Positions 1-64,000 of a stretch of 64,000 nt of DNA are shown piece by piece (positions within the stretch are counted from its first letter, which is position 1; the number at the start of each line of letters is the position of its first letter). This DNA is from Clostridia bacterium. Lineage in GTDB: Bacteria > Bacillota > Clostridia > Oscillospirales > Acutalibacteraceae. The stretch is from assembly GCA_900770255.1 (NCBI GenBank), contig CAAGJN010000067.1, forward strand, positions 27,146-91,145, in the 5' to 3' direction. The translations under genes and the position numbers were made by a program. Below the pieces are notes generated by a model that made no database searches, was not told the DNA's origin, and saw nothing but the letters and a program-made list of their open reading frames with translations.

Positions 1-3168
<3,168 letters not shown>

Positions 3169-3213
3169 CCGTTGACTGCCCCTTTTTGAAATATATTTTT
3201 AAGGTGACTGTTC

Positions 3214-6200
3214 TCAGTCGTCGTAGTCGTCAAGCTCGCCTTCGCTGTCGGAGAAGATGTCACCATCATAGTAATCATCGTCGCCCTCTGCTTCATCGGA
3301 GTAATCTTCATCGTCATCCTCATCATCGTCCTTATCGCCGACATTGAAGATGTCTCCCTCCTCGTTCTCGGTGCCGTAGCCGCCCGCTGTCTCAGCGTCG
3401 TTGACATGGGAGAACGCCTTATCGTCTGAGGGTGCAAAGCCGAGTTCCTCATCGGTCTGCTTGAGGTCGATCTCATCGCCGTTGGCGTCAAGAACGCTGA
3501 CGTCAAGGCAGAGCGACTGAAGCTCCTTGACAAGAACCTTGAACGACTCGGGAATACCGGGCTTGGGAACGTTGTTGCCCTTGACTATCGCCTCGTAGGT
3601 CTTGACACGGCCGACAACATCGTCGGATTTAACGGTCAGGATCTCCTGGAGGGTATAGGCAGCGCCGTAAGCCTCGAGAGCCCAGACTTCCATCTCACCG
3701 AAGCGCTGGCCGCCGAACTGAGCTTTACCGCCGAGGGGCTGCTGCGTGACAAGTGAGTACGGGCCGGTGGAACGTGCGTGAATCTTATCGTCAACAAGGT
3801 GGAACAGCTTGAGGTAATACATGACGCCGACGGTGACGGGGTTGTCAAACTGTCTGCCGGTACGTCCGTCATAGAGGATCGTCTTGCCGTCCTCTCTGAG
3901 GCCTGCCTGTCTGAGCGCTTCACGGATGTCTTCCTCGTGCGCGCCGTCAAAGACAGGCGTCTCAACCTTGTAACCCAGATGCTTTGCGGCAAAGCCGAGA
4001 TGGACCTCAAGCACCTGTCCGATATTCATTCGGGAGGGAACACCCAGGGGGTTGAGCACGATATCGAGCGGCGTGCCGTCCGGAAGGAAGGGCATATCCT
4101 CCTGTGAAAGTATTCTTGAAACAACACCCTTGTTGCCGTGGCGGCCCGCCATCTTATCGCCGACGGAAAGCTTACGCTTCTGAGCGATATAGCAGCGCAC
4201 TACCTTGTTGACACCGGGGGAGAGCTCGTCGCTGTTCTCGCGGGTGAACTCCTCGACCTTGACGACGATTCCGTATTCGCCGTGGGAGACCTTGAGGGAG
4301 GTATCTCTGACCTCCTTTGCCTTCTCGCCGAAGATCGCGCGAAGGAGCCGCTCCTCTGCGGTGAGCTCAGTCTCGCCCTTAGGGGTAACCTTACCGACGA
4401 GGATATCGCCGGAGTGAACCTCGGCGCCGACGCGGATGATGCCGCGCTCGTCAAGGTTGCTGAGAAGATCGTCGGAGACGTTCGGGATATCCCTTGTGAT
4501 CTCCTCGGGTCCGAGCTTTGTATCTCTGGCCTCGATCTCGTGCTTTTCGATGTGGATCGAGGTATAAACGTCGTCACGAACCATCTTTTCATTGATCAGA
4601 ACGGCGTCCTCGTAGTTGTAGCCCTCCCAGGTCATGAAGCCGACGAGGGCGTTCTTACCGAGGGAAATCTCGCCGTGATCGGTCGCGGGACCGTCCGCAA
4701 TGACATCGCCCTTCTCGACACGCTGGCCGAGGGAGACGATCGGACGCTGATTGACGCATGTGCCCTGGTTCGAGCGCATAAATTTAATTATATCGTAATG
4801 ATCGAGAACATTCTCATCGCTGATTATCTCAATCTGATCGGCGTCGACCTTGGTGACGCGGCCGGAGTGCTTCGCAAGCACGACAACGCCTGAGTCCACA
4901 GCCGCCTTATACTCCATACCGGTGCCGACGATCGGGCTCTCGGTCTTGAGCAGCGGCACAGCCTGCTTCTGCATGTTCGATCCCATGAGGGCTCGGTTAG
5001 CGTCGTCGTTCTCAAGGAACGGTATCATCGACGTCGCGACCGAAACGACCATCTTGGGCGAGACATCCATATAATCGACCTTCGTGCGGTCGATCTCAAG
5101 GAAACCGTCCCTGTGTCTGGCGTTGACTCTCTCATTGACAAACATACCGTTCTCGTCGAGCGGCTCGTTAGCCTGGGCGACGATATACTCGTCCTCAACG
5201 TCGGCGGTCATATACTCAACCTCGTCCGTGACGCGGCCCGTAGCCTTGTCGACCTTCCTGAACGGAGCCTCAATGAAGCCGTACTCATTTATGCGGGCGA
5301 ATGTCGCAAGGTAAGAGATAAGTCCGACGTTTGAACCTTCTGGAGTCTCAATGGGACACATTCTGCCGTAGTGGGAATAGTGGACGTCTCGGACTTCAAA
5401 GCCAGCACGATCCCTTGAAAGACCGCCGGGGCCGAGGGCCGAAAGGCGGCGCTTATGAGTAAGCTCCGAAAGCGGGTTGATCTGATCCATGAACTGCGAC
5501 AGCGGCGAAGAGCCGAAGAACTCCTTGATCGCCATCATGACAGGGCGGATGTTTATAAGAGCCTGAGGAGTGATATTCTCCTCCTTCTCCTGCGCCTGGA
5601 GGGTCATTCTCTCGCGGACGACTCTCTCCATTCTTGCAAGGCCGATCCTGAACTGGTTCTGGAGCAGCTCGCCCACGCAGCGGATACGTCTGTTGCCGAG
5701 GTGGTCGATATCGTCGGTGGTGCCAATCTTGTTTGCAAGGCAGTTAATATAGTTGATCGATGAGAAAATATCATCGACGATAATGTGATTGGGAATGAGC
5801 TCATCGTGGCGAAGTCTGAGCTGCTCGAGGAAAGTCTCCTTGTCGTCGCCGCACTCATCGGCGATCTCGGTGATAATCTGGAAACGAACCTTCTCGTTGA
5901 TACCGGCGTCAAGCAGTTCCTCCTTAGTCACGCCCTCGGGGACATAGTCCATGGGATCAACCATACCGTTTGAGATGATCTTGACGGGCTTTCCGTCAAC
6001 GTCGGCGACGGCGACCATAACGCCTGCGCGCTCGATCTCCCTGGCCTTGGCCTTGGTGACCACCTCGCCTGCCTCGGCGAGGACCTCGCCGGTCAGGGGC
6101 GCTACTACGGGCTCGGCAAGCTTGCAGCCTGCAAGACGGGCGGCAATAGCGAGCTTCTTATTATATTTGTATCTGCCGACGCGGGAGATATCATATCTGC

Positions 6201-7002
6201 GGGGATCGAAGAAGAGATTGTCAAGAAGCTGCTGAGCAGACTCGAGCGTTACGGGCTCGCCGGGACGAAGGCGCTTGAAAACTTCCATAAGAGCTTCGCC
6301 CTGATTCTTCGTCTCGTCTCTCTCAATAGTCGCCTCGATCCTCTCGTCATGGCCGAAGAACTCGCGGATCTCCTCATCCGTACCGAGTCCGAGGGCTCTG
6401 ATAAAGGTCGTGATGAATATCTTTCTGTTCTTATCTATCCTTACATAATAGACGTCGTTTATATCGGTTTCATACTCGAGCCATGCGCCGCGGTTGGGGT
6501 TGATGGTGCTCGAAAACAGCTCAATGCCGGTCTTATCGTGGGTCATATCGAAATATACGCCCGGCGAACGGACAAGCTGAGAGACAATAACTCTTTCGGC
6601 GCCATTGATGACAAAGGTACCGCTGTCGGTCATGATCGGGAATTCACCCATAAACACTTCCGACTCCTTAATCGCACCCGTCTCCTTATTGAGCAGACGC
6701 ACTGTGACGCGCATGGGTGCAGCATAGGTAGCATCGCGCTCCTTGCACTCTTGCACGGTGTGCTTAGTCTTCTCGTCAATACGGTAATCAATAAAGGTCA
6801 GCACCCAGTTGCCTGTGTAGTCGGTGATTTCCGCGATATCGCGGAACACCTCCTTGAGTCCGGTGTCGAGAAACCATTTGTAAGAGTTCTTCTGAACCTC
6901 AATGAGATTTGGCATCTCCATGACTTCTTCGATCTTGCCGAAGCTCACGCGCGTGGTCGTTCCTTTTTTGACGGGCTTAACATTCAGCATAGGCCAATTC
7001 AC
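3214..7002 (-). CDS. rpoB: DNA-directed RNA polymerase subunit beta, with an unusual poly-acidic C-terminal extension
   Basis: 1262-aa ORF containing conserved RpoB blocks (…[29 protein letters not shown]…, …[10 protein letters not shown]…). It lies directly upstream of rpoC. The last ~50 residues are almost entirely D/E/Y. Confidence 0.97.
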
Positions 7003-7380
7003 TCCGTTCTTTTTTCATCCGTTTCGTGTTATCGCCATCAATTGACAGGAGCACATACATTCGCATTTCTGAACATATATACTTTTGTCAACCGATGGTC
7101 CGAGAAGCTCGGCACAAATTCATGCGCAGAGCGTTGAAAATCAATAATGAAGCCCGCTTTTCAGATTTTTGAAAAGCCACAATAAGCCCGTAACCATAAA
7201 GGCCGGGCACACAACGCTCCATTATAATTGTACATTTTTATATTTTACACGTCCCCGGTCCGCTTGTCAAGCAAAATTTTCATGCAAAGATGTATTTTTT
7301 CGCGTTTTCAGGCAACATAAAATAAAGAAGCAAAAAGTTGGTAAATCGGATCACTATTATAGAATGTGTAGCAATTCGAA

Positions 7381-7409
7381 TTTACATTCAGGTGCTTCTG
7401 TGGTATAAT
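7381..7409 (+). promoter_or_regulatory. Sigma-A type promoter for the patatin-like gene (TTTACA -35, 17-nt spacer, TGgTATAAT extended -10)
   Basis: tttaca at 7381-7386 and tggtataat at 7401-7409 give consensus spacing. A GGAGG RBS at 7427-7431 precedes the ATG at 7438. Confidence 0.5.
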
Positions 7410-7437
7410 ATCGGACAAATTGAAACGGAGGATTGTT

Positions 7438-8295
7438 ATGACCGGTATAATTGATGTCGGCGGCGGAATGCGCGGAGTTTTTTCCGCAGGCATATACGAC
7501 GTCTTTATCGAAAATGGGATAAACTTTGACCTTTGCATCGGCGTCTCGGCAGGCAGCGCCAATCTCGCCTCTTTCGTCGCGCAGAACCATGGGAGAGTCA
7601 GGCGCTTCTACGTCGACTATCCGCGCCGCAGGCAGTATATGAGCATGGACAACCTTCTCAGACGAGGCTCTTTTATAAACCTCGACTATATATACTCTAC
7701 CCTCTCAAACACGGACGGCGAGGATCCCATAGACTTCAGGGCATTCGCAGAAAACCCCTCCGATTTTATCGCCGTCGCCACCGACGGAAAAACGGGCAGA
7801 CCGAAATATTTCGGCAAGGATATGGTCAAGCTCGACGATCTGATCATTCTCAAGGCGTCCTGCTGCCTGCCCGCCATCTGCAAACCGATAAACATCGGCG
7901 GCACGGACTATTTTGACGGCGGCGTCTCCGACCCCATCCCCTGCCAAAAGGCGTTCGAGATGGGGTGCGACAAGGTGGTAATTATCATATCGAAGCCGAT
8001 AGACTTCCGCAAATCGGCGCAGAAGCATATGTCGATAATCAAACGCGCGCTTCGAAGCTATCCGGAGATCTACAAGGATATGACGGTCATGCACAAGCTG
8101 TATAACGCTCAGCTTGACCAGGCCGTAGAGCTCGAAAAGCAGGGAAAAGTCATTATCCTCGCCCCCGACGACTGTTTCGGGGTGAACACACTCACCCGCG
8201 AGCCCGAACATCTCGAAAAGCTCTATGCCGAGGGACGCCGCTGCGCGTACAGGCACCTCAATGAGATAAGAGCGATAAACGAAAAGACGGCATAA
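7438..8295 (+). CDS. Patatin-like phospholipase family protein
   Basis: Glycine-rich oxyanion motif DVGGGMRGVF near the N-terminus and serine-lipase motif GVSAGS (GxSxG). The ATG at 7438 with RBS is preferred over the track's TTG at 7420. Confidence 0.85.
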   Translation: MTGIIDVGGGMRGVFSAGIYDVFIENGINFDLCIGVSAGSANLASFVAQNHGRVRRFYVDYPRRRQYMSMDNLLRRGSFINLDYIYSTLSNTDGEDPIDFRAFAENPSDFIAVATDGKTGRPKYFGKDMVKLDDLIILKASCCLPAICKPINIGGTDYFDGGVSDPIPCQKAFEMGCDKVVIIISKPIDFRKSAQKHMSIIKRALRSYPEIYKDMTVMHKLYNAQLDQAVELEKQGKVIILAPDDCFGVNTLTREPEHLEKLYAEGRRCAYRHLNEIRAINEKTA

Positions 8296-8317
8296 AGCGG
8301 ACTGCCGCAAGCATCGG

Positions 8318-8412
8318 CGCTTATAAAAGCTCCCCTATGGCAAAAATCAGCCTTGCCGCAGGGGAGCTTTCTCAACGTCCGGCCGAAAAATTCCGGCCGG
8401 CTTTGTTTTTAT
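8318..8412. terminator. Pair of GC-rich hairpins with T-runs between convergent genes (bidirectional terminators)
   Basis: aagctcccct...aggggagctt stem, and ccggccgaaaaattccggccgg followed by ctttgttttt. Confidence 0.55.
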
Positions 8413-8796
8413 TCAGTTGTCCTCGTCGAAGTGATCGATATCGATATCCTCGAGACCGTCTTCCTCTTCAAGTATCATCAGTTCCTGCTCAAGCCTCTCA
8501 CGAAACTCGACAAAAACCTCGTCAAACTCCGGATCGTCGCCGGTGACATAGGCGTATTCGTCCGTCTCCTCGTCGTATTCGATCTTCATTACGGCAAACT
8601 GCATATCACCCGACTCGATGTTCTCGACCGGCAGCAGAATGACGTAGTTCTCGCCCTTATGCTCCACGATATCGACGACCGACATATCTATCTCATTGCC
8701 CTCGTCGTCAACAAGCGTGACATAGCTGTCCTCGGCGGACCCGCTCTCCCCGCCCTCGGGATAGAAATCAAGAATATTGTTGTTGTCTTCAGCCAT
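8413..8796 (-). CDS. DUF1292 family small acidic protein
   Basis: 127-aa, highly acidic protein (…YVTLVDDEGNEIDMSVVDIVEHKGENYVILLPV…) typical of the Firmicutes DUF1292 family. Confidence 0.75.
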   Translation of the reverse strand: MAEDNNNILDFYPEGGESGSAEDSYVTLVDDEGNEIDMSVVDIVEHKGENYVILLPVENIESGDMQFAVMKIEYDEETDEYAYVTGDDPEFDEVFVEFRERLEQELMILEEEDGLEDIDIDHFDEDN

Positions 8797-8816
8797 AGCG
8801 GTAACTCCTTATCTTT

Positions 8817-9911
8817 TTATACATTGAATCTGAACAGCACGACGTCGCCGTCGTTCATGACATACTCCTTGCCCTCGCTGCGTACAAGACCCTTCTCCTT
8901 TGCCGCGGTCAGCGAGCCGCAGGCGATAAGCTCCTCAAAGCTGATGACCTCGGCGCGGATAAAGCCGCGCTCAAAGTCGGAGTGGATCTTGCCCGCCGCC
9001 TGGGGAGCCTTCGTGCCTCGCTTTATCGTCCACGCTCTGACCTCGGGCTTGCCGGCGGTCAGATACGAGATAAGACCGAGCAGATGATAGCTGCGCTGCA
9101 CGAGCAGATCAAGGCCGCCCTTCTCAATGCCGAGATCGGTCAGAAACATTTCGCGCTCCTCTTTTTCAAGCGACGCTATCTCGGCCTCGAGCTCCGCGCA
9201 GATCGGGAGCACCTCCGCTCCCTCGGCTGCGGCAATCTCCCTGACGGCGAGATAGTGGCTGTTTGTATCAATATTATTTGCAAAATCGTTTTCACTCATG
9301 TTACAGGCATAGATTACCGGTTTGGCCGTGAGCAGAGAGATCTGGGCAAGGAACTCGCTCTCGTTCTCATCGCACTCGACGTTTCTTGCGGGCACCTCGT
9401 TTTCAAGCTCCGCCTTGAGCTTTTTGAGGAACTCGAGCTCGGCCGCCGCCGACTTGTCGTTTCTCGCCTGCTTGGCAACTCTATCCATACGGCGTTCGAC
9501 CATCTCAAGATCAGAGAGAATAAGCTCAAGGTTGATAGTCTCGATATCTCTTTTGGGATCGATAGTCGCGTCAACATGGACGATATCGTCATCCTCGAAG
9601 CAGCGTACGACATGGACAATCGCATCGACCTCTCTGATATGCGAGAGGAACTTGTTGCCGAGTCCCTCACCCTTTGACGCGCCGCGCACAAGGCCGGCGA
9701 TATCAACAAATTCGATCGTCGCGGGGGTGATCTTGTCAGGGTGATACATTTCGGCGAGCTTGTCGAGGCGCTCATCCGGCACCGCGACAACGCCGACATT
9801 CGGCTCTATAGTGCAGAAAGCATAATTCGCGGACTGCGCGCCCGCGTTTGTTATGGCGTTAAAAAGTGTGCTCTTACCGACATTCGGCAGACCTACGATT
9901 CCGAGTTTCAT
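8817..9911 (-). CDS. ychF: Redox-regulated ribosome-binding ATPase YchF
   Basis: MKLGIVGLPNVGKSTLFNAIT… G1 motif, C-terminal TGS domain, 364 aa. Confidence 0.95.
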   Translation of the reverse strand: MKLGIVGLPNVGKSTLFNAITNAGAQSANYAFCTIEPNVGVVAVPDERLDKLAEMYHPDKITPATIEFVDIAGLVRGASKGEGLGNKFLSHIREVDAIVHVVRCFEDDDIVHVDATIDPKRDIETINLELILSDLEMVERRMDRVAKQARNDKSAAAELEFLKKLKAELENEVPARNVECDENESEFLAQISLLTAKPVIYACNMSENDFANNIDTNSHYLAVREIAAAEGAEVLPICAELEAEIASLEKEEREMFLTDLGIEKGGLDLLVQRSYHLLGLISYLTAGKPEVRAWTIKRGTKAPQAAGKIHSDFERGFIRAEVISFEELIACGSLTAAKEKGLVRSEGKEYVMNDGDVVLFRFNV

Positions 9912-10018
9912 TCAAAGACATCCTTTTTCATTCTGATTTCTCTAATTATAACCGCTCAAAGACAAAAAAACAACCGCAGCGGCGCTTTTATAAATAAAAA
10001 ATTGCAAATTATTCCTCT

Positions 10019-10771
10019 ATGGTGTACAATAATCCTGTAACTTTCATCGGAAGGGGCAGGATTTTGGAACTGTCACGTTTTTCAAGAAGCGAGATGCTGA
10101 TAGGCGCGGACGCAGTCAAACACCTGAGCGAATGTCACGTCGCGGTGTTTGGAATAGGCGGAGTCGGTTCATATGTCGCCGAGGCTCTCGCGCGCGGCGG
10201 AGTCGGCGAGATAACGGTCGTTGACAACGACGAAGTCGCCATGACAAATATAAACCGCCAGCTCTGCGCGCTGACCTCGACTATAGGCAAAAAAAAGACC
10301 GAGGTGGCGTCCGAGCGCATAAGGGACATCAACCCCAACTGCCGTGTGCATGTCATCAACGGCTTCTATCTGCCCGACAGCGCAGAGGACTTCTTTCCCC
10401 GGCGTTACGACTACATTGCCGATGCCGTTGACACCGTGCAGGCTAAGCTCTCGCTCGCAGAAGAAGCGCAGAGGCGCGGCATCCCGATCATCTCGTGCAT
10501 GGGCACGGGCAACAAGCTCGACCCGACGCAGTTTCGCGTCTCTGACATTTCAAAGACCTCTGTCTGCCCGCTGTGCCGCGTGATGCGGCGCGAGCTCAGA
10601 GCGAGAGGAATAAAAAATCTCAAGGTCGTCTGGTCGCCCGAAAAGCCGATAAAACCGAATGAGACGGCCGAGGAGACTACTCGCAGGGCTCTGCCCGGCA
10701 GTATATCGTTCGTCCCGCCGGTTGCGGGGATGATAATGGCGGGCGAAATAATAAAAGATCTGATAAAATAA
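10019..10771 (+). CDS. tcdA: tRNA threonylcarbamoyladenosine dehydratase (ThiF/MoeB E1-like)
   Basis: …RFSRSEMLIGADAVKHLSECHVAVFGIGGVGSYVAEALARGGVGEITVVDNDEV… matches the TcdA/CsdL family. The exact start is uncertain. Confidence 0.8.
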   Translation: MVYNNPVTFIGRGRILELSRFSRSEMLIGADAVKHLSECHVAVFGIGGVGSYVAEALARGGVGEITVVDNDEVAMTNINRQLCALTSTIGKKKTEVASERIRDINPNCRVHVINGFYLPDSAEDFFPRRYDYIADAVDTVQAKLSLAEEAQRRGIPIISCMGTGNKLDPTQFRVSDISKTSVCPLCRVMRRELRARGIKNLKVVWSPEKPIKPNETAEETTRRALPGSISFVPPVAGMIMAGEIIKDLIK

Positions 10772-10809
10772 AGACACACCGGGAAATGATATACCGAGAG
10801 GAGATCGTT

Positions 10810-12327
10810 ATGAAGAAAAGGTTAGTAAGCGCAGCCGCTGCGCTGCTCGTGCTTATAAGCGCCGCGTCACTCGGCTTCACGGGCTGCGAGAAAACTCCTG
10901 ACGACCCCACTGAGGAGACAACTATGTCCCCCGAGCAGGTCGCCGCGGTTCAGACGCTCCGCCTGCCGTATTCAAAGGCGGACAAAATGAACCCGTTTAC
11001 GGCAACGAGCATGCTCAATCAGCAGCTCTCCGCGCTCATATATGACAGTCTCTTCACTCTCGACAAAAACTACAACGCAAAGCCCGCGCTCGCATCAAGC
11101 TACAGCCAGAGCGGACGTGTGCTTACTGTCTCACTTGCATCGGCCAAATTCTCGGACGGCTCTTCGGTCACGGCATCGGATGTCGTCGCCTCCTTCAACA
11201 GCGCAAAAGACTCGCCCGCATATAAGGCGAGGCTCTCCGGCTTCTCGAGCGCCAAAGTCAGCGGCAACAGCGTCGTATTTTCGCTCTCTGCCGACGATCC
11301 CTATGCCGTCAACTGCCTGACCTTTGCCGTGACAAAAGGCGGCTCAAAAGACGAGGGCGCCGTCGGCTCCGGCAGATATACCTATTCGGTAGAGACGGGC
11401 GTCGGGCATTTGAAGCTAAACAGCAGACACAGCGGCTTTTCGCCGAAGAAGGACAGCATAACGCTCCACGACGTCAAGGATATCAGCGTGTTAAAATATA
11501 CCCTTGAAATAGGCAACATCAGCTTCGCGTTTGACGATCTGAGAGACGGCGCCTATACACGCTATTCGGCCTCCACCTCCGAAATACTGATGAACAACCT
11601 GGTGTTTATGACCTTCAACAAAAGCAGCTCCGTGCTTTCCTCGGAGAAAGTAAGGCAGGCCATATCGCTGCTCATAGACAGAGAAAAAATAGCGGATGAA
11701 GCGTTCCAGGGGCACGCGCAGGCGGCATACACGCCCTTTAACCCCGACTGGAACGTCCTCTCCGGCAAGGATTACACTATAAAGACGGACCTTGAGGCGG
11801 CAGGCAAGCTGCTCGACGAAGCCGGCTTTGTTTCAAAGAACGGTTCGACCCGCGCAAACAGCAGCAAAAAACAGCTCTCGCTGAATATCCTTGTCAACAG
11901 TGATAACGGCTTTAAGGCTGCAGCGGCGGTAAACATCAAGGATATGCTCGAAAAAGCGAAGATCGCGGTGACCGTAACATCCGTATCGGAGAAAGAATAC
12001 CGCACGGCCGTTTCCTCCGGCAAATACGACATGTATATCGGTGAAGTAAAGCTCACGGCGAACATGAACCTCTCCCCCCTGCTCAAACGCGGCGGCAGCG
12101 TGACGAGCGGCATCAACACCTCAGGCGCCGCGAGTACCGCATACGATGCGTTCCTCACAGGCTCGACCGACGTCTATACCTTCATTGACGCGTTCAACTC
12201 GGATCTGCCGTTTATCCCGCTGTGCTACCGCTCGGGCATCGCAGTCTACACCCGCACGCTCAAATACGGCAGCGGAAACCACGCAAACGATATCTATGCG
12301 GATATCGACACCTGGGATTTCCATTGA
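10810..12327 (+). CDS. ABC transporter substrate-binding lipoprotein, family 5 (peptide/nickel type)
   Basis: Signal peptide with lipobox (…LISAASLGFTGC) and SBP_bac_5-like core (…LASSYSQSGRVLTVSLASAKFSDGSSVTASDVVASF…). Start moved to the MKKRL ATG, which has an RBS. Confidence 0.75.
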   Translation: MKKRLVSAAAALLVLISAASLGFTGCEKTPDDPTEETTMSPEQVAAVQTLRLPYSKADKMNPFTATSMLNQQLSALIYDSLFTLDKNYNAKPALASSYSQSGRVLTVSLASAKFSDGSSVTASDVVASFNSAKDSPAYKARLSGFSSAKVSGNSVVFSLSADDPYAVNCLTFAVTKGGSKDEGAVGSGRYTYSVETGVGHLKLNSRHSGFSPKKDSITLHDVKDISVLKYTLEIGNISFAFDDLRDGAYTRYSASTSEILMNNLVFMTFNKSSSVLSSEKVRQAISLLIDREKIADEAFQGHAQAAYTPFNPDWNVLSGKDYTIKTDLEAAGKLLDEAGFVSKNGSTRANSSKKQLSLNILVNSDNGFKAAAAVNIKDMLEKAKIAVTVTSVSEKEYRTAVSSGKYDMYIGEVKLTANMNLSPLLKRGGSVTSGINTSGAASTAYDAFLTGSTDVYTFIDAFNSDLPFIPLCYRSGIAVYTRTLKYGSGNHANDIYADIDTWDFH

Positions 12328-12340
12328 GCCCGCAAAAATG

Positions 12341-12376
12341 ACCGGGTACGTCAAAACGTCGTACCCGGTTTCTTTA
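12341..12376 (+). terminator. Rho-independent terminator after the SBP gene
   Basis: accgggtacg-tcaaaacg-cgtacccggt stem-loop followed by ttctttatattt. Confidence 0.7.
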
Positions 12377-12399
12377 TATTTCAGCAAAGGAGCACAGCT

Positions 12400-12885
12400 A
12401 TGAACACAGTTAAAGTCGGCGGCCGCAGTTTTCTGATCGATATTGAAAAAACGAGAGAATATTACCGCAGTCATTCGCTTTGCAACTGCGCGGACTGCCG
12501 GAACTACTATGCTCAGATAAAAGCGCAGATGCCCGAGCTCGACGCTTTTCTTGAGAGCTTCGGCGTTGACATTGAAAGACCCGATGAATGTATCAGTATT
12601 GAAACAGACAGCGCAATCAACTACATAAATGTTGACTATACTGTCTGCGGAAGAACAGACGGCTTTGACGAAGCAGAGATAAAAATACCCTCAAAACCGC
12701 TTCCGGCAATTGTTGCAAGTAACGGGTTCTGCTCTCCGAACGAACAGACAGGCACATATTTTACACTCTCCATCATGGACATCAGCCTGCCGTGGGTACT
12801 TGACGAGCCTTTTGACGAACAAACTCCGCCGGAGAAAAAGGCAAGCTTTTTCAAGGGCTACAAAGCAAAGCGGAGAAAAGTTTGA
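12400..12885 (+). CDS. Hypothetical protein (no family recognised; Cys-rich CNCADCRNYY segment)
   Basis: 161-aa ORF with an AAAGGAG RBS 8 nt upstream. Codon usage looks coding. No motif I can assign. Confidence 0.5.
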   Translation: MNTVKVGGRSFLIDIEKTREYYRSHSLCNCADCRNYYAQIKAQMPELDAFLESFGVDIERPDECISIETDSAINYINVDYTVCGRTDGFDEAEIKIPSKPLPAIVASNGFCSPNEQTGTYFTLSIMDISLPWVLDEPFDEQTPPEKKASFFKGYKAKRRKV

Positions 12886-12940
12886 AAGCGCATATGTGCG
12901 TTGGACCGCCGCGGAGCAAATCAATAGCTCTCCGAGTTTT

Positions 12941-13531
12941 TTATTTCTGCGGCATATACCAATATGAATGGAAGCCCGACATATATGTTCTGCCGCCGCG
13001 CGGGATCTGAGTCAGGGCGTTGAACGCGTTGTAGAGATCGCCGCTGCCCATGCTCGCGCACATGATGCCGAACGCGGTCAAAAAGACCAACTTCGGAAAA
13101 ATCATGCCTGCGGCAAACGGCAAAACGCCGAAAATCAAAGTCGGCAGCAGCGACATGAAAATAAACCTGCCCTTGCTCATATCCTCGGTACCGATGACAA
13201 ACATCATTCCCTGCTTAAAGTTAGTATACATATAGACGTCGCCCTTAAAGCAGACCGAATGCAGCAGTTCATGCGGATAGAGCGTGAGCAGTGAACACAG
13301 GCATCCGAGCCATGCCGCGGTGAAATCGTCAAAGCCGAACTGTCCGCGCAGCCTGATCACCGCGGGAATAAGCATTATAACAATCACGACAAACGAGATC
13401 ACCGTTGCGATGACCGCGAGCTTTTTTGTGTCCCCCGCCTCCTTAAATTCAACGGCGTCGGGCTTGTGCTCCGCCTGCGGCAGACTTGCGGGATCCATAT
13501 TATATTTGCCCTCATAGTGCAGTTTCATCTT
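12941..13531 (-). CDS. DUF3267-family membrane protein with HExxH (putative zincin-like metallopeptidase)
   Basis: Start set at MKLHYEGKYNMDP. Two hydrophobic segments plus a HELLH motif. Its start overlaps the stop of the upstream DUF1893 gene by 2 nt. Confidence 0.6.
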   Translation of the reverse strand, partial: KMKLHYEGKYNMDPASLPQAEHKPDAVEFKEAGDTKKLAVIATVISFVVIVIMLIPAVIRLRGQFGFDDFTAAWLGCLCSLLTLYPHELLHSVCFKGDVYMYTNFKQGMMFVIGTEDMSKGRFIFMSLLPTLIFGVLPFAAGMIFPKLVFLTAFGIMCASMGSGDLYNAFNALTQIPRGGRTYMSGFHSYWYMPQK

Positions 13532-13970
13532 ATTTTTCTCCCCGGAGCTTCTCCGCTGTCTCACGTATCCTCCTGAGAGCTTCATGCGGGTCGTCGGTGT
13601 CCATGACCGCCTTCTCCATCGGGCACATACCGTCGCCCGCACGGTTAATTATGTATTTTACGCTCATATTGCACGAATACTTTACTCTGCATACGTCAAG
13701 TATATCCTTTGCAGGCTCGCTCATCACATCAGCATAAACTTCGCTGACTCCGAGCAGCACGAACAGCATGGCCGCAGCCTTGCCGACGGCCTTATCCGCC
13801 GCGCTGAAAAAGCGCATATCCCGCCCGCTGTCTATACATTCGAGCAGCGGAGCAACGCCGCGAAGGCTGCTCGTATAGGTTTCATCTCCCCTGCACATCA
13901 CGCAGGTATATCCCCCTGAAAGCAGCAGGGACTCGGCACGCTCAATATCAGTCACGCTTATCACATCCAT
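13530..13970 (-). CDS. DUF1893 (TM1506-like) domain protein
   Basis: 146 aa; …LSGGYTCVMCRGDETYTSSLRGVAPLLECI… resembles the DUF1893 signature. Translationally coupled to the downstream DUF3267 gene. Confidence 0.55.
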   Translation of the reverse strand: MDVISVTDIERAESLLLSGGYTCVMCRGDETYTSSLRGVAPLLECIDSGRDMRFFSAADKAVGKAAAMLFVLLGVSEVYADVMSEPAKDILDVCRVKYSCNMSVKYIINRAGDGMCPMEKAVMDTDDPHEALRRIRETAEKLRGEK

Positions 13971-14073
13971 TGTTTTTTTACATTATACTATAGATATACT
14001 TCTGTTTTCAATCGGCAATGGACATTTTGCTGACAGTGTGATATCATAGTGAAAACGCTCGCGGAGGAATGAA

Positions 14074-14895
14074 ATGAAAACGAAGTATATTTTTCTTGAC
14101 ATAGACGGTACGCTCGTCGATTTCACCGGCAGACTTGCAGACTCGGCGCTTGAGGCGCTCAGGGCGGCCAAGGCAAACGGGCATAAATTATTCGTCTGCA
14201 CAGGCAGACAGCGCTCGCAGGTCTATCCCTGGCTGCTTGAAAAGGTCGAGTTTGACGGCATGGTCGCCTCCTCCGGCGCGTACGCCATGGCTGAGGGCAA
14301 GTGCATCGTTCAGCACTGTTTCCCGCATGACTACATCGCCTTTCTCGCGGATTATTTCACGCGCAGCCGCACTCCATACTGCGTGCAGACCGAAAATATG
14401 CTGATGCTCGAGCAATGGAGCGCGGACGCTATCGTCTCACACTATGCAAAAGACGGAATCGACCGCAGTAAAATCGGCTCGCTATTCGGTATGACGAAGA
14501 TCGTTGACAATATTTGCGACCTGACGGTGGCCGAAAAGCTCATCTATTACGGGGCGCCCAAAGGGCTCGACGGCGTCGCGGCGGATCTTGGAGACAGGTT
14601 CAGCGTTGTGCGCTACAGCTTCGGCAACGCGGGCGACCGCTGCGGCGAGGTCACGGACAGTCGATACACAAAAGCTACCGGCATGGCCGAGATTCTCCAG
14701 TTTTTCGGCGCGCCGCAGAGCGACACAATTGCAGTCGGCGACGGCGACAATGATCTCGAGATGATGGAATACGCCGCATACGGGGTTGCGATGGGCAACG
14801 CTACGCCCGCGCTCAAGGCCGCCGTGGACATGGTAACCGACGACATCAACGCAGACGGGCTTTACAATGCGTTTAAAACGCTCGGAATTATCTGA
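14074..14895 (+). CDS. Cof-type HAD-IIB family hydrolase
   Basis: Motif I FLDIDGTL at the N-terminus, …VGDGDNDLEMM… motif IV, 273 aa. Confidence 0.85.
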   Translation: MKTKYIFLDIDGTLVDFTGRLADSALEALRAAKANGHKLFVCTGRQRSQVYPWLLEKVEFDGMVASSGAYAMAEGKCIVQHCFPHDYIAFLADYFTRSRTPYCVQTENMLMLEQWSADAIVSHYAKDGIDRSKIGSLFGMTKIVDNICDLTVAEKLIYYGAPKGLDGVAADLGDRFSVVRYSFGNAGDRCGEVTDSRYTKATGMAEILQFFGAPQSDTIAVGDGDNDLEMMEYAAYGVAMGNATPALKAAVDMVTDDINADGLYNAFKTLGII

Positions 14896-14905
14896 CCCGA
14901 TGTTT

Positions 14906-14946
14906 AAACAACAGGCGCTTCTGAAAGCGTCTGTTGTTTTTTGTTG
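14906..14946 (+). terminator. Rho-independent terminator after the HAD hydrolase gene
   Basis: aacaacaggcgc-ttctgaaa-gcgtctgttgtt followed by tttttgttgattttt. Confidence 0.7.
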
Positions 14947-15013
14947 ATTTTTGTCAGGATTTATGATAATCTTTTGTTGAAAGAGGAAATTTTTAACTTT
15001 AAGGAGGATAACA

Positions 15014-16207
15014 ATGAAACTGACCAAACGAATGCTGAGCTTCATCATGGCGCTCGCGCTGATTGTCTGCGCTGTCTGCATCCCGGCTCAGGCGGCCGCC
15101 GCAAAGGCAGTGACACCGGTTGGCAAAGCCTATGAGTACATCATGGAAAGCGGCTATCCGACGATGTCAACAGAGGACTTTTTCAAGTATATGGGCAAAA
15201 TCGACGAGGCTGTTTTTCTTCTGACCGGCCGGCACTTTCTGCCGGAGGAATACTTCAACATCGTGCTTGATGATAAGCTCGACACGCTGTGCTCGAACGT
15301 GGCAAGGGCGTCGGGTCTCGACGCGGCGCTGATAATGAAAAGTATTCCCGAATTTAACGGCCTTGCCGTCAAGGTAAGCGAAAAATATGACATCGATATC
15401 CCGGAGCTGCAGAAGCAGCTCAACGAGCTGTCCAGAAAATATGACGAGGAGGGCAACTCCGCGCTCTCGCTGATCTTCCGCGCGGCCGCCGTCTACTTCG
15501 GCATAATCGACGAGGCCTATCTCTATTGCGTGCCGGTAGAAGGCCTTGACGATACCTATGAGATATACTGCCGTGTGACCTACCGCGACGGCAGGACAGA
15601 GGAACTCCCCTCCGGCACATACTACAACACTGACACTCAGATGCTCTACGGCAAAGACGACAACGGCATGGTTGGCATCGGCTACGACTTCGATGTCGGC
15701 AAGGCGATGGTTATAACGCCTGTCCACGTCTGGATGAGAAACTTTGGTTTCACGATGGCCTATGACATTTTCTGCTATGTCACGCCCGTGTTTAACTATC
15801 AGACCGCGCGCATAAAGTTCGACTATGACGGCAGCGAGTGGATGATCCAGATCTGGAAGGGCAGATATGTGATAACCAACGGCGCGGAGATCGGCGTTTA
15901 CAAGCGCGAGCCGGGCTCAAAGGGCACGTTCTACAACTGCGTCGGCGACGAGGATCTGCTGCTCATGTCGCTCGACCTCTATCACGGCGACGATCTGCTC
16001 GTTCACCGCGACCCGATGTATCACTGGTGGCTGACGGGCTTTACAGTCAGCAAAACCGTCTATCTCCCGTGGAGCATGACGCTTAAAGCCTCCATCACTT
16101 TCAAGGATCAGGAGATGACCGACGCCTTCTGCGGCGGCATTGAAAACAGGAATTTCCACGATATCGACTATCGGACAAACGGACTGACAGTCAGCTTTGA
16201 GTGGTAA
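15014..16207 (+). CDS. Secreted protein with a C-terminal DUF4474-like domain
   Basis: Signal peptide MKLTKRMLSFIMALALIVCAVCIPAQAAAA. The C-terminal …FDYDGSEWMIQIWKGRYVITNGAEIGVYKREPG… resembles DUF4474 of Clostridia. Confidence 0.5.
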   Translation: MKLTKRMLSFIMALALIVCAVCIPAQAAAAKAVTPVGKAYEYIMESGYPTMSTEDFFKYMGKIDEAVFLLTGRHFLPEEYFNIVLDDKLDTLCSNVARASGLDAALIMKSIPEFNGLAVKVSEKYDIDIPELQKQLNELSRKYDEEGNSALSLIFRAAAVYFGIIDEAYLYCVPVEGLDDTYEIYCRVTYRDGRTEELPSGTYYNTDTQMLYGKDDNGMVGIGYDFDVGKAMVITPVHVWMRNFGFTMAYDIFCYVTPVFNYQTARIKFDYDGSEWMIQIWKGRYVITNGAEIGVYKREPGSKGTFYNCVGDEDLLLMSLDLYHGDDLLVHRDPMYHWWLTGFTVSKTVYLPWSMTLKASITFKDQEMTDAFCGGIENRNFHDIDYRTNGLTVSFEW

Positions 16208-16216
16208 ACAGAAAAG

Positions 16217-16338
16217 CGCCTCCCTTGGAAACAAGGGAGGTTTCGTTACGGCTACGGTTCCCTGCGGATGACAAAGCCGCAGGGTCCGTCTGCTTTCGCT
16301 GCAAAAAGGCTCGGAGAAAATCTCCGAGCCTTTTTATT
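16217..16338. terminator. Two hairpin terminators between the convergent DUF4474 gene and clpX
   Basis: gcctccctt-ggaaac-aagggagg + ttt (16217-16244), and aaaaggctcggag-aaaat-ctccgagcc + tttttatt (16305-16338). Confidence 0.65.
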
Positions 16339-16342
16339 CAAT

Positions 16343-17620
16343 TCAGCCCGCTGTGCGATTGCTGCGGTGCGAGGGGTTGCGTTCGATGAGCGGAGGCACA
16401 CCGTTTATTACGCAGCCTGCAGTTATCGCGACGCGCTCTATCGTAGGATCTGACGGCACGTCATACATGACAGGATTGAGCACGGCTTCGATTATCGAAC
16501 GAAGTCCGCGCGCGCCGGTGCCCTTCTCGAGAGTCTTATCGGCTATCGCCTCAAGCGCGCCCATGTCGAAATCGAGCTCCACGCCGTCAAGCTCAAACAG
16601 AGCCTTATACTGCTTTGTTATAGCGTTCTTGGGCTCCGTGAGAATACGCACGAGAGCTTTCTTATCGAGCTCATCGAGCGAAGTGAGCACGGGAAGTCTG
16701 CCGACAAGCTCGGGGATTATTCCGAACTTTACGAGATCCTGATGCACGACCTGAGAGAGCAGATCGCTTTTCTTGAGCTCGCTCTTGCTCTTGACGTCGG
16801 CATTGAAACCGAGCGCCGAACCGCCTATGCGCTTTTCGATTATCTTATCGATGCCGTCGAAAGCTCCGCCGCAGATAAACAGGATATTCGAGGTATCAAC
16901 CTGGATAAACTCCTGCTGCGGGTGCTTTCTGCCGCCCTGCGGAGGCACGTTTGCTACCGTACCCTCGATAATCTTGAGCAGAGCCTGCTGAACACCCTCA
17001 CCGCTGACGTCTCTTGTTATCGACGGGTTTTCCGACTTTCTCGCGATCTTGTCGATCTCATCGACATAGATTATGCCGCGCTCTGCGCGCTCTATATCGT
17101 AGTCGGCGGCCTGGATTATTCTGAGCAGAATGTTCTCGACATCCTCGCCGACATAGCCCGCCTCTGTCAGGGTCGTGGCGTCTGCAATGGCAAAGGGCAC
17201 GTCAAGTATCTTCGCAAGGGTCTGCGCGAGCATCGTCTTGCCCACGCCGGTCGGACCCATGAGAATAATGTTGCTCTTCTGTATCTCAACATCCGCGTTC
17301 TTTACGCTGTTTATTCTTTTATAGTGGTTATAAACCGCGACACTGAGCGTTTTTTTCGCCTCATCCTGGCCTATAACATACTCGTCAAGCTTCTCCTTGA
17401 TCTCATGGGGCTTCGGCAGCGGCTTGTCATTCGGACGCTGCTGATTTTTGCGGCGCGAGGAGCGTTTCTCATCATCCTCGATTATATTAAGGCACTGCTC
17501 CACGCACTCGTTGCAGATGTATACCCCCGGACCGGCGATGAGCTTTTCTACCTGATCCTGTGTTTTCTGGCAAAAAGAACAGCGAACTGTTCTTTCCCTT
17601 TTATCATCATCTCGCGGCAT
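16343..17620 (-). CDS. clpX: ATP-dependent Clp protease ATP-binding subunit ClpX
   Basis: N-terminal zinc-binding CSFCQK…CNEC, Walker A GPTGVGKT, 425 aa. Confidence 0.97.
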
Positions 17621-17633
17621 GTCAGCCCTCCGA

Positions 17634-18215
17634 TTATCTCTTGTAAATTATTTTATCTGCAAGTCCGTATTCGACGGCCTCCTCAGCGGTGAGGAAATTG
17701 TCGCGCTCGGTCTCGCGCTCAACAAACTCGATCGGTTTGCCCATATTCTCAGCTAAAATTCTGTTAAGTCTCTCTCTGGTCTTGATAATGTGGTCAGCGG
17801 CGATCTTGATCTCGGTCGCCTGACCCTGTGCGCCGCCGAGCGGCTGATGGATCATGACCTCGCTGTTGGGTAGCACAAGACGCTTGCCTTTTGCGCCGGC
17901 GGCAAACAGGAACGCGCCCATTGAAGCCGCCATGCCCATGCAGATGGTCGAAACATCGCATTTGATGAACTGCATCGTGTCGTATATCGCGAGACCTGCG
18001 GTAACTGAACCGCCGGGGCTGTTGATATACAGGCTGATATCCTTCTCGGCATCCTGACCCTCAAGGAAAAGAAGCTGCGCTACTACTACGCTGGCTGTAG
18101 CGTCGTTTATCTCATCGGAGAGCACGATTATTCTGTCGCTGAGCAGACGAGAAAAGATGTCGTATGAACGCTCGCCTCGGTTAGTCTGTTCGACGACGTA
18201 AGGTACTAATGCCAT
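17634..18215 (-). CDS. clpP: ATP-dependent Clp protease proteolytic subunit ClpP
   Basis: …[24 protein letters not shown]…[11 protein letters not shown]… catalytic Ser/His region, 193 aa, immediately upstream of clpX. Confidence 0.97.
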
Positions 18216-18336
18216 TACTTTTTCCTCCTTTTTAAGTCCCGTTTCAGGGATACAGGCACTCTGCCGTATACTGCGCCCGCCCGGCGGATACCGGACGGGA
18301 ACAATACGGATTAATTATAGTGTTCTTGCGTTAAAA

Positions 18337-19887
18337 TTATTCAGCGTCTTCCGCTTTCTTCTTGGCGGGAGCCTTCTTTGCCGGAGCTTTTTTAGCGGCG
18401 GCCTTCGTCTCTCCCTCGGCCTCGTCCTTAGCGGCAGCCTTCTTTGCCGGAGCCTTCTTGGCTGCGGGCTTCTTCTCTTCCTCGGCCTTGTCCTTGGCGG
18501 CGGTTTTCTTTGCCGGGGCCTTCTTGGCTGCGGACTTCTTCTCTCCGTCGGCCTCGTCCTTAGCGGCGGTCTTCTTTGCCGGAGCCTTCTTCGCCGTCTT
18601 CTTGCCGGGTTTTACGGCCTTGGCATTGTCAACGACGAACTTGACAACCTTCTCCTTGAGCAGATCGGCCTTGAGCAGATTCTCTGCAATAAGGCTCTTG
18701 ATCTTCTCGACCTCCATGCCGTACATCTCGGCGAGCTTCTTGAACTCCTCGTCAAGCTCCTCGGCGCTGACTTCGATCTTCTCATCAGCGGCGATCTTAT
18801 CGAGCGCAAGGCCGAGCTTAACCTGGGAGACAGCCTGCTCGCGCATGGACTTTCTGAAAGTATCCTTGTCAGTACCCATATAGCTCAGGTAGGTATCGAT
18901 GTCGATGCCCTGCTGCGAAAGTCTCTGAGCGAAATTATTTATGTTTTCGTCGGTCTGAGTCTCGAACATGACCTCGGGGATCTCAGCATCAAGGTTGGAG
19001 ACGAGCTCCTCCATAAGCTTGCCCTCGAACTCCTTCTCGGCATCGGACTGCTTATGCTCGAGCAGATCGGCCTCAATGCCCTTCTTGAGCTCGTCAACGG
19101 TATCATAGTCAAGATCCTTTGCAAACTCGTCATCAAGCTCGGGCAGCTCCTTGACCTTTATCTCATGGAGAGTGACCTTGAATGTGGCGTCCTTGCCGGC
19201 AAGCTCGGGAGTATACTCCTCGCGGAACTTGACGTTGACGTCAAACTCGTCGCCCGCGTTGTGGCCGATAACCTGATCCTCAAAGCCGGGGATGAACTGA
19301 CCCGAACCGAGCTCAAGCTCATAGCCGGAGCCCTTGCCGCCCTCGAAAGCCTCGCCGTCAACAAAACCCTCAAAGTCAATGACGGAGATATCGCCCTTCT
19401 GAGCGGCTCTGCCCTCGACGGTTATAGTTCTTGCGTTGCGCTCTCTCATATCGGCAATGCGCGCGTCAACCTCCTCGGGAGTGACGGAAACTTCCGCTTT
19501 CTCAGCCTCGAGGCCCTTATAAGCCTTGACCTTGACATCGTCGGGCTTGGTGGTGACTTTGAGCTCAAAGAGCACGCCGTCCTCGCCTATGGACTTAACA
19601 TCGACATCCTTCGGGCTGTCAACAGGCTCGATGCCGGCCTCTTTGTAAGCCTCGGAAACCGCCTCCGGGAATACAATCTCAAAAGCATCCTCATAGAAGA
19701 CGTCCTTGCCGTAAAATCTCTCGATCATAGCGAGCGGAGCCTTACCCTTGCGGAAACCGGGAAGAGCGATCTTGTTCTTGGCCTTGTTGTAGGCCTTGAT
19801 AACAGCCGCTTTGAAAGGCTCTGCGCCGATCTCGATCTCCAGCGTATAGACGTTGGTGTCAGTTTTGTTTGATGATTTTAAACTCAT
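18337..19887 (-). CDS. tig: Trigger factor with a ~85-aa Lys/Ala-rich repetitive C-terminal extension
   Basis: N-terminal ribosome-binding motif GFRKGKAP, a PPIase domain, and the tig-clpP-clpX gene order. At 516 aa it exceeds the usual ~430 aa because of the tail AAKKAPAKKTAAKDEADGEKK x3. Confidence 0.92.
   Translation of the reverse strand: MSLKSSNKTDTNVYTLEIEIGAEPFKAAVIKAYNKAKNKIALPGFRKGKAPLAMIERFYGKDVFYEDAFEIVFPEAVSEAYKEAGIEPVDSPKDVDVKSIGEDGVLFELKVTTKPDDVKVKAYKGLEAEKAEVSVTPEEVDARIADMRERNARTITVEGRAAQKGDISVIDFEGFVDGEAFEGGKGSGYELELGSGQFIPGFEDQVIGHNAGDEFDVNVKFREEYTPELAGKDATFKVTLHEIKVKELPELDDEFAKDLDYDTVDELKKGIEADLLEHKQSDAEKEFEGKLMEELVSNLDAEIPEVMFETQTDENINNFAQRLSQQGIDIDTYLSYMGTDKDTFRKSMREQAVSQVKLGLALDKIAADEKIEVSAEELDEEFKKLAEMYGMEVEKIKSLIAENLLKADLLKEKVVKFVVDNAKAVKPGKKTAKKAPAKKTAAKDEADGEKKSAAKKAPAKKTAAKDKAEEEKKPAAKKAPAKKAAAKDEAEGETKAAAKKAPAKKAPAKKKAEDAE
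18361..18600. repeat. Three tandem ~60-bp GC-rich repeats encoding the KA-rich trigger-factor tail
   Basis: Read on the plus strand: cttctttgccggagccttcttggctgcgg[g/a]cttcttctc…ctcggcct[tg/cg]tcct[tgg/tag]cggc… recurs with ~60-nt period. Confidence 0.7.
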
Positions 19888-20036
19888 TCGTTTTTTCCTC
19901 CCATTACATACAAGTAACTCTAAGATTATATCAGAGATATGTTAAAATTTCTATACTAATTTTTATATTTTCTGCTAAAAATCAGATTTTTCTTTCACTT
20001 TCTCCTTAAAGGCCGCCTGTGTGTACATTTATTGGG

Positions 20037-20726
20037 TCATTTTTCTATAAGCTTAGGTAAAAATTCGAGATAATCACCCGAGATCAGCGAAAAATTTATT
20101 CCGTCGCGCTCGCCGTTGAAGGCGGTTTTGGTTGCAAAGGAATGTAGATGACCGTAGTAGCAGCGCCTTATTTTATATTCGAGCAGAACGTCGTATATTT
20201 CGGGGCAGATCCCCTCCTGCGTAATAGGAGGATAGTGCAAAAACACGACCGGCTCGCCGCCGAGCTCGAGCCCCGCCTCGATAGACGCGCGAAGCCGCCC
20301 CGCCTCGCGCAGAAGCACTTTTTTATCGGCATCCTGCTCCGCGTCAAAGAACCAGCCACGCGTGCCGCAGACCGAAACATCTCCGACCCGCTTTGCCGAA
20401 TTATGCACGATGCTCAGCGTCTCAAAGCCTTTTTCGCAAAAAAAGCTTTCCATTTTTTTCACGGTGTTCCACCAATAGTCATGGTTGCCCTTCATGAGTA
20501 TCTTCATGCCGGGCAAACTTTCGAGAAATTCAAAATCCCTCTGCGCTTCCTCGAGCGACATCGCCCACGACACATCGCCCGGGATGACGACGGTATCGTC
20601 CTCTGACACGACTGCACGCCAGTTTTTTTCGAGGCGCTGCACATAGTCGCTCCAGCCCATGAAAATATCCATCGGCTTGTCCGCAGAAAGTGAAAGGTGC
20701 GTATCTGCAATTGCAAAAAGTGACAT
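20037..20726 (-). CDS. Metallophosphoesterase (calcineurin-like phosphoesterase) family protein
   Basis: Start set at MSLFAIADTHLS (DxH motif), followed by GDVSW…, …GNHDYWW…, GHLH motifs. The upstream in-frame extension in the track is unlikely to be real. Confidence 0.75.
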   Translation of the reverse strand: MSLFAIADTHLSLSADKPMDIFMGWSDYVQRLEKNWRAVVSEDDTVVIPGDVSWAMSLEEAQRDFEFLESLPGMKILMKGNHDYWWNTVKKMESFFCEKGFETLSIVHNSAKRVGDVSVCGTRGWFFDAEQDADKKVLLREAGRLRASIEAGLELGGEPVVFLHYPPITQEGICPEIYDVLLEYKIRRCYYGHLHSFATKTAFNGERDGINFSLISGDYLEFLPKLIEK

Positions 20727-20817
20727 CGCGCTCTCCTTTTTCCTTAATAATACCGCATGCGGCGGGCAGAATATTTTTGCGGGATCACCCGCAATAAACA
20801 TCCGGAGGTAAATAAAA

Positions 20818-20994
20818 ATGGACAAGGTCATCAAGGACATCCGCTGCAACGCGTGCAACTGCGTCCACCACGCGGACGACTATAAGTGCACCGCAGGTCA
20901 CATTGAGATCGGCAATACAAACGCCTGCTCAAGTCAGGACACATTGTGCTCGACCTTCGAGCTCGATAACTCGAAAAAGCACTGCGGCTGCTGA
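20818..20994 (+). CDS. DUF1540-like small Cys/His-rich protein (58 aa; not in the supplied track)
   Basis: GGAGG RBS 8 nt upstream. MDKVIKDIRCNACNCVHHADDYKCTAGHIEIGNTNACSSQDTLCSTFELD… matches the duplicated C-x2-C…H…C pattern of DUF1540. Confidence 0.55.
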   Translation: MDKVIKDIRCNACNCVHHADDYKCTAGHIEIGNTNACSSQDTLCSTFELDNSKKHCGC

Positions 20995-21013
20995 ACACGG
21001 GGAACGCCCCGCG

Positions 21014-22510
21014 TCAGATATTAAGCAGCCTGTAAACTGCCTTCTCCATGCTGTCCCTGTCGCAGACGTCGGAGAATCTCACGGTTTTATCCCTGAGACC
21101 GGCGAGCTGCGGGGGGCAGCTTGCCTTTGTTACGCGGGCGAGCTCGCCGACCATGGCAAACTCGTCGAGGCCGTCGGATGCGCCGGGCTCAACAGCGTCA
21201 AGCACGCTGCGGCTGAACTTGAAGGGATTTGCGGTCGAGGCTATTACCGTCGGAGTCGTGTCGCCGGAAGCCTCTGTGTATTTTTCATATACATTTATGC
21301 CGACGGCCGTGTGGGTGTCGCACAGATAGCCGTGGCTTTCAAAGGTATTTCTGATCGTATCTTTCGTGCCCTCGTCGTCGCAGCAGCCTGCGGAGAATAT
21401 TGAATTTATCTTCTCCATGACGTCTGCGGGCATGGTGTATTTGCCCTTTGACTTGAGATCGGCCATCATCTCGCGCACGAACGCATCCGAATAGCCGCTC
21501 GCAATGAAGAGCAGGCGCTCGAGGTTGCTTGAAATGAGAATATCCATAGAGGGCGAAGAGGTGGTGTAGAAGCTGCGGTTGACATCATACACTCCCGTCT
21601 CAAAGAAGTCGGTGAGGACGCGGTTCTTATTTGACGCGCAGATCAGGCGGTTGACAGGCAGTCCCATCTCCCGCGCATAATAGGCGGCGAGGATATTGCC
21701 GAAGTTACCCGTCGGGACAACTATATTTATCTTATCTCCCGCCGCGATCCTGCCGTTTTTGAGCATATCGCAGTAAGCGGAGAAATAATAGACTATCTGC
21801 GGCACGAGACGACCCCAGTTGATGGAATTTGCGGAGGAGAACGCCATGCCGTGCTCCGCAAGCACCTTGCCGATCTCCTTGTCCGTGAATATCGACTTGA
21901 CGCCGGTCTGAGCGTCGTCAAAGTTGCCCTTTATCGCGCAGACCGCTACATTTTTCCCCTCCTGAGTGGTCATCTGGAGCTTCTGCATGGGGCTGACGCC
22001 CTCGTCGGGATAGAACACGAGAATCCTTGTCCCCTCGACATCCATGAAGCCCTCAAGCGCCGCTTTTCCGGTATCGCCCGAAGTGGCTACTAGAATGACC
22101 GTCTCGCGGGTTCCGACGGCCTTCTTGACGGAGACCGTCATGAGCCTCGGGAGCATCTGGAGCGCCATATCCTTGAACGCGCAGGTCGGGCCGCGCCAGA
22201 GCTCAAGGATCTCCTCGCCCGCTCTGAGCTCATGGATCGGAGCAATATCGGGAGAAGAAAATTTATTGCCGCCATAAGCGCCCTCGACGCAGTACGCGAG
22301 CTCCTCCTCGGTAAAATCAGTCAGATACAGTCCGAGAAGCTTTTTCGCGCGCTCGACATAAGTCATATCGGCCATTGCAGCGATATCGTCAAGGCTTACT
22401 CCGGGAATCTCAACAGGCACAAACAGACCGCCGTCGGCTGAAATACCCGACGCGATCGCCCAAGCCGAGCTGACATCAACTTTTTTGTCTCTTGTACTCG
22501 TGTAGCGCAT
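21014..22510 (-). CDS. thrC: Threonine synthase (long form)
   Basis: …PTCAFKDMALQMLPRL… PLP-lysine motif, 498 aa. Confidence 0.93.
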   Translation of the reverse strand: MRYTSTRDKKVDVSSAWAIASGISADGGLFVPVEIPGVSLDDIAAMADMTYVERAKKLLGLYLTDFTEEELAYCVEGAYGGNKFSSPDIAPIHELRAGEEILELWRGPTCAFKDMALQMLPRLMTVSVKKAVGTRETVILVATSGDTGKAALEGFMDVEGTRILVFYPDEGVSPMQKLQMTTQEGKNVAVCAIKGNFDDAQTGVKSIFTDKEIGKVLAEHGMAFSSANSINWGRLVPQIVYYFSAYCDMLKNGRIAAGDKINIVVPTGNFGNILAAYYAREMGLPVNRLICASNKNRVLTDFFETGVYDVNRSFYTTSSPSMDILISSNLERLLFIASGYSDAFVREMMADLKSKGKYTMPADVMEKINSIFSAGCCDDEGTKDTIRNTFESHGYLCDTHTAVGINVYEKYTEASGDTTPTVIASTANPFKFSRSVLDAVEPGASDGLDEFAMVGELARVTKASCPPQLAGLRDKTVRFSDVCDRDSMEKAVYRLLNI

Positions 22511-22546
22511 AAAAATATCATTCCTCTGTTTTTGGATTACATTTGA

Positions 22547-23467
22547 TTATAACATATTGTTGGGTCGATGTAAAATATTTTCAAAAAAGTGTGCGGCGTT
22601 TTCATAAAATATTTTGCTGCATATTTCAGGCGGTATGCCGTTTTTCTCAAAATGCAAATATATTGCGGGAATTTTTTCAATTCCGCGCAGCTCGTCGGAA
22701 ATTTTGCAGCCGTCATAATCCGAACCGATACACAGCGCGTTTTCTCCGCCGAGCGACAGGATATGCTCCGCATGGCGAAGCAGATCGTCCATACCGCCGC
22801 TGCCGCCTAAAAAATCGCAGAAAAAGTTAAGCCCGATCAGCCCGCCGCGCTGTACTATGATCTTTATCTGATCATCGGACAGCGAACGCGGGTTTTCATA
22901 CACAGAGCGCGCGTTTGAATGGCTTGCGATAAACGGAGAAGCCGTCAAGCGCGCGACGTCGAAAAAGCCCTTGTCGCTCAGATGAGAAACGTCCGTGACT
23001 ATGCCTATCCGGTCAAAGGCTCGCACGAGCTCCTCTCCCCACTCGGTAAGCCCGCCGCCCGCCTTGCAGCCGCCGCCCGCGCGGTTTTGCCCGTTCCAGG
23101 TAAGTGTGACGAGCCTCAGGCCTCGTTCATAGAGCAGCTCGAGTCTTTCAATACTGTTTATTCCCTTGGAATTTTCCATCGCGAGCACCGAGCCGCGCTG
23201 CGCCGCGCGCACATCACCGGGATACAGTATCGGCGAAAATGCCGCCCTACTGCGAAGCTCGGAGCAATAAAAATCACACGCCGAGTCAAAGTAGGCCTCG
23301 GCGCATGATGCGTCCATAGTATCAGGTATAAAGACGGCGAAAACCTGATTCCACCGCCCGAAATCTTTGCCTGTGCAAAAATCAACGTCCGCACTGTTGG
23401 CGTAAAGGCTCATTTTTTTTGCCATACAGACGGTCAGTGTATCGCAATGCAGGTCAAAAAAATCCAT
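22547..23467 (-). CDS. Membrane dipeptidase (peptidase family M19)
   Basis: MDFFDLHCDTL…, …DVSHLS…, …IGSDYDG… are hallmarks of renal-dipeptidase-type enzymes. Confidence 0.8.
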   Translation of the reverse strand: MDFFDLHCDTLTVCMAKKMSLYANSADVDFCTGKDFGRWNQVFAVFIPDTMDASCAEAYFDSACDFYCSELRSRAAFSPILYPGDVRAAQRGSVLAMENSKGINSIERLELLYERGLRLVTLTWNGQNRAGGGCKAGGGLTEWGEELVRAFDRIGIVTDVSHLSDKGFFDVARLTASPFIASHSNARSVYENPRSLSDDQIKIIVQRGGLIGLNFFCDFLGGSGGMDDLLRHAEHILSLGGENALCIGSDYDGCKISDELRGIEKIPAIYLHFEKNGIPPEICSKIFYENAAHFFENILHRPNNML

Positions 23468-23511
23468 ATTATCACCCGGATAATGATATTTTCTGCCGCG
23501 CCGCGATATGA

Positions 23512-23892
23512 CTAAAAACTGCTGTCAAAAGCATTTTCGATATATTCGCAGCCCAGAGCTTCGTTATTTTTACCGAGCGTCACCTCGGCGACATCGAAAC
23601 GCGGCTGAAGATCATATGGGTTATTCTGAATAAAGACAGCGGCGGTTTTAACTATCCTCTCCTGCTTTCTGAAATCGACCGCCTCGCGTCCCTTGGCTAT
23701 GGAGCCGCATGAGCGAGTCTTGACCTCGGTGAACACAAGAAAGCCGTCCTTCTGGGCGATTATGTCTATCTCGCCCATACGGCAGCGGTAGTTTGCGGTG
23801 ATGATCTCATAGCCGTGCTCGCGCATATACCGCGCGGCGAAAATCTCGCCCCAGAGCCCCGGTTTTTCCTTTTCGCTGAGCATTTTTACCAA
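23512..23892 (-). CDS. yraN: YraN family protein (UPF0102, predicted endonuclease)
   Basis: …GEIDIIAQKDGFLVFTEVKTRS… and conserved rnhB-yraN synteny. Confidence 0.85.
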   Translation of the reverse strand: MVKMLSEKEKPGLWGEIFAARYMREHGYEIITANYRCRMGEIDIIAQKDGFLVFTEVKTRSCGSIAKGREAVDFRKQERIVKTAAVFIQNNPYDLQPRFDVAEVTLGKNNEALGCEYIENAFDSSF

Positions 23893-24500
23893 TCCTCCGG
23901 CAGCTTTTTGAGAAACGTCTTTCTGTGCACGGGAGAGACGCCGTATTCGCGTATTTTTTCGTAGTGCAGCTTTGTGCCGTAGCCCTTGTGCTTTTTAAAG
24001 CAATATTCCGGATACTGTTCGTCGAGGGTCAGCATATAATGATCCCTGCTGACCTTTGCCATAATAGACGCAGCGGCAATGGATGCGCTGAGAGAATCGC
24101 CCTTGACGATCGCCTTTGACGGCACGGGCAGGCCGGGCAGCTTATTGCCGTCAACGAACGCGGCCTGCGGCCTTTCAGGCAGAGCCTCAAACGCGCGGCG
24201 CATAGCGAGGAAGGTCGCGTTGAGGATATTGAGCTCGTCTATCTCCTCGACGCTCGCGCTCGCCACAGCGAAGAGTGCATGCTCCTTTATTTGCAAAAAG
24301 AGCTGCTCGCGCTTTTTATCGCTGAGCTTTTTTGAATCGTCGAGTCCCTCGATGACAAAGTCACGGGGAAGTATGACGGCGGCGGCGAATACGGGGCCCG
24401 CAAGCGGGCCGCGCCCCGCCTCGTCGATGCCGCAGACACAGTCAAAGCCGTGCTCCGCGGCGGTTCTTTCGTAGTAATAACGGTCTATATCCTGAGCCAT
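23886..24500 (-). CDS. rnhB: Ribonuclease HII
   Basis: …VCGIDEAGRGPLAGPVFAAAVIL… active-site motif. Start placed at MAQDIDRYYY. Confidence 0.93.
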   Translation of the reverse strand: MAQDIDRYYYERTAAEHGFDCVCGIDEAGRGPLAGPVFAAAVILPRDFVIEGLDDSKKLSDKKREQLFLQIKEHALFAVASASVEEIDELNILNATFLAMRRAFEALPERPQAAFVDGNKLPGLPVPSKAIVKGDSLSASIAAASIMAKVSRDHYMLTLDEQYPEYCFKKHKGYGTKLHYEKIREYGVSPVHRKTFLKKLPEDW

Positions 24501-24501
24501 A

Positions 24502-25674
24502 TCAGCCCTCCAGAAATTCTTCGCTGATAACATCTCTCATAAGCGAATTGAGATAGTCAAGGCTGAATGACGGGGTGTAGGCGCGCACGCCGTGGCGCGA
24601 GGCGAGCTCTTCGGTATAATCGGCGAGATTATAAACTCTGACGTTTGAAAATCCCTGATCGTAATGAGTAACTGTGCCTGTAAACTTCGCCTTGGTCACT
24701 TCCGTCTTTCCGGTCTGATAATTTTTTGTGACGGTAATGTGCATCATGCCGCCGAGCATTCTCGGACCTCTGTCCTGAGCGGAGATAAAGTTGCCCAGAG
24801 AGTAGATGACAAGCACATTTCTGCCGTCCGCGGCGGTGATATATTCCACGGGCTGAATGACGTGCGGATGCGTGCCGATGATAATATCCGCGCCCCAGTC
24901 CGCAAGCTTCTGAGCGAGCTCATGCTGACGCTCCGTCGGGGTGTGAGTATACTCCTCGCCCCAGTGAACGCTGACTATCGTCATGTCGCTGATTTCCGAC
25001 GCCTCCTTGACTCGCTGCTCAATCCTGCTTTCATCCGAGCCGAGCATGAGAATCGTCTCCGCGCCCTCGGGCAGGCTCAGCCCGTTGGTGGGGTCGGTAA
25101 GTCCCACATAGGCAAATTTGACGCCCTTTACCGTGGTTGTCGGGACGGTCTTGTAGTCCTCCTCGTCGAGGTAGGCTCCGCAGAACACGACATCCTTGCT
25201 TTTCCAGTATTTTATAGCATTGCGAAGCCCGCTCTCGCCCTTGTCGAGCGAGTGGTTGTTCGCGATATTGAACACATCGAAGCCGATCTTCACCATCTCG
25301 TCGCCGAGCTCGGTCGGAGAGTTGAAGCAGGGATAAGTGCTCGGAGCCTTCTCGGGGTCGATGATCGTCTCCTGGTTTATCATGCTGATATCTGCCGCCG
25401 CTATCGTCTTTGCGACGTTTTTATAGGCATATGAAAAATCGTAGCCGCCGTCCGAGGATCGGGCATGCGCCTGATTATATATTACGCCGTGAATGAGATT
25501 GTCGCCGACGGCGAGAAGCTCAACGCTCACGGGGGCACGGGCGTCGGCTGTGGTCTGCTCCTGCTCCTGAGCCTGAACGTCGGGGCTGTCAACAGGCGTC
25601 ACCTTGGAGCATGAGCATAGCATCAAAATAGCCACCAGAAGAGCGGATATTTTTAAAGCGGCCGTATTTTTCAT
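24502..25674 (-). CDS. CapA/PgsA-family metallophosphatase lipoprotein
   Basis: Lipoprotein signal (…LMLCSCS). The core …LAVGDNLIHG…, …NNHSLD…, …GTHPHVIQP… is characteristic of the CapA family. Confidence 0.8.
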   Translation of the reverse strand: MKNTAALKISALLVAILMLCSCSKVTPVDSPDVQAQEQEQTTADARAPVSVELLAVGDNLIHGVIYNQAHARSSDGGYDFSYAYKNVAKTIAAADISMINQETIIDPEKAPSTYPCFNSPTELGDEMVKIGFDVFNIANNHSLDKGESGLRNAIKYWKSKDVVFCGAYLDEEDYKTVPTTTVKGVKFAYVGLTDPTNGLSLPEGAETILMLGSDESRIEQRVKEASEISDMTIVSVHWGEEYTHTPTERQHELAQKLADWGADIIIGTHPHVIQPVEYITAADGRNVLVIYSLGNFISAQDRGPRMLGGMMHITVTKNYQTGKTEVTKAKFTGTVTHYDQGFSNVRVYNLADYTEELASRHGVRAYTPSFSLDYLNSLMRDVISEEFLEG

Positions 25675-25695
25675 AAACTTTCTCTCCTTGTTATG

Positions 25696-26550
25696 TCAAT
25701 CCAGGGTTATTCTTCCGAGCTTGCCCGCGCGGTACTCGTCGAGGAGCATGACTGCCGCGCGCTCGGTATCCGGCTCGCCGCCGCTTATGAGCATTCCGCG
25801 CTTTCTTGCGAGCAGCTCAAGACGCTCGAATTCCTCCGTATCGGGCGAAAATTCGAGCTTGTAGCGCTCCTTTATCCGCTCGGGATAGTTTTCATACATT
25901 ATTGTCAGAAACCGCGCTGCGATAAGCTCGATGTCGAGTATCGTATCCTTGACGGAACCGATAAACGCGAGGCGAAGACCAACCTCGGGATCGTCGAATT
26001 TCGGCCAGAGCACACCCGGCGTATCGAGCAGCTCGATGCCGCTGCCGATATTGAACCACTGGTTCTGGCGCGTCACTCCGGGCTTATCGGCGACCTTCGC
26101 CTTATTCTTACCCGCCATACGGTTGATGAACGACGACTTGCCGGTGTTCGGTATTCCGACGACCATGAGCCGAAGCGGCTTTCCGGCCATGCCCTTTTGG
26201 GCGTTAGCCTCTATCCTTTCGCTGAGCATACGGCGCACCGCCGGGGCAAACGCATTGAGTCCCTTGCCGGAACGGCAGTCAACGGCAATCGCCGTCACAC
26301 CCTGCGACGAAAGCTCCGATATCCTGCGCCGAGTTGCGTTTTCATCGGCAAGATCGCATTTATTGAGCACGACCATAAGCGGCTTTCGGCCTATGAGCTC
26401 GGGCAGTTCGGGATTTCGGCTGCTCACGGGCACGCGCGCATCGACTATTTCAACCACCGCATCAACAAGCGGCAGGCTCTCTTTTATCTGTCTGCGGGTT
26501 TTGGCCATATGACCCGGAAACCACTGAACATAAAGCTCTCCGTTTTCCAA
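25696..26550 (-). CDS. rbgA: Ribosome biogenesis GTPase A (YlqF/RbgA)
   Basis: …QWFPGHMAK… start, circularly permuted GTPase motifs (…NKCDL…, …GIPNTGKSSFINR…). Confidence 0.93.
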   Translation of the reverse strand: MENGELYVQWFPGHMAKTRRQIKESLPLVDAVVEIVDARVPVSSRNPELPELIGRKPLMVVLNKCDLADENATRRRISELSSQGVTAIAVDCRSGKGLNAFAPAVRRMLSERIEANAQKGMAGKPLRLMVVGIPNTGKSSFINRMAGKNKAKVADKPGVTRQNQWFNIGSGIELLDTPGVLWPKFDDPEVGLRLAFIGSVKDTILDIELIAARFLTIMYENYPERIKERYKLEFSPDTEEFERLELLARKRGMLISGGEPDTERAAVMLLDEYRAGKLGRITLD

Positions 26551-26952
26551 AGCTTTTCCTCCTTAAAGAACCTTTTTGCCGACCCCGGCTCCCATTATCC
26601 GAGAGCACGGAGCGGCCGTCGGGCCGCAATTTTGCTGTTCTGACTTGAGTATACCAAAATGCCGCCGTTTTTACAAGTAGCGCCGCACGGACAAGAACTA
26701 ACACAAAAAAATTGAGCAAAAAAAGCGGGGCTCATAAAACAGTCAACAGTCACAGTGGTTTGTTCTGCTGTGGCCGTCTTGTATTTTATCCTGTTATGTG
26801 ATAATATGAAAATGAAAAGACCTACAAACCGAAATTTGTGAAGGTGAACAGTTCAACATGAAAAGATACTTTCACGGACATTCCTTCTTACATTGATTAC
26901 TTTCATCATTGCTTTGGGCATAATTGGATTACGATTTGCAAATGGAGGGGTT

Positions 26953-27471
26953 ATGAAACCAACATATATTATGAAAGAGGTATGTATCCGTCCCGAAAAC
27001 AAGAAAAAGGATGGTCTTGAATTTGTTGTCAGAGAAGGAGATATAATTCTCGATAAAGGCTTCCGATTTGAAGTGCTGCCTGCCAAATGGGATTTTACAA
27101 AACCAATCACACGAAAGAAGATTCCAAATACTCCGTTAAAGCATTCGGAAAGGCTATTACGAATAAAAGAACTGGGTGAAGATTCAGCAGTGGTTGCCAT
27201 ACTGAATCAGGAAACAAACTACGAAGGTGCGGACACACTGGTTACAATAGAGAATGAACGTCTCGTAACGGTAAAATACGGCGAAAAATTCTCCGTTTTG
27301 GCAAAAGAGCAAGTTGACGATTCACCTTCCGCAATTACCTATGAATTTATCATAGTAGATAAATCAGAACCGCAGGAGCAGAAAGTGCAGAACTTCTGCA
27401 CTGAATGCGGTAAGAAATTGATAAAGGGCGATAAGTTCTGCCGTGAATGCGGTACGCCTGTATTTCAGTAA
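26953..27471 (+). CDS. Hypothetical protein with a C-terminal zinc-ribbon (CTECGKK…CRECG), inside a low-GC island
   Basis: GGAGGGG RBS 6 nt before the ATG at 26953. The track's TTG start at 26893 would add a hydrophobic N-terminal segment. The region is roughly 40% GC against ~58% background. Confidence 0.55.
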   Translation: MKPTYIMKEVCIRPENKKKDGLEFVVREGDIILDKGFRFEVLPAKWDFTKPITRKKIPNTPLKHSERLLRIKELGEDSAVVAILNQETNYEGADTLVTIENERLVTVKYGEKFSVLAKEQVDDSPSAITYEFIIVDKSEPQEQKVQNFCTECGKKLIKGDKFCRECGTPVFQ

Positions 27472-27556
27472 AATGTACAGATAAATTCCGATTTGTCAAA
27501 AAAATATAAGGGCTCACTTTTATACGGGATAATCCCGTATGTGTGCTCTGTGAAGC

Positions 27557-27695
27557 AAAACGCCCCGGGTATTTGAATGTCCGGAGCGTTTTGCGTCACT
27601 GTGTTCCGAACAAGGGACTGTATCCCTTGCGCCGCTTTTCGGCTATCTGCTTAAGGCAAAAGGCGTGACCACGAAAGTCACGCCTTTTGCCTTAT
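27557..27695. terminator. Cluster of strong hairpins downstream of the zinc-ribbon gene and downstream of lepB (bidirectional terminators)
   Basis: aacgccccgg…ccggagcgtt + tttg (27557-27593), and a 14-bp perfect stem ggcaaaaggcgtgac-cacgaaa-gtcacgccttttgcc (27653-27695). Confidence 0.6.
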
Positions 27696-27741
27696 TAACT
27701 GTCTTATGAACACTCCGCCAAGACGGGTCTTATATTCCTTT

Positions 27742-28320
27742 TCAGCCGTTAAAGTTGTAATACACGTCCCACTGGCCAAACGGCATTATCCTGCCGACTA
27801 CCTTGCCCATTATATAGCGCTCATCAATGAAGCCGACGACGGTCATGCGGCTGTCAGTCGAGTCGTTGCGGTTGTCGCCCATAACAAAGAGGCAGCCCTC
27901 GGGAACAACCGTCGGATATTCCATGTTGCCGGAGGTGTAGGTCGGCTCGAGCGTATATTTCTCCTCAAGCGCCTTACCGTCAACATAAACAATCCCTTTT
28001 TCCGTGTCGATATCGACTGTCTGCCCACCCGTCGCGATAACGCGCTTTATCAGCGTCTTGTGCATGGCGTTGGGCTGCGAGACGATGACTATATCGCCGT
28101 AGCTGAAATGGTGCTTGGTCGAGGTTATCGCAACTGTATCGCCGTTATTGAGCGTCGGGTTCATCGAAGCGCCCGACACGACGAGTACGCGTGTGACAAA
28201 CGTGAACACTACCGCTATCACCGCTACCGCAGAGACAATGACGGACACTATATCATAGATGTTGCTAACGGCCTTGCTCGTCTTCTTTTCGCTGTTCACC
28301 TGAAGTTCATTTTCCTGCAT
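27742..28320 (-). CDS. lepB: Signal peptidase I
   Basis: …VVSGASMNPTL… (catalytic Ser box), …KRVIATGGQTVD… (Lys box), …GDNRNDSTDSR…. Confidence 0.92.
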   Translation of the reverse strand: MQENELQVNSEKKTSKAVSNIYDIVSVIVSAVAVIAVVFTFVTRVLVVSGASMNPTLNNGDTVAITSTKHHFSYGDIVIVSQPNAMHKTLIKRVIATGGQTVDIDTEKGIVYVDGKALEEKYTLEPTYTSGNMEYPTVVPEGCLFVMGDNRNDSTDSRMTVVGFIDERYIMGKVVGRIMPFGQWDVYYNFNG

Positions 28321-28345
28321 AACAAATCGCCTTCAAATAAAATTC

Positions 28346-28957
28346 TCAGTTTTTTACAATTCCGATCCGATTAAATGGGTAAAACCTGAAAACGACCTTG
28401 CCGAGCACCTTGTTTTCATTGACAAAGCCTATCTCGGACGAGCGCGAATCCTTTGAATCGTTGCGGTTATCGCCGAGCACAAACAGGCAGCCCTCCGGCA
28501 CGGTGACCGGGAACGAGACATCAAAGCTGAGATTAGTCGGAGTGTTGACATAGGTCTCGCTGAGCTCGTTGCCGTTGACGCTGACGACGCCGCTGTAGAA
28601 ATTGATATCAACTGTATCGCCGGCCGTGGCTATAACGCGCTTTATAATGGGCTCGCCGTATTTCGTAGCATCCGAAATGATCACGACGTCGCCGTATTTA
28701 TAGCCCGTAAAGCTATGTACGCAGCCTACACGGTCGCCGTTTGAAAAGGTCGGGAGCATTGAATCTCCTATGACCGAGGCGGGTCTGAACACAAGCGAGA
28801 ACAGCAGCACGAGCAGTATCACAGCCTCGGCGACCGCGCTCACAACATCGTAGATTACGGTCCACATGCCGGACGCTCTGCCGTCAGCGCCGCTGCCGTC
28901 TGCATATGCAGCATCCGAATATTTAAATTTGTACCAATACTCTTCGACCCTGCGCAT
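28346..28957 (-). CDS. lepB: Signal peptidase I, second tandem paralog with a longer N-terminal cytoplasmic segment
   Basis: …VIGDSMLPTF…, …KRVIATAGDTVD…, …GDNRNDSKDSR…. Confidence 0.9.
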   Translation of the reverse strand: MRRVEEYWYKFKYSDAAYADGSGADGRASGMWTVIYDVVSAVAEAVILLVLLFSLVFRPASVIGDSMLPTFSNGDRVGCVHSFTGYKYGDVVIISDATKYGEPIIKRVIATAGDTVDINFYSGVVSVNGNELSETYVNTPTNLSFDVSFPVTVPEGCLFVLGDNRNDSKDSRSSEIGFVNENKVLGKVVFRFYPFNRIGIVKN

Positions 28958-29023
28958 TTAGCTGACCCCACCAATGTGAAAAAAGGTGTAACAAATAAAT
29001 TGTTACACCCCTCGTTCGCTGAA

Positions 29024-29374
29024 TTATTTGACTTGGCTCTTAACTCTTGCCGCCTTACCGACTCTGTCTCTGAGGTAATAGAGCTTGCTTCTGCGAACCT
29101 TACCGCTGCGGATGAGCTCGACCTTAGCGACATTGGGTGAATGGATCGGGAAAACTCTCTCAACACCGACACCGTAGGAAATTCTGCGAACGGTGAAGGT
29201 CTCGGAAACGCCCGAACCCTTGCGTGCAATGACCGTACCTTCGAAAGCCTGAATTCTTTCTCTCTCGCCCTCGCGGATCTTAACGGAAACCTTTACGGTG
29301 TCGCCGATATTGATCTGGGGGATGTCGTCGCCTGTTTTAAGCGAATCCTGTGCAATAACTTTGAGTGCGTCCAT
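29024..29374 (-). CDS. rplS: 50S ribosomal protein L19
   Basis: 116 aa with …[30 protein letters not shown]… and rplS-lepB synteny. Confidence 0.96.
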
Positions 29375-29661
29375 TATAATATTCCTCCGTTTATTTTCAG
29401 ACGTTCATAACAAATTAAATGAAAGAGGAGCGCCCGCTTTAATGTTTGCGGCCCGGCCGCTTCGGCATTAAACCACGTCATCGAAGCTGTGACGGATAAC
29501 AAATGCTTAGATATTTTACCACAGTATAACAGTTATTGCAAGAGTTTTTTTATTTTATTTTATGCGACACACCTAACGGTTAAAACACGGTTAAAACAAC
29601 ATAAAATATATTTTCAATTTGATATATTAGTTGTGCAATACGCGATTGTTTTATAAAACTA

Positions 29662-29690
29662 TTGACAAACGGTATGCGAAGATGTAGAAT
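29662..29690 (+). promoter_or_regulatory. Consensus sigma-A promoter driving the metK leader (TTGACA-17-TAGAAT)
   Basis: ttgaca at 29662-29667 and tagaat at 29685-29690. Confidence 0.6.
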
Positions 29691-29710
29691 AACTGTCGAA
29701 ATTTAATATT

Positions 29711-29870
29711 TCCTTATTAAGAGCGGCTGAGGGAACAGGCCCCATGAAGCCCGGCAACCTGGTATTATACCAAGGTGCTAAATCCTGCGGTGCAGACCGG
29801 AAGATAAGGCCGGCGGCGGAGAGATCCGTTTCGCCCATGAGTGCTTAGCGGTTGCGCCGAGCGCTTTTTT
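29711..29870 (+). promoter_or_regulatory. SAM-I (S-box) riboswitch with a terminator-type expression platform upstream of metK
   Basis: tccttattaagagcggctgagggaacaggccccatgaagcccggcaacc…ggtgctaaatcctgcgg…ggaagataagg matches the S-box P1-P4 consensus (kink-turn GA, CCCGGCAACC, GGUGCUAAAUCC). A hairpin and tttttttatt run (29845-29870) precede the metK RBS. Confidence 0.85.
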
Positions 29871-29892
29871 TATTGCCAGAAGGAGGACAAAA

Positions 29893-31041
29893 ATGGCTAA
29901 CTACTTTTTCACATCCGAATCCGTAACGGGAGGACATCCCGACAAAATCTGCGACCAGATCTCAGACGCCGTTCTCGACGCGATACTCGCCGAGGATAAG
30001 AACGGCAGGGTCGCCTGCGAGTGCTGCTGCACAACAGGTATGGTTATGATCATGGGCGAAATAACGACTACGAGCAAGGTCGATATCCCCGCCATAGCCC
30101 GCCAGGTCATCTGCGATATCGGCTACGACAGCCCCGAAAAGGGCTTCGACGGCCACACCTGCGCCATACTCACAACTATCGACAAGCAGTCGCCCGACAT
30201 CGCGCTCGGCGTTGACAGACAGGGCGCGGGAGATCAGGGTATGATGTTCGGCTTCGCGTGCCGCGAGACGCCCGAGCTTATGCCTCTGCCGATATCGCTC
30301 GCACATAAGCTTGCAGCGCAGCTTACAAAAGTACGCGCCGACGGCACTCTTCCCTACCTCAGACCCGACGGAAAAACTCAGGTCACCGTCGAATACACCG
30401 AGGACGGCAAGCCCGTCAGGATCGACGCCGTCGTCATATCCTCGCAGCACTCGGCTTCGATCGAGATCGAGACGCTCCGCCGCGACATAGAGAAGCATGT
30501 CATCCGCGAGATCATTCCCGCAGATATGATGGACGAGAACACGAAGATATTCATCAACCCGACCGGGCGATTTGTGACCGGCGGTCCGCAGGGTGACAGC
30601 GGCCTTACAGGCAGAAAGATCATCGTTGACACCTACGGCGGATATTCGCGCCACGGCGGCGGCGCCTTCTCAGGCAAAGATCCGACAAAGGTCGACCGCT
30701 CGGCGGCATATGCCGCGAGATATATGGCGAAGAACATCGTTGCCGCAGGCCTTGCCGACAAGTGCGAGGTTCAGATAGCCTACGCGATCGGTATTGAGGA
30801 GCCCGTCTCGGTTTTCGTTGACAGCTTCGGCACCGGCATAATCCCCGACTCGGAGATCGCCGCGGCCGCAAACAAGGTCTTTGACCTGCGCCCCGCTTCG
30901 ATAATCAGGGATCTCGATCTTCGCCGCCCGATCTACCGCCAGATAGCGGCCCTCGGCCATGTCGGCAGAACAGACATCGATCTGACCTGGGAGCACACCG
31001 ACAGGGTCGGCGCGCTCAAGGAGGCCGCGGGCATAAAGTAA
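29893..31041 (+). CDS. metK: S-adenosylmethionine synthetase
   Basis: [30 protein letters not shown]… and [16 protein letters not shown]. Confidence 0.97.
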
Positions 31042-31075
31042 GCTTCGCACCTATTACATATAAATGTATATGGCA

Positions 31076-31112
31076 TCCCGCCGCAGATTAAATTTCTCTG
31101 CGGCGGGATATT
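31076..31112. terminator. Bidirectional terminator between metK and the convergent ykgJ-like gene
   Basis: tcccgccgcag-attaaatttct-ctgcggcggga flanked by A/T runs. Confidence 0.65.
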
Positions 31113-31117
31113 TCTTT

Positions 31118-31624
31118 TCACAGTCTCCCTGCGAGCTCGGCTATCTCCTCTATTTCGCGGCTGAGAGAAAGCAGATATTCTCTGCATTCTTCGTCACGAA
31201 GCAGATATTTCCCCGCGCGACGCACAGCCGTATAAAAGCGTCTGTCGATCTTTTCAGGACCGCCGAGCAGCGGACACATGCCCGCTCTCGGATCCGGCAC
31301 AGGAATGATTTTTATTTCATTTTCGGTCACAACCGCCAGCGGAAACAGGGGAAATATGCGGCACGCGAGCGGCCTGCTACTTCTGCCGCACTCTCCCTCA
31401 CAGACGAGCACCGGCTCGCCGAAATTATCGTCCGAGGCTTTTATTTTGAAGTCTTTATCATTTTTCAGCATCTCCGCTTCGCCCGGGAAGAGCCCCATTC
31501 CGTCGTTGTCGCTCCCCTTGCAACAGCAGGCTCCACAGAGCTTTCCGCAGTTTTTTGCTCCCGTCGGGGTAACACTTTCAAGCTCGTCGAGCGCCTTTTG
31601 AAGTCCGCTTTTAAAATTGCTCAT
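31118..31624 (-). CDS. YkgJ-family cysteine-cluster (putative Zn/Fe-chelating) protein
   Basis: CGKLCGACCC (CxxxCxxCC) is the signature of PF03692/UPF0153. Start set at MSNFKSG, which gives an ATGA overlap with the cobB stop. Confidence 0.65.
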   Translation of the reverse strand: MSNFKSGLQKALDELESVTPTGAKNCGKLCGACCCKGSDNDGMGLFPGEAEMLKNDKDFKIKASDDNFGEPVLVCEGECGRSSRPLACRIFPLFPLAVVTENEIKIIPVPDPRAGMCPLLGGPEKIDRRFYTAVRRAGKYLLRDEECREYLLSLSREIEEIAELAGRL

Positions 31625-32340
31625 ACTTTCACTTCTCCGAGAACCTCGCCGACCCTGCCGCAAATGAGCAGGTCCGCTCTCGCGTCGGCCGAAGTCGGGC
31701 TCATGTTGATAACAACAAGATTATTGCCGCTGAAATAATTGACGAGCCCCGCCGCCGGGTAAACGGTCATGCTCGTACCCGCGATTATCAGCGTATCCGC
31801 CCTCGCTATTGCGCTGACGGCACCCCGTACCGTTTCATCGTCGAGTGCCTCCTCATAGAGCACGACGTCGGGCTTGACAACGCCGCCGCAGGCGCACTGC
31901 GGCACGCCGTCGCTTTTCATTATATCCTCAAGGCTGTAGCTTTTGCCGCAGCGCGTGCAGTAGTTGCGCAGCATACTGCCGTGCAGTTCGAACACGCTTT
32001 TGCTGCCCGCCGCCTGGTGAAGTCCGTCGATATTCTGCGTGACTACCGCCGAAAGTATGCCCTTTTTCTCGAGCTCGGCGAGCTTCAGATGCGCCGCATT
32101 CGGCTTGGCTATGTCCGAATAGGCGAGAATCTTTTCGCGGTAAAACCTATAAAACTCCTCTGTCCTGCGCTCAAAAAAGGTGTGGCTGAGTATCTGCTCG
32201 GGCGGGTAGTCGTATTTTTGATTATACAGTCCGTCCACGCTGCGGAAATCCGGTATCCCGCTCTCCGTCGATACGCCCGCCCCGCCGAAAAAAACGAGCG
32301 AATGTGACTGCGATATTATTCTCGAAAGCTCTTTTTGCAT
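31621..32340 (-). CDS. cobB: NAD-dependent protein deacylase (Sir2 family)
   Basis: GAGVSTESGIPDFRS, …QNIDGLH…, Zn-binding CTRCGK…CACGG. Start at MQKELSRI. Confidence 0.9.
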   Translation of the reverse strand: MQKELSRIISQSHSLVFFGGAGVSTESGIPDFRSVDGLYNQKYDYPPEQILSHTFFERRTEEFYRFYREKILAYSDIAKPNAAHLKLAELEKKGILSAVVTQNIDGLHQAAGSKSVFELHGSMLRNYCTRCGKSYSLEDIMKSDGVPQCACGGVVKPDVVLYEEALDDETVRGAVSAIARADTLIIAGTSMTVYPAAGLVNYFSGNNLVVINMSPTSADARADLLICGRVGEVLGEVKV

Positions 32341-32547
32341 GCTTGTTCCTCCTTGTATGCTGCAAATCAATTATACCATTTCCTGCAAAAAAACCAATTA
32401 TTTTTTACTGATGCGCTGAAAATTTTCGCGGCTTTTTTATAAAAAATCTACAAAGATCGACTCATCGGCATTTTTTTGCGAATTTTCTATTTACAAATGC
32501 GGGCGATACTGCTATTATTAGAACAACAACCGAGTGAGGTCATTATC

Positions 32548-32670
32548 ATGAAGCTTTCAGCAAACCTGACAGCTAAATACTTTCCCTACTTTAGCTTTAC
32601 CTACTTTTACGGTAAGGCTTATTTGCGTTTGACCGCTGACAGGGATGTGGCCGCACACTGCTGTGCATAA
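32548..32670 (+). CDS. Candidate Tyr/Phe-rich leader peptide (MKLSANLTAKYFPYFSFTYFYGKAYLRLTADRDVAAHCCA) of the aro operon
   Basis: GAGGT RBS 8 nt upstream of the ATG. Codons 10-25 contain 5 Tyr and 4 Phe. It sits between the divergent promoter region and an intrinsic terminator that precedes aroF. Confidence 0.5.
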   Translation: MKLSANLTAKYFPYFSFTYFYGKAYLRLTADRDVAAHCCA

Positions 32671-32692
32671 CGGATTTTAAATCAGGCAATCT

Positions 32693-32727
32693 CCCCCGCA
32701 GTTAAACGCTGCGGGGGTTTTTTATTT
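32693..32727 (+). terminator. Intrinsic terminator (putative attenuator) 20 nt after the leader ORF and ~30 nt before aroF
   Basis: cccccgcag-ttaaacg-ctgcggggg followed by ttttttattt. Confidence 0.8.
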
Positions 32728-32755
32728 AAAAAATTTTTCACCGGAGGGAAACACA

Positions 32756-33772
32756 ATGGTAGTCATTCTTAAAGAAAATTACAACGCAGAGCAAAAGGAC
32801 AATCTCGTAAACTGGCTCGAAAGCCTCGGCATTACGGTACACAGCAGCCTCGGCGAGCACACCACGGTGCTCGGCCTCGTCGGCGACACTTCGGGAATTG
32901 ACATCGATCTGATAAAGGCGCTCGACATCGTCGAGGACGTCAAGCGTATTCAGGAGCCCTACAAAAACGCAAACCGCAAGTTCCACCCCGAAGATACGGT
33001 TGTCGTCATTGACAAAGAGAAGGATATAAAGATCGGCGGCGGCAACTTCCAGATCATTGCGGGGCCCTGCTCGGTCGAGTCCGAGGAGCAGGTGTGCGGA
33101 ATAGCCGAGGCCGTCAAGAAATCCGGCGCTACGCTGCTGCGCGGCGGCGCGTTCAAGCCCCGCACCTCGCCCTACGCTTTCCAGGGTCTGCGTGCAGAAG
33201 GCATCAAGCTTCTGCTCGAGGCAAAGAAGCTGACGGGTATGCCGATAGTCACCGAGATCATGGATCTTTCACAGCTCCCGCTGTTCGACGAGGTCGACGT
33301 TATCCAAGTCGGCGCGCGCAACATGCAGAACTTCGAGCTGTTAAAGCACCTCGGCCACACCAACAAGCCCATTCTCTTAAAGCGCGGCCTCTCAAGCACC
33401 CTTCAGGAGCTGCTCATGAGCGCCGAATACATTATGGCAGGCGGCAACATGAATGTCATACTCTGCGAGCGCGGCATCAGAACCTTTGAAACTTACACCC
33501 GCAACACGCTCGACATCTCGGCTGTTCCCGCGATCAAAACGCTTTCGCACCTGCCGATAATTATTGATCCGAGTCACGCGACAGGCATCTCTAAGCTTGT
33601 AAAGCCCATGGCCTTTGCAGCTACGGCGGCCGGCGCAGACGGACTTATAATCGAGGTTCACAACGACCCGGAGCACGCGCTCTGCGACGGACCGCAGTCC
33701 CTGACCCCCGAGGCTTTCGACGACGTTGTCAAGGGAGTCAACAGCATCCGCCCGTTCGCCTACAAAATGTGA
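32756..33772 (+). CDS. aroF: 3-deoxy-7-phosphoheptulonate (DAHP) synthase, type I-beta with an N-terminal regulatory domain
   Basis: 338 aa. The catalytic core …IAGPCSVESEEQ…, …GGAFKPRTSPY…, …IIDPSHATG… is KDSA/AroG-like, with a ~70-aa N-terminal extension. Confidence 0.92.
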   Translation: MVVILKENYNAEQKDNLVNWLESLGITVHSSLGEHTTVLGLVGDTSGIDIDLIKALDIVEDVKRIQEPYKNANRKFHPEDTVVVIDKEKDIKIGGGNFQIIAGPCSVESEEQVCGIAEAVKKSGATLLRGGAFKPRTSPYAFQGLRAEGIKLLLEAKKLTGMPIVTEIMDLSQLPLFDEVDVIQVGARNMQNFELLKHLGHTNKPILLKRGLSSTLQELLMSAEYIMAGGNMNVILCERGIRTFETYTRNTLDISAVPAIKTLSHLPIIIDPSHATGISKLVKPMAFAATAAGADGLIIEVHNDPEHALCDGPQSLTPEAFDDVVKGVNSIRPFAYKM

Positions 33773-33954
33773 GGCATCCGACAATTAAGGGCCGGTTTTA
33801 AAGCGCTGCTTCGCCCCCCGAAAACAGGCTTTTTCGTGCGCGCCCGGCGCATTTCAGCAAAAAGGAAGATCAACTGTTTGCCGGGCGGTTTTCCCTATCG
33901 GGCGCGGCGCACGTCCCGGTTGTCAAAATGCCCAAGAAAGGATATAATACAGGT

Positions 33955-34785
33955 ATGAAGATAGCAGTCATAGGCCTCGGACTTATAGGCGGTTCAATGG
34001 CAAAGGCGATAAAAGACAACACCGAAAACGAGGTTTTCGGCTCCGACATAAACGAGAGCGTAATTTTAAAGGCTAAACTCGTCGGCGCGATAGACGGCGA
34101 GCTCACCGATGAAATTTTAGCTCAGTGCGACAGGGTAATCATCGCCCTCTATCCCGAATCAACAATAGAATTTCTCGATAAAAAAGCAAAGATTATCAAG
34201 AAGGGCGCGGTGGTCATTGACTGCTCTGGTGTAAAGCGATATGTCTTTACACCTGCTCATGAGATCGCCAAAGCCAACGGCTTCGAATTCATCGGAGGCC
34301 ACCCGATGGCGGGCGTGGAGCGCTGGGGCTTTGACAGCTCCTCAGGATTGCTTTTTAACAATGCGTCGATGATACTGACCCCCGACGGCAGCACGGATAT
34401 AGCTCTGCTGCACGAGATAAAGAAGCTGTTTTTATCCATCGGCTTCGGCAGCATCACGGTGGTAACTCCCAATAAGCACGACAGAATAATCGCCTATACA
34501 TCTCAGCTCGCGCACGTTGTGGCAAGCGCATATATAAAGAGCCCGAGCGCATCGGATCACATGGGCTTGAGCGCCGGCAGCTACAAGGACATGACCCGCG
34601 TCGCGTCGCTCAACGCCGAGATGTGGAGCGAGCTGTTCCTTGAAAACAAGGACAATCTCATAAATGAGATCGACAATATCATAAACAACCTGACCGACTA
34701 TCGCAATGCGATAGCGTCAAACGACCGCGAGGAGCTCAAAAAACTGCTCGAGGAAGGAACAAAGAGAAAGGCCGACTGCGGCTGA
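33955..34785 (+). CDS. tyrA: Prephenate dehydrogenase
   Basis: MKIAVIGLGLIGGS Rossmann start, …GGHPMAG…. Start moved to the ATG at 33955. Confidence 0.88.
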   Translation: MKIAVIGLGLIGGSMAKAIKDNTENEVFGSDINESVILKAKLVGAIDGELTDEILAQCDRVIIALYPESTIEFLDKKAKIIKKGAVVIDCSGVKRYVFTPAHEIAKANGFEFIGGHPMAGVERWGFDSSSGLLFNNASMILTPDGSTDIALLHEIKKLFLSIGFGSITVVTPNKHDRIIAYTSQLAHVVASAYIKSPSASDHMGLSAGSYKDMTRVASLNAEMWSELFLENKDNLINEIDNIINNLTDYRNAIASNDREELKKLLEEGTKRKADCG

Positions 34786-34801
34786 TAAAGGAGAGAAGCA
34801 T

Positions 34802-35845
34802 ATGCAGACCGTGAGAGTCAAAGCTTCAACTGAATACGACGTGCTCATCGAGCGCGGCATACTCGACAGCGCGGGAGAGCTTATCCAACAGCGCACAGGT
34901 GCAAAAAGAGCACTGCTCATCACCGATCGTACCGTGGACGGGCTCTATGCGGACAGGGTACTGGACATTCTCAGAACCGCCGGCACAGAGAGCGAAAAAT
35001 TTGTCTTTGAAGACGGTGAGGAGCATAAGAGCCTCGAGACGGTCGGCCGCATTCTCTCGTTTGCCGCCGAGCTGGAGCTCACGCGCAGCGACATCTTCGT
35101 CGCGCTGGGCGGCGGAATAGTCGGCGACGTCACGGGCTTCGCGGCAAGCGCTTATCTGCGCGGCGTGCGCTTTGTGCAGATACCGACGACGCTGCTCGCA
35201 GCGGTCGATTCCTCCGTCGGAGGCAAAACCGGCGTCAATCTACCCGAGGGTAAGAATCTCGCGGGCGCGTTTCATCAGCCGTCGCTCGTGCTCTGCGATC
35301 CGGACTGCTTTGAGACGCTCTCCCCCGCTCTGTTCGCGGACGGGGCCGCAGAGAGCATCAAATACGGCATAATAGCGGACGAAAAGCTGTTTGAGGCTTT
35401 TGAGAAAGACGACATCAGGGAGAATATTGAGCAGATCGTGCGCCGCTGCGTCGAGATAAAAAGCGAGATCGTCTCGCGCGACGAATTTGACACGGGCGAA
35501 CGGCAAAAGTTAAACCTCGGCCACACGCTCGGCCACGCGATAGAAAAATGCAGCGGCTTTGAGATATCTCACGGGCACGCAGTCGCGATCGGCACCGTGC
35601 GCGCGTGCATCGCAGCGGAAAAGCTCGGGATATGCGGAAATATAGCTCCGCGAGTTAAAAAGGTCTTTGAGAAAAACGGGCTTCCGACCGCTACCGACAT
35701 CAGCACGCATGAGCTTACAAAGGTCATGCACCGCGACAAAAAGCGCAGTTCAAATGGAATGAACCTTATCCTGCCGACAAAGATCGGCGAATGTATACTA
35801 TACAAAACGGAGTCGAACAGGCTTGAAGACATCTATTCACTTTGA
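34802..35845 (+). CDS. aroB: 3-dehydroquinate synthase
   Basis: …ALGGGIVGDVTGFAAS…, …GHTLGHAIE…, 347 aa. Confidence 0.93.
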   Translation: MQTVRVKASTEYDVLIERGILDSAGELIQQRTGAKRALLITDRTVDGLYADRVLDILRTAGTESEKFVFEDGEEHKSLETVGRILSFAAELELTRSDIFVALGGGIVGDVTGFAASAYLRGVRFVQIPTTLLAAVDSSVGGKTGVNLPEGKNLAGAFHQPSLVLCDPDCFETLSPALFADGAAESIKYGIIADEKLFEAFEKDDIRENIEQIVRRCVEIKSEIVSRDEFDTGERQKLNLGHTLGHAIEKCSGFEISHGHAVAIGTVRACIAAEKLGICGNIAPRVKKVFEKNGLPTATDISTHELTKVMHRDKKRSSNGMNLILPTKIGECILYKTESNRLEDIYSL

Positions 35846-35861
35846 CGGAGGTAGCTCTATG

Positions 35862-37052
35862 GACATGAAAATAGCTCCGGCGCGCCTGAGCGGGAGCTTG
35901 GCCGCCCCTCCGTCAAAATCGCACGCGCACAGGCTGATGACAGCCATGTTTTTAGCGGGCCGGGAGATTCCCGAAGCGATGTGTACTTCCGACGATCTGA
36001 ACGCGACGAGGCGCTGCCTTTACGCCCTGCGCAGCGGTGAGACGCTCGACTGCGGCGAGAGCGGTACAACGCTTCGCTTTCTGCTCCCCGTGGCCGCGTC
36101 GCTCGGCGTGAAAGTCCGCTTCGAGGGACACGGCAGACTGCCGGAGCGGCCGATGTCCGAGCTTGTGCGGGCGCTCAGAGAAAACGGCGCCGTGATATCC
36201 TCGGATACGCTGCCGATAAGCCTTTCGGGCAAGCTGCACGCCGGCACATTTTGCGTACCCGGCAACATCAGCTCACAGTTCATCTCAGGGCTGCTGTTCG
36301 CCCTGCCGCTGCTCGGCGGTGACAGCGAGATCGTAATAAGCGGCAAGCGCGAATCCGCAGGATACATCGAAATGACTCTTGACGTGCTCAGAGCTTTTTC
36401 AATAGACATCAACCGCACCGAGAACGGTTTTACAATAAAAGGAAACCAGCAATACACAGCGCCCGCAGACTGTACCGTCCAGGGCGACTGGTCGAACGCC
36501 GCGTTTTTTCTGTGCATGTCGGCGCTCGGAAGCAATATAAAAATAACCGGTCTCGACATTAGCTGCTCGCAGAGCGACCGCGCGGTGACGGATATATTGA
36601 AAAATTTCGGTGCTGAGGTGACTGATGCCGACGGGGCCGTTACCGTATGCGGCGGGAAGCTGCACGGACAGAGAATAGATATTTCTCCCTGCCCCGATCT
36701 TTTCCCGGCGCTTGCAGTCACCGCCTGCGCCGCCGAGGGCGACACGGTCTTCTTCAACGCCGGGCGCCTCAGGATAAAGGAGAGCGACCGCATCGCGGCG
36801 GTTGAAGCGATGATAAAATCACTCGGCGGGAGCGCCGAGAGCACGCGGGACACGCTGACCGTTCACGGCGGCGGGCTGCAGGGCGGAGAGGTCGATTCGT
36901 TCAACGATCACCGCATAGTTATGGCGGCCGCGACCGCCGCGTGTGTCTGCAAAGAGCCCATCATGATAAGGGGCGCTCAGGCAGTAAACAAATCGTACCC
37001 GACATTTTTCAAAGATTATACAGAGCTTGGAGGAAAATCGGATGTCATTTGA
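35862..37052 (+). CDS. aroA: 3-phosphoshikimate 1-carboxyvinyltransferase (EPSP synthase)
   Basis: …LAAPPSKSHAHR… and …LFPALAVTA…. Start uncertain (35823-35868). Confidence 0.92.
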   Translation, partial: DMKIAPARLSGSLAAPPSKSHAHRLMTAMFLAGREIPEAMCTSDDLNATRRCLYALRSGETLDCGESGTTLRFLLPVAASLGVKVRFEGHGRLPERPMSELVRALRENGAVISSDTLPISLSGKLHAGTFCVPGNISSQFISGLLFALPLLGGDSEIVISGKRESAGYIEMTLDVLRAFSIDINRTENGFTIKGNQQYTAPADCTVQGDWSNAAFFLCMSALGSNIKITGLDISCSQSDRAVTDILKNFGAEVTDADGAVTVCGGKLHGQRIDISPCPDLFPALAVTACAAEGDTVFFNAGRLRIKESDRIAAVEAMIKSLGGSAESTRDTLTVHGGGLQGGEVDSFNDHRIVMAAATAACVCKEPIMIRGAQAVNKSYPTFFKDYTELGGKSDVI

Positions 37053-38118
37053 GAACGGAAGGAACATAAGCTTGACCGTGTTCGGCGAGTCACATGCGCG
37101 AGCGGTAGGCGCAGTCATAGAGGGACTTCCCGCGGGCGAGGAGATCGACGAGGAGCTCATCATGCAGTTTATGCGCCGCAGAATGGGCGGCAAGCCCTGG
37201 AGCACTCCGCGCCGCGAGGAGGACAAGCCCGTTATCCTCTGCGGTCTGCTCAACGGCAAAACGACGGGAGCTGCACTTTGCGCGATAATAGAAAATAACA
37301 ACACCCGTCCCGCCGACTACGAGAACATGAAAAAAATTCCGCGCCCGTCACATGCGGACTATCCGGCGTTTGTCAAATATAACGGCGCAAACGACCGCAG
37401 CGGCGGCGGGCAGTTCTCAGGCAGGCTGACGGCTCCGCTGTGCGCCGCAGGCGCTATCTGTGAGCAGATTCTCGAGCGCCGCGGCGTCAAGGTTGCCGCG
37501 CACCTTTCACGCGCGGCGGGCGTTGACGACAAACCCTTCGACCCCTGCAACCCGGACGGCGGCCTGTTCGAAAAGCTCAAGTGCAAGGAGTTTCCCGTCA
37601 TTGACGACGAGGCGGGCGGCAGGATGATTGAACAGATCATCAGGGCAAAAGACAACATGGACTCGGTCGGAGGCGTTGTCGAATGTGCCGTAACCGGCCT
37701 TGAACCGGGGCTCGGCGAGCCGATATTCGGCTCGGTCGAAAGTCGGCTCAGTTCGATGATCTTCGGCATAGGCGGCGTTCGCGGAATCGAGTTCGGCGCG
37801 GGCTTTTTGGCGGCAGACATGACCGGAAGCCTCCACAACGACCCCTACTGCATAGTTGAAAATGAGATAAAAACAGTCACGAACAACCACGGCGGAATAA
37901 TAGGCGGACTGACGAGCGGCATGCCGATAATTTTCAGAGCGGCGTTCAAGCCGACTTCCTCGATAGGTCTGCCGCAGAGAAGCATCGATCTCGATTCGCT
38001 CGAGGAGACGAAGCTCGAGATAAGAGGCCGTCACGATCCGTGCATCGCCGTGCGCGCAGTTCCCTGCGTTGAGGCGGCCGCAGCCGTGACTGTACTTGAT
38101 ATACTGATGAGTAAATAA
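37042..38118 (+). CDS. aroC: Chorismate synthase
   Basis: …LTVFGESHARAVGAVIEGLPAG… and …GRHDPCIAVRAVP…. GGAGG RBS before the ATG at 37042. Confidence 0.95.
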   Translation: MSFENGRNISLTVFGESHARAVGAVIEGLPAGEEIDEELIMQFMRRRMGGKPWSTPRREEDKPVILCGLLNGKTTGAALCAIIENNNTRPADYENMKKIPRPSHADYPAFVKYNGANDRSGGGQFSGRLTAPLCAAGAICEQILERRGVKVAAHLSRAAGVDDKPFDPCNPDGGLFEKLKCKEFPVIDDEAGGRMIEQIIRAKDNMDSVGGVVECAVTGLEPGLGEPIFGSVESRLSSMIFGIGGVRGIEFGAGFLAADMTGSLHNDPYCIVENEIKTVTNNHGGIIGGLTSGMPIIFRAAFKPTSSIGLPQRSIDLDSLEETKLEIRGRHDPCIAVRAVPCVEAAAAVTVLDILMSK

Positions 38119-38126
38119 AACAGGAG

Positions 38127-39275
38127 ATGGAGAAAATGGAACTTTCAGACTACAGAAAAGAGCTTGACAGTATTGACGCTCAGATGCTCGAGCTCTTCAA
38201 GCAGAGGATGAACACGGTGCGCGGAGTGGCCGAGTACAAAAAAGAACATAATCTGCCTATCCTCCAGCAGGGCAGAGAGAGGGAGATCCTTGCCTCTGCC
38301 GCCGCAAACGCCGGAGAGGAGCTTGAGGACTATGCACGCACATTTTTCGCCTCTCTTATGGACGTCAGCCGCTCATATCAGTCAAGATTCATGAGCAATG
38401 GCGGCTCCGTTTCAGAGACGATAACCGAGGCGCTCAGAAATACCCCGCCGATCTTCCCAAAGCACGGCACCGTCGCCTGTCAGGGCGTTGAGGGTGCTTA
38501 TTCCCAAATGGCCTGCGACAAGCTTTTCACGGCTCCGTCTATCTCATATTTCAAGAACTTCGAGGGTGTGTTCGCCGCAGTTGAGCAGGGCCTGTGCGAA
38601 TACGGCATACTGCCGATCGACAACAGCACTTACGGCACGGTCAACGAGGTCTACGACCTGATGAAAAACTACCGTTTCCATATAGTCAGGAGCATTAAGC
38701 TCAAGGTCGATCACTCGCTGCTCGTCCTGCCCGGCACAGAGCTTAAAGACATCAAAGAGATCTTCTCCCACGAGCAGGCGCTCGGCCAATGCTCGGAATT
38801 CCTCAAGGCTCACCCCGACATCAAGGTCACGATATGTGAAAACACGGCGGCCGCCGCAAAGCTTCTCCACGATAGCGGCAGACATGACGCGGCGTCAATA
38901 TCCTCGGCCGGCTGTGCCAACCTCTACGGGCTCAAAAAGCTCGACGTGCATGTTCAGAACACCGACGGCAACTTTACGCGCTTTATCTGCATCTCCAAAA
39001 AAGCGATGATCTTCCCAGGCGCAGACAGGATAAGTCTTATGCTCTCCCTGCCCCACAGGCCCGGCTCGCTCTATTCGCTGATCTCCCGCTTCTCCGTGCT
39101 CGGACTCAACCTGACAAAGCTTGAGAGCCGTCCGATCGCCGGCAGCGATTTCGAGTTCATGTTCTATTTCGACATCGAGGCGTCGGTCTATTCTCCCTCA
39201 GTGCTCGCGCTGCTTGACGAGCTCTCCGAAAGCCCGGAGCTGTTCGTGTTCCTCGGCAGCTACTCGGAGGTCTGA
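38127..39275 (+). CDS. pheA: Bifunctional chorismate mutase / prephenate dehydratase
   Basis: N-terminal CM domain (…LDSIDAQMLELFKQRM…), PDT domain, and a C-terminal ACT domain (…ESRPIAGSDFEFMFYFD…). Confidence 0.9.
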   Translation: MEKMELSDYRKELDSIDAQMLELFKQRMNTVRGVAEYKKEHNLPILQQGREREILASAAANAGEELEDYARTFFASLMDVSRSYQSRFMSNGGSVSETITEALRNTPPIFPKHGTVACQGVEGAYSQMACDKLFTAPSISYFKNFEGVFAAVEQGLCEYGILPIDNSTYGTVNEVYDLMKNYRFHIVRSIKLKVDHSLLVLPGTELKDIKEIFSHEQALGQCSEFLKAHPDIKVTICENTAAAAKLLHDSGRHDAASISSAGCANLYGLKKLDVHVQNTDGNFTRFICISKKAMIFPGADRISLMLSLPHRPGSLYSLISRFSVLGLNLTKLESRPIAGSDFEFMFYFDIEASVYSPSVLALLDELSESPELFVFLGSYSEV

Positions 39276-39276
39276 G

Positions 39277-40509
39277 ATGAGGTGCGCACTTATAGGCGAA
39301 AGGCTCGGCCACAGCTACTCGAAGCTCATTCACGACTCATTCGGGCTTTACAGCTATGAGCTCGTGAGCCTGCCGAAGGAAAAACTGAGCGATTTTATGC
39401 GCGAGGGCGAGTTTGACGCATTTAACGTGACTATTCCCTACAAGCGGGACGTCATGCCCTACTGCTCATACATCAGCCCCGAGGCCGAGCATATCGGCAG
39501 CGTAAACACGGTAGTCAGAACTCCCGACGGGCTGCACGGCTTCAACACCGACTATTTCGGATTTAAGGCGATGGCAGACCGCGCGGGAATAAGCTTCAAG
39601 GGCAAAAATATCGTTATTCTCGGCAGCGGCGGCACTTCGCTGACGGCACGGGCCGTCGCGGCGGACGGCGGCGCAGAGAAAATCTGCATCGTGTCCCGCT
39701 CGGGCGAATACAACTACGAGAACCTTGAGCGCCTCGCCGACTGCGACGTGCTGATAAACACGACGCCCGTCGGGATGTACCCAAAAAACGGCGCTTCGGC
39801 GGTAACGCTCGACAGCTTCCCGCGGTGCGGGGCAGTGCTCGATGTGATATATAACCCCCTGCGTACTGAGCTTATTTTGCAGGCGCAGGAGAGAAATATA
39901 AAATGCTCCGGCGGGCTGTATATGCTCGTATCGCAGGCGGCTCAGAGCGCCGGATACTTTTGCGGCGCCGAGATACCGCAGCAGAAGGTCGAGGAGGTTT
40001 TCCGTTCGCTTACGCTGAGCGTGCAGAACATCGTGCTCGTCGGCATGCCCGGCTGCGGCAAGACTACCGTCGCTCGGGAGCTCGCAGCGCTCACGGGCAG
40101 ACGGATCGCCGACACCGACGAAATGGTTGAAGCTTCTGCGGGGATGAGCATTCCGGAAATCTTCGAAAAATACGGAGAACAGCATTTCAGAAAGCTCGAG
40201 AGCGAGGCGGTTTGCAGCGCCGCAAAGGAAAAAGGTCTGATAATCTCGACCGGCGGCGGCGCGGTGCTCAGAGAGGAGAATGTGCACGCACTCAAGGGCA
40301 ACGGACGGATATACCATCTGCTGCGCAGCCTTGACGAGCTTGCGCTCGACGGGCGTCCGCTTTCAAGGGACAGAGCCGCGCTCAAAAAGATGCTCAAAGA
40401 GCGCAGCCCAATATACGCCTCCTGTGCGGACACGCAGATCGACAATAATCTGACTCCCGAGCAGACGGCCGAAAAAATACTCGGCGAATTTGAATCGTCG
40501 AGGGTGTGA
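39277..40509 (+). CDS. aroE-aroK: Fused shikimate dehydrogenase (N-terminal) and shikimate kinase (C-terminal)
   Basis: …IGERLGHSYSKLIHDSFG… (AroE substrate motif), …ILGSGGTS…, then Walker A LVGMPGCGKTT and …IISTGGGAV… (AroK). The track ORF starts upstream in frame; the ATG at 39277 follows the pheA stop by 1 nt. Confidence 0.88.
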   Translation: MRCALIGERLGHSYSKLIHDSFGLYSYELVSLPKEKLSDFMREGEFDAFNVTIPYKRDVMPYCSYISPEAEHIGSVNTVVRTPDGLHGFNTDYFGFKAMADRAGISFKGKNIVILGSGGTSLTARAVAADGGAEKICIVSRSGEYNYENLERLADCDVLINTTPVGMYPKNGASAVTLDSFPRCGAVLDVIYNPLRTELILQAQERNIKCSGGLYMLVSQAAQSAGYFCGAEIPQQKVEEVFRSLTLSVQNIVLVGMPGCGKTTVARELAALTGRRIADTDEMVEASAGMSIPEIFEKYGEQHFRKLESEAVCSAAKEKGLIISTGGGAVLREENVHALKGNGRIYHLLRSLDELALDGRPLSRDRAALKKMLKERSPIYASCADTQIDNNLTPEQTAEKILGEFESSRV

Positions 40510-40572
40510 AAACAGATTAAAAGCGGCCCCACGGACAAATGCCCGTGGGGTCGCTTCATTGCATCGCTGCAC

Positions 40573-42327
40573 CTATATATTGTTTCTGCGCGCTCTGAGC
40601 TGCTCCATCATATCCTTGACGCCCGAGGCAAAGGCCGACGCAGTATGACTGCCGAGGGAGAACATCTCCTGATAATGGGCATAGTCCTTAAAAAACAGCT
40701 TTTCAGGCAGCTTGCCGTAGCCCAAAAAGAACATGCAGTAGTCATTGTCGGGAATGATATAGCCTATCGCATCGTTTGCAAGGCCGAACACCGCAGTATC
40801 GCCGCCGACAATGCTCTCTATGCTCTCAAAATCGCTCCCGCAGCCGGTGATGCTGTTTTCGGCGAGCATGTCTCCCGTCCCGCTGATGAGTCCGGACGTT
40901 ATCTCGCCGGGCACGAGCGTTATCTTCATTTCGCCGCCGAGCTCGATATATCCCGTCTCAGTCAGCAGCTCATACACGCCCTTTTGCGGACGCAGCAGTT
41001 CAAAACTCGCGAAGCCGAGCTTGCCTATCATCTTTTCAAGCGGATTATCGACGTTGAGCAATATTTTTTTGTGCGCCGAAGTCATGAGCGGCTCAAGCTC
41101 GCGCTCGGTTACGGGCTCGACGCCGATCCTGCGTACTGCGTCGCGGTAGGGCTCCCCGCTGTTTTCCGGCGAGAGCAGCGGATCTTTTTCTATTTCTTCG
41201 CGCGTCTTTGTCAGCGCGAGAGTCAGCTTGCCGAGATCGCGGCCGAGCGCCGAAGTCTGGGCTGCAAAGTTTTCTTCCTTTACACCGCCCGCTCCCCTGT
41301 TCGGATAAATTCCATTGACAGCGGCGTTGAAAAATATAAAGTTTTTGCCGGCACCATTGACTATTTCAGCCATATAGAAAGGGAAATCACTTGACAGCCT
41401 GTCGCCCGTATTTGCGCCGATCTTCATGCCGTTTGCGTAGGGATGCGCACCGAAATTGACAATCACCGTCTCCCTCAGCGACGTATCGGCGGGGATAAAG
41501 CGCAGGCGGTTCATGCGCGGGGAATATTCGCGCGGAGGACGCTTTGAAAAGATAAAATCCTTCAGCCCGTACTCGGAGAGCGTCATGTCCTCATACGGCT
41601 TTTCGGCAGAATATTTTCCGAGCTTCTCAACGCTGTCAAAACCTATCTGCGCGAACATGAGCTTTCCCGGCGTCATGTTGTCAACCGCCTCGGAGACCGT
41701 CTTTTTTATCCTGCCGATGAGTCCGTCGATAAACTTTTCATCGACGCTCGGGGTGAGCTCCCGTTTTGTAAAAAACAGCTCGCTGATATTTTTAAAAAAT
41801 TTCTCGCCTGTTACGCTCCAGATGCCCATGGTATCGACTGAGCTGTGCGCGTGGGTCGAAAGGATGTTTATATATGAAACATTGTTCGTGCGGCAGAAGC
41901 CATCGAGTCCCCTGCGCACACGGCTAATCACGGGCGCGGTGAGTCCGATGCAGTCAACGGTGCAGAAAACCTCCGCGGGTCTGTCGCCCCCGTCGCTTAT
42001 CGCTATCGCCCTGATCATAATATCGTCGAGCACGCTTTTTATCCTGCGCGGCGGCACGGAAAGGTTGCCTCCGACATAGTATTTCTTAGCGCTCACATCG
42101 CCCGGCGCTGCGCTGCGCTCGGAATAGCCGAGATACCACGAGTCACCCGGCGCGTCTCCGATACGCAGCTTTGCATCGGAATCAAAATTTTTATTATTCT
42201 CGCATCTTTTGAAATTTACGGGCTCCGGCAGCAGTTTGTTCATTCCCTCGAGCAGGGAGGTTAGTCCTTTTTCGGCTCTCCTTGCGCGCTTTGCACCGCT
42301 TTTAAATTTTTCATCAAAGATGTACAT
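40573..42327 (-). CDS. Hypothetical hydrolase, possibly neutral/alkaline-ceramidase-like
   Basis: 584 aa. …IMIRAIAISDGGDRPAEVFCTVDCIGLT… and …ILSTHAHSSVDT… loosely resemble the N-terminal catalytic region of neutral ceramidases. This is a weak assignment. Confidence 0.35.
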   Translation of the reverse strand: MYIFDEKFKSGAKRARRAEKGLTSLLEGMNKLLPEPVNFKRCENNKNFDSDAKLRIGDAPGDSWYLGYSERSAAPGDVSAKKYYVGGNLSVPPRRIKSVLDDIMIRAIAISDGGDRPAEVFCTVDCIGLTAPVISRVRRGLDGFCRTNNVSYINILSTHAHSSVDTMGIWSVTGEKFFKNISELFFTKRELTPSVDEKFIDGLIGRIKKTVSEAVDNMTPGKLMFAQIGFDSVEKLGKYSAEKPYEDMTLSEYGLKDFIFSKRPPREYSPRMNRLRFIPADTSLRETVIVNFGAHPYANGMKIGANTGDRLSSDFPFYMAEIVNGAGKNFIFFNAAVNGIYPNRGAGGVKEENFAAQTSALGRDLGKLTLALTKTREEIEKDPLLSPENSGEPYRDAVRRIGVEPVTERELEPLMTSAHKKILLNVDNPLEKMIGKLGFASFELLRPQKGVYELLTETGYIELGGEMKITLVPGEITSGLISGTGDMLAENSITGCGSDFESIESIVGGDTAVFGLANDAIGYIIPDNDYCMFFLGYGKLPEKLFFKDYAHYQEMFSLGSHTASAFASGVKDMMEQLRARRNNI

Positions 42328-42613
42328 ATCAGAGCCTCCTTAAATAAGTGTCATTAGCCATGCACCGGCGGGCATATAATCATTTGCCGCCGCGCTAAAG
42401 CAGTCTACACCTCTATAATACCTTTTTTATGAAGAAATAACAAGTGCGTGTTATTCACGGTTCGTACAAATTTTCTTTACTTTGATTTAATGAATTTTTA
42501 CTATTCAGGACACAATCAAATGATATTATGTCAGTGTAGTGAGAGGGAAATCAAACCATCAATTAACTACTTGTTCTCCCGGCAGGGAAAACACACGAAA
42601 GGACATCAGCAAA

Positions 42614-43057
42614 ATGAAAAACAAAGCCTGTGTTCTCGTATGCGTGACCCCGCAGAGTCAGTGTGAAACACTTATCCGTTCAGGATCGCTCATAGCACAG
42701 CAATACGGAGTGCCGCTCGAGGTGCTCAGCGTATTTCACGAGAGAGACGGCATAAGTCCCGATCCGGCAGTTCTCGAAGAGCTTTACGACTGCGCGCGCC
42801 GCGAAAACGCCCAGATGAGCGTATATTTCAACGACAGCCCGGCCATACTCGCAGCAGTCATCGCCAAAAAGAAGGGAGCTGTTGACATTGTCGCAGGTTT
42901 CCCGAAAGAGCGCAGCACACATTTTATCTCCACTCTGCACACGCTTGTACCGGACATCCAGATCAGCATGGTCGATGTTGACGACAACGGCAAGATCTAC
43001 CGAATGATTCCCCAGAACGCCCAGCAGAGCTATGAAATAGTCGGCGCTCAGAGTTAA
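42614..43057 (+). CDS. Universal-stress-protein-like / KdpD-N-terminal-like small protein
   Basis: …ACVLVCVTPQSQCETLIRSGSLIAQ…VLSVF… resembles the Usp-like sensor domain fold. It is preceded by a ~280-bp AT-rich leader. Confidence 0.4.
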   Translation: MKNKACVLVCVTPQSQCETLIRSGSLIAQQYGVPLEVLSVFHERDGISPDPAVLEELYDCARRENAQMSVYFNDSPAILAAVIAKKKGAVDIVAGFPKERSTHFISTLHTLVPDIQISMVDVDDNGKIYRMIPQNAQQSYEIVGAQS

Positions 43058-43104
43058 TTCAAGACATCCACAAACTTTTCCGGTTTTTTCATTGTTATTC
43101 TCCA

Positions 43105-43148
43105 AAAATGCAGAAAGCTCACGGCAATCCGTGGGCTTTCTGCATTTA
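43105..43148. terminator. Bidirectional terminator between the usp-like gene and ispE
   Basis: aaaatgcagaaagc-tcacggcaatccgtggg-ctttctgcattt (nested stems). Confidence 0.65.
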
Positions 43149-43160
43149 CATCCTGCAATT

Positions 43161-44045
43161 TTATTCTTCGCTGACTATCTCAACGCCGCAGTCTGCCGTT
43201 TTGCACAGATGGACGCTTCTGACAAGGCCGCTCGCTTCAAGCTCGCCGCAGCAGTCGGAAGCACTCTTTTCATCCTCAAAGAGGCCGAACACGGTCGGCC
43301 CGCTGCCGCTCATCTGGGCGAGCGAGCAGCCGTATCTGCGCATAATACTCTTTATCCTTACACGCTCCGGAACCTCGATCGTCTGCTCAAAGACGTTGCC
43401 CGCATGGCGGCAGATCGCCTCAAAATCGCCGCTTGCCGCCGCGTCGAGCATGCCGACTTTGTTGGGATGATAAATATAATTCGCAGAATCAAAATCTCCG
43501 TAGGCGCGCGCCGTCGAAACTCCGCTCGCGGGCTTCGCGAGCACCGCATAGCAGCTTTTGAGCTCCGGCAGAGGCGAGAGTATGCCGCCCGTGTGCTGCG
43601 AGAGCATCGTGCCGCCGATAATGCAAAATGGCACATCGCTGCCTATTTTGAGGCCTATTTCGCACATTTCGCGCTCGGTAAGGTGCGTTTTGAACAACTT
43701 ATTGAGCCCTACGATAACGCCCGCTCCATCTGCGCTGCCGCCCGCAAGCCCCGCTTCAAACGGAATATTCTTGCCGATATGTATGTCTACCCCTCTGCCC
43801 TGAAGGCCGGTCTTTTCAAGAAAAGCCTGAGCAGCGCGGTAGGCTATATTTTTGCCGTCCACCGGCAGGGCGGGCTCCGAGCAGGTGAGCTTTATCATGC
43901 CGCTGTCATTTTCCTGTACGGTCACCGTGTCGGCAAGCGATACGGACTGCATGACCATAAACAACGAATGGTATCCGCTGGGCAGCTTTGCGAGGATATC
44001 GAGAAAAAGATTGATCTTTGCATTTGCTCTGAGTTCGATTTTCAC
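43161..44045 (-). CDS. ispE: 4-(cytidine 5'-diphospho)-2-C-methyl-D-erythritol kinase
   Basis: …KINLFLDI…, …PFEAGLAGGSADGAG… GHMP-kinase motif. Confidence 0.92.
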   Translation of the reverse strand: MKIELRANAKINLFLDILAKLPSGYHSLFMVMQSVSLADTVTVQENDSGMIKLTCSEPALPVDGKNIAYRAAQAFLEKTGLQGRGVDIHIGKNIPFEAGLAGGSADGAGVIVGLNKLFKTHLTEREMCEIGLKIGSDVPFCIIGGTMLSQHTGGILSPLPELKSCYAVLAKPASGVSTARAYGDFDSANYIYHPNKVGMLDAAASGDFEAICRHAGNVFEQTIEVPERVRIKSIMRRYGCSLAQMSGSGPTVFGLFEDEKSASDCCGELEASGLVRSVHLCKTADCGVEIVSEE

Positions 44046-44072
44046 TGCTTGCCTCCCCTTTCGAGCCTGTGT

Positions 44073-44882
44073 TTATTCTATGGGTATCTGAACCGGCGTG
44101 CGGTTCTGGAACAGCGTCACGCTATCAAAGCCGCTGCGTTTTGCGATCTCTATTCCGGAGCCAATGCCCGCGCCGATGTCCTTGGCGTAGTGCGCGTCCG
44201 AGCCGACGGTAACCATCTCGCCGCCGAGTTCCTTAAAGCGCCTGACCACAGCTTCCTCGGGCATCGTCCTGCCGAGCGTCTGCCTAAGGCCCGAGGTGTT
44301 TATCTCGAGCGCCTTGTTATTTTTGACGAGCAGCGAAAGTATCTCATCGATCTTTTCGCCGAACGCCGAAATATCGACGGGAATATTATGCTCTCCGACT
44401 ATATAGCGCAAAGGATACGTCATATGCGCCAGCGCGTCGAACTTTGCCCACGCGGCGAGCTTTATCAGCTCGTCAAAATAGCGGTTGAGAAGATCGGTTA
44501 CATCCCATTGGGAATAGTCAAGGTACATAAAATCCTGCTCATTCTCAAAATTGTGCACGGAGGCGACAACAAAATCATACGGCAGGGAGCGCAGTATCTC
44601 CTCGGACGTCGCGACGTCATACATCGGCTGACCGAGCTCAATTCCCGCACACACGAGCAGCTTGCCGCAGAAAGCGGAGCGCGCCTTCGTCACATCGATA
44701 AACGACTGGAGCGCAGCGCGGTCATAGTGATCGCGCCTGTAAAAATCCGCCTCGACGTGATCCGTGAAGGCAATAGCCCTGAGTCCCGCCAGCTCAGCGC
44801 GCTCGCACATATACATCGCCGAATGATGCCCGTCCGGAGAGTTGTCAGTATGAACATGAGTGTCGATTATTCTATGGGGCAT
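44073..44882 (-). CDS. PHP-domain phosphoesterase (histidinol-phosphatase HisJ family)
   Basis: MPHRIIDTHVHTDNSPDGH… metal-binding start, …GSDAHY…. The track's upstream extension is discarded. Confidence 0.75.
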   Translation of the reverse strand: MPHRIIDTHVHTDNSPDGHHSAMYMCERAELAGLRAIAFTDHVEADFYRRDHYDRAALQSFIDVTKARSAFCGKLLVCAGIELGQPMYDVATSEEILRSLPYDFVVASVHNFENEQDFMYLDYSQWDVTDLLNRYFDELIKLAAWAKFDALAHMTYPLRYIVGEHNIPVDISAFGEKIDEILSLLVKNNKALEINTSGLRQTLGRTMPEEAVVRRFKELGGEMVTVGSDAHYAKDIGAGIGSGIEIAKRSGFDSVTLFQNRTPVQIPIE

Positions 44883-45084
44883 GGCTGTTCCTCCGAAAAC
44901 TGCTGGATAAAATATACTGGATAAAATATATAATAACATATTTTGCCGCACACGAACAGTATTAAACACAAAAAATTTCAAATTATTATCCTGCTATTGA
45001 GAATGGGCATAAAATATGATAGAATGTTTAAATATTATAGGGATCAATACATATGGGCAATAAGTAATGCAAAGGAGAATGAAA

Positions 45085-45354
45085 ATGAGAGCTGTTATGA
45101 CTGTAACGGGCAAGGATATCATCGGCATACTCGCCGAGGTTTCGGGAAAATGCTCGTCCCTCAACGTAAATATAACCGAAGTTACGCAGAGCGTTCTGCA
45201 GGATATTTTCTGCATGATCATGCTCGTCGATACTGAGAAATGCTCCGTGCCGCTGTCCGAATTCTCAGATATCATGACCGAGCTCGGCCGCGAGCACGGT
45301 CTCGACATCCACGTCATGCACGAAGCTGTTTTTGATTCGATGTACCACGTTTGA
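45085..45354 (+). CDS. ACT-domain protein (UPF0237)
   Basis: MRAVMTVTGKDIIGILAEVSGKCS… small ACT fold, paired with the UPF0210 gene immediately downstream. Confidence 0.8.
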   Translation: MRAVMTVTGKDIIGILAEVSGKCSSLNVNITEVTQSVLQDIFCMIMLVDTEKCSVPLSEFSDIMTELGREHGLDIHVMHEAVFDSMYHV

Positions 45355-45368
45355 GAGGATAACGCCAT

Positions 45369-46724
45369 ATGATAAACACAAGGGACATTCTCGAGACGAT
45401 ACATATGATCGAGGATGAAAATCTGGATATACGCACGATCACAATGGGTATCTCGCTGCTCGACTGCTGTTCGCAGGATATCGACGACTCCTGCCGCAGG
45501 GTCTACGACAAGATCGCCCGCCGCGCCGAAAATCTCGTCAAGGTCGGCTGCGAGATCGAGAAGGAATACGGCGTGCCGATAATCAACAAACGCGTCGCCG
45601 TAACGCCCATAGCCATGCTCGCCGCAGCCTCGGGCGGCGACCCGGTCAAATATGCGCTCACGCTCGAAAAGGCGGCGCAGGCAGTCGGGGTCAACTTTAT
45701 CGGAGGCTATTCTGCCCTTGTCCAGAAGGGCTTTGCGCCCGGCGACGAGGCTTTGATTAACAGCATACCCGAAGCGCTCGCGAACACCGAGCACGTCTGC
45801 TCGAGCGTCAACATAGGCTCTACAAAAGCCGGAATAAACATGGACGCGGTCGCACTCATGGGCAAAATAATCAGAAAAACCGCTGAGCTGACTGCCGACA
45901 ACAACTGCATCGGCGCGGCAAAGCTGGTCGTGTTCTGCAACGCGCCCGAAGATAACCCGTTCATGGCGGGCGCATTTCACGGCCCCGGCGAGCCGGAGAG
46001 CGTGATAAACGTCGGCGTATCCGGCCCCGGCGTTGTGCGCTGCGCGCTCAGGAAAATTCCCGACGGCAACCTCACCGACGTTGCCGACACGATAAAAAAG
46101 ACCGCTTTCAAAATAACCCGCCTCGGCCAACTCATCGCCAGCGAGGCCTCGCGCAGGCTCAACGTGCCGTTCGGCATAGTCGACCTCTCTCTCGCCCCGA
46201 CTCCCGCAGTCGGCGACTCCGTGGCACACATACTCGAGGAGATCGGCCTCGAACAGTGCGGCGCGCACGGCACTACCGCCGCCCTCGCGCTGCTCAACGA
46301 CGCCGTCAAGAAGGGCGGCACCATGGCCTCATCCCACGTCGGCGGTCTGTCCGGAGCATTCATCCCCGTGACCGAGGACGCCGGCATGATAGACGCCGCG
46401 CGCGCGGGCACACTTAGAATAGAGAAGCTTGAGGCGATGACGGCGGTTTGCTCCGTCGGCCTCGACATGATCGTAGTCCCCGGCGACACGACGGCCGACG
46501 TGCTCTCCGCAGTCATCGCGGACGAGGCTGCTATCGGCATGGTAAACTCCAAAACTACGGCAGTCAGGCTCATTCCCGCGATCGGCAAGCAAGCCGGTGA
46601 AGAACTCAACTTCGGCGGTCTGCTCGGCTCGGGTCCGATAATGCCGCTGAACACCTCGTCGCCCGCAAAAATGATCTCACGCGGCGGCCGCATACCCGCT
46701 CCGCTGCAGAGCCTCAAAAACTGA
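45369..46724 (+). CDS. PFL-like UPF0210 (DUF711) family protein
   Basis: [33 protein letters not shown]… is the conserved UPF0210 N-terminus. 451 aa. Confidence 0.85.
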
Positions 46725-46741
46725 TAAAAGGAAGTTTTTCA

Positions 46742-47587
46742 ATGAAAGTACTGGTCACCGGTGCAAACGGACAGCTCGGCTATGACGTGATAAAGCGACT
46801 CAGCTCCATCGGAGAAAGCCCCGTCGGCGCCGACAAAGAGGATTTTGACATAACGGACGAAAGGGCCGCAGCGGATTATATCGCTGCGCTCAAGCCTGAC
46901 GCCGTGGTTCACTGCGCCGCCTACACGGCGGTGGACAAGGCTGAGGACGATGCAGAGCTCTGCCGCAGAGTCAACGTGGACGGCACGAGAAACATCGCTC
47001 TTGCATGCCGCGGGATCGGCGCAAAGCTCGTCTATATCAGCTCCGACTACGTTTTCGGCGGGACAGGCTCCGAGCCGCTCGAACCCGGCGACAGAAAAGA
47101 TCCGCAGAACGTCTACGGCTTAACTAAGCTCGGGGGCGAAGAAGCCGCAAAGCTCTGCGAAAAGCATTTTATAGTCCGCACTTCATGGGTGTTCGGCCTC
47201 AACGGCGGCAATTTCGTCAAAACCATGCTGCGTCTCGCGCAGACGCACGACAAAATAACAGTCGTTGACGATCAGATCGGCTCGCCGACCTACACGCCCG
47301 ATCTTGCGCGCCTTATCTGCGACATGATAAAGACCGATAAATACGGCGAATATCACGCCTCAAACGAGGGCTATTGCAGCTGGGCTCAATTCGCCGCCGA
47401 AATAATGAGGCAGGCGGGAAAAAGCACGGTTATCGTGCCCTGCACAAGCGAGGAATATCCCGCCAAGGCAAAGCGCCCGGCAAATTCGCGCCTGTCGAAG
47501 TCCTGCCTCGACGCGGCCGGCTTTAAGCGTCTGCCGCCGTGGCAGGATGCGCTCGCAAGATTTCTCAAAGAGCTTGATTTAGCATAA
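46742..47587 (+). CDS. rfbD: dTDP-4-dehydrorhamnose reductase
   Basis: MKVLVTGANGQLG…, …YTAVDKAE…, 281 aa. Confidence 0.88.
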   Translation: MKVLVTGANGQLGYDVIKRLSSIGESPVGADKEDFDITDERAAADYIAALKPDAVVHCAAYTAVDKAEDDAELCRRVNVDGTRNIALACRGIGAKLVYISSDYVFGGTGSEPLEPGDRKDPQNVYGLTKLGGEEAAKLCEKHFIVRTSWVFGLNGGNFVKTMLRLAQTHDKITVVDDQIGSPTYTPDLARLICDMIKTDKYGEYHASNEGYCSWAQFAAEIMRQAGKSTVIVPCTSEEYPAKAKRPANSRLSKSCLDAAGFKRLPPWQDALARFLKELDLA

Positions 47588-47647
47588 CGTTTTATAGTAT
47601 AATAAGACGATAAGACAGCTTTCATATTTTCAAAAGGAGGAAATTCC

Positions 47648-48004
47648 TTGATTAGACTTGAAAATCATCTCGGAGTCATAGAAATCTCTCAGCCCTATTT
47701 CGCTTCGCTCATAGGCAACGCCGCCTCTTCCTGCTTCGGAGTAGCGGGAATGGCCAACAGCAACATGCGTCAGGATATACGAGCACATTTTTACAAGCAT
47801 AATTCTTTTGCAGATCAGGGGGTCTCCGTCAGAAAAGACGGCGAAGGGTTGATAGTCGATCTGCATATAATCGTGACATACGGCGTGAATATCTCCGCAA
47901 TATGTCAGAGCATCATCAACAAGGTCAGATACACCGTCGAAGAGGCCACCGGCCTCGAGGTGCACGCGGTCAATGTCTTTGTTGACGGAATGAAGAATGA
48001 ATAA
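47648..48004 (+). CDS. Asp23/Gls24 family envelope-stress protein
   Basis: TTG start with an AAGGAGG RBS. …GVIEISQPYFASLIGNAASSCFGVAGM… Conserved asp23-yloV-recG synteny. Confidence 0.85.
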   Translation: MIRLENHLGVIEISQPYFASLIGNAASSCFGVAGMANSNMRQDIRAHFYKHNSFADQGVSVRKDGEGLIVDLHIIVTYGVNISAICQSIINKVRYTVEEATGLEVHAVNVFVDGMKNE

Positions 48005-48052
48005 ACCGCTTAATATCAGTCAGCTTTTCCGGCTGTTTCGGGAGGAAAATAA

Positions 48053-49708
48053 ATGACAATCACAGGAGCTCTCCTGCGTAACGCAGTCATCAGCGCTTCG
48101 CAGGCCATAACTTCACACCGCCAGGAGATCGATGCACTCAACGTCTTTCCCGTGCCTGACGGCGACACCGGCACAAACATGTCGATGACCATAACGAACG
48201 CCGCCCGCGAGGTATCGGTTAAGGGCGACAATGAGAGCGTTTCAGCTGTTGCCGACTGCGTGGCGTCAGGACTTCTGCGCGGCGCAAGGGGCAACTCCGG
48301 CGTTATTCTCTCGCTCGTGTTCCGCGGCATTGCCAAGGGTCTCAAGGGATTGAAGGAGGCTGACGGCGCGGCGATGGCCTCGGCGCTTGAACACGGCAGC
48401 TCGTCCGCCTATAAGGCGGTAATGAAGCCGACCGAGGGCACGATCCTCACGGTCATTCGCACGGCCTCCGAGTATGCCAGAAAGGCCGTCAACAATGGCG
48501 AAACAGACGCTGTCAAGGTCTTTGACATCGCTCTCGACGGCGCAAAAGAGGCGCTCGCCGACACGCCGAACATCCTCCCCGTGCTCAAAAAAGCCGGAGT
48601 CGTCGACGCAGGCGGCAGCGGCCTTGTGTGCATATTCACGGCAATGTCAGCCGTATTCAACGGCAAAGAGGTCGAGGTCGAAGCACCGGAGATCTTGGCT
48701 CCGACTCAGACTTCCAGCGAAAACAGCGCGGCCGGCAAGGCTGAGGCTGACATACATTACACCTACTGCACCGAATTCATTTCAAACCGCGAAAACGGCA
48801 AGGATCCGCGCGAGCTGCGCGCGTATCTTGAGTCGATCGGCGACTGCGTCGTCGTTGTTGACGACGAGCATATCATCAAGGTACATGTTCATACCAACAA
48901 TCCCGGAAAGGCGATTCAGAAGGGCATTGAATACGGTCCGCTTACAAATATAAAAATCGAAAATATGCGCCAACAGCATCAGAACGCCCGCTGGGGCTCC
49001 GCTCCCGAGGAGCAGGACGAGCCCATAAGAGAGGCTGAACCGACAAAGCCGTTCGGCTACGTCACCGTCGCCTCCGGAGACGGCCTGTGCGAGCTGTTCT
49101 CGGAACTCGGCGCAGATCAGGTGGTCAGCGGCGGCCAGACGATGAACCCGAGCACAGACGATCTGCTCAAGGCCGTCCTCGCGACCCCCGCAGAGCATAT
49201 CTTCATCCTGCCCAACAACAAAAACATCATCATGGCCGCAGAGCAGGTCGATCCCCTGACTGACCGCGACGTGCGCGTTCTGCACACAAAGACGATACCG
49301 CAGGGCATCGCGGCGCTCTTAAACGTTGACGAATCCGGTTCTGCAGAGGAAAATCACCTCGCAATGATGAAGGCCGCCGAGAAGGTTTCGACCGGCCTTG
49401 TCACCTTCGCTGCCCGCGACAGCTCCGTGGACGGACAATCCGTCAAGGAGGGTCAGATACTCGGCATGGAGAACGGCAAGATCACCACGATCGAGTCGAA
49501 CGTCATTCAGGCGGCGTACAGGGTCACAAGACACCTGTTCAAGCGCGGCACCTCCTCGCTCGTTACGCTCATCTACGGCAACGGCATGACCGAGGATCAG
49601 GCCGAGGAGCTTGCTTCGCTGCTGACTGCAAAATACGGCACGGATATCGAGGTCTCCGTTATTAACGGCGGCCAGCCGGTCTATTACTTCATAATTTCAG
49701 TCGAATAA
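48053..49708 (+). CDS. yloV: DAK2-domain fusion protein YloV
   Basis: …DALNVFPVPDGDTGTNM… (Dak2 motif), 551 aa. Confidence 0.9.
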   Translation: MTITGALLRNAVISASQAITSHRQEIDALNVFPVPDGDTGTNMSMTITNAAREVSVKGDNESVSAVADCVASGLLRGARGNSGVILSLVFRGIAKGLKGLKEADGAAMASALEHGSSSAYKAVMKPTEGTILTVIRTASEYARKAVNNGETDAVKVFDIALDGAKEALADTPNILPVLKKAGVVDAGGSGLVCIFTAMSAVFNGKEVEVEAPEILAPTQTSSENSAAGKAEADIHYTYCTEFISNRENGKDPRELRAYLESIGDCVVVVDDEHIIKVHVHTNNPGKAIQKGIEYGPLTNIKIENMRQQHQNARWGSAPEEQDEPIREAEPTKPFGYVTVASGDGLCELFSELGADQVVSGGQTMNPSTDDLLKAVLATPAEHIFILPNNKNIIMAAEQVDPLTDRDVRVLHTKTIPQGIAALLNVDESGSAEENHLAMMKAAEKVSTGLVTFAARDSSVDGQSVKEGQILGMENGKITTIESNVIQAAYRVTRHLFKRGTSSLVTLIYGNGMTEDQAEELASLLTAKYGTDIEVSVINGGQPVYYFIISVE

Positions 49709-49709
49709 T

Positions 49710-51752
49710 ATGAGACTCGATACTGACATAAAATACTTAAAGGGCGTTGGCGAGAAACGCGCTGCGATGCTGTCGCGGCTGGGCGTTTCTGATGTCGGCG
49801 CCCTTGTGCGTCTTTATCCGCGGGTCTATGAGGACTGGAGAAGTATAAAGACGATCGCTCAGGCTCAAATCGGCGAGGTCTGCTGCATAAAAGCGACCGT
49901 CGGCGCGCCGGTCAGAAAGGCGTTAATTCGTAAAGGTTTGACCCTTTACAAGACCGAGGTTACAGACGGCGAGAGCGTTATGGGAGTGACGATCTTCAAC
50001 AGCAAGTTTGCCGCAGAAAAACTCGTTGAGGGCGAAGAATTTCTGTTTTTCGGCAGGGTCGGCGGCAACCTGTACCGCAAGGAGATGAGCTCCCCGGAGA
50101 TCGAGCCCTCCGAGGGCTCGGACAGAATAAGGCCGATATACCCGCAGACGCTCGGGCTAAGCTCACGCACGATAGAAAAGCTTGTTAAAACTGCGCTGAC
50201 ACAATGCCGCAACGAAATAGTTGACCCTATCCCCCAATGGCTGCGCGAAAAATACTGCCTGATGAACCTGTGGGATTCGCTGGTGAACATCCACTTTCCG
50301 AAAAATCAGGATTATCTTGAGGAGGCCCGGCGCAGGCTGATCTTTGAGGAGCTGCTGATATTGCAGCTCGGACTCGAAAAGATGCGGCTGCGCGCGCAGA
50401 AAAATGCGGGCGCGGTGATGGAAAAGGACTTTAGCGAGGAATATTTTTCACATCTCCCCTTCTCGCCCACGGGAGCGCAGCGCAGAGCTGTCAGCGAGGC
50501 CATGGCCGACATGATGAGCGGCCGGCAGATGAACCGCCTGCTCCAGGGCGACGTCGGCTCCGGCAAGACGGCGGTCGCGGCGGCGCTCGTCTATTCGGCG
50601 GCAAAAAACTCGATGCAGTCGGCTCTGATGGCACCGACGGAGGTGCTCGCCGAGCAGCACTACAAGACATTTCTCAAGCTGTTCGAGGGCTGCGGAATAA
50701 CCGTCGAGCTGCTCACAGGCTCAGACACGGCCGCGCAGAAGCGAAAGAAAAAAGAGCGGCTGAAGGCGGGTGAAACGGACCTGCTGATCGGCACCCATGC
50801 AATAATACAATCGGACGTTGAATTTAAATCGCTCGCACTCGTCATAACCGACGAACAGCATCGCTTCGGCGTTGAGCAGAGAAATGCGCTGGGCGAAAAG
50901 GGTAAAGATCCTCACCTTTACGTCATGTCCGCAACGCCGATACCGCGCACGCTTGCGCTGATAATCTACGGCGAGCTCGACGTGTCAATACTCGACGAGC
51001 TGCCGCCCGGCAGGCAGAGGATCGAGACCTACGCTGTGACCTCTGAGCTCAGGCAGCGCGCCTATAACTACGTCAAAAAGCATCTCGACGCAGGGAGGCA
51101 GGGCTACATTATCTGCCCGCTTGTAGACGAGGGCGACAACGATCTTGAGCTCGCGTCTGCCACTGAATATGCCCGCGAGCTGCAGGACGGCGCATTTCGC
51201 GGCTACACGGTCGGGTTGATGCATGGCAAGATGAGGAGCGGCGAAAAGAAAAAAGTGATGGAGTCGTTCGTCAAGGGCGAGACGCAGCTGCTCGTTTCAA
51301 CTACGGTCATAGAGGTGGGTGTTGACGTGCCGAACGCCGTAATCATGGTCATTGAAAACGCTGAGCGCTTCGGGCTCTCTCAGCTCCATCAGCTCAGAGG
51401 GCGCATTGGCCGAGGGGAACATAGATCGACATGTATTCTGATAACCGACGCGCAAAACGAGACGGCACAGAGGCGCATGAAGATTATGGAGACAACGACC
51501 GACGGCTTTAAGATCGCAGACGAGGATCTCAAGCTTCGCGGCCCGGGCGAATTTTTCGGCTCGCGCCAACACGGCCTGCCGCAGATGCGTATAGCCGACA
51601 TGCTCAAAGACCGTGAAACGCTTGAAGAGACGCGCCGCGCCGCAGCCGATATAACCGCGCGCGACAGCGAGCTCGCTGACCCGGAGAACGCTGAACTCAG
51701 CCGCGAGGTGCAGAAGCTTTTCGACACGATCGGCAGCGCGGGGATGAACTGA
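49710..51752 (+). CDS. recG: ATP-dependent DNA helicase RecG
   Basis: …LKGVGEKRAAML… wedge domain, helicase motifs …GDVGSGKT…, …DEQHRFGV…, 680 aa. Confidence 0.95.
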   Translation: MRLDTDIKYLKGVGEKRAAMLSRLGVSDVGALVRLYPRVYEDWRSIKTIAQAQIGEVCCIKATVGAPVRKALIRKGLTLYKTEVTDGESVMGVTIFNSKFAAEKLVEGEEFLFFGRVGGNLYRKEMSSPEIEPSEGSDRIRPIYPQTLGLSSRTIEKLVKTALTQCRNEIVDPIPQWLREKYCLMNLWDSLVNIHFPKNQDYLEEARRRLIFEELLILQLGLEKMRLRAQKNAGAVMEKDFSEEYFSHLPFSPTGAQRRAVSEAMADMMSGRQMNRLLQGDVGSGKTAVAAALVYSAAKNSMQSALMAPTEVLAEQHYKTFLKLFEGCGITVELLTGSDTAAQKRKKKERLKAGETDLLIGTHAIIQSDVEFKSLALVITDEQHRFGVEQRNALGEKGKDPHLYVMSATPIPRTLALIIYGELDVSILDELPPGRQRIETYAVTSELRQRAYNYVKKHLDAGRQGYIICPLVDEGDNDLELASATEYARELQDGAFRGYTVGLMHGKMRSGEKKKVMESFVKGETQLLVSTTVIEVGVDVPNAVIMVIENAERFGLSQLHQLRGRIGRGEHRSTCILITDAQNETAQRRMKIMETTTDGFKIADEDLKLRGPGEFFGSRQHGLPQMRIADMLKDRETLEETRRAAADITARDSELADPENAELSREVQKLFDTIGSAGMN

Positions 51753-51790
51753 AAAAAATCCCCGGACACCTGAGTGTTCGGGGAAAATCT
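51753..51790. terminator. Bidirectional terminator between recG and rpsI
   Basis: aaaaaaatccccggacacc-tgagtg-ttcggggaaaat. Confidence 0.65.
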
Positions 51791-51796
51791 GTTCTG

Positions 51797-52195
51797 TTAT
51801 CTCTTGGAGAACTGGGGTGCACGGCGAGCGCCCTTGAGACCGTATTTCTTTCTCTCGGTCATTCTCGGATCTCTGGTCAGGAAGCCTGCCTTCTTGAGCG
51901 CGGGGCGGAGCTCCGCATCATACTGAAGGAGCGCTCTGGAGATACCGTGACGGATAGCGCCGGCCTGGCCGGTGACGCCGCCGCCGTTGACGCGGCAGAT
52001 GACGTCGAGCTTTTCACCCGTGCCGGTGAGTTCGAGAGGCTGGCGGACAATGAGCTTGAGAGTCTCAAGTCCGAAATAATCGTCTATATCTCTGTCGTTG
52101 ATGATGATTTTGCCGGTGCCGGCGTAAAGACGGACTCTGGCAACTGATTTCTTTCTGCGGCCTGTGCCGTAGAAGTAAGGAACTGAATCGTACAT
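51797..52195 (-). CDS. rpsI: 30S ribosomal protein S9
   Basis: …[13 protein letters not shown]… and …[26 protein letters not shown]. Confidence 0.97.
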
Positions 52196-52214
52196 TATTT
52201 ATTGCCTCCCTTCA

Positions 52215-52643
52215 TTAAAGCGCCCACTCTTCGGGCTTCTGTGCCTCATGCTTATGCTCCGCGCCTCTGTAAACGCGAAGTCTGGTCAGAGCTGTGCGGC
52301 CCAGCGTGTTGTCGGGCAGCATACCCTTGACTGCAAGCTCAACTGCGAACTCGGGCTTAGTCTTCATGAGGGTGCTGTACTTGACCTCTTTCATGTTGCC
52401 GATATAACCGGTATGATGATAATACATCTTCTGGTTGAGCTTGTTGCCGGTGAGAACGGCTTTCTCAGCGTTAATGATGATGACATGATCACCGCAGTCA
52501 GCGTTGGGGGTGAAGGTGGGCTTATGCTTGCCGCGAAGAAGGACGGCAGCCTGAACTGCTACCTTGCCGAGAGGCTTACCGGCAGCATCGATGACATACC
52601 ACTTACGGGTGATGTCGCCCGCTTTGGGCATATAAGTTGACAT
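52215..52643 (-). CDS. rplM: 50S ribosomal protein L13
   Basis: …[16 protein letters not shown]… and …[10 protein letters not shown]…. Confidence 0.97.
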
Positions 52644-52895
52644 ACTTGTTACCTCCGATATTTCTTAATGCTCCGATATATTATCACATCGCGCAAGGGT
52701 TGTCAATAGATTTTCTTTAACTTTTTAATTTATGTTTCACAAGCTCTGTTTTTCTCGCCTTTTCTCGCGTTTTCATATCATTTGCTCACTCGCGATTTAC
52801 GGAATTTTTTTATTTCGCCCATATATTCGTGCTGAAATTGACTTTGCAGCAGGCATAGTATATAATAATTATATACGATATGTGCGGAGGAAAGC

Positions 52896-53108
52896 ATGAA
52901 AAAAGAAGAAATTAAGCGCATGAACGACCTCTATCACCTCTCGCAGGAAAGAAGCCTGAGCGAGGACGAATACAACGAGTGGTCGGATCTCAAACAGAAA
53001 TACATCGCCGACTTCAAGGCGAGCCTGACAGGTCAGCTCGACAACACCTACATCATTGACGAGAAGGGCAACAAGCACAAGCTTCAGAGAAAGGCAGACT
53101 CAAAATAA
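52896..53108 (+). CDS. DUF896 (UPF0291) family small protein
   Basis: 70 aa. …EEIKRMNDLYHLSQERSLSEDEYNEWSDLKQKYIADFKASLTGQLDN… matches the YnzC-like family pattern. Confidence 0.75.
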   Translation: MKKEEIKRMNDLYHLSQERSLSEDEYNEWSDLKQKYIADFKASLTGQLDNTYIIDEKGNKHKLQRKADSK

Positions 53109-53819
53109 ATGCAGAAATTTCTCAGTCTCGTGCGCTGCGCCGTTGACAAATACTCCATGATCGAGGAGGGCGACCGCATAGCAGTCGGGCTCTCCGGCGG
53201 CAAAGACTCCGTCGCGCTGCTCACGGCTTTGGCCGAGCTGCGCAGGTTCTATCCGAAAAACTTCTCGGTGACGGCGATAACCCTTGACCCGCGCTTTGAC
53301 GGGAACAATACCGACTATTCCGAGCTTGAGGAGCTCTGCCGCCGCCTCAATATACCTTATATAATAAAGCGTACCGATCTCGGCAACATAATATTCAACC
53401 TGCGCAAAGAGAAGAACCCGTGCAGCCTGTGCGCCCGCATGCGGCGCGGCTCTCTGCACGACGCGGCAAAGGCCGCAGGGTGCAACAAAATTGCCCTGGG
53501 TCACCACATGGACGACGCCGCCGAGACGTTCATGATGAACCTTCTAAACGGCGGCACGATCGGCTCATTCAAGCCGATCACCTACCTGTCACGCAAAGAT
53601 ATTTACATGATAAGGCCGATGATTCTGGCGCGTGAGAGCGACACCGTGCGCGTTGTTCGTAAGCTTCAGCTGCCGGTTGTCAAAAGCAAATGTCCTGCCG
53701 ACGGCTCGACCGAGCGGCAGGAGGTCAAGGAGCTGCTCGCCTCTCTGGGCAAAAAATACGGCGAACTTCCGCCGAAGATAATCGGCGCGATGCAGCGCGG
53801 AGACATCAGCGGCTATTAA
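53109..53819 (+). CDS. PP-loop ATPase, TtcA-like tRNA 2-thiocytidine synthetase family
   Basis: SGGKDS PP-loop, plus conserved cysteines (…CSLCAR…, …KSKCP…). Confidence 0.8.
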   Translation: MQKFLSLVRCAVDKYSMIEEGDRIAVGLSGGKDSVALLTALAELRRFYPKNFSVTAITLDPRFDGNNTDYSELEELCRRLNIPYIIKRTDLGNIIFNLRKEKNPCSLCARMRRGSLHDAAKAAGCNKIALGHHMDDAAETFMMNLLNGGTIGSFKPITYLSRKDIYMIRPMILARESDTVRVVRKLQLPVVKSKCPADGSTERQEVKELLASLGKKYGELPPKIIGAMQRGDISGY

Positions 53820-53837
53820 AGTGAAAGAGTGATATAT

Positions 53838-54380
53838 ATGTTTTGCAGAAAATGCGGAAAGCAGCTCGACGAGAGCTTCAAAGTCTGCCCCTACTGCGGC
53901 GAACCCGTCAATCTCAAGGAGAGCGACGAGCTGCACGCAGCCCAGAAGGACCCCCTGCCGGTCTATGATCCGCCCGATCCGTCATCGGTACATAACAGCG
54001 CGCCGAAGCCCGAGCCGGAGCTTGTCCACCGGCAGCAGCCGGGCGCCGGCTCCGCGCAGGACGAAAATGTCGGCGGCTGGAAATGCCTCGGATTCTTCCT
54101 CGGCTTCTTTGCGCCGCTGCTGTGGTTTCTGCCGCTCGTCAGCCTCGTGCTCTATATCATCTGGAAGAGCGACCGGCCGAAGATGGCAAAAGCCATCGGT
54201 CAGTTCACTCTCGTCGGACTCGCGGCCGGTCTCGGGCTCGTGATAATCATCGCCGTTATCATCGGCATCATTCTCGCGATCACCGCATCAATGACTCTTT
54301 TTGAGATGCTCCGCGATTTTGCCAACGGCACGCTGAGAAGCGCCGACGACCTCTTGGAGTTGCTCCCGTTCATCAATTAA
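53838..54380 (+). CDS. Zinc-ribbon domain membrane protein
   Basis: N-terminal CRKCG…CPYCG zinc ribbon, a Pro-rich linker, then two or three hydrophobic helices. Confidence 0.6.
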   Translation: MFCRKCGKQLDESFKVCPYCGEPVNLKESDELHAAQKDPLPVYDPPDPSSVHNSAPKPEPELVHRQQPGAGSAQDENVGGWKCLGFFLGFFAPLLWFLPLVSLVLYIIWKSDRPKMAKAIGQFTLVGLAAGLGLVIIIAVIIGIILAITASMTLFEMLRDFANGTLRSADDLLELLPFIN

Positions 54381-54388
54381 AAAAAGTG

Positions 54389-54433
54389 AAACCGCCCCGA
54401 TTTTCCCTTCAAAAAATCAGGGCGGTTTTTTTG
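54389..54433. terminator. Terminator after the zinc-ribbon membrane gene
   Basis: aaaccgccccgatttt…aaaatcagggcggttttttt. Confidence 0.65.
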
Positions 54434-54530
54434 TTTATCTTTTTGCATATATGCAGTAATATTCACTATTTTTTCATATTTTTTGTGTTGCTATTCGCCC
54501 TGAGCATTGTAAAGTCTTTTTCCTTGCAGA

Positions 54531-54675
54531 TGTGGAAAACCATGTGGATAATGTGGATAACTCAGGTGTTTTAATCGCTATTTAGAACAATAACGTAAAG
54601 AAATTAACTTTACATATTATTTTTAATGATTGTTCAGAAATATAACGTTTCATTGTATATACAAGATGTGGAAAA
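54531..54675 (+). promoter_or_regulatory. Cluster of same-orientation DnaA boxes in an AT-rich intergenic region
   Basis: Two perfect head-to-tail TGTGGATAA boxes (54543-54551, 54552-54560), plus TGTGGAAAA at 54531-54539 and at 54667-54675 (one mismatch each). Confidence 0.5.
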
Positions 54676-54684
54676 AGCAGAGAG

Positions 54685-54724
54685 AAAAACGCGACTGCAA
54701 GAAAACTTGCAGCCGCGTTTTTAT
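54685..54724. terminator. Terminator downstream of metY
   Basis: aaaaacgcgactgcaag-aaaa-cttgcagccgcgttttt (one mismatch). Confidence 0.6.
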
Positions 54725-54763
54725 GCATAAAATTTTAGCTCTGTTTTTTGTCTATTTTGCTAC

Positions 54764-56038
54764 TCAGACGTTCTCGAGAGCCGCGTCGAGATCTGCGATT
54801 ATATCCTCAACATTTTCCGTTCCGATAGAGAGGCGAACGAGATTTTCATACACTCCGCAGTCCTCAAGCTCCTGCGCTGTGAGCTGGCGGTGGGTCGTGC
54901 TCGCGGGATGCAAACAGCAGGTGCGGCTGTCCGCAACATGGGTAGCGATAGTGGCGAGTTTCAGGCTGTCCATAAACCTGACCGCGTCCTCTCTGCCGCC
55001 CTTTATCCTCAGCGAGATAACGCCGCAGGTGCCGTTGGGCATGTATTTCTGGGCGAGGTCATAATATTTGTCGCCCTTGAGACCGGGATAGCATACGGAC
55101 TCTATCTTGGGATGCTTAGAGAGAAATTCGGCAACTTTCAGCGCGTTTGAGCAATGGCGCTCCATACGCAGATGCAGCGTCTCAAGACCGATATTGAGCA
55201 AAAATGCGTTCTGCGGCGATTGGATTGAACCCAGGTCGCGCATAAGCTGGGTAGTGCACTTCGTTATATATGCGGCCTTGCCAAACTGCTCGGTATAAAC
55301 TACGCCGTGATAGGAGTCGTCGGGAGTGGTGAGACCCGGGAACTTATCGTTCTGCGTCCAGTCAAAATTTCCGCTGTCAACGATAACTCCGCCTACGCTT
55401 GTAGCGTGGCCGTCCATATATTTTGTAGTTGAATGGGTCACGATATCTGCGCCGAACTCGAACGGACGGCAGTTTATCGGGGTCGGGAAAGTGTTGTCAA
55501 CGATAAGCGGCACGCCGTGGGCATGCGCGGCTCTCGCGTACTTTTCAATATCGAGCACGACAAGCGATGGGTTCGATACCGTCTCGGCAAAAACCGCCTT
55601 TGTGTTCTCTCTAAACGCGGCGTTGAGCTCCTCCTCGGTCGCGTCCGGACGGACAAAGGTAAACTCAATGCCCAGCTTGCGCATGGTCACGTTGAAAAGA
55701 TTAAAGGTTCCGCCGTAGATCGCCGAAGCCGAGACGACGTGATCGCCCGCCGAACAGATATTGAATACCGAGAAGAAGGAAGCCGCCTGTCCGGAGGATG
55801 TGAGCATCGCGCCCACACCGCCCTCAAGGTCGGCTATCTTGGCGGCGACGCAGTCGTTCGTCGGGTTCTGAAGCCGCGTGTAGAAATAACCGGACTCCTG
55901 AAGATCAAAGAGCCTGCCCATCTGCTCACTCGATTCATATTTGAAGGTCGTGCTCTGAACTATCGGCAGCACCCGGGGCTCTCCGTTTTTAGGAGTATAG
56001 CCTGACTGCACGCATTTTGTCTCGATATGAAAACTCAT
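54764..56038 (-). CDS. metY: O-acetylhomoserine aminocarboxypropyltransferase (sulfhydrylase)
   Basis: 424 aa PLP enzyme. …ETKCVQSGY…, …HSTTKYMDGH… (PLP-Lys). Cys/Met-metabolism family. Confidence 0.9.
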   Translation of the reverse strand: MSFHIETKCVQSGYTPKNGEPRVLPIVQSTTFKYESSEQMGRLFDLQESGYFYTRLQNPTNDCVAAKIADLEGGVGAMLTSSGQAASFFSVFNICSAGDHVVSASAIYGGTFNLFNVTMRKLGIEFTFVRPDATEEELNAAFRENTKAVFAETVSNPSLVVLDIEKYARAAHAHGVPLIVDNTFPTPINCRPFEFGADIVTHSTTKYMDGHATSVGGVIVDSGNFDWTQNDKFPGLTTPDDSYHGVVYTEQFGKAAYITKCTTQLMRDLGSIQSPQNAFLLNIGLETLHLRMERHCSNALKVAEFLSKHPKIESVCYPGLKGDKYYDLAQKYMPNGTCGVISLRIKGGREDAVRFMDSLKLATIATHVADSRTCCLHPASTTHRQLTAQELEDCGVYENLVRLSIGTENVEDIIADLDAALENV

Positions 56039-56058
56039 ATTGTCATTCCTTTCTTTTA

Positions 56059-57270
56059 TCAGTCCTTAAGAAAATGTGTCATGAGCTCGAAGCCCTGATC
56101 AACAAAAACACCGGTCTCGGACGCGGTTTTTTCATTTATGCTCAAAACGCCGCTGTCAAGCTCTTTGCATTTACAGTATATCAAGTAGGGCACAGGATCA
56201 GAGGCGTGGGTACGGGTCGCAATCGGGGTGGGATGATCCGGCAGCACCATGACTTTGTAATCCTCCTGGGTGTTAAGATAATCAAGGATTATCGGCATTA
56301 TGCGGCTGTCTATAAGCTCGATCGCCCTGACTTTGTTTTCGGGCTCGTTTCTGTGGCCGCACTCATCGGGAGCCTCGACATGAATATAGACAAGGTCCTG
56401 ACCTTTACACCATTCCCGGACAGCCGCTTCGGCTTTCCCCTCAAAATTCGTATCGATATAGCCTGTCGCACCCTCGACCTCAGGGGTGTTCATGCCGGCG
56501 CAGATACCGATGCCCTTGAGCAGATCAACTGCCGAGACGATGCTGCCGCTGATTCCGTATTTCTCCTTGAAGGACGGAAGCTCAGGGCGGCTGCCCTCGC
56601 CCCATAGCCAGATCGAATTTGCGGGGAGCTTGCCCTCGGCGATCCTCTTTTTATTGACCGGGTGATCCTTGAGCAGATCATAGCTCTCCTTCATCATGCC
56701 GATCAGCTTCACAGCGTTGGGCGAGTCCGAAAGGTACTCTCCGACAACTCTGCCGGGAATATCGTGAGGAGGAGTCATTCTGCCGAGCTGAGTCGTGCCG
56801 TTATGCACTATAAGGCAGTGGCGGTAAGCGACGCCGCTGTAAAAATCAAACTCCCCGCCCCCGAAATGCTCCTGGACGGTTTTTATGATTTCGGCGGCCT
56901 CCTCGGTCGAGATATCGCCCCCGGAATAATCTATCATAGTCTTTGCGCCGTAATCGGCCTCGTCGCTGAGGCTGACAAGGTTGCAACGCAGAGCGACATC
57001 AGTTTCGCTCATCTTAACTCCGATACTTACGGCCTCGAGCGGAGAACGGCCCGTGTAGCATTTTTTCGGATCAAAGCCGAGCACGCTCATATTTGCAACG
57101 TCGCTGCCGGGCTTGAGCCCCTCTGCAACGGTTCTGACAAGGCCGACCTCGCCCTTCGACGCAAGAGCGTCGATATACGGCTTATGCGCAACCTCCATCG
57201 GGGTTTTGCCGCCGAGCGCCTCGACGGGATAATCCGCCATGCCGTCGCAGAGCACAACTGCATATTTCAT
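56059..57270 (-). CDS. Cofactor-independent phosphoglycerate mutase-like protein (archaeal aPGM / COG3635 family)
   Basis: MKYAVVLCDGMADYP… metal-binding Asp, …GSD…, …PDECGH… motifs of the aPGM/alkaline-phosphatase superfamily. It lies 20 bp upstream of metY on the same strand. Confidence 0.8.
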   Translation of the reverse strand: MKYAVVLCDGMADYPVEALGGKTPMEVAHKPYIDALASKGEVGLVRTVAEGLKPGSDVANMSVLGFDPKKCYTGRSPLEAVSIGVKMSETDVALRCNLVSLSDEADYGAKTMIDYSGGDISTEEAAEIIKTVQEHFGGGEFDFYSGVAYRHCLIVHNGTTQLGRMTPPHDIPGRVVGEYLSDSPNAVKLIGMMKESYDLLKDHPVNKKRIAEGKLPANSIWLWGEGSRPELPSFKEKYGISGSIVSAVDLLKGIGICAGMNTPEVEGATGYIDTNFEGKAEAAVREWCKGQDLVYIHVEAPDECGHRNEPENKVRAIELIDSRIMPIILDYLNTQEDYKVMVLPDHPTPIATRTHASDPVPYLIYCKCKELDSGVLSINEKTASETGVFVDQGFELMTHFLKD

Positions 57271-57642
57271 ATATTCTCACCCTTTCAGAAAACTTATAGT
57301 TTTGTATATTACGCTTAGTTAGCATACGCTACTTAATACAGCTGCTTTAATTATATCATAAAGTTGTGCGGCATTAAAGGCAAAAAATTGAAATATTATT
57401 TACGTTCCGGCCGGTAAATGAGTGCAAAATGACGAAAGAAAATTCAATGAAAAAGGTAAAATAATTACAGAGCCGCATCCGTAATCAAAGAATCTCATCC
57501 GGGTAACCTTGTGCTAAATGGCGTGAGCAGCGGTCATTGAGTCCGAGCGGCAAATTATGACTCCCCGATATTGAAAAAATGTGTAAGAAATGCTATTATT
57601 TAGGACATGATATTACATTATATGGGAGAAAAGGAGAATAGC

Positions 57643-59364
57643 ATGTCAAAGCTATTGAAGTATCTGGGAAAATACAAAAAGGAGAGCATTTTGGCGCCGT
57701 TTTTCAAGCTCATCGAGGTGGCGTTTGAGCTGATAGTCCCGCTTGTCGTCGCATCGATAATCGACAACGGTATTGAAAACGGAGACAAGGCGTATATAGT
57801 CAAGCGCTGCGCTGTACTCGGCCTGCTCGGAGTGCTCGGTCTTTGCTGCGCGCTCGTCGCTCAGTACTTCTCGGCAAAGGCCGCCGTCGGCTTTTCGACC
57901 GATATCCGCCATGCGCTCTTTGAGCATATAGGGAAGCTCTCTTTTTCACAGCTCGACTCGCTCGGCGCGCCCACTCTGATAACCCGCCTGACCGGCGACA
58001 TAAACCAGGTGCAGACCGGAACAAACCTCACACTGCGCCTCGTGCTGCGCTCGCCCTTTGTCGTTTTCGGCGCGGTGGCTATGGCTTTCACGGTTGATAC
58101 AAGGTCGTCGCTCGTGTTTGTCGTAGCGGTTCCGCTGCTCGCGGCGGTCGTATTTGCAATAATGCTCGTGTGCATTCCGATGTACCGCAAGGTGCAGCAG
58201 AAACTCGACATACTGCTGAGCAAGACGCGCGAAAACCTGCTCGGCACGCGCGTTATCAGAGCTTTCTGCAAGGAGGATGAGGAGATCGCGGACTTTGACG
58301 AAAAGAACCGTGCGCTGACTCAGATGCAGACCGCAGTCGGCAGGATATCGGCGTTTATGAACCCCGCTACCTTCGTGCTGATAAACTTTGCCATAATCGC
58401 GCTGATCTATGTCGGCGCGCTGAGAGTAAAAAGCGGCAGCATCTCACAGGGCGACGTCGTTGCGCTCTATAACTATATGTCACAGATACTTGTCGAGCTG
58501 ATAAAGCTCGCAAACCTCATAATCAGCGTAACAAAAGCCATCGCCTGCGGCAACCGCATACAGTCGGTGCTCGACATCGAGCCCGGCACCGTTTCCGGCA
58601 CCGTGACAGACGGGGACACGGATAGTGACTACGCAGTCGAGTTCAAAAACGCCTGCCTGTCCTATGGCGGCGGCGAAGAGTCTCTGCACGACGTAAATCT
58701 CAGAATAAAGCGCGGCTGCACTCTCGGAGTTATCGGCTCTACCGGCTCTGGTAAGAGTTCGCTTGTAAATCTCATTCCCCGCTTCTATGACGTGACCGGT
58801 GGCAGGGTCCTGGTTGACGGAGTCGATGTGCGCGACTACGACACAAGGGCTCTGCGTTCGAAGATCGGCGTAGTCTCACAGAAGAAATCGCTGTTCGCCG
58901 GCACCGTGCGCGACAACATCCGCTTCGGTAATGCTGACGCGACCGACGAGGAGATACTTCAGGCGCTCGATACGGCGCAGGCCAGACAGATGGTCGAAGA
59001 AAAGCGCGGCGGGCTTGACTTTGAGCTCGAGCAGGACGGCAAAAACCTCTCCGGCGGCCAGCGGCAGAGACTGACGATAGCCCGCGCGCTCGTCAGGAAG
59101 CCCGAGATACTGATTCTTGACGACGCGGCCAGCGCGCTCGACTACGCCACGGGCGCGGCGCTCAGCAAGGCGCTCAGGAACACAGACTTCTCGCCGACGG
59201 TCATCACCGTCTCTCAGCGCGTCGCGGCCATACGAAATGCCGACGTCATCGTCGTGCTCGACGAGGGCGAGATAGTAGGAACAGGATGCCATGAGGAGCT
59301 GCTCAAACGCTGCGAGGTCTACCGCGAGATATGCGCGTCGCAGCTCGAAAGGGAGGGCGCATAA
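57643..59364 (+). CDS. ABC exporter, fused permease/ATPase subunit 1
   Basis: Six-TM domain plus Walker A GSTGSGKSS, signature LSGGQRQR, Walker B ILILDDA. Confidence 0.9.
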   Translation: MSKLLKYLGKYKKESILAPFFKLIEVAFELIVPLVVASIIDNGIENGDKAYIVKRCAVLGLLGVLGLCCALVAQYFSAKAAVGFSTDIRHALFEHIGKLSFSQLDSLGAPTLITRLTGDINQVQTGTNLTLRLVLRSPFVVFGAVAMAFTVDTRSSLVFVVAVPLLAAVVFAIMLVCIPMYRKVQQKLDILLSKTRENLLGTRVIRAFCKEDEEIADFDEKNRALTQMQTAVGRISAFMNPATFVLINFAIIALIYVGALRVKSGSISQGDVVALYNYMSQILVELIKLANLIISVTKAIACGNRIQSVLDIEPGTVSGTVTDGDTDSDYAVEFKNACLSYGGGEESLHDVNLRIKRGCTLGVIGSTGSGKSSLVNLIPRFYDVTGGRVLVDGVDVRDYDTRALRSKIGVVSQKKSLFAGTVRDNIRFGNADATDEEILQALDTAQARQMVEEKRGGLDFELEQDGKNLSGGQRQRLTIARALVRKPEILILDDAASALDYATGAALSKALRNTDFSPTVITVSQRVAAIRNADVIVVLDEGEIVGTGCHEELLKRCEVYREICASQLEREGA

Positions 59365-59365
59365 A

Positions 59366-61108
<1,743 letters not shown>

Positions 61109-61272
61109 GGCCCATTGATCCGCTTCAGGTCCGCAGCACACGGGGTTTCCGCAAAAAAATTTCTCTGTCTGGGATAAGAACAAGAACAGGAGAAAAGCTG
61201 AGCGGCACCAAGAAATTAACTCAGGCGCAGAAATTACTAATACGGAGCTATCAAAAGAAAAAGGGAGAAAAA

Positions 61273-61986
61273 ATGCTTAATATTACCGATCTGACAAAAA
61301 CCTATGGCGACAAGAAGGCTGTTGACGATCTGTCGCTGCATATCGCACCGGGCGAGATATACGGTTTTATCGGCCACAACGGCGCGGGGAAAACGACTAC
61401 TCTCAAGTGCGTGGCCGGTATCCTGCAATTTGACGAGGGCGAGATCACAATAAACGGCTGCTCTGTCAGAACAGATCCGCTCGCGTGCAAAAGGCAGATC
61501 GCCTATATTCCTGACAATCCGGACATATACGATTACATGACCGGCATAAAATATCTGAATTTTATTGCCGACATTTTCGGCGTGAACGCCGCTGAGCGCC
61601 ATGAGCGCATACACAGATACGCCGACATGTTCGAACTGACCCCGAGCCTCGCGCAGCCGATCTCGGAATATTCGCACGGCATGAAGCAGAAGCTTGCCAT
61701 CATCTCGGCGTGGATCCACTCCCCGAAGCTCATCATCATGGATGAGCCGTTCGTCGGGCTCGATCCGTCCGCCTCGCACCTGCTCAAGGGCATGATGCGC
61801 GAAGTATGCGACAACGGCGGAGCCATCTTCTTTTCGACCCATGTTCTTGAGGTGGCCGAGAAGCTCTGCGACAAGATCGCAATAATCAAAAACGGCCGCC
61901 TCATTCGCTCCGGCACGATGGACGAGGTCAAGGGCGACTCCAGCCTTGAGAGCGTATTTCTCGAACTGGAGGGCGAAAAATGCTGA
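61273..61986 (+). CDS. ABC transporter ATP-binding protein (ABC-2 type)
   Basis: GHNGAGKTT, YSHGMKQK, IIMDEPFVGLD. Confidence 0.9.
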   Translation: MLNITDLTKTYGDKKAVDDLSLHIAPGEIYGFIGHNGAGKTTTLKCVAGILQFDEGEITINGCSVRTDPLACKRQIAYIPDNPDIYDYMTGIKYLNFIADIFGVNAAERHERIHRYADMFELTPSLAQPISEYSHGMKQKLAIISAWIHSPKLIIMDEPFVGLDPSASHLLKGMMREVCDNGGAIFFSTHVLEVAEKLCDKIAIIKNGRLIRSGTMDEVKGDSSLESVFLELEGEKC

Positions 61987-63575
61987 AAACTCTGCTCAAA
62001 AAGCAGCTTCTCGAGCTCAACAGAAGCTTCTTTCAAAACAGAAAAACCGGTAAATCGCGCTCCTCTGCCTCGGCGATAGTACTTATAATCACCTTTGCGC
62101 TGATGATGATCGTTTTGATCGGCGGATTGTTTTTTTCCATGTCAAGCATGCTCAGCCCTCTGATAACTGCAGGCATGAGTTGGCTTTACTTCTCGATAAT
62201 GGGTGCGACCGCCGTATTGTTCGGCCTGTTCGGCAGCGTATTCAACACATATTCGAGCCTCTACGAAGCAAAGGACAACGACCTGCTTCTGTCTCTGCCG
62301 ATTCCCGTGCCTATCATCATATCCGTGCGCCTGATCGGCGTGTATCTGATGGGGCTGATGTACTCCGGGCTGGTTATCGTCCCGGCGCTCACAGTCTACT
62401 GGGCGGCAGCCCGTCCCGGCGCGGCAGCCGTTATATTTTCAATTGTCACCGCCCTCATGCTGACCGTGCTCGTGCTCGTCTTATCATGCGTGCTCGGCTG
62501 GGTCGTGGCGAAAATAGCGGCAAAGCTCAAAAATAAGAGCCTGATAACGGTCATCGTCTCGCTCGCCTTTCTCGGCGGCTACTACTATGTTTATTTCAAG
62601 GCAAACGAGCTTATCAACGTCATTATCGCAAACAGCAGCGAAATAGCCGGAAAAATACGCGGCTCGGCCTACCCGCTCTACATTCTCGGGAGGGCCTGTG
62701 CAGGTGAAATCCTGCCGTCGCTTGCGCTCGCAGCCGTCATTCTCGCCGCGCTCGCGCTGACTTGGTTTACTATATCCCACAGCTTTTTGAAGCTCGCAAC
62801 CGGCAGCGCAAAAGCTGCGAAAACAGTCTACAAAGAGAAATCCGCAAAAACTCACAGCGCCGACGGCGCGCTGCTGCACAGGGAGTTCGGGCGCTTTGTC
62901 TCAAGCCCCTCCTATATGCTCAACTGTTCTCTGGGCACGCTGCTGATGCTCGTCGTTGCGGTTTTTGCACTCGTGCGCGGCCGGTGGCTCGTCAGCATGC
63001 TCGCAGGCTACGGGCTCAACAGCGCGTATACAGTTCAGGCGCTCGCGCCGTTCTTAACCTGCCTGCTCGTCTCAACAAACATGATCAGCGCGCCGTCGAT
63101 ATCCCTCGAAGGCAGGAGTCTCTGGCTCGCGCAGTCGCTTCCCGTGAGCTCCTGGCAGGTGCTCCGGGCAAAGCTGCGGCTCCATGTTCTGCTCACAGCC
63201 ATCCCCGCCATCCTCTGCTCAGCCAGTCTGAGCATTGCCGTGGAAGCGAGTTTGTTCGAGGCCGTCTGCATGATCCTCATACCGACGGCGTTTAGCTTCA
63301 TCTGCGCGGCGATAGGGCTCAGAATAAATCTGAAGCTGCCTAACCTCAACTGGACGACGGAGAGCGCGGCTGTCAAGCAGAGCTTCGGCGTAATCCTCTC
63401 GATGTTTGCCTGCTGGGCGTGCATAGCAGTCCCGATAAGCGTTTACGCGCTGACCGTCGCGTTTCTCTCCTCGACGGCCGGGCTCGCAGTATGCGTCGCT
63501 GTTACGGTAATACTGGTGTTCATAGCATACGCCGGCGTCAGAAAGCGCGGCGTAAAAATATTCGAACGCCTCTGA
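61980..63575 (+). CDS. Putative ABC-2 type exporter permease (polytopic membrane protein)
   Basis: 531 aa with ~10-12 hydrophobic helices. Overlaps the ATPase gene stop by 7 nt. Confidence 0.6.
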   Translation: MLKTLLKKQLLELNRSFFQNRKTGKSRSSASAIVLIITFALMMIVLIGGLFFSMSSMLSPLITAGMSWLYFSIMGATAVLFGLFGSVFNTYSSLYEAKDNDLLLSLPIPVPIIISVRLIGVYLMGLMYSGLVIVPALTVYWAAARPGAAAVIFSIVTALMLTVLVLVLSCVLGWVVAKIAAKLKNKSLITVIVSLAFLGGYYYVYFKANELINVIIANSSEIAGKIRGSAYPLYILGRACAGEILPSLALAAVILAALALTWFTISHSFLKLATGSAKAAKTVYKEKSAKTHSADGALLHREFGRFVSSPSYMLNCSLGTLLMLVVAVFALVRGRWLVSMLAGYGLNSAYTVQALAPFLTCLLVSTNMISAPSISLEGRSLWLAQSLPVSSWQVLRAKLRLHVLLTAIPAILCSASLSIAVEASLFEAVCMILIPTAFSFICAAIGLRINLKLPNLNWTTESAAVKQSFGVILSMFACWACIAVPISVYALTVAFLSSTAGLAVCVAVTVILVFIAYAGVRKRGVKIFERL

Positions 63576-63602
63576 TACTTTAACGATAAAAACTCCAGAG
63601 CA

Positions 63603-63641
63603 AAGCCCCGATAAGCGTTGAGCTTACCGGGGCTTTTTTTC
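63603..63641. terminator. Bidirectional terminator between the permease gene and the convergent PEPCK gene
   Basis: aaagccccg-ataagcgttgagcttac-cggggcttttttt. Confidence 0.7.
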
Positions 63642-63697
63642 GGCAGCGCAAAAGCGGCAGACAGATTTTCACCTATCTGCCGCATGTCTGCTCTATT

Positions 63698-64000
63698 TTA
63701 CTTGTTGAGGTTTGCCTTGAGGGTATCAAGCTCGGCTACAAGAGCCTTGGGAAGCTTGTCGCCGAACTTGGCGTAGAACTCCTCGATACCTTCGACCTCG
63801 CCCTCCCACAGGGAGTTATCGACGCTGAGAATCTCCTTGAGCTGATCCTCGCTGACCTTGTCCTCGATGCCCTCGAGGTTTATGTCCTCAGCCTTAGGCA
63901 CATAGCCGATCGCAGTCTCGTCTGCATCGACCTCGCCCTCGCAGCGCTTGATGATCCACTCAAGCACACGCAGGTTGTCGCCGAAGCCGGGCCACAGGAA
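63698..64000 (-). CDS. pckG: Phosphoenolpyruvate carboxykinase (GTP), C-terminal fragment (N-terminus beyond window end)
   Basis: …LWPGFGDNLRVLEWIIKRCEGEVDADETAIGYVPKAEDINLEGI… matches the GTP-PEPCK C-terminus. The ORF is open to position 64000. Confidence 0.8.
   Translation of the reverse strand, partial: FLWPGFGDNLRVLEWIIKRCEGEVDADETAIGYVPKAEDINLEGIEDKVSEDQLKEILSVDNSLWEGEVEGIEEFYAKFGDKLPKALVAELDTLKANLNK

Follow-up and report, generated by a model that had tools for sequence, protein, structure and literature searches.

A probable Tyr/Phe leader-peptide attenuator in front of a clostridial aroF operon

What decides whether RNA polymerase reads into an operon for aromatic amino acid synthesis in a clostridial genome? 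Aromatic genes of Firmicutes are often under the control of TRAP or T-boxes. In the stretch of DNA analyzed here (64 kb in total and called the window below), a seven-gene operon that starts with aroF is preceded by a short open reading frame (ORF) rich in Tyr and Phe codons and by an intrinsic terminator. It appears that this leader is a classical ribosome-mediated transcription attenuator that would sense charged tRNA-Tyr and tRNA-Phe and thereby control read-through into aroF, a reading to which we assign a probability of about 85% based on sequence analysis.

Anatomy of the leader and of the operon behind it

The leader and the genes behind it contain the following features.

32490 to 32518, plus strand: sigma-70-like promoter, TTTACA-17 nt-TATTAT with an extended TG, 10/12 match
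32536 to 32540, plus strand: Shine-Dalgarno (SD) sequence of the leader ORF, GAGGT, 7 nt before the ATG
32548 to 32670, plus strand: leader peptide ORF, 40 codons and a stop, translated as MKLSANLTAKYFPYFSFTYFYGKAYLRLTADRDVAAHCCA
32578 to 32610, plus strand: putative regulatory codon run, codons 11-21 by codon coordinates (4 Tyr and 4 Phe)
32693 to 32723, plus strand: intrinsic terminator, a 10-bp stem (32693-702/32708-717) and a T-run (32718-23), -20.1 kcal/mol
32756 to 33772, plus strand: aroF, DAHP synthase with an N-terminal ferredoxin-like (FXD) domain (PF00793, PF18152), the first gene of the operon and the first that would be regulated
33955 to 40509, plus strand: tyrA, aroB, aroA, aroC, pheA and an aroE-aroK fusion (Pfam), co-directional and 3' of aroF

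Transcription is predicted to start at ~32525, about 20 nt 5' of the leader ORF. Both the -35 and the -10 hexamers of the promoter are kept in the closest relative (locus L001), and they show no variation in four contigs of the same species. The ORF, which ends with a stop codon at 32668-70, is promoter-proximal and short and has both an RBS and a start codon, as a leader ORF is required to have. An earlier note on this DNA had described a 40-codon ORF with a good RBS, and the coordinates bear this out.

Tyr is encoded by leader codons 11, 14, 19, 21, and 25, and Phe by codons 12, 15, 17, and 20. In other words, 5 Tyr and 4 Phe fall inside 15 leader codons; the note had made the same count over 16. 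The segment from codon 11 to codon 21 is the predicted zone in which a ribosome would stall. This cluster of Tyr/Phe codons stands in front of an operon that encodes aroF, tyrA, and pheA, so the codons to be sensed and the genes to be controlled belong to the same pathway. Only one other 12-codon stretch with at least seven aromatics occurs on either strand of the window, and it lies antisense to a gene with a 250-aa ORF. In identical contigs from gut metagenomes, gene callers report the leader ORF as an unnamed 40-aa gene. More generally, the ORF is either listed without a name among the genes of public assemblies or is missing from them. The leader peptide gave no match when compared with Pfam and NCBIfam.

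The terminator, at 32693-32717, has the sequence CCCCCGCAG(T)/(G)CTGCGGGGG and runs into TTTTTT. The leader ORF ends 22 nt 5' of it, and folding confirmed its strength, which the note had also pointed out. From the end of the stem to the aroF ATG (32756) the distance is 38 nt, so that the leader ORF is separated from the first structural gene by an intrinsic terminator. The upstream neighbor is a Sir2-family gene (31621-32370). Because this gene is divergent, the terminator cannot be its own.

Pfam confirmed the gene order given in the note, aroF-tyrA-aroB-aroA-aroC-pheA-aroE/aroK. The genes downstream of aroF matched prephenate dehydrogenase, DHQ synthase, EPSP synthase, and chorismate synthase, and the last two matched chorismate mutase/prephenate dehydratase (pheA) and a shikimate dehydrogenase-shikimate kinase fusion. 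Gene calls on identical contigs supplied the start of tyrA. A search of the aroF-tyrA interval turned up no terminator. A promoter-like site (33920-33948, 11/12 match) lies directly 5' of tyrA, and the six downstream genes therefore may not depend on the attenuator alone.

Is the leader one of the regulators known to control such genes? A T-box (RF00230) is defined by a Stem I with a specifier loop and by a conserved T-box sequence that forms the bulge of the antiterminator. Rfam 15 searched at the gathering score over the leader and the whole window placed no T-box or other family at the leader. A permissive search (E<=10) of positions 31000-34000 returned no T-box and no Phe, Trp, His, Leu, or Thr leader family, and the weak matches that it did return align to the terminator only (for example, trpB with 26 bits vs a gathering score of 59). 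A scan of the leader for T-box core-like sequences within 3 mismatches found none. These results agree with the earlier note, which had seen no T-box. Control by TRAP calls for 9-11 (G/U)AG triplets that are spaced 2-3 nt apart and overlap the antiterminator. The 230-nt leader holds only four such triplets, no two of which have the right spacing (longest chain, 1). T-box control of aroF in the window was rejected on the Rfam searches and the core scan, and TRAP control was rejected for want of a spaced repeat chain.

Elsewhere in the window, the other 5'-UTR terminators yielded no further leader-peptide candidates. Of the Rfam families, only a SAM riboswitch (29711-29810) is represented in the 64 kb.

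Conservation among related aroF loci

The leader was compared with those of the 80 genome loci that encode the most similar AroF proteins (64-80% identity). Most of these loci come from MAGs of Oscillospiraceae, Acutalibacteraceae, Ruminococcus, Lachnospiraceae, Anaerovoracaceae, and Christensenellales, and the set includes the isolate Angelakisella massiliensis Marseille-P3217 (locus L027), whose leader is of the type seen in the window. A short ORF with a Tyr/Phe run was present in 61/80 loci, where it encodes 16-47 aa (median 28) and lies 60-250 nt 5' of aroF. Examples of the homologous leader peptides are MKRNLFAAEYFYFNFAYFFGKAF..., MSIVSKMVFAAEYFFYFSFTFFFGKAY..., and MLCKTNATAYSFFYFYFYFNEK. 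Across them the run begins at a median position of codon 9. A terminator follows the ORF in 59 of 60 homologous leaders (median -19 kcal/mol); these terminators were located with a fold-based finder, and a strict finder of perfect stems missed most of them. In about 60 of the 80 loci, an SD and an ATG introduce a short ORF with a Tyr/Phe run, and a terminator comes next. The interpretation of the earlier note as a leader-peptide attenuator is thus supported by an arrangement that is common among the relatives. The note had named as evidence against it a pattern in which relatives lose the ORF and retain the terminator; about three quarters of the loci instead keep both.

The aromatic run exceeds what chance would produce. 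At least seven aromatics per 12 codons were found in 49/75 upstream regions, vs 1/375 shuffles and only 9/880 chunks of 450 nt taken from elsewhere in these loci. The rarity among shuffles, together with the near-uniqueness of the run in the window, supports this conclusion. The homologous leaders contain 17.5% F, 14.1% Y, and 0.3% W, indicating that the signal consists of Tyr and Phe, not Trp.

Is it the RNA or its translation that is conserved? In 53 of 59 loci, an SD and an ATG are found in the frame of the Tyr/Phe codons and that frame stays open through the run; each of the other two frames has this property in 1/59. Tyr is encoded by both TAT (44%) and TAC (56%). For Phe there is a strong bias toward TTT over TTC, with TTT making up 82% of the leader codons vs 47% in aroF. 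The closest relative keeps the run, the hairpin, and the terminator as well as the promoter, and its peptide has strongly diverged outside the run. Among the four same-species contigs, the leader is almost invariant. Taken together, the frame-specific SD and ATG, the varying Tyr codons, and the divergence of the peptide outside the run suggest that selection acts on translation and not on an RNA motif.

A search for second leaders with aromatic runs elsewhere in the 80 loci gave scattered off-frame matches only. Nineteen related loci have absent or atypical leaders, and Rfam detected no T-box or other cis-regulator in them.

The proportion of the two amino acids also varies among the loci. The median Phe/(Phe+Tyr) is 0.74 in eight loci where aroF is followed by aroB vs 0.56 in 46 loci where it is followed by tyrA. 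This enrichment for Phe where tyrA is not behind aroF has a Mann-Whitney p of 0.0005 with loci that are not corrected for phylogeny, and is a hint that the identity of the leader codons may track gene content. A further trend, Tyr-rich leaders before a stand-alone aroF (p=0.015), was set aside as unreliable because several of the contigs end soon after aroF.

Alternative pairings and the proposed mechanism

RNA folding divides the leader into a hairpin and three regions with competing partners, and the fourth element is the 3' arm of the terminator.

32572 to 32587, plus strand: region 1, 5' strands of a putative anti-antiterminator (MFE folds)
32593 to 32619, plus strand: hairpin P1, AGCTTTACC (codons S-F-T) paired with GGTAAGGCT (codons G-K-A), -10.4 kcal/mol in the fold
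32620 to 32648, plus strand: region 2, which pairs back to region 1 or forward to the 5' arm and loop of the terminator (folds)
32692 to 32708, plus strand: region 3, the 5' arm and loop of the terminator and the antiterminator partner of region 2 (fold)

The two arms of P1 (32593-32601/32611-32619) lie within the leader ORF. Region 2 pairs backward through two segments, 32620-26 and 32641-45: TATTTGC at 32620-26 pairs with GC/AAATA of region 1 (32572-73, 32575-79), and AGGGA at 32641-45 pairs with TCCCT at 32583-87, which is inside the codon run. Its forward strand is made of 32626-33, 32635-36, and 32642-45. The resulting antiterminator consists of CGTTTGAC (32626-33) with GTTAAACG (32701-08), GC (32635-36) with GC (32698-99), and GGGA (32642-45) with TCCC (32692-95). 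The earlier note could find no convincing antiterminator by eye; folding supplied one, formed between 32626-32645 and 32692-32708.

The antiterminator takes up most of the 5' arm and the entire loop of the terminator, so the two structures are mutually exclusive, and its upstream strand begins just past the position of a stalled ribosome. A transcript folded only to the terminator loop (32526-32708) adopts it as its MFE structure. Masking 30 nt to represent a stalled ribosome, at whichever of codons 11-21, leaves this MFE structure unchanged. An energy of -19.0 kcal/mol was estimated for the duplex. In the MFE fold of the full-length free RNA, the region 1:2 pairings and the terminator form. 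Thermodynamically, the antiterminator is weaker than the terminator, which prevails in full-length folds; kinetics must therefore decide between the two, as they do in classical attenuators. The 2:3 and 3:4 structures of the E. coli trp leader are reported to have stabilities similar to those seen here. In the truncated free transcript of the window, the antiterminator is preferred over the region 1:2 pairing. Basal termination must for this reason rest on a translating ribosome that covers region 2, and not on a strong anti-antiterminator.

Are these pairings maintained in the homologues? In an alignment of 23 sequences (A1, made with MAFFT and read in a fixed register), the terminator stem is 91% paired and has double-sided changes at 10/12 pairs. 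P1 is also 91% paired in the 23 homologues, and one of its pairs shows eight double changes from A-U to G-C. Although the residues encoded by the 3' arm of P1 vary (G/S/R, K/R, A/V/G/L), the arm stays base-paired, indicating that the peptide consensus (AAE...GKA) reflects a constraint at the level of the RNA rather than the peptide. On the fixed register, the region 1:2 helix is 64% paired and the antiterminator 63%, vs 40-48% when the partner of the latter is slid; because loop lengths differ, this register under-counts the antiterminator, and the evidence for co-variation comes mainly from an alignment-free test. Single loci illustrate the changes. GAGTATG pairs with the terminator loop CATACTC in L023, GGTTTCACCG pairs with CGGTGAAATC to form the antiterminator in L008, and GTGTTTA pairs with TAAACAC to form it in L005.

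The alignment-free test compared cognate with non-cognate pairing in 58 loci by 5000 permutations. Region 2 pairs with the 5' arm and loop of its own terminator at -14.0 kcal/mol vs -10.4 kcal/mol for non-cognate partners (p<=0.0002), and none of the 5000 permutations gave an advantage as large as the observed 3.6 kcal/mol. Region 1 pairs with its own region 2 at -12.7 vs -9.7 kcal/mol (p<=0.0002). Controls with reversed sequences, which keep composition, were null for the antiterminator (p=0.21 and p=0.40); in the reversed control for region 1, an effect of -0.79 kcal/mol persisted (p=0.008), which is small and well under the real one. Z-scores against shuffles of each locus are modest for the antiterminator, with a mean of -1.8 and a value of -0.4 for the window. 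The antiterminator reaches -10 kcal/mol or lower in 48/58 loci, and in 39/58 it uses at least 3 nt of the arm and at least 3 nt of the loop. Its strand starts a median of 16 nt (IQR 14-19) past the last codon of the run, that is, just beyond a ribosome footprint. The leader ORF reaches past region 2 in 30/58 loci, and in 13 more it stops no more than 15 nt from the end of region 2.

How would a ribosome set the choice between the two structures? From the sequences, the stalling, its kinetics, and the way in which the switch would react to the supply of amino acids are predicted as follows. Transcription would begin at ~32525, and a ribosome would load on the 40-codon ORF. With plentiful Tyr-tRNA and Phe-tRNA, it would pass the codon run and region 2 and proceed to the stop codon at 32668-70. 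A ribosome lying over region 2 (32620-32648) would keep the emerging 5' arm of the terminator from being captured. With region 2 blocked in this manner, the hairpin at 32693-32717 would form, and transcription would end at the T-run. When either Tyr or Phe is scarce, the ribosome would stall at one of the eight codons at 32578-32610. The footprint of the stalled ribosome would melt P1 and the pairings of region 1 and would halt short of region 2. Region 2, once freed, could pair with 32692-32708 before the 3' arm of the terminator is made, and RNA polymerase would read through into aroF.

Other explanations of the same features have to be weighed. The U/A-rich UAY-UUY repeat or P1 might be bound by a small molecule or by an RNA-binding protein, TRAP-like or otherwise, that sets the choice between terminator and antiterminator, in which case the ORF would be incidental. 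The codon run does double as the 5' arm of conserved RNA pairings, the preference for TTT over TTC (82%) hints at a constraint on the RNA, and TRAP and T-boxes are common regulators of aromatic genes in Firmicutes. However, an incidental ORF sits poorly with an SD and ATG that are specific to one frame (53/59 vs 1/59 for each other frame), with wobble positions of Tyr codons that are free to vary, and with a Tyr:Phe ratio that appears to follow operon content. The RNA itself offers simple hairpins only and no complex conserved fold of the aptamer kind, and no T-box or other Rfam family, (G/U)AG chain, or T-box core was detected. We regard a switch operated by a protein or a ligand as improbable. 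Much the same low weight falls to a sensor made of the nascent aromatic peptide, which would arrest the ribosome in a TnaC-like manner and whose trigger would be free Tyr/Phe, or some other ligand, instead of uncharged tRNA. A recurrent consensus, (F)AAEYFYFSF..GKA, would suit an arrest peptide, as would the alternation of Tyr and Phe, which is unusual among leaders with hunger codons. Yet AAE and GKA are explained as arms of the region 1:2 pairing and of P1, and amino acids at the conserved positions change while pairing is kept. The peptides range from 16 to 47 aa, and some are nearly pure in Tyr and others nearly pure in Phe. The polarity would also be wrong, because an arrest triggered by a high level of the amino acid would turn on its synthesis at a time when there is enough of it. 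A contribution to stalling by the nascent peptide, with its alternating aromatics, is likewise unlikely.

The least likely of these explanations is that a small hydrophobic protein with a function of its own is made from the ORF and that the hairpin is an ordinary or partial terminator with no role in sensing. The ORF is called as a gene in several public assemblies, but it belongs to no Pfam or NCBIfam family, and its conservation is limited to the aromatic run and the segments that pair in the RNA. The ORF always lies directly 5' of aroF with the terminator in between. Moreover, co-variation links the loop of the terminator to a segment farther 5', and a plain terminator would have no need of this. 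The combined evidence argues for ribosome-mediated attenuation.

Relation to known attenuators

Leader-peptide attenuation is a textbook mechanism in Proteobacteria and is known in Actinobacteria, and amino-acid operons of Firmicutes are expected to be under T-box or TRAP control. A literature search, which was incomplete in coverage, found no description of a Tyr/Phe leader of aroF in Clostridia. The odds appear about even that the leader represents a large uncatalogued family of dual Tyr/Phe attenuators that replaces T-boxes and TRAP across gut Clostridia and in which the mix of Tyr and Phe is tuned to the presence of tyrA and pheA in the operon. Such a family would include lineages of Oscillospiraceae, Acutalibacteraceae, Lachnospiraceae, Christensenellales, and others. 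As the Tyr/Phe leader occurs in roughly three quarters of the clostridial relatives sampled, entry into the shikimate pathway may be regulated in them through the speed of translation. The ORF, P1, the antiterminator, and the terminator provide a seed for an RNA or leader-peptide family that is absent from Rfam 15, Pfam, and NCBIfam and that would spare annotators from calling these ORFs "hypothetical protein". The apparent tuning of Tyr:Phe to operon content offers a testable case of how the specificity of an attenuator evolves.

By functional analogy, the nearest precedent is the aroR leader of Corynebacterium glutamicum, which has the codons Phe-Tyr-Phe, lies before aroF, and acts by ribosome-mediated attenuation (Neshat et al. 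2014, as presented in PMC11802643). According to that account, aroR responds to Phe, and no response to Tyr is reported (PMC11802643). As described there, aroR resembles the window leader in being a short ORF with Phe/Tyr codons directly 5' of a DAHP synthase gene and in controlling the aroF operon. Unlike the window leader, it is actinobacterial, has three regulatory codons instead of 8-9, and precedes an operon of different content, and the likeness is one of function. Another precedent is the uORFC-13-1 motif, which was found before aroF in Acholeplasma and in environmental sequences (Brewer et al. 2021, PMC8632094). This motif comprises 24 sequences with a U-run that encodes at least one Phe, and Phe-dependent attenuation was proposed for it (PMC8632094). 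It has a predicted promoter, an RBS, a start codon, a Phe-coding U-run, and an adjacent terminator and comes from a Firmicutes-related lineage, as does the window leader. The two were compared by description only, and they differ in that uORFC-13-1 has a U-run for Phe whereas the window leader has a run of alternating Tyr and Phe. His leader peptides that precede hisS/hisZ paralogues in Bacilli were reported as the first regular leader peptides in Firmicutes (Naville & Gautheret 2010, PMC2965389). They too are attenuators that replace T-boxes in Firmicutes, but they involve another amino acid, other genes, and another taxonomic order and have no aromatic codons.

The architecture of E. coli pheL-pheA and trpL-trp, to which the earlier note had likened this leader, is recognizable in it. 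Common to both is a four-region logic with the regulatory codons in region 1, a 2:3 antiterminator, and a 3:4 terminator followed by a U-run, by which the charging of tRNA would be read out through the position of the ribosome. The end of the ORF is placed differently: pheL and trpL stop between regions 1 and 2, whereas the ORF in the window crosses region 2. The window leader also differs in that codons for two amino acids are interleaved and in that it is found in Clostridia, where T-box control is usual. The mechanism is not a new one; it is already known and has a precedent at aroF. The points of interest are the breadth of the leader in an abundant gut lineage, the putative dual read-out of Tyr and Phe, and the absence of such leaders from current catalogues.

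Leader composition and operon content

The ratio of Tyr to Phe codons in the leader, the short Tyr/Phe-rich ORF that precedes aroF, tracks the gene content of the operon. Leaders were Phe-rich where aroF is not followed by tyrA (loci L014, L019, L026, L059, L066, L069, L073, and L076). The median Phe fraction was 0.74 at these loci and 0.56 at aroF-tyrA loci (p=0.0005, in a comparison that ignores kinship among the loci). Three short leaders were almost pure Tyr: MLMARYAYYYVLYGKCRA in L022, a Faecalibacterium MAG, MKHFRFVDYYYALYQPGRA in L035, and MSSSRFGYYYYYVLCSLCRA in L074. These may represent a Tyr-specific sub-type, judged with little downstream gene content visible for two of them, as their contigs stop ~0.4 kb (L022) and ~1.0 kb (L074) past aroF.

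Codon choice in the leaders was also biased. Across the 61 loci that carry a leader (the window and the L001-L080 set of related loci), TTT accounted for 82% of Phe codons in the leaders versus 47% in the aroF genes next to them; for Tyr, codon usage in the leaders was about the same as in aroF. The excess of TTT could come from a constraint imposed by RNA pairing or AT-richness. It could also come from selection for a Phe codon that is decoded by wobble and possibly more slowly.

Candidate transcription signals within and beyond the operon

Two features may bear on how the aro genes downstream of the leader are transcribed:
33920-33948: sigma-70-like site TTGTCA-17-TATAAT (11/12 match), inside the aroF-tyrA gap
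40521-40556: hairpin of very high stability (-27.6 kcal/mol), lying after aroE-aroK, which ends at 40509, and before an ORF at 40573-42327

The sigma-70-like site may be an internal promoter. The tyrA ATG lies 7 nt past its end, and a tyrA transcript starting from it would possibly be leaderless. A search of the aroF-tyrA gap (33773-33954) found no terminator. Because of this putative promoter, expression of tyrA to aroK may not depend on the attenuator alone. The ORF beyond the hairpin encodes 584 aa, with no match in a Pfam search, and is convergent to aroE-aroK; the hairpin is likely a shared terminator that marks the end of the aro operon.

Other candidate regulatory elements in the window are as follows:
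29711-29810: SAM riboswitch (Rfam RF00162, 79.7 bits)
29839-29866: hairpin, the riboswitch's own terminator
27559-27590 and 27660-27686, + strand: two hairpins in tandem that resemble terminators (-14.0 and -15.5 kcal/mol)

RF00162 was the only Rfam family matched at the gathering score in the whole window, and a SAM synthetase gene (29893-31041) lies downstream of the riboswitch and its terminator. Both tandem hairpins lie <150 nt upstream of a 222-aa ORF starting at 27706. They could form an attenuator or could simply mark the end of the preceding gene.

Distribution of the leader

A Clostridia-like AroF together with a Tyr/Phe leader was found in some MAGs labelled Lentisphaerota (L051 and L079, with Victivallales/Victivallaceae labels). 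The leader was not found in MAGs labelled Bacteroidaceae, Spirochaetia, or Treponema despite their similar AroF, and an Rfam search of these leaderless loci returned no element. Loci listed beside L051 and L079 in this comparison were L009, L038, L041, L056, L063, L067, L072, and L075. The occurrence of such an AroF under labels outside Clostridia may reflect horizontal transfer or mis-binning.

At least 22 public contigs carry an AroF identical to that of the window; they come from gut metagenomes and from NCBI assembly GCA_051881495.1 (contig and protein matches L081-L084 and P0001-P0006). On 17 contigs sharing this AroF, the 40-aa leader ORF is annotated as an unnamed gene.

What the first reader, a model, noticed from the sequence alone, without database searches (positions are those of the whole stretch)
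54440..54760. Extra-origin DnaA-box cluster in an AT-rich convergent intergenic region
The 384-bp gap between two converging genes is flanked by two terminators. Its ~260-bp AT-rich core holds two perfect tandem DnaA boxes (TGTGGATAATGTGGATAA) and two one-mismatch boxes (TGTGGAAAA), all in the same orientation. No dnaA or dnaN gene is in the window, so this is not oriC. It could be a DnaA-titration or regulatory cluster like B. subtilis DBCs or E. coli datA. It could also host a DnaA-regulated promoter or a small RNA sitting between the terminators.
Basis: seen in the sequence. Interest (0 to 1): 0.55.

Follow-up and report, generated by a model that had tools for sequence, protein, structure and literature searches.

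The report
Conserved orphan DnaA-box cluster outside oriC
A short non-coding gap between two converging genes carries three to four binding sites for the replication initiator DnaA; they are far too clustered for chance and are kept almost unchanged in all 15 related gut-bacterial loci found, so this is a real extra-origin DnaA site of a known kind, possibly gating a small RNA.

Summary
The 383-bp gap (54381-54763) is 24-35% GC against about 53% background and lies between two covariation-supported terminators. It holds two abutting perfect DnaA boxes (54543-54560) and two one-mismatch boxes (54531, 54667), all in one orientation. These are the only perfect boxes in the 64 kb.

Chance is excluded. 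All 15 syntenic loci recovered (14 distinct gap sequences from one clade; flanking enzyme at least 93% identical) keep the invariant block ATGTGGATAACTATGTGGATAATGTGGATAAC, which is three perfect boxes. The rest of the gap has drifted to 55-72% identity. The window's box 1 is a degraded copy. Its fourth box is a window-specific 12-nt duplication. One relative has expanded to five boxes.

It is not an origin. There is no GC-skew switch, no DnaA-trios and no dnaA, and rpoB, tig-clpP-clpX and rplM-rpsI all lie on the minus strand. No Rfam family, conserved small ORF or dif site is present.

The boxes overlap a conserved promoter-like pair (TTGCnn-17-GATAAT) that points at the right-hand terminator. 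My best reading is a DnaA-bound site that gates a roughly 150-165-nt transcript. A purely DNA-level DnaA sink is the close rival. Neither DnaA binding nor transcription has been tested.

The parts
54389..54433 (.). Left terminator T1. It ends the zinc-ribbon gene transcript (stem 54389-54404 / 54413-54428, then a T-run). In the minus direction it is followed only by TTTCACTTTTT, so it is weaker that way.
   Evidence: Compensatory pair changes in relatives at alignment columns 20/56, 24/52 and 27/49.
54434..54508 (.). AT-rich left arm. It has TGCATA/TGAATA-type short repeats. In the relatives there are four ATATTCA copies spaced 10-11 bp apart; the window keeps the palindrome TGCATATATGCA (54445-54456) and one ATATTCA. 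Function unknown.
   Evidence: spacing read directly from the sequences.
54509..54529 (+). Invariant block GTAAAG..TCCTTGC. Its TTGCAG (54524-54529) is the candidate -35 hexamer of an internal plus-strand promoter.
   Evidence: Conservation 0.92-0.93. TTGCnn lies exactly 17 nt upstream of GATAAT in 12 of 13 sequences; the 13th has an insertion there.
54531..54539 (+). DnaA box 1, TGTGGAAAA. One mismatch in the window; perfect TGTGGATAA in all relatives.
54543..54551 (+). DnaA box 2, perfect TGTGGATAA. GATAAT at 54547-54552 is the candidate -10 hexamer.
   Evidence: Invariant in all 14 distinct gap sequences.
54552..54560 (+). DnaA box 3, perfect TGTGGATAA, directly abutting box 2. The inferred transcription start lies at about 54559-54561.
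   Evidence: Invariant. The start site is inferred from the -10 position, not measured.
54569..54648 (.). Two copies of a roughly 28-nt direct repeat, 52 nt apart (54569-54596 and 54621-54648). The equivalent pair GTTTTRAT..AGAAWTAT is also visible in the relatives.
   Evidence: (family D2) and the alignment.
54595..54613 (.). Invariant inverted repeat GTAAAG-N7-CTTTAC. The loop sequence varies but its length is fixed. It is either a small hairpin or a dimeric protein site. In the relatives it overlaps a minus-strand promoter-like pair (TGTAAA-17-TATATT) that is not intact in the window.
   Evidence: The stem never varies, so it gives no covariation evidence either way.
54637..54664 (.). Conserved blocks GAAATAT (54637-54643) and the palindrome TTGTATATACAA (54653-54664; GCATATRCA in the relatives).
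54667..54675 (+). DnaA box 4, TGTGGAAAA. Window-specific. It lies inside an exact 12-nt duplicate (54664-54675) of 54528-54539.
   Evidence: (family D6); absent from all relatives.
54685..54724 (.). Right terminator T2. It is bidirectional. It ends metY on the minus strand, and it would end any plus-strand transcript that starts in the gap, because the T-run after the stem is invariant.
   Evidence: Compensatory changes at columns 322-325 / 344-348.
54718..54760 (.). Two invariant blocks between T2 and the metY stop codon: the palindrome TTTTTATGCATAAAATTTT (54718-54736) and TTTTTTGTCTATTTTGC (54744-54760). Unexplained.
   Evidence: Conservation 0.98; alignments.

Best explanation
The gap is a conserved, terminator-insulated, non-coding DnaA-binding locus outside the replication origin. 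Three head-to-tail consensus DnaA boxes, spaced 12 and 9 bp apart, should bind DnaA with high affinity and co-operatively.

Both neighbouring genes end at the gap. The only transcription DnaA could control here is therefore a unit inside it. The boxes cover the spacer, the -10 hexamer and the predicted start site of a conserved sigma-A-like promoter: -35 TTGCAG at 54524-54529, 17 nt, -10 GATAAT at 54547-54552. That promoter points at the right-hand terminator.

I propose that DnaA occupancy gates, most simply represses, a non-coding transcript of about 165 nt in the window (150 nt in the relatives), running from about 54560 to 54724. The locus would then report the cell's initiator level. It would also hold a few DnaA molecules as a side effect.

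What is shown: the boxes, their non-random clustering, their conservation, the terminators, the conserved hexamers and their spacing. What is inferred: DnaA binding, promoter activity, the existence of the transcript and the direction of regulation.

My confidence that this is a functional DnaA-binding cluster of some kind is about 0.8. My confidence in the specific promoter/transcript mechanism is about 0.4.
For: - Clustering is far beyond chance.
- All 15 syntenic loci from one clade keep three perfect boxes in the same order, spacing and orientation. Box-block identity is 88-100% while the rest of the inter-terminator DNA is 55-72% identical.
- Box number changes only by gain: a 12-nt duplication in the window and a 47-nt insertion giving five boxes in L083.
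- TTGC lies exactly 17 nt upstream of GATAAT in 12 of 13 sequences. The invariant TCCTTGC block is not explained by the DnaA-box consensus.
- The plus-direction T-run of the right terminator is invariant, although the left terminator already stops the upstream gene.
- Three boxes are few for a stoichiometric sink. datA has five boxes plus an IHF site (PMC5295017). [quoted passage not shown]
- DnaA is an established transcription factor at such clusters in B. subtilis, for example at sda, ywlC, yydA and dnaA (PMC3245932, PMC4447404).
Against: - There are no expression or binding data.
- The -35 hexamer is weak (3-4 of 6 matches). The -10 hexamer is part of the DnaA boxes, so its conservation is not independent evidence.
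- The interior of the proposed RNA shows no compensatory base pairs. It folds no better than shuffled sequence (z = -0.64).
- No Rfam family matches.
- Interior conservation is in short sequence blocks and DNA-level repeats, which fits protein-binding DNA at least as well as an RNA.
- A second, opposite promoter-like pair is conserved in the relatives but not in the window, so the transcription direction is not settled.
Confidence: 0.4

Rival explanations
1. It is a purely DNA-level DnaA regulatory site with no transcript. It would be a small DnaA sink, or a site that assembles a DnaA oligomer and changes its activity, in the manner of B. subtilis DnaA-box clusters or E. coli datA. The other conserved blocks (GTAAAG-N7-CTTTAC, GAAATAT, GCATATRCA, the phased ATATTCA repeats) would be sites for accessory DNA-binding proteins. 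The terminators would keep transcription from dislodging the complex.
For: - The conservation and clustering evidence is the same as for the best explanation.
- Interior conservation is at sequence level, with direct and inverted DNA repeats and no RNA covariation.
- Terminators on both sides insulate the site.
- Extra-origin clusters that delay initiation are documented in B. subtilis and E. coli (PMC3245932, PMC5295017).
- Gain of extra boxes in two lineages fits selection on box number.
Against: - Only three conserved boxes can hold very little DnaA. An effect would need a catalytic mechanism such as datA-dependent ATP hydrolysis, which in E. coli needs IHF. From general knowledge, Firmicutes lack IHF.
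- Distance from oriC is unknown. The B. subtilis clusters are mostly origin-proximal (PMC3245932).
- It does not explain the invariant TTGC at promoter spacing or the invariant plus-direction T-run of the right terminator.
Confidence: 0.3
2. The repeated TGTGGATAA motif is bound by a protein other than DnaA, or the gap is a conserved regulatory or structural DNA element in which the match to the DnaA consensus is incidental.
For: - Several other invariant motifs of unknown function share the gap.
- No binding data exist.
- The array is in frame (spacings 12 and 9) and reads as a Trp-rich micro-ORF, MWITMWIMWIT, with a conserved stop codon.
Against: - Three exact 9-of-9 matches to the DnaA consensus, kept invariant, with new copies again matching it at 8 of 9.
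- The same abutting pair occurs next to textbook DnaA-trio arrays in other contigs, so it is a genuine DnaA module elsewhere.
- The micro-ORF has no ribosome-binding site, its tail shows non-synonymous substitutions, and it has no downstream gene to regulate.
Confidence: 0.1
3. The gap is a replication origin: the clade's relocated oriC, a secondary origin, or a fossil origin of an integrated element.
For: - It combines an AT-rich region, same-orientation DnaA boxes, short phased repeats and terminator insulation.
- A very similar layout is seen in Butyrivibrio phage Bo-Finn: a convergent, terminator-flanked gap with DnaA-box arrays around iterons.
- No dnaA lies in the window, so the true origin has not been located.
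Against: - GC skew is the same on both sides in the window (-0.027 / -0.025) and does not turn positive to the right in L171 or L001.
- rpoB, tig-clpP-clpX and rplM-rpsI all lie on the minus strand, consistent with one fork direction across the window.
- Genes converge on the gap rather than diverging from it.
- No DnaA-trio run lies within 80 nt on the correct side of the boxes, whereas control sequences give 2-6. The lenient NAN criterion of PMC8287927 is met only inside the box array itself.
- The most AT-rich segment lies on the wrong side of the boxes.
- No rep gene is nearby, and there is no plasmid similarity.
Confidence: 0.05

Closest known systems
[quoted passage not shown]
   Same: It is an intergenic cluster of consensus DnaA boxes outside oriC in a Firmicute. 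In B. subtilis, DnaA at such sites acts as a transcription factor and, collectively, as a brake on initiation. Both roles are candidates here.
   Different: Several B. subtilis clusters sit upstream of genes that DnaA regulates. This one lies downstream of both neighbours, between two terminators, so any regulated unit must be inside the gap. It has only three conserved boxes. Its distance from oriC is unknown. Binding and phenotype are untested. These clusters are not a homologous family, so the resemblance is functional only.
Escherichia coli datA (PMC5295017)
   Same: It is a non-origin locus of high-affinity DnaA boxes whose function does not depend on regulating a neighbouring gene.
   Different: datA spans about 1 kb, has five boxes and needs IHF to promote DnaA-ATP hydrolysis. 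Here there are three abutting boxes within 30 bp and no recognisable IHF requirement.
Escherichia coli DARS1 and DARS2
   Same: Both have a core of three DnaA boxes at a non-origin site.
   Different: From memory, and not checked in a paper here: the DARS core depends on boxes in opposed orientation to promote ADP release. All boxes here point the same way.
Origin 'basal unwinding system' (tandem DnaA boxes plus DnaA-trios; PMC8287927)
   Same: Boxes 2 and 3 form the same abutting tandem pair, TGTGGATAATGTGGATAAC, that sits next to trio arrays in several IMG/VR contigs.
   Different: No trios, no skew switch and no adjacent dnaA.
CcnA of Caulobacter crescentus (PMC8959179)
   Same: A short non-coding RNA gene lying among initiator-binding sites and tied to cell-cycle control. 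It is the nearest precedent for the small-RNA reading.
   Different: ccnA lies inside the origin and is thought to be driven by CtrA, not DnaA. It has no sequence or structural relation to this locus.

Membership tests
Extra-origin DnaA-box cluster (B. subtilis DBC type) | Several consensus DnaA boxes clustered in an intergenic region outside oriC | tested here: met
   There are three boxes within 30 bp (two perfect and one with a single mismatch; all three perfect in the relatives), plus a window-specific fourth. The locus is not at a skew switch and is not next to dnaA.
Extra-origin DnaA-box cluster (B. subtilis DBC type) | Stable DnaA binding in vivo or in vitro (ChIP, IDAP-seq) | not testable with these tools
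   This needs DnaA ChIP-seq or footprinting. The only indirect evidence is selective conservation.
Extra-origin DnaA-box cluster (B. subtilis DBC type) | Boxes lie upstream of a neighbouring gene whose transcription DnaA modulates (true of some members) | tested here: not met
   Both neighbours end at the gap, and each is closed by a terminator. Only an internal promoter candidate exists.
Extra-origin DnaA-box cluster (B. subtilis DBC type) | Proximity to oriC, and early initiation when the cluster is deleted | not testable with these tools
   The origin is not in the 64-kb window, and no complete genome of the clade could be reached.
E. coli datA | Five high-affinity boxes over about 1 kb, with an essential IHF site that promotes DnaA-ATP hydrolysis | tested here: not met
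   There are three conserved boxes within 30 bp. IHF dependence cannot be assessed.
Chromosomal origin with basal unwinding system | At least three DnaA-trios (middle A) within 16 bp of a DnaA box, on the 5' side of a TGTGGATAA-oriented box | tested here: not met
   The longest run is one triplet within 80 nt upstream in all 14 gap sequences, against 2-6 in control sequences. The lenient NAN test is met only inside the box array itself.
Chromosomal origin with basal unwinding system | GC-skew sign change, genes diverging from the site, and an adjacent dnaA or dnaN | tested here: not met
   Skew is -0.027 to the left and -0.025 to the right. The flanking genes converge. No DnaA motifs occur in any of the six frames.
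Any described RNA family (Rfam 15) | Covariance-model match at the gathering score | tested here: not met
   There is no hit in the gap at the gathering threshold. At E up to 10, only matches far below the gathering scores appear, mostly overlapping the two terminators.
dif (XerCD chromosome dimer resolution site) | A 28-bp site resembling B. subtilis or E. coli dif | tested here: not met
   The best 28-mers in the window have 10 or more mismatches, and none lies in the gap.
Type I toxin-antitoxin or other small-protein gene | A conserved small ORF with a ribosome-binding site | tested here: not met
   No ORF of 10 or more codons is conserved across all lineages with a ribosome-binding site. 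Pfam finds nothing for the 62-aa and 48-aa ORFs.

The most novel reading that the evidence does not exclude
The gap encodes a previously undescribed small RNA whose promoter is built out of DnaA boxes, so its level reads out the amount or ATP-state of the replication initiator. That would give this clade of uncultured gut Clostridia a post-transcriptional output of the replication-initiation cycle. The other invariant motifs in the gap would then be the RNA's functional segments or further operator sites.
Probability: 0.3. Interest if true: 0.6.

Novelty: new member of a known kind. Interest (0 to 1): 0.4.

Why it matters
Extra-origin DnaA sites are known in detail only from a few model organisms such as E. 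coli and B. subtilis. There they tune initiation timing and link replication to gene expression.

This locus is a clean, minimal example from an uncultured gut Clostridia clade. It has three consensus boxes, is insulated by terminators, has no neighbouring gene to regulate, and is held under clear selection. That makes it a compact test case for two questions. What can so few DnaA boxes do away from an origin? Does DnaA control non-coding RNAs?

If a DnaA-gated transcript is confirmed, it would be a new type of output of the initiator. If not, the locus is one more DnaA-box cluster and of modest interest.

Tried and rejected
1. Chance occurrence. Rejected by window shuffles and by a 20-Mb Markov simulation with the gap's own composition.
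2. oriC or a secondary origin. No skew switch, converging genes, consistently minus-strand housekeeping genes, no DnaA-trios and no dnaA.
3. dif site. Block B looked a little like B. subtilis dif, but no 28-mer comes closer than 10 mismatches.
4. Known RNA family. None at the gathering score or at a permissive threshold.
5. Structured RNA. Compensatory pairs occur only in the two terminators. The interior folds like shuffled sequence on both strands.
6. Small protein, type I toxin or leader peptide. No conserved ORF with a ribosome-binding site. The Trp-rich reading of the box array has no downstream gene.
7. Plasmid or phage remnant. No plasmid match. Phage matches cover only the 35-nt box block.
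8. Wider conservation. Relatives with 70-78% metY identity lack the synteny. None of the 14 whose metY-downstream region I read (L002-L009, L085-L090) has a box cluster there.
9. Locating the clade's dnaA/oriC to measure the distance.
10. A suggested pairing between the TCCTTGC block and the right terminator's 5' arm (pair I9). By eye it is not conserved in the relatives.

Full report
**What is in the sequence**

The gap between the zinc-ribbon membrane protein gene (53829-54380, +) and the PLP-dependent Cys/Met-metabolism gene (O-acetylhomoserine sulfhydrylase-like, called metY here; 54764-56038, -) is 383 bp, 54381-54763. GC falls to 24-35% against about 53% in the window.

Perfect DnaA boxes TGTGGATAA lie at 54543-54551 and 54552-54560. 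They abut each other and are the only perfect boxes on either strand of the 64 kb, where shuffles predict 0.17. One-mismatch boxes TGTGGAAAA lie at 54531-54539 and 54667-54675, in the same orientation. A 20-Mb Markov chain built from the gap's own AT-rich dinucleotide content gives 0.003 perfect boxes per 383 nt and not one same-strand pair within 40 nt.

Hairpin-plus-T-run terminators sit at 54389-54433 and 54685-54724.

**Relatives**

Scans of the genome and metagenome collections with metY, and look-ups of homologues of the fast-evolving zinc-ribbon protein (53-63% identical), gave 15 loci with the same arrangement: DUF896, zinc-ribbon gene, gap, then metY and apgM converging. These loci yield 14 distinct gap sequences.

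All belong to one clade with metY at least 93% identical. The window is the most divergent member. The next closest metY loci (75-78% identity) are labelled Acutalibacteraceae, Ruminococcaceae or simply Clostridia. In the 14 of these whose metY-downstream region I read (L002-L009 and L085-L090), the synteny is absent and there is no box cluster.

Every syntenic locus has a 380-392-nt gap (about 429 nt in L083, which carries a 47-nt insertion) at 32-38% GC. Every one contains the block ATGTGGATAACTATGTGGATAATGTGGATAAC, which is three perfect boxes spaced 12 and 9 bp apart.

**Conservation pattern**

The box block is the best conserved part of the gap, with a column conservation of 0.93-1.0. Between lineages it is 88-100% identical, while the rest of the inter-terminator DNA is 55-72% identical.

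The window's box 1 is a degraded copy (T to A). Its fourth box exists nowhere else and sits in an exact 12-nt duplicate of 54528-54539. One relative, L083, carries a 47-nt insertion that raises the count to five boxes. Box number therefore changes only by gain. This is the pattern expected of selection on DnaA binding.

**Other parts of the gap**

Compensatory base changes among the relatives are confined to the two terminators. This confirms the terminators and gives no support for a structured RNA between them. The interior folds no better than shuffled sequence on either strand (z = -0.64 and -0.77).

No Rfam family matches. No small ORF with a ribosome-binding site is conserved.

The interior nevertheless holds several invariant short blocks:
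- GTAAAG..TCCTTGC, just upstream of box 1.
- The inverted repeat GTAAAG-N7-CTTTAC.
- GAAATAT.
- GCATATRCA.
- A roughly 28-nt direct repeat with copies 52 nt apart.
- In the relatives, four ATATTCA copies spaced 10-11 bp apart.
- Two invariant blocks between the right terminator and the metY stop codon.

I cannot explain these blocks.

**Why it is not an origin**

- GC skew is -0.027 to the left of the gap and -0.025 to the right. It does not turn positive to the right in L171 or L001 either.
- rpoB, tig-clpP-clpX and rplM-rpsI all lie on the minus strand. Together with the negative skew, this indicates one fork direction across the whole window.
- The flanking genes converge on the gap.
- No DnaA signature motif occurs in any of the six frames.
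- The orientation rule for origin unwinding modules is that DnaA-trios lie 5' of TGTGGATAA-oriented boxes. I confirmed this on IMG/VR contigs that carry the same abutting pair. On that side, no gap sequence has more than one trio-like triplet within 80 nt, against 2-6 in control sequences. The lenient criterion of PMC8287927 is met only inside the box array itself.

A dif site is also excluded.

**Mechanism**

Both neighbouring genes end here and each is closed by its own terminator. DnaA bound at the boxes therefore cannot regulate them in the usual way. Two readings remain.

Reading (a): the boxes are the operator of an internal promoter. A scan of the aligned gaps finds one pair conserved in essentially all sequences: TTGCnn, 17 nt, GATAAT. 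In the window these are 54524-54529 and 54547-54552. The boxes cover its spacer, its -10 hexamer and its predicted start site. It points at the right-hand terminator, whose plus-direction T-run is invariant. The predicted product is a non-coding transcript of about 165 nt in the window and 150 nt in the relatives. The invariant TTGC is not explained by the DnaA consensus. Three boxes are a natural number for an operator and a small number for a sink.

Reading (b): it is a DNA-level DnaA site with accessory protein sites, like the B. subtilis clusters or datA (PMC3245932, PMC5295017). The sequence-level conservation, the DNA repeats and the lack of RNA covariation favour this reading.

I rank (a) slightly ahead, at 0.4 against 0.3. 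The two are not exclusive. That the locus is a functional DnaA-binding cluster of some kind I put at about 0.8.

**Comparison with known systems and novelty**

Functionally the locus belongs with extra-origin DnaA-box clusters, which is a known kind. It differs from the B. subtilis examples in three ways. It lies downstream of both neighbours, it is insulated by terminators, and it has only three conserved boxes. It fails the defining features of datA (five boxes, IHF) and of origins. From memory, it also fails the opposed-box layout of DARS.

I rate it a new member of a known kind. It is of moderate interest. The interest would rise if a DnaA-gated small RNA were shown.

Noticed in passing
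window 29711-29810 (+), upstream of 29893-31041: A SAM riboswitch (RF00162, 79.7 bits) lies directly upstream of the S-adenosylmethionine synthetase gene. This is an ordinary arrangement.
   Followed up: partly
window 53109-53819 (+): A PP-loop ATPase gene (PF01171) sits between the DUF896 gene and the zinc-ribbon gene in the window. It is absent from that position in all ten syntenic relatives recovered through zinc-ribbon homologues, where the two genes are adjacent. This looks like a lineage-specific insertion next to the conserved block.
   Followed up: no
window 54718-54760: Two invariant blocks lie between the right terminator and the metY stop codon: the palindrome TTTTTATGCATAAAATTTT and TTTTTTGTCTATTTTGC. 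They are as conserved as the DnaA boxes (0.98). TGCATA-type half-sites recur through the gap. Their function is unknown.
   Followed up: partly
window 54595-54613 and 54509-54514: GTAAAG-N7-CTTTAC is an invariant inverted repeat with a variable loop of fixed length. A third GTAAAG lies about 20 nt upstream of box 1, so the motif brackets the DnaA boxes. In the window the perfect form occurs only here. It could be a protein operator or a hairpin.
   Followed up: partly
window 54530-54575 and homologues: Box spacings of 12 and 9 nt keep the array in one reading frame. It reads as a Trp-rich micro-ORF (MWITMWIMWIT...) with a stop codon at the same alignment column in all sequences. It has no ribosome-binding site and no downstream gene, so I treat it as a by-product of the box sequence.
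   Followed up: yes
L083:4471-4547 (relative; metagenome contig OKSO01000799.1): A 47-nt insertion inside the box array raises the count to five boxes: three perfect, plus TGGGGATAA and TGTGGATAG. This shows that box number turns over by local duplication.
   Followed up: partly
IMG/VR loci L174-L250 (for example L194:4051, L201, L221, L244, L210): The exact abutting pair TGTGGATAATGTGGATAAC occurs in 77 viral contigs. In several it is directly preceded by a DnaA-trio array and a GC cluster (TAGTAGTAGTAATAGGTCC), which is the textbook origin-unwinding layout. Twenty-one contigs share one conserved context. These may be phage origins or mis-binned chromosomal origins.
   Followed up: partly
L251:2120-2600 (Butyrivibrio virus Bo-Finn, MN882552.2 about 14430-14900): A terminator-flanked gap between converging phage genes holds two same-orientation DnaA-box arrays on either side of five roughly 22-nt iterons (CATTCCAAAATACAACATGTAAA). 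It looks like an unannotated replication origin. Its overall layout resembles the window's gap.
   Followed up: partly
window 3214-7002, 16343-19887, 51797-52643 (all on the minus strand): rpoB, clpX-clpP-tig and rplM-rpsI all lie on the minus strand, and plus-strand GC skew is negative throughout. This implies that replication crosses the whole window from right to left, so the origin lies beyond the right edge.
   Followed up: partly
window 52896-54380: The genes that always accompany the gap on the left are a DUF896 protein and a zinc-ribbon membrane protein. From memory, the B. subtilis DUF896 member YnzC sits in the SOS-induced yneA cell-division-inhibitor operon. A link between this pair and a replication-status signal would be worth checking.
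   Followed up: no
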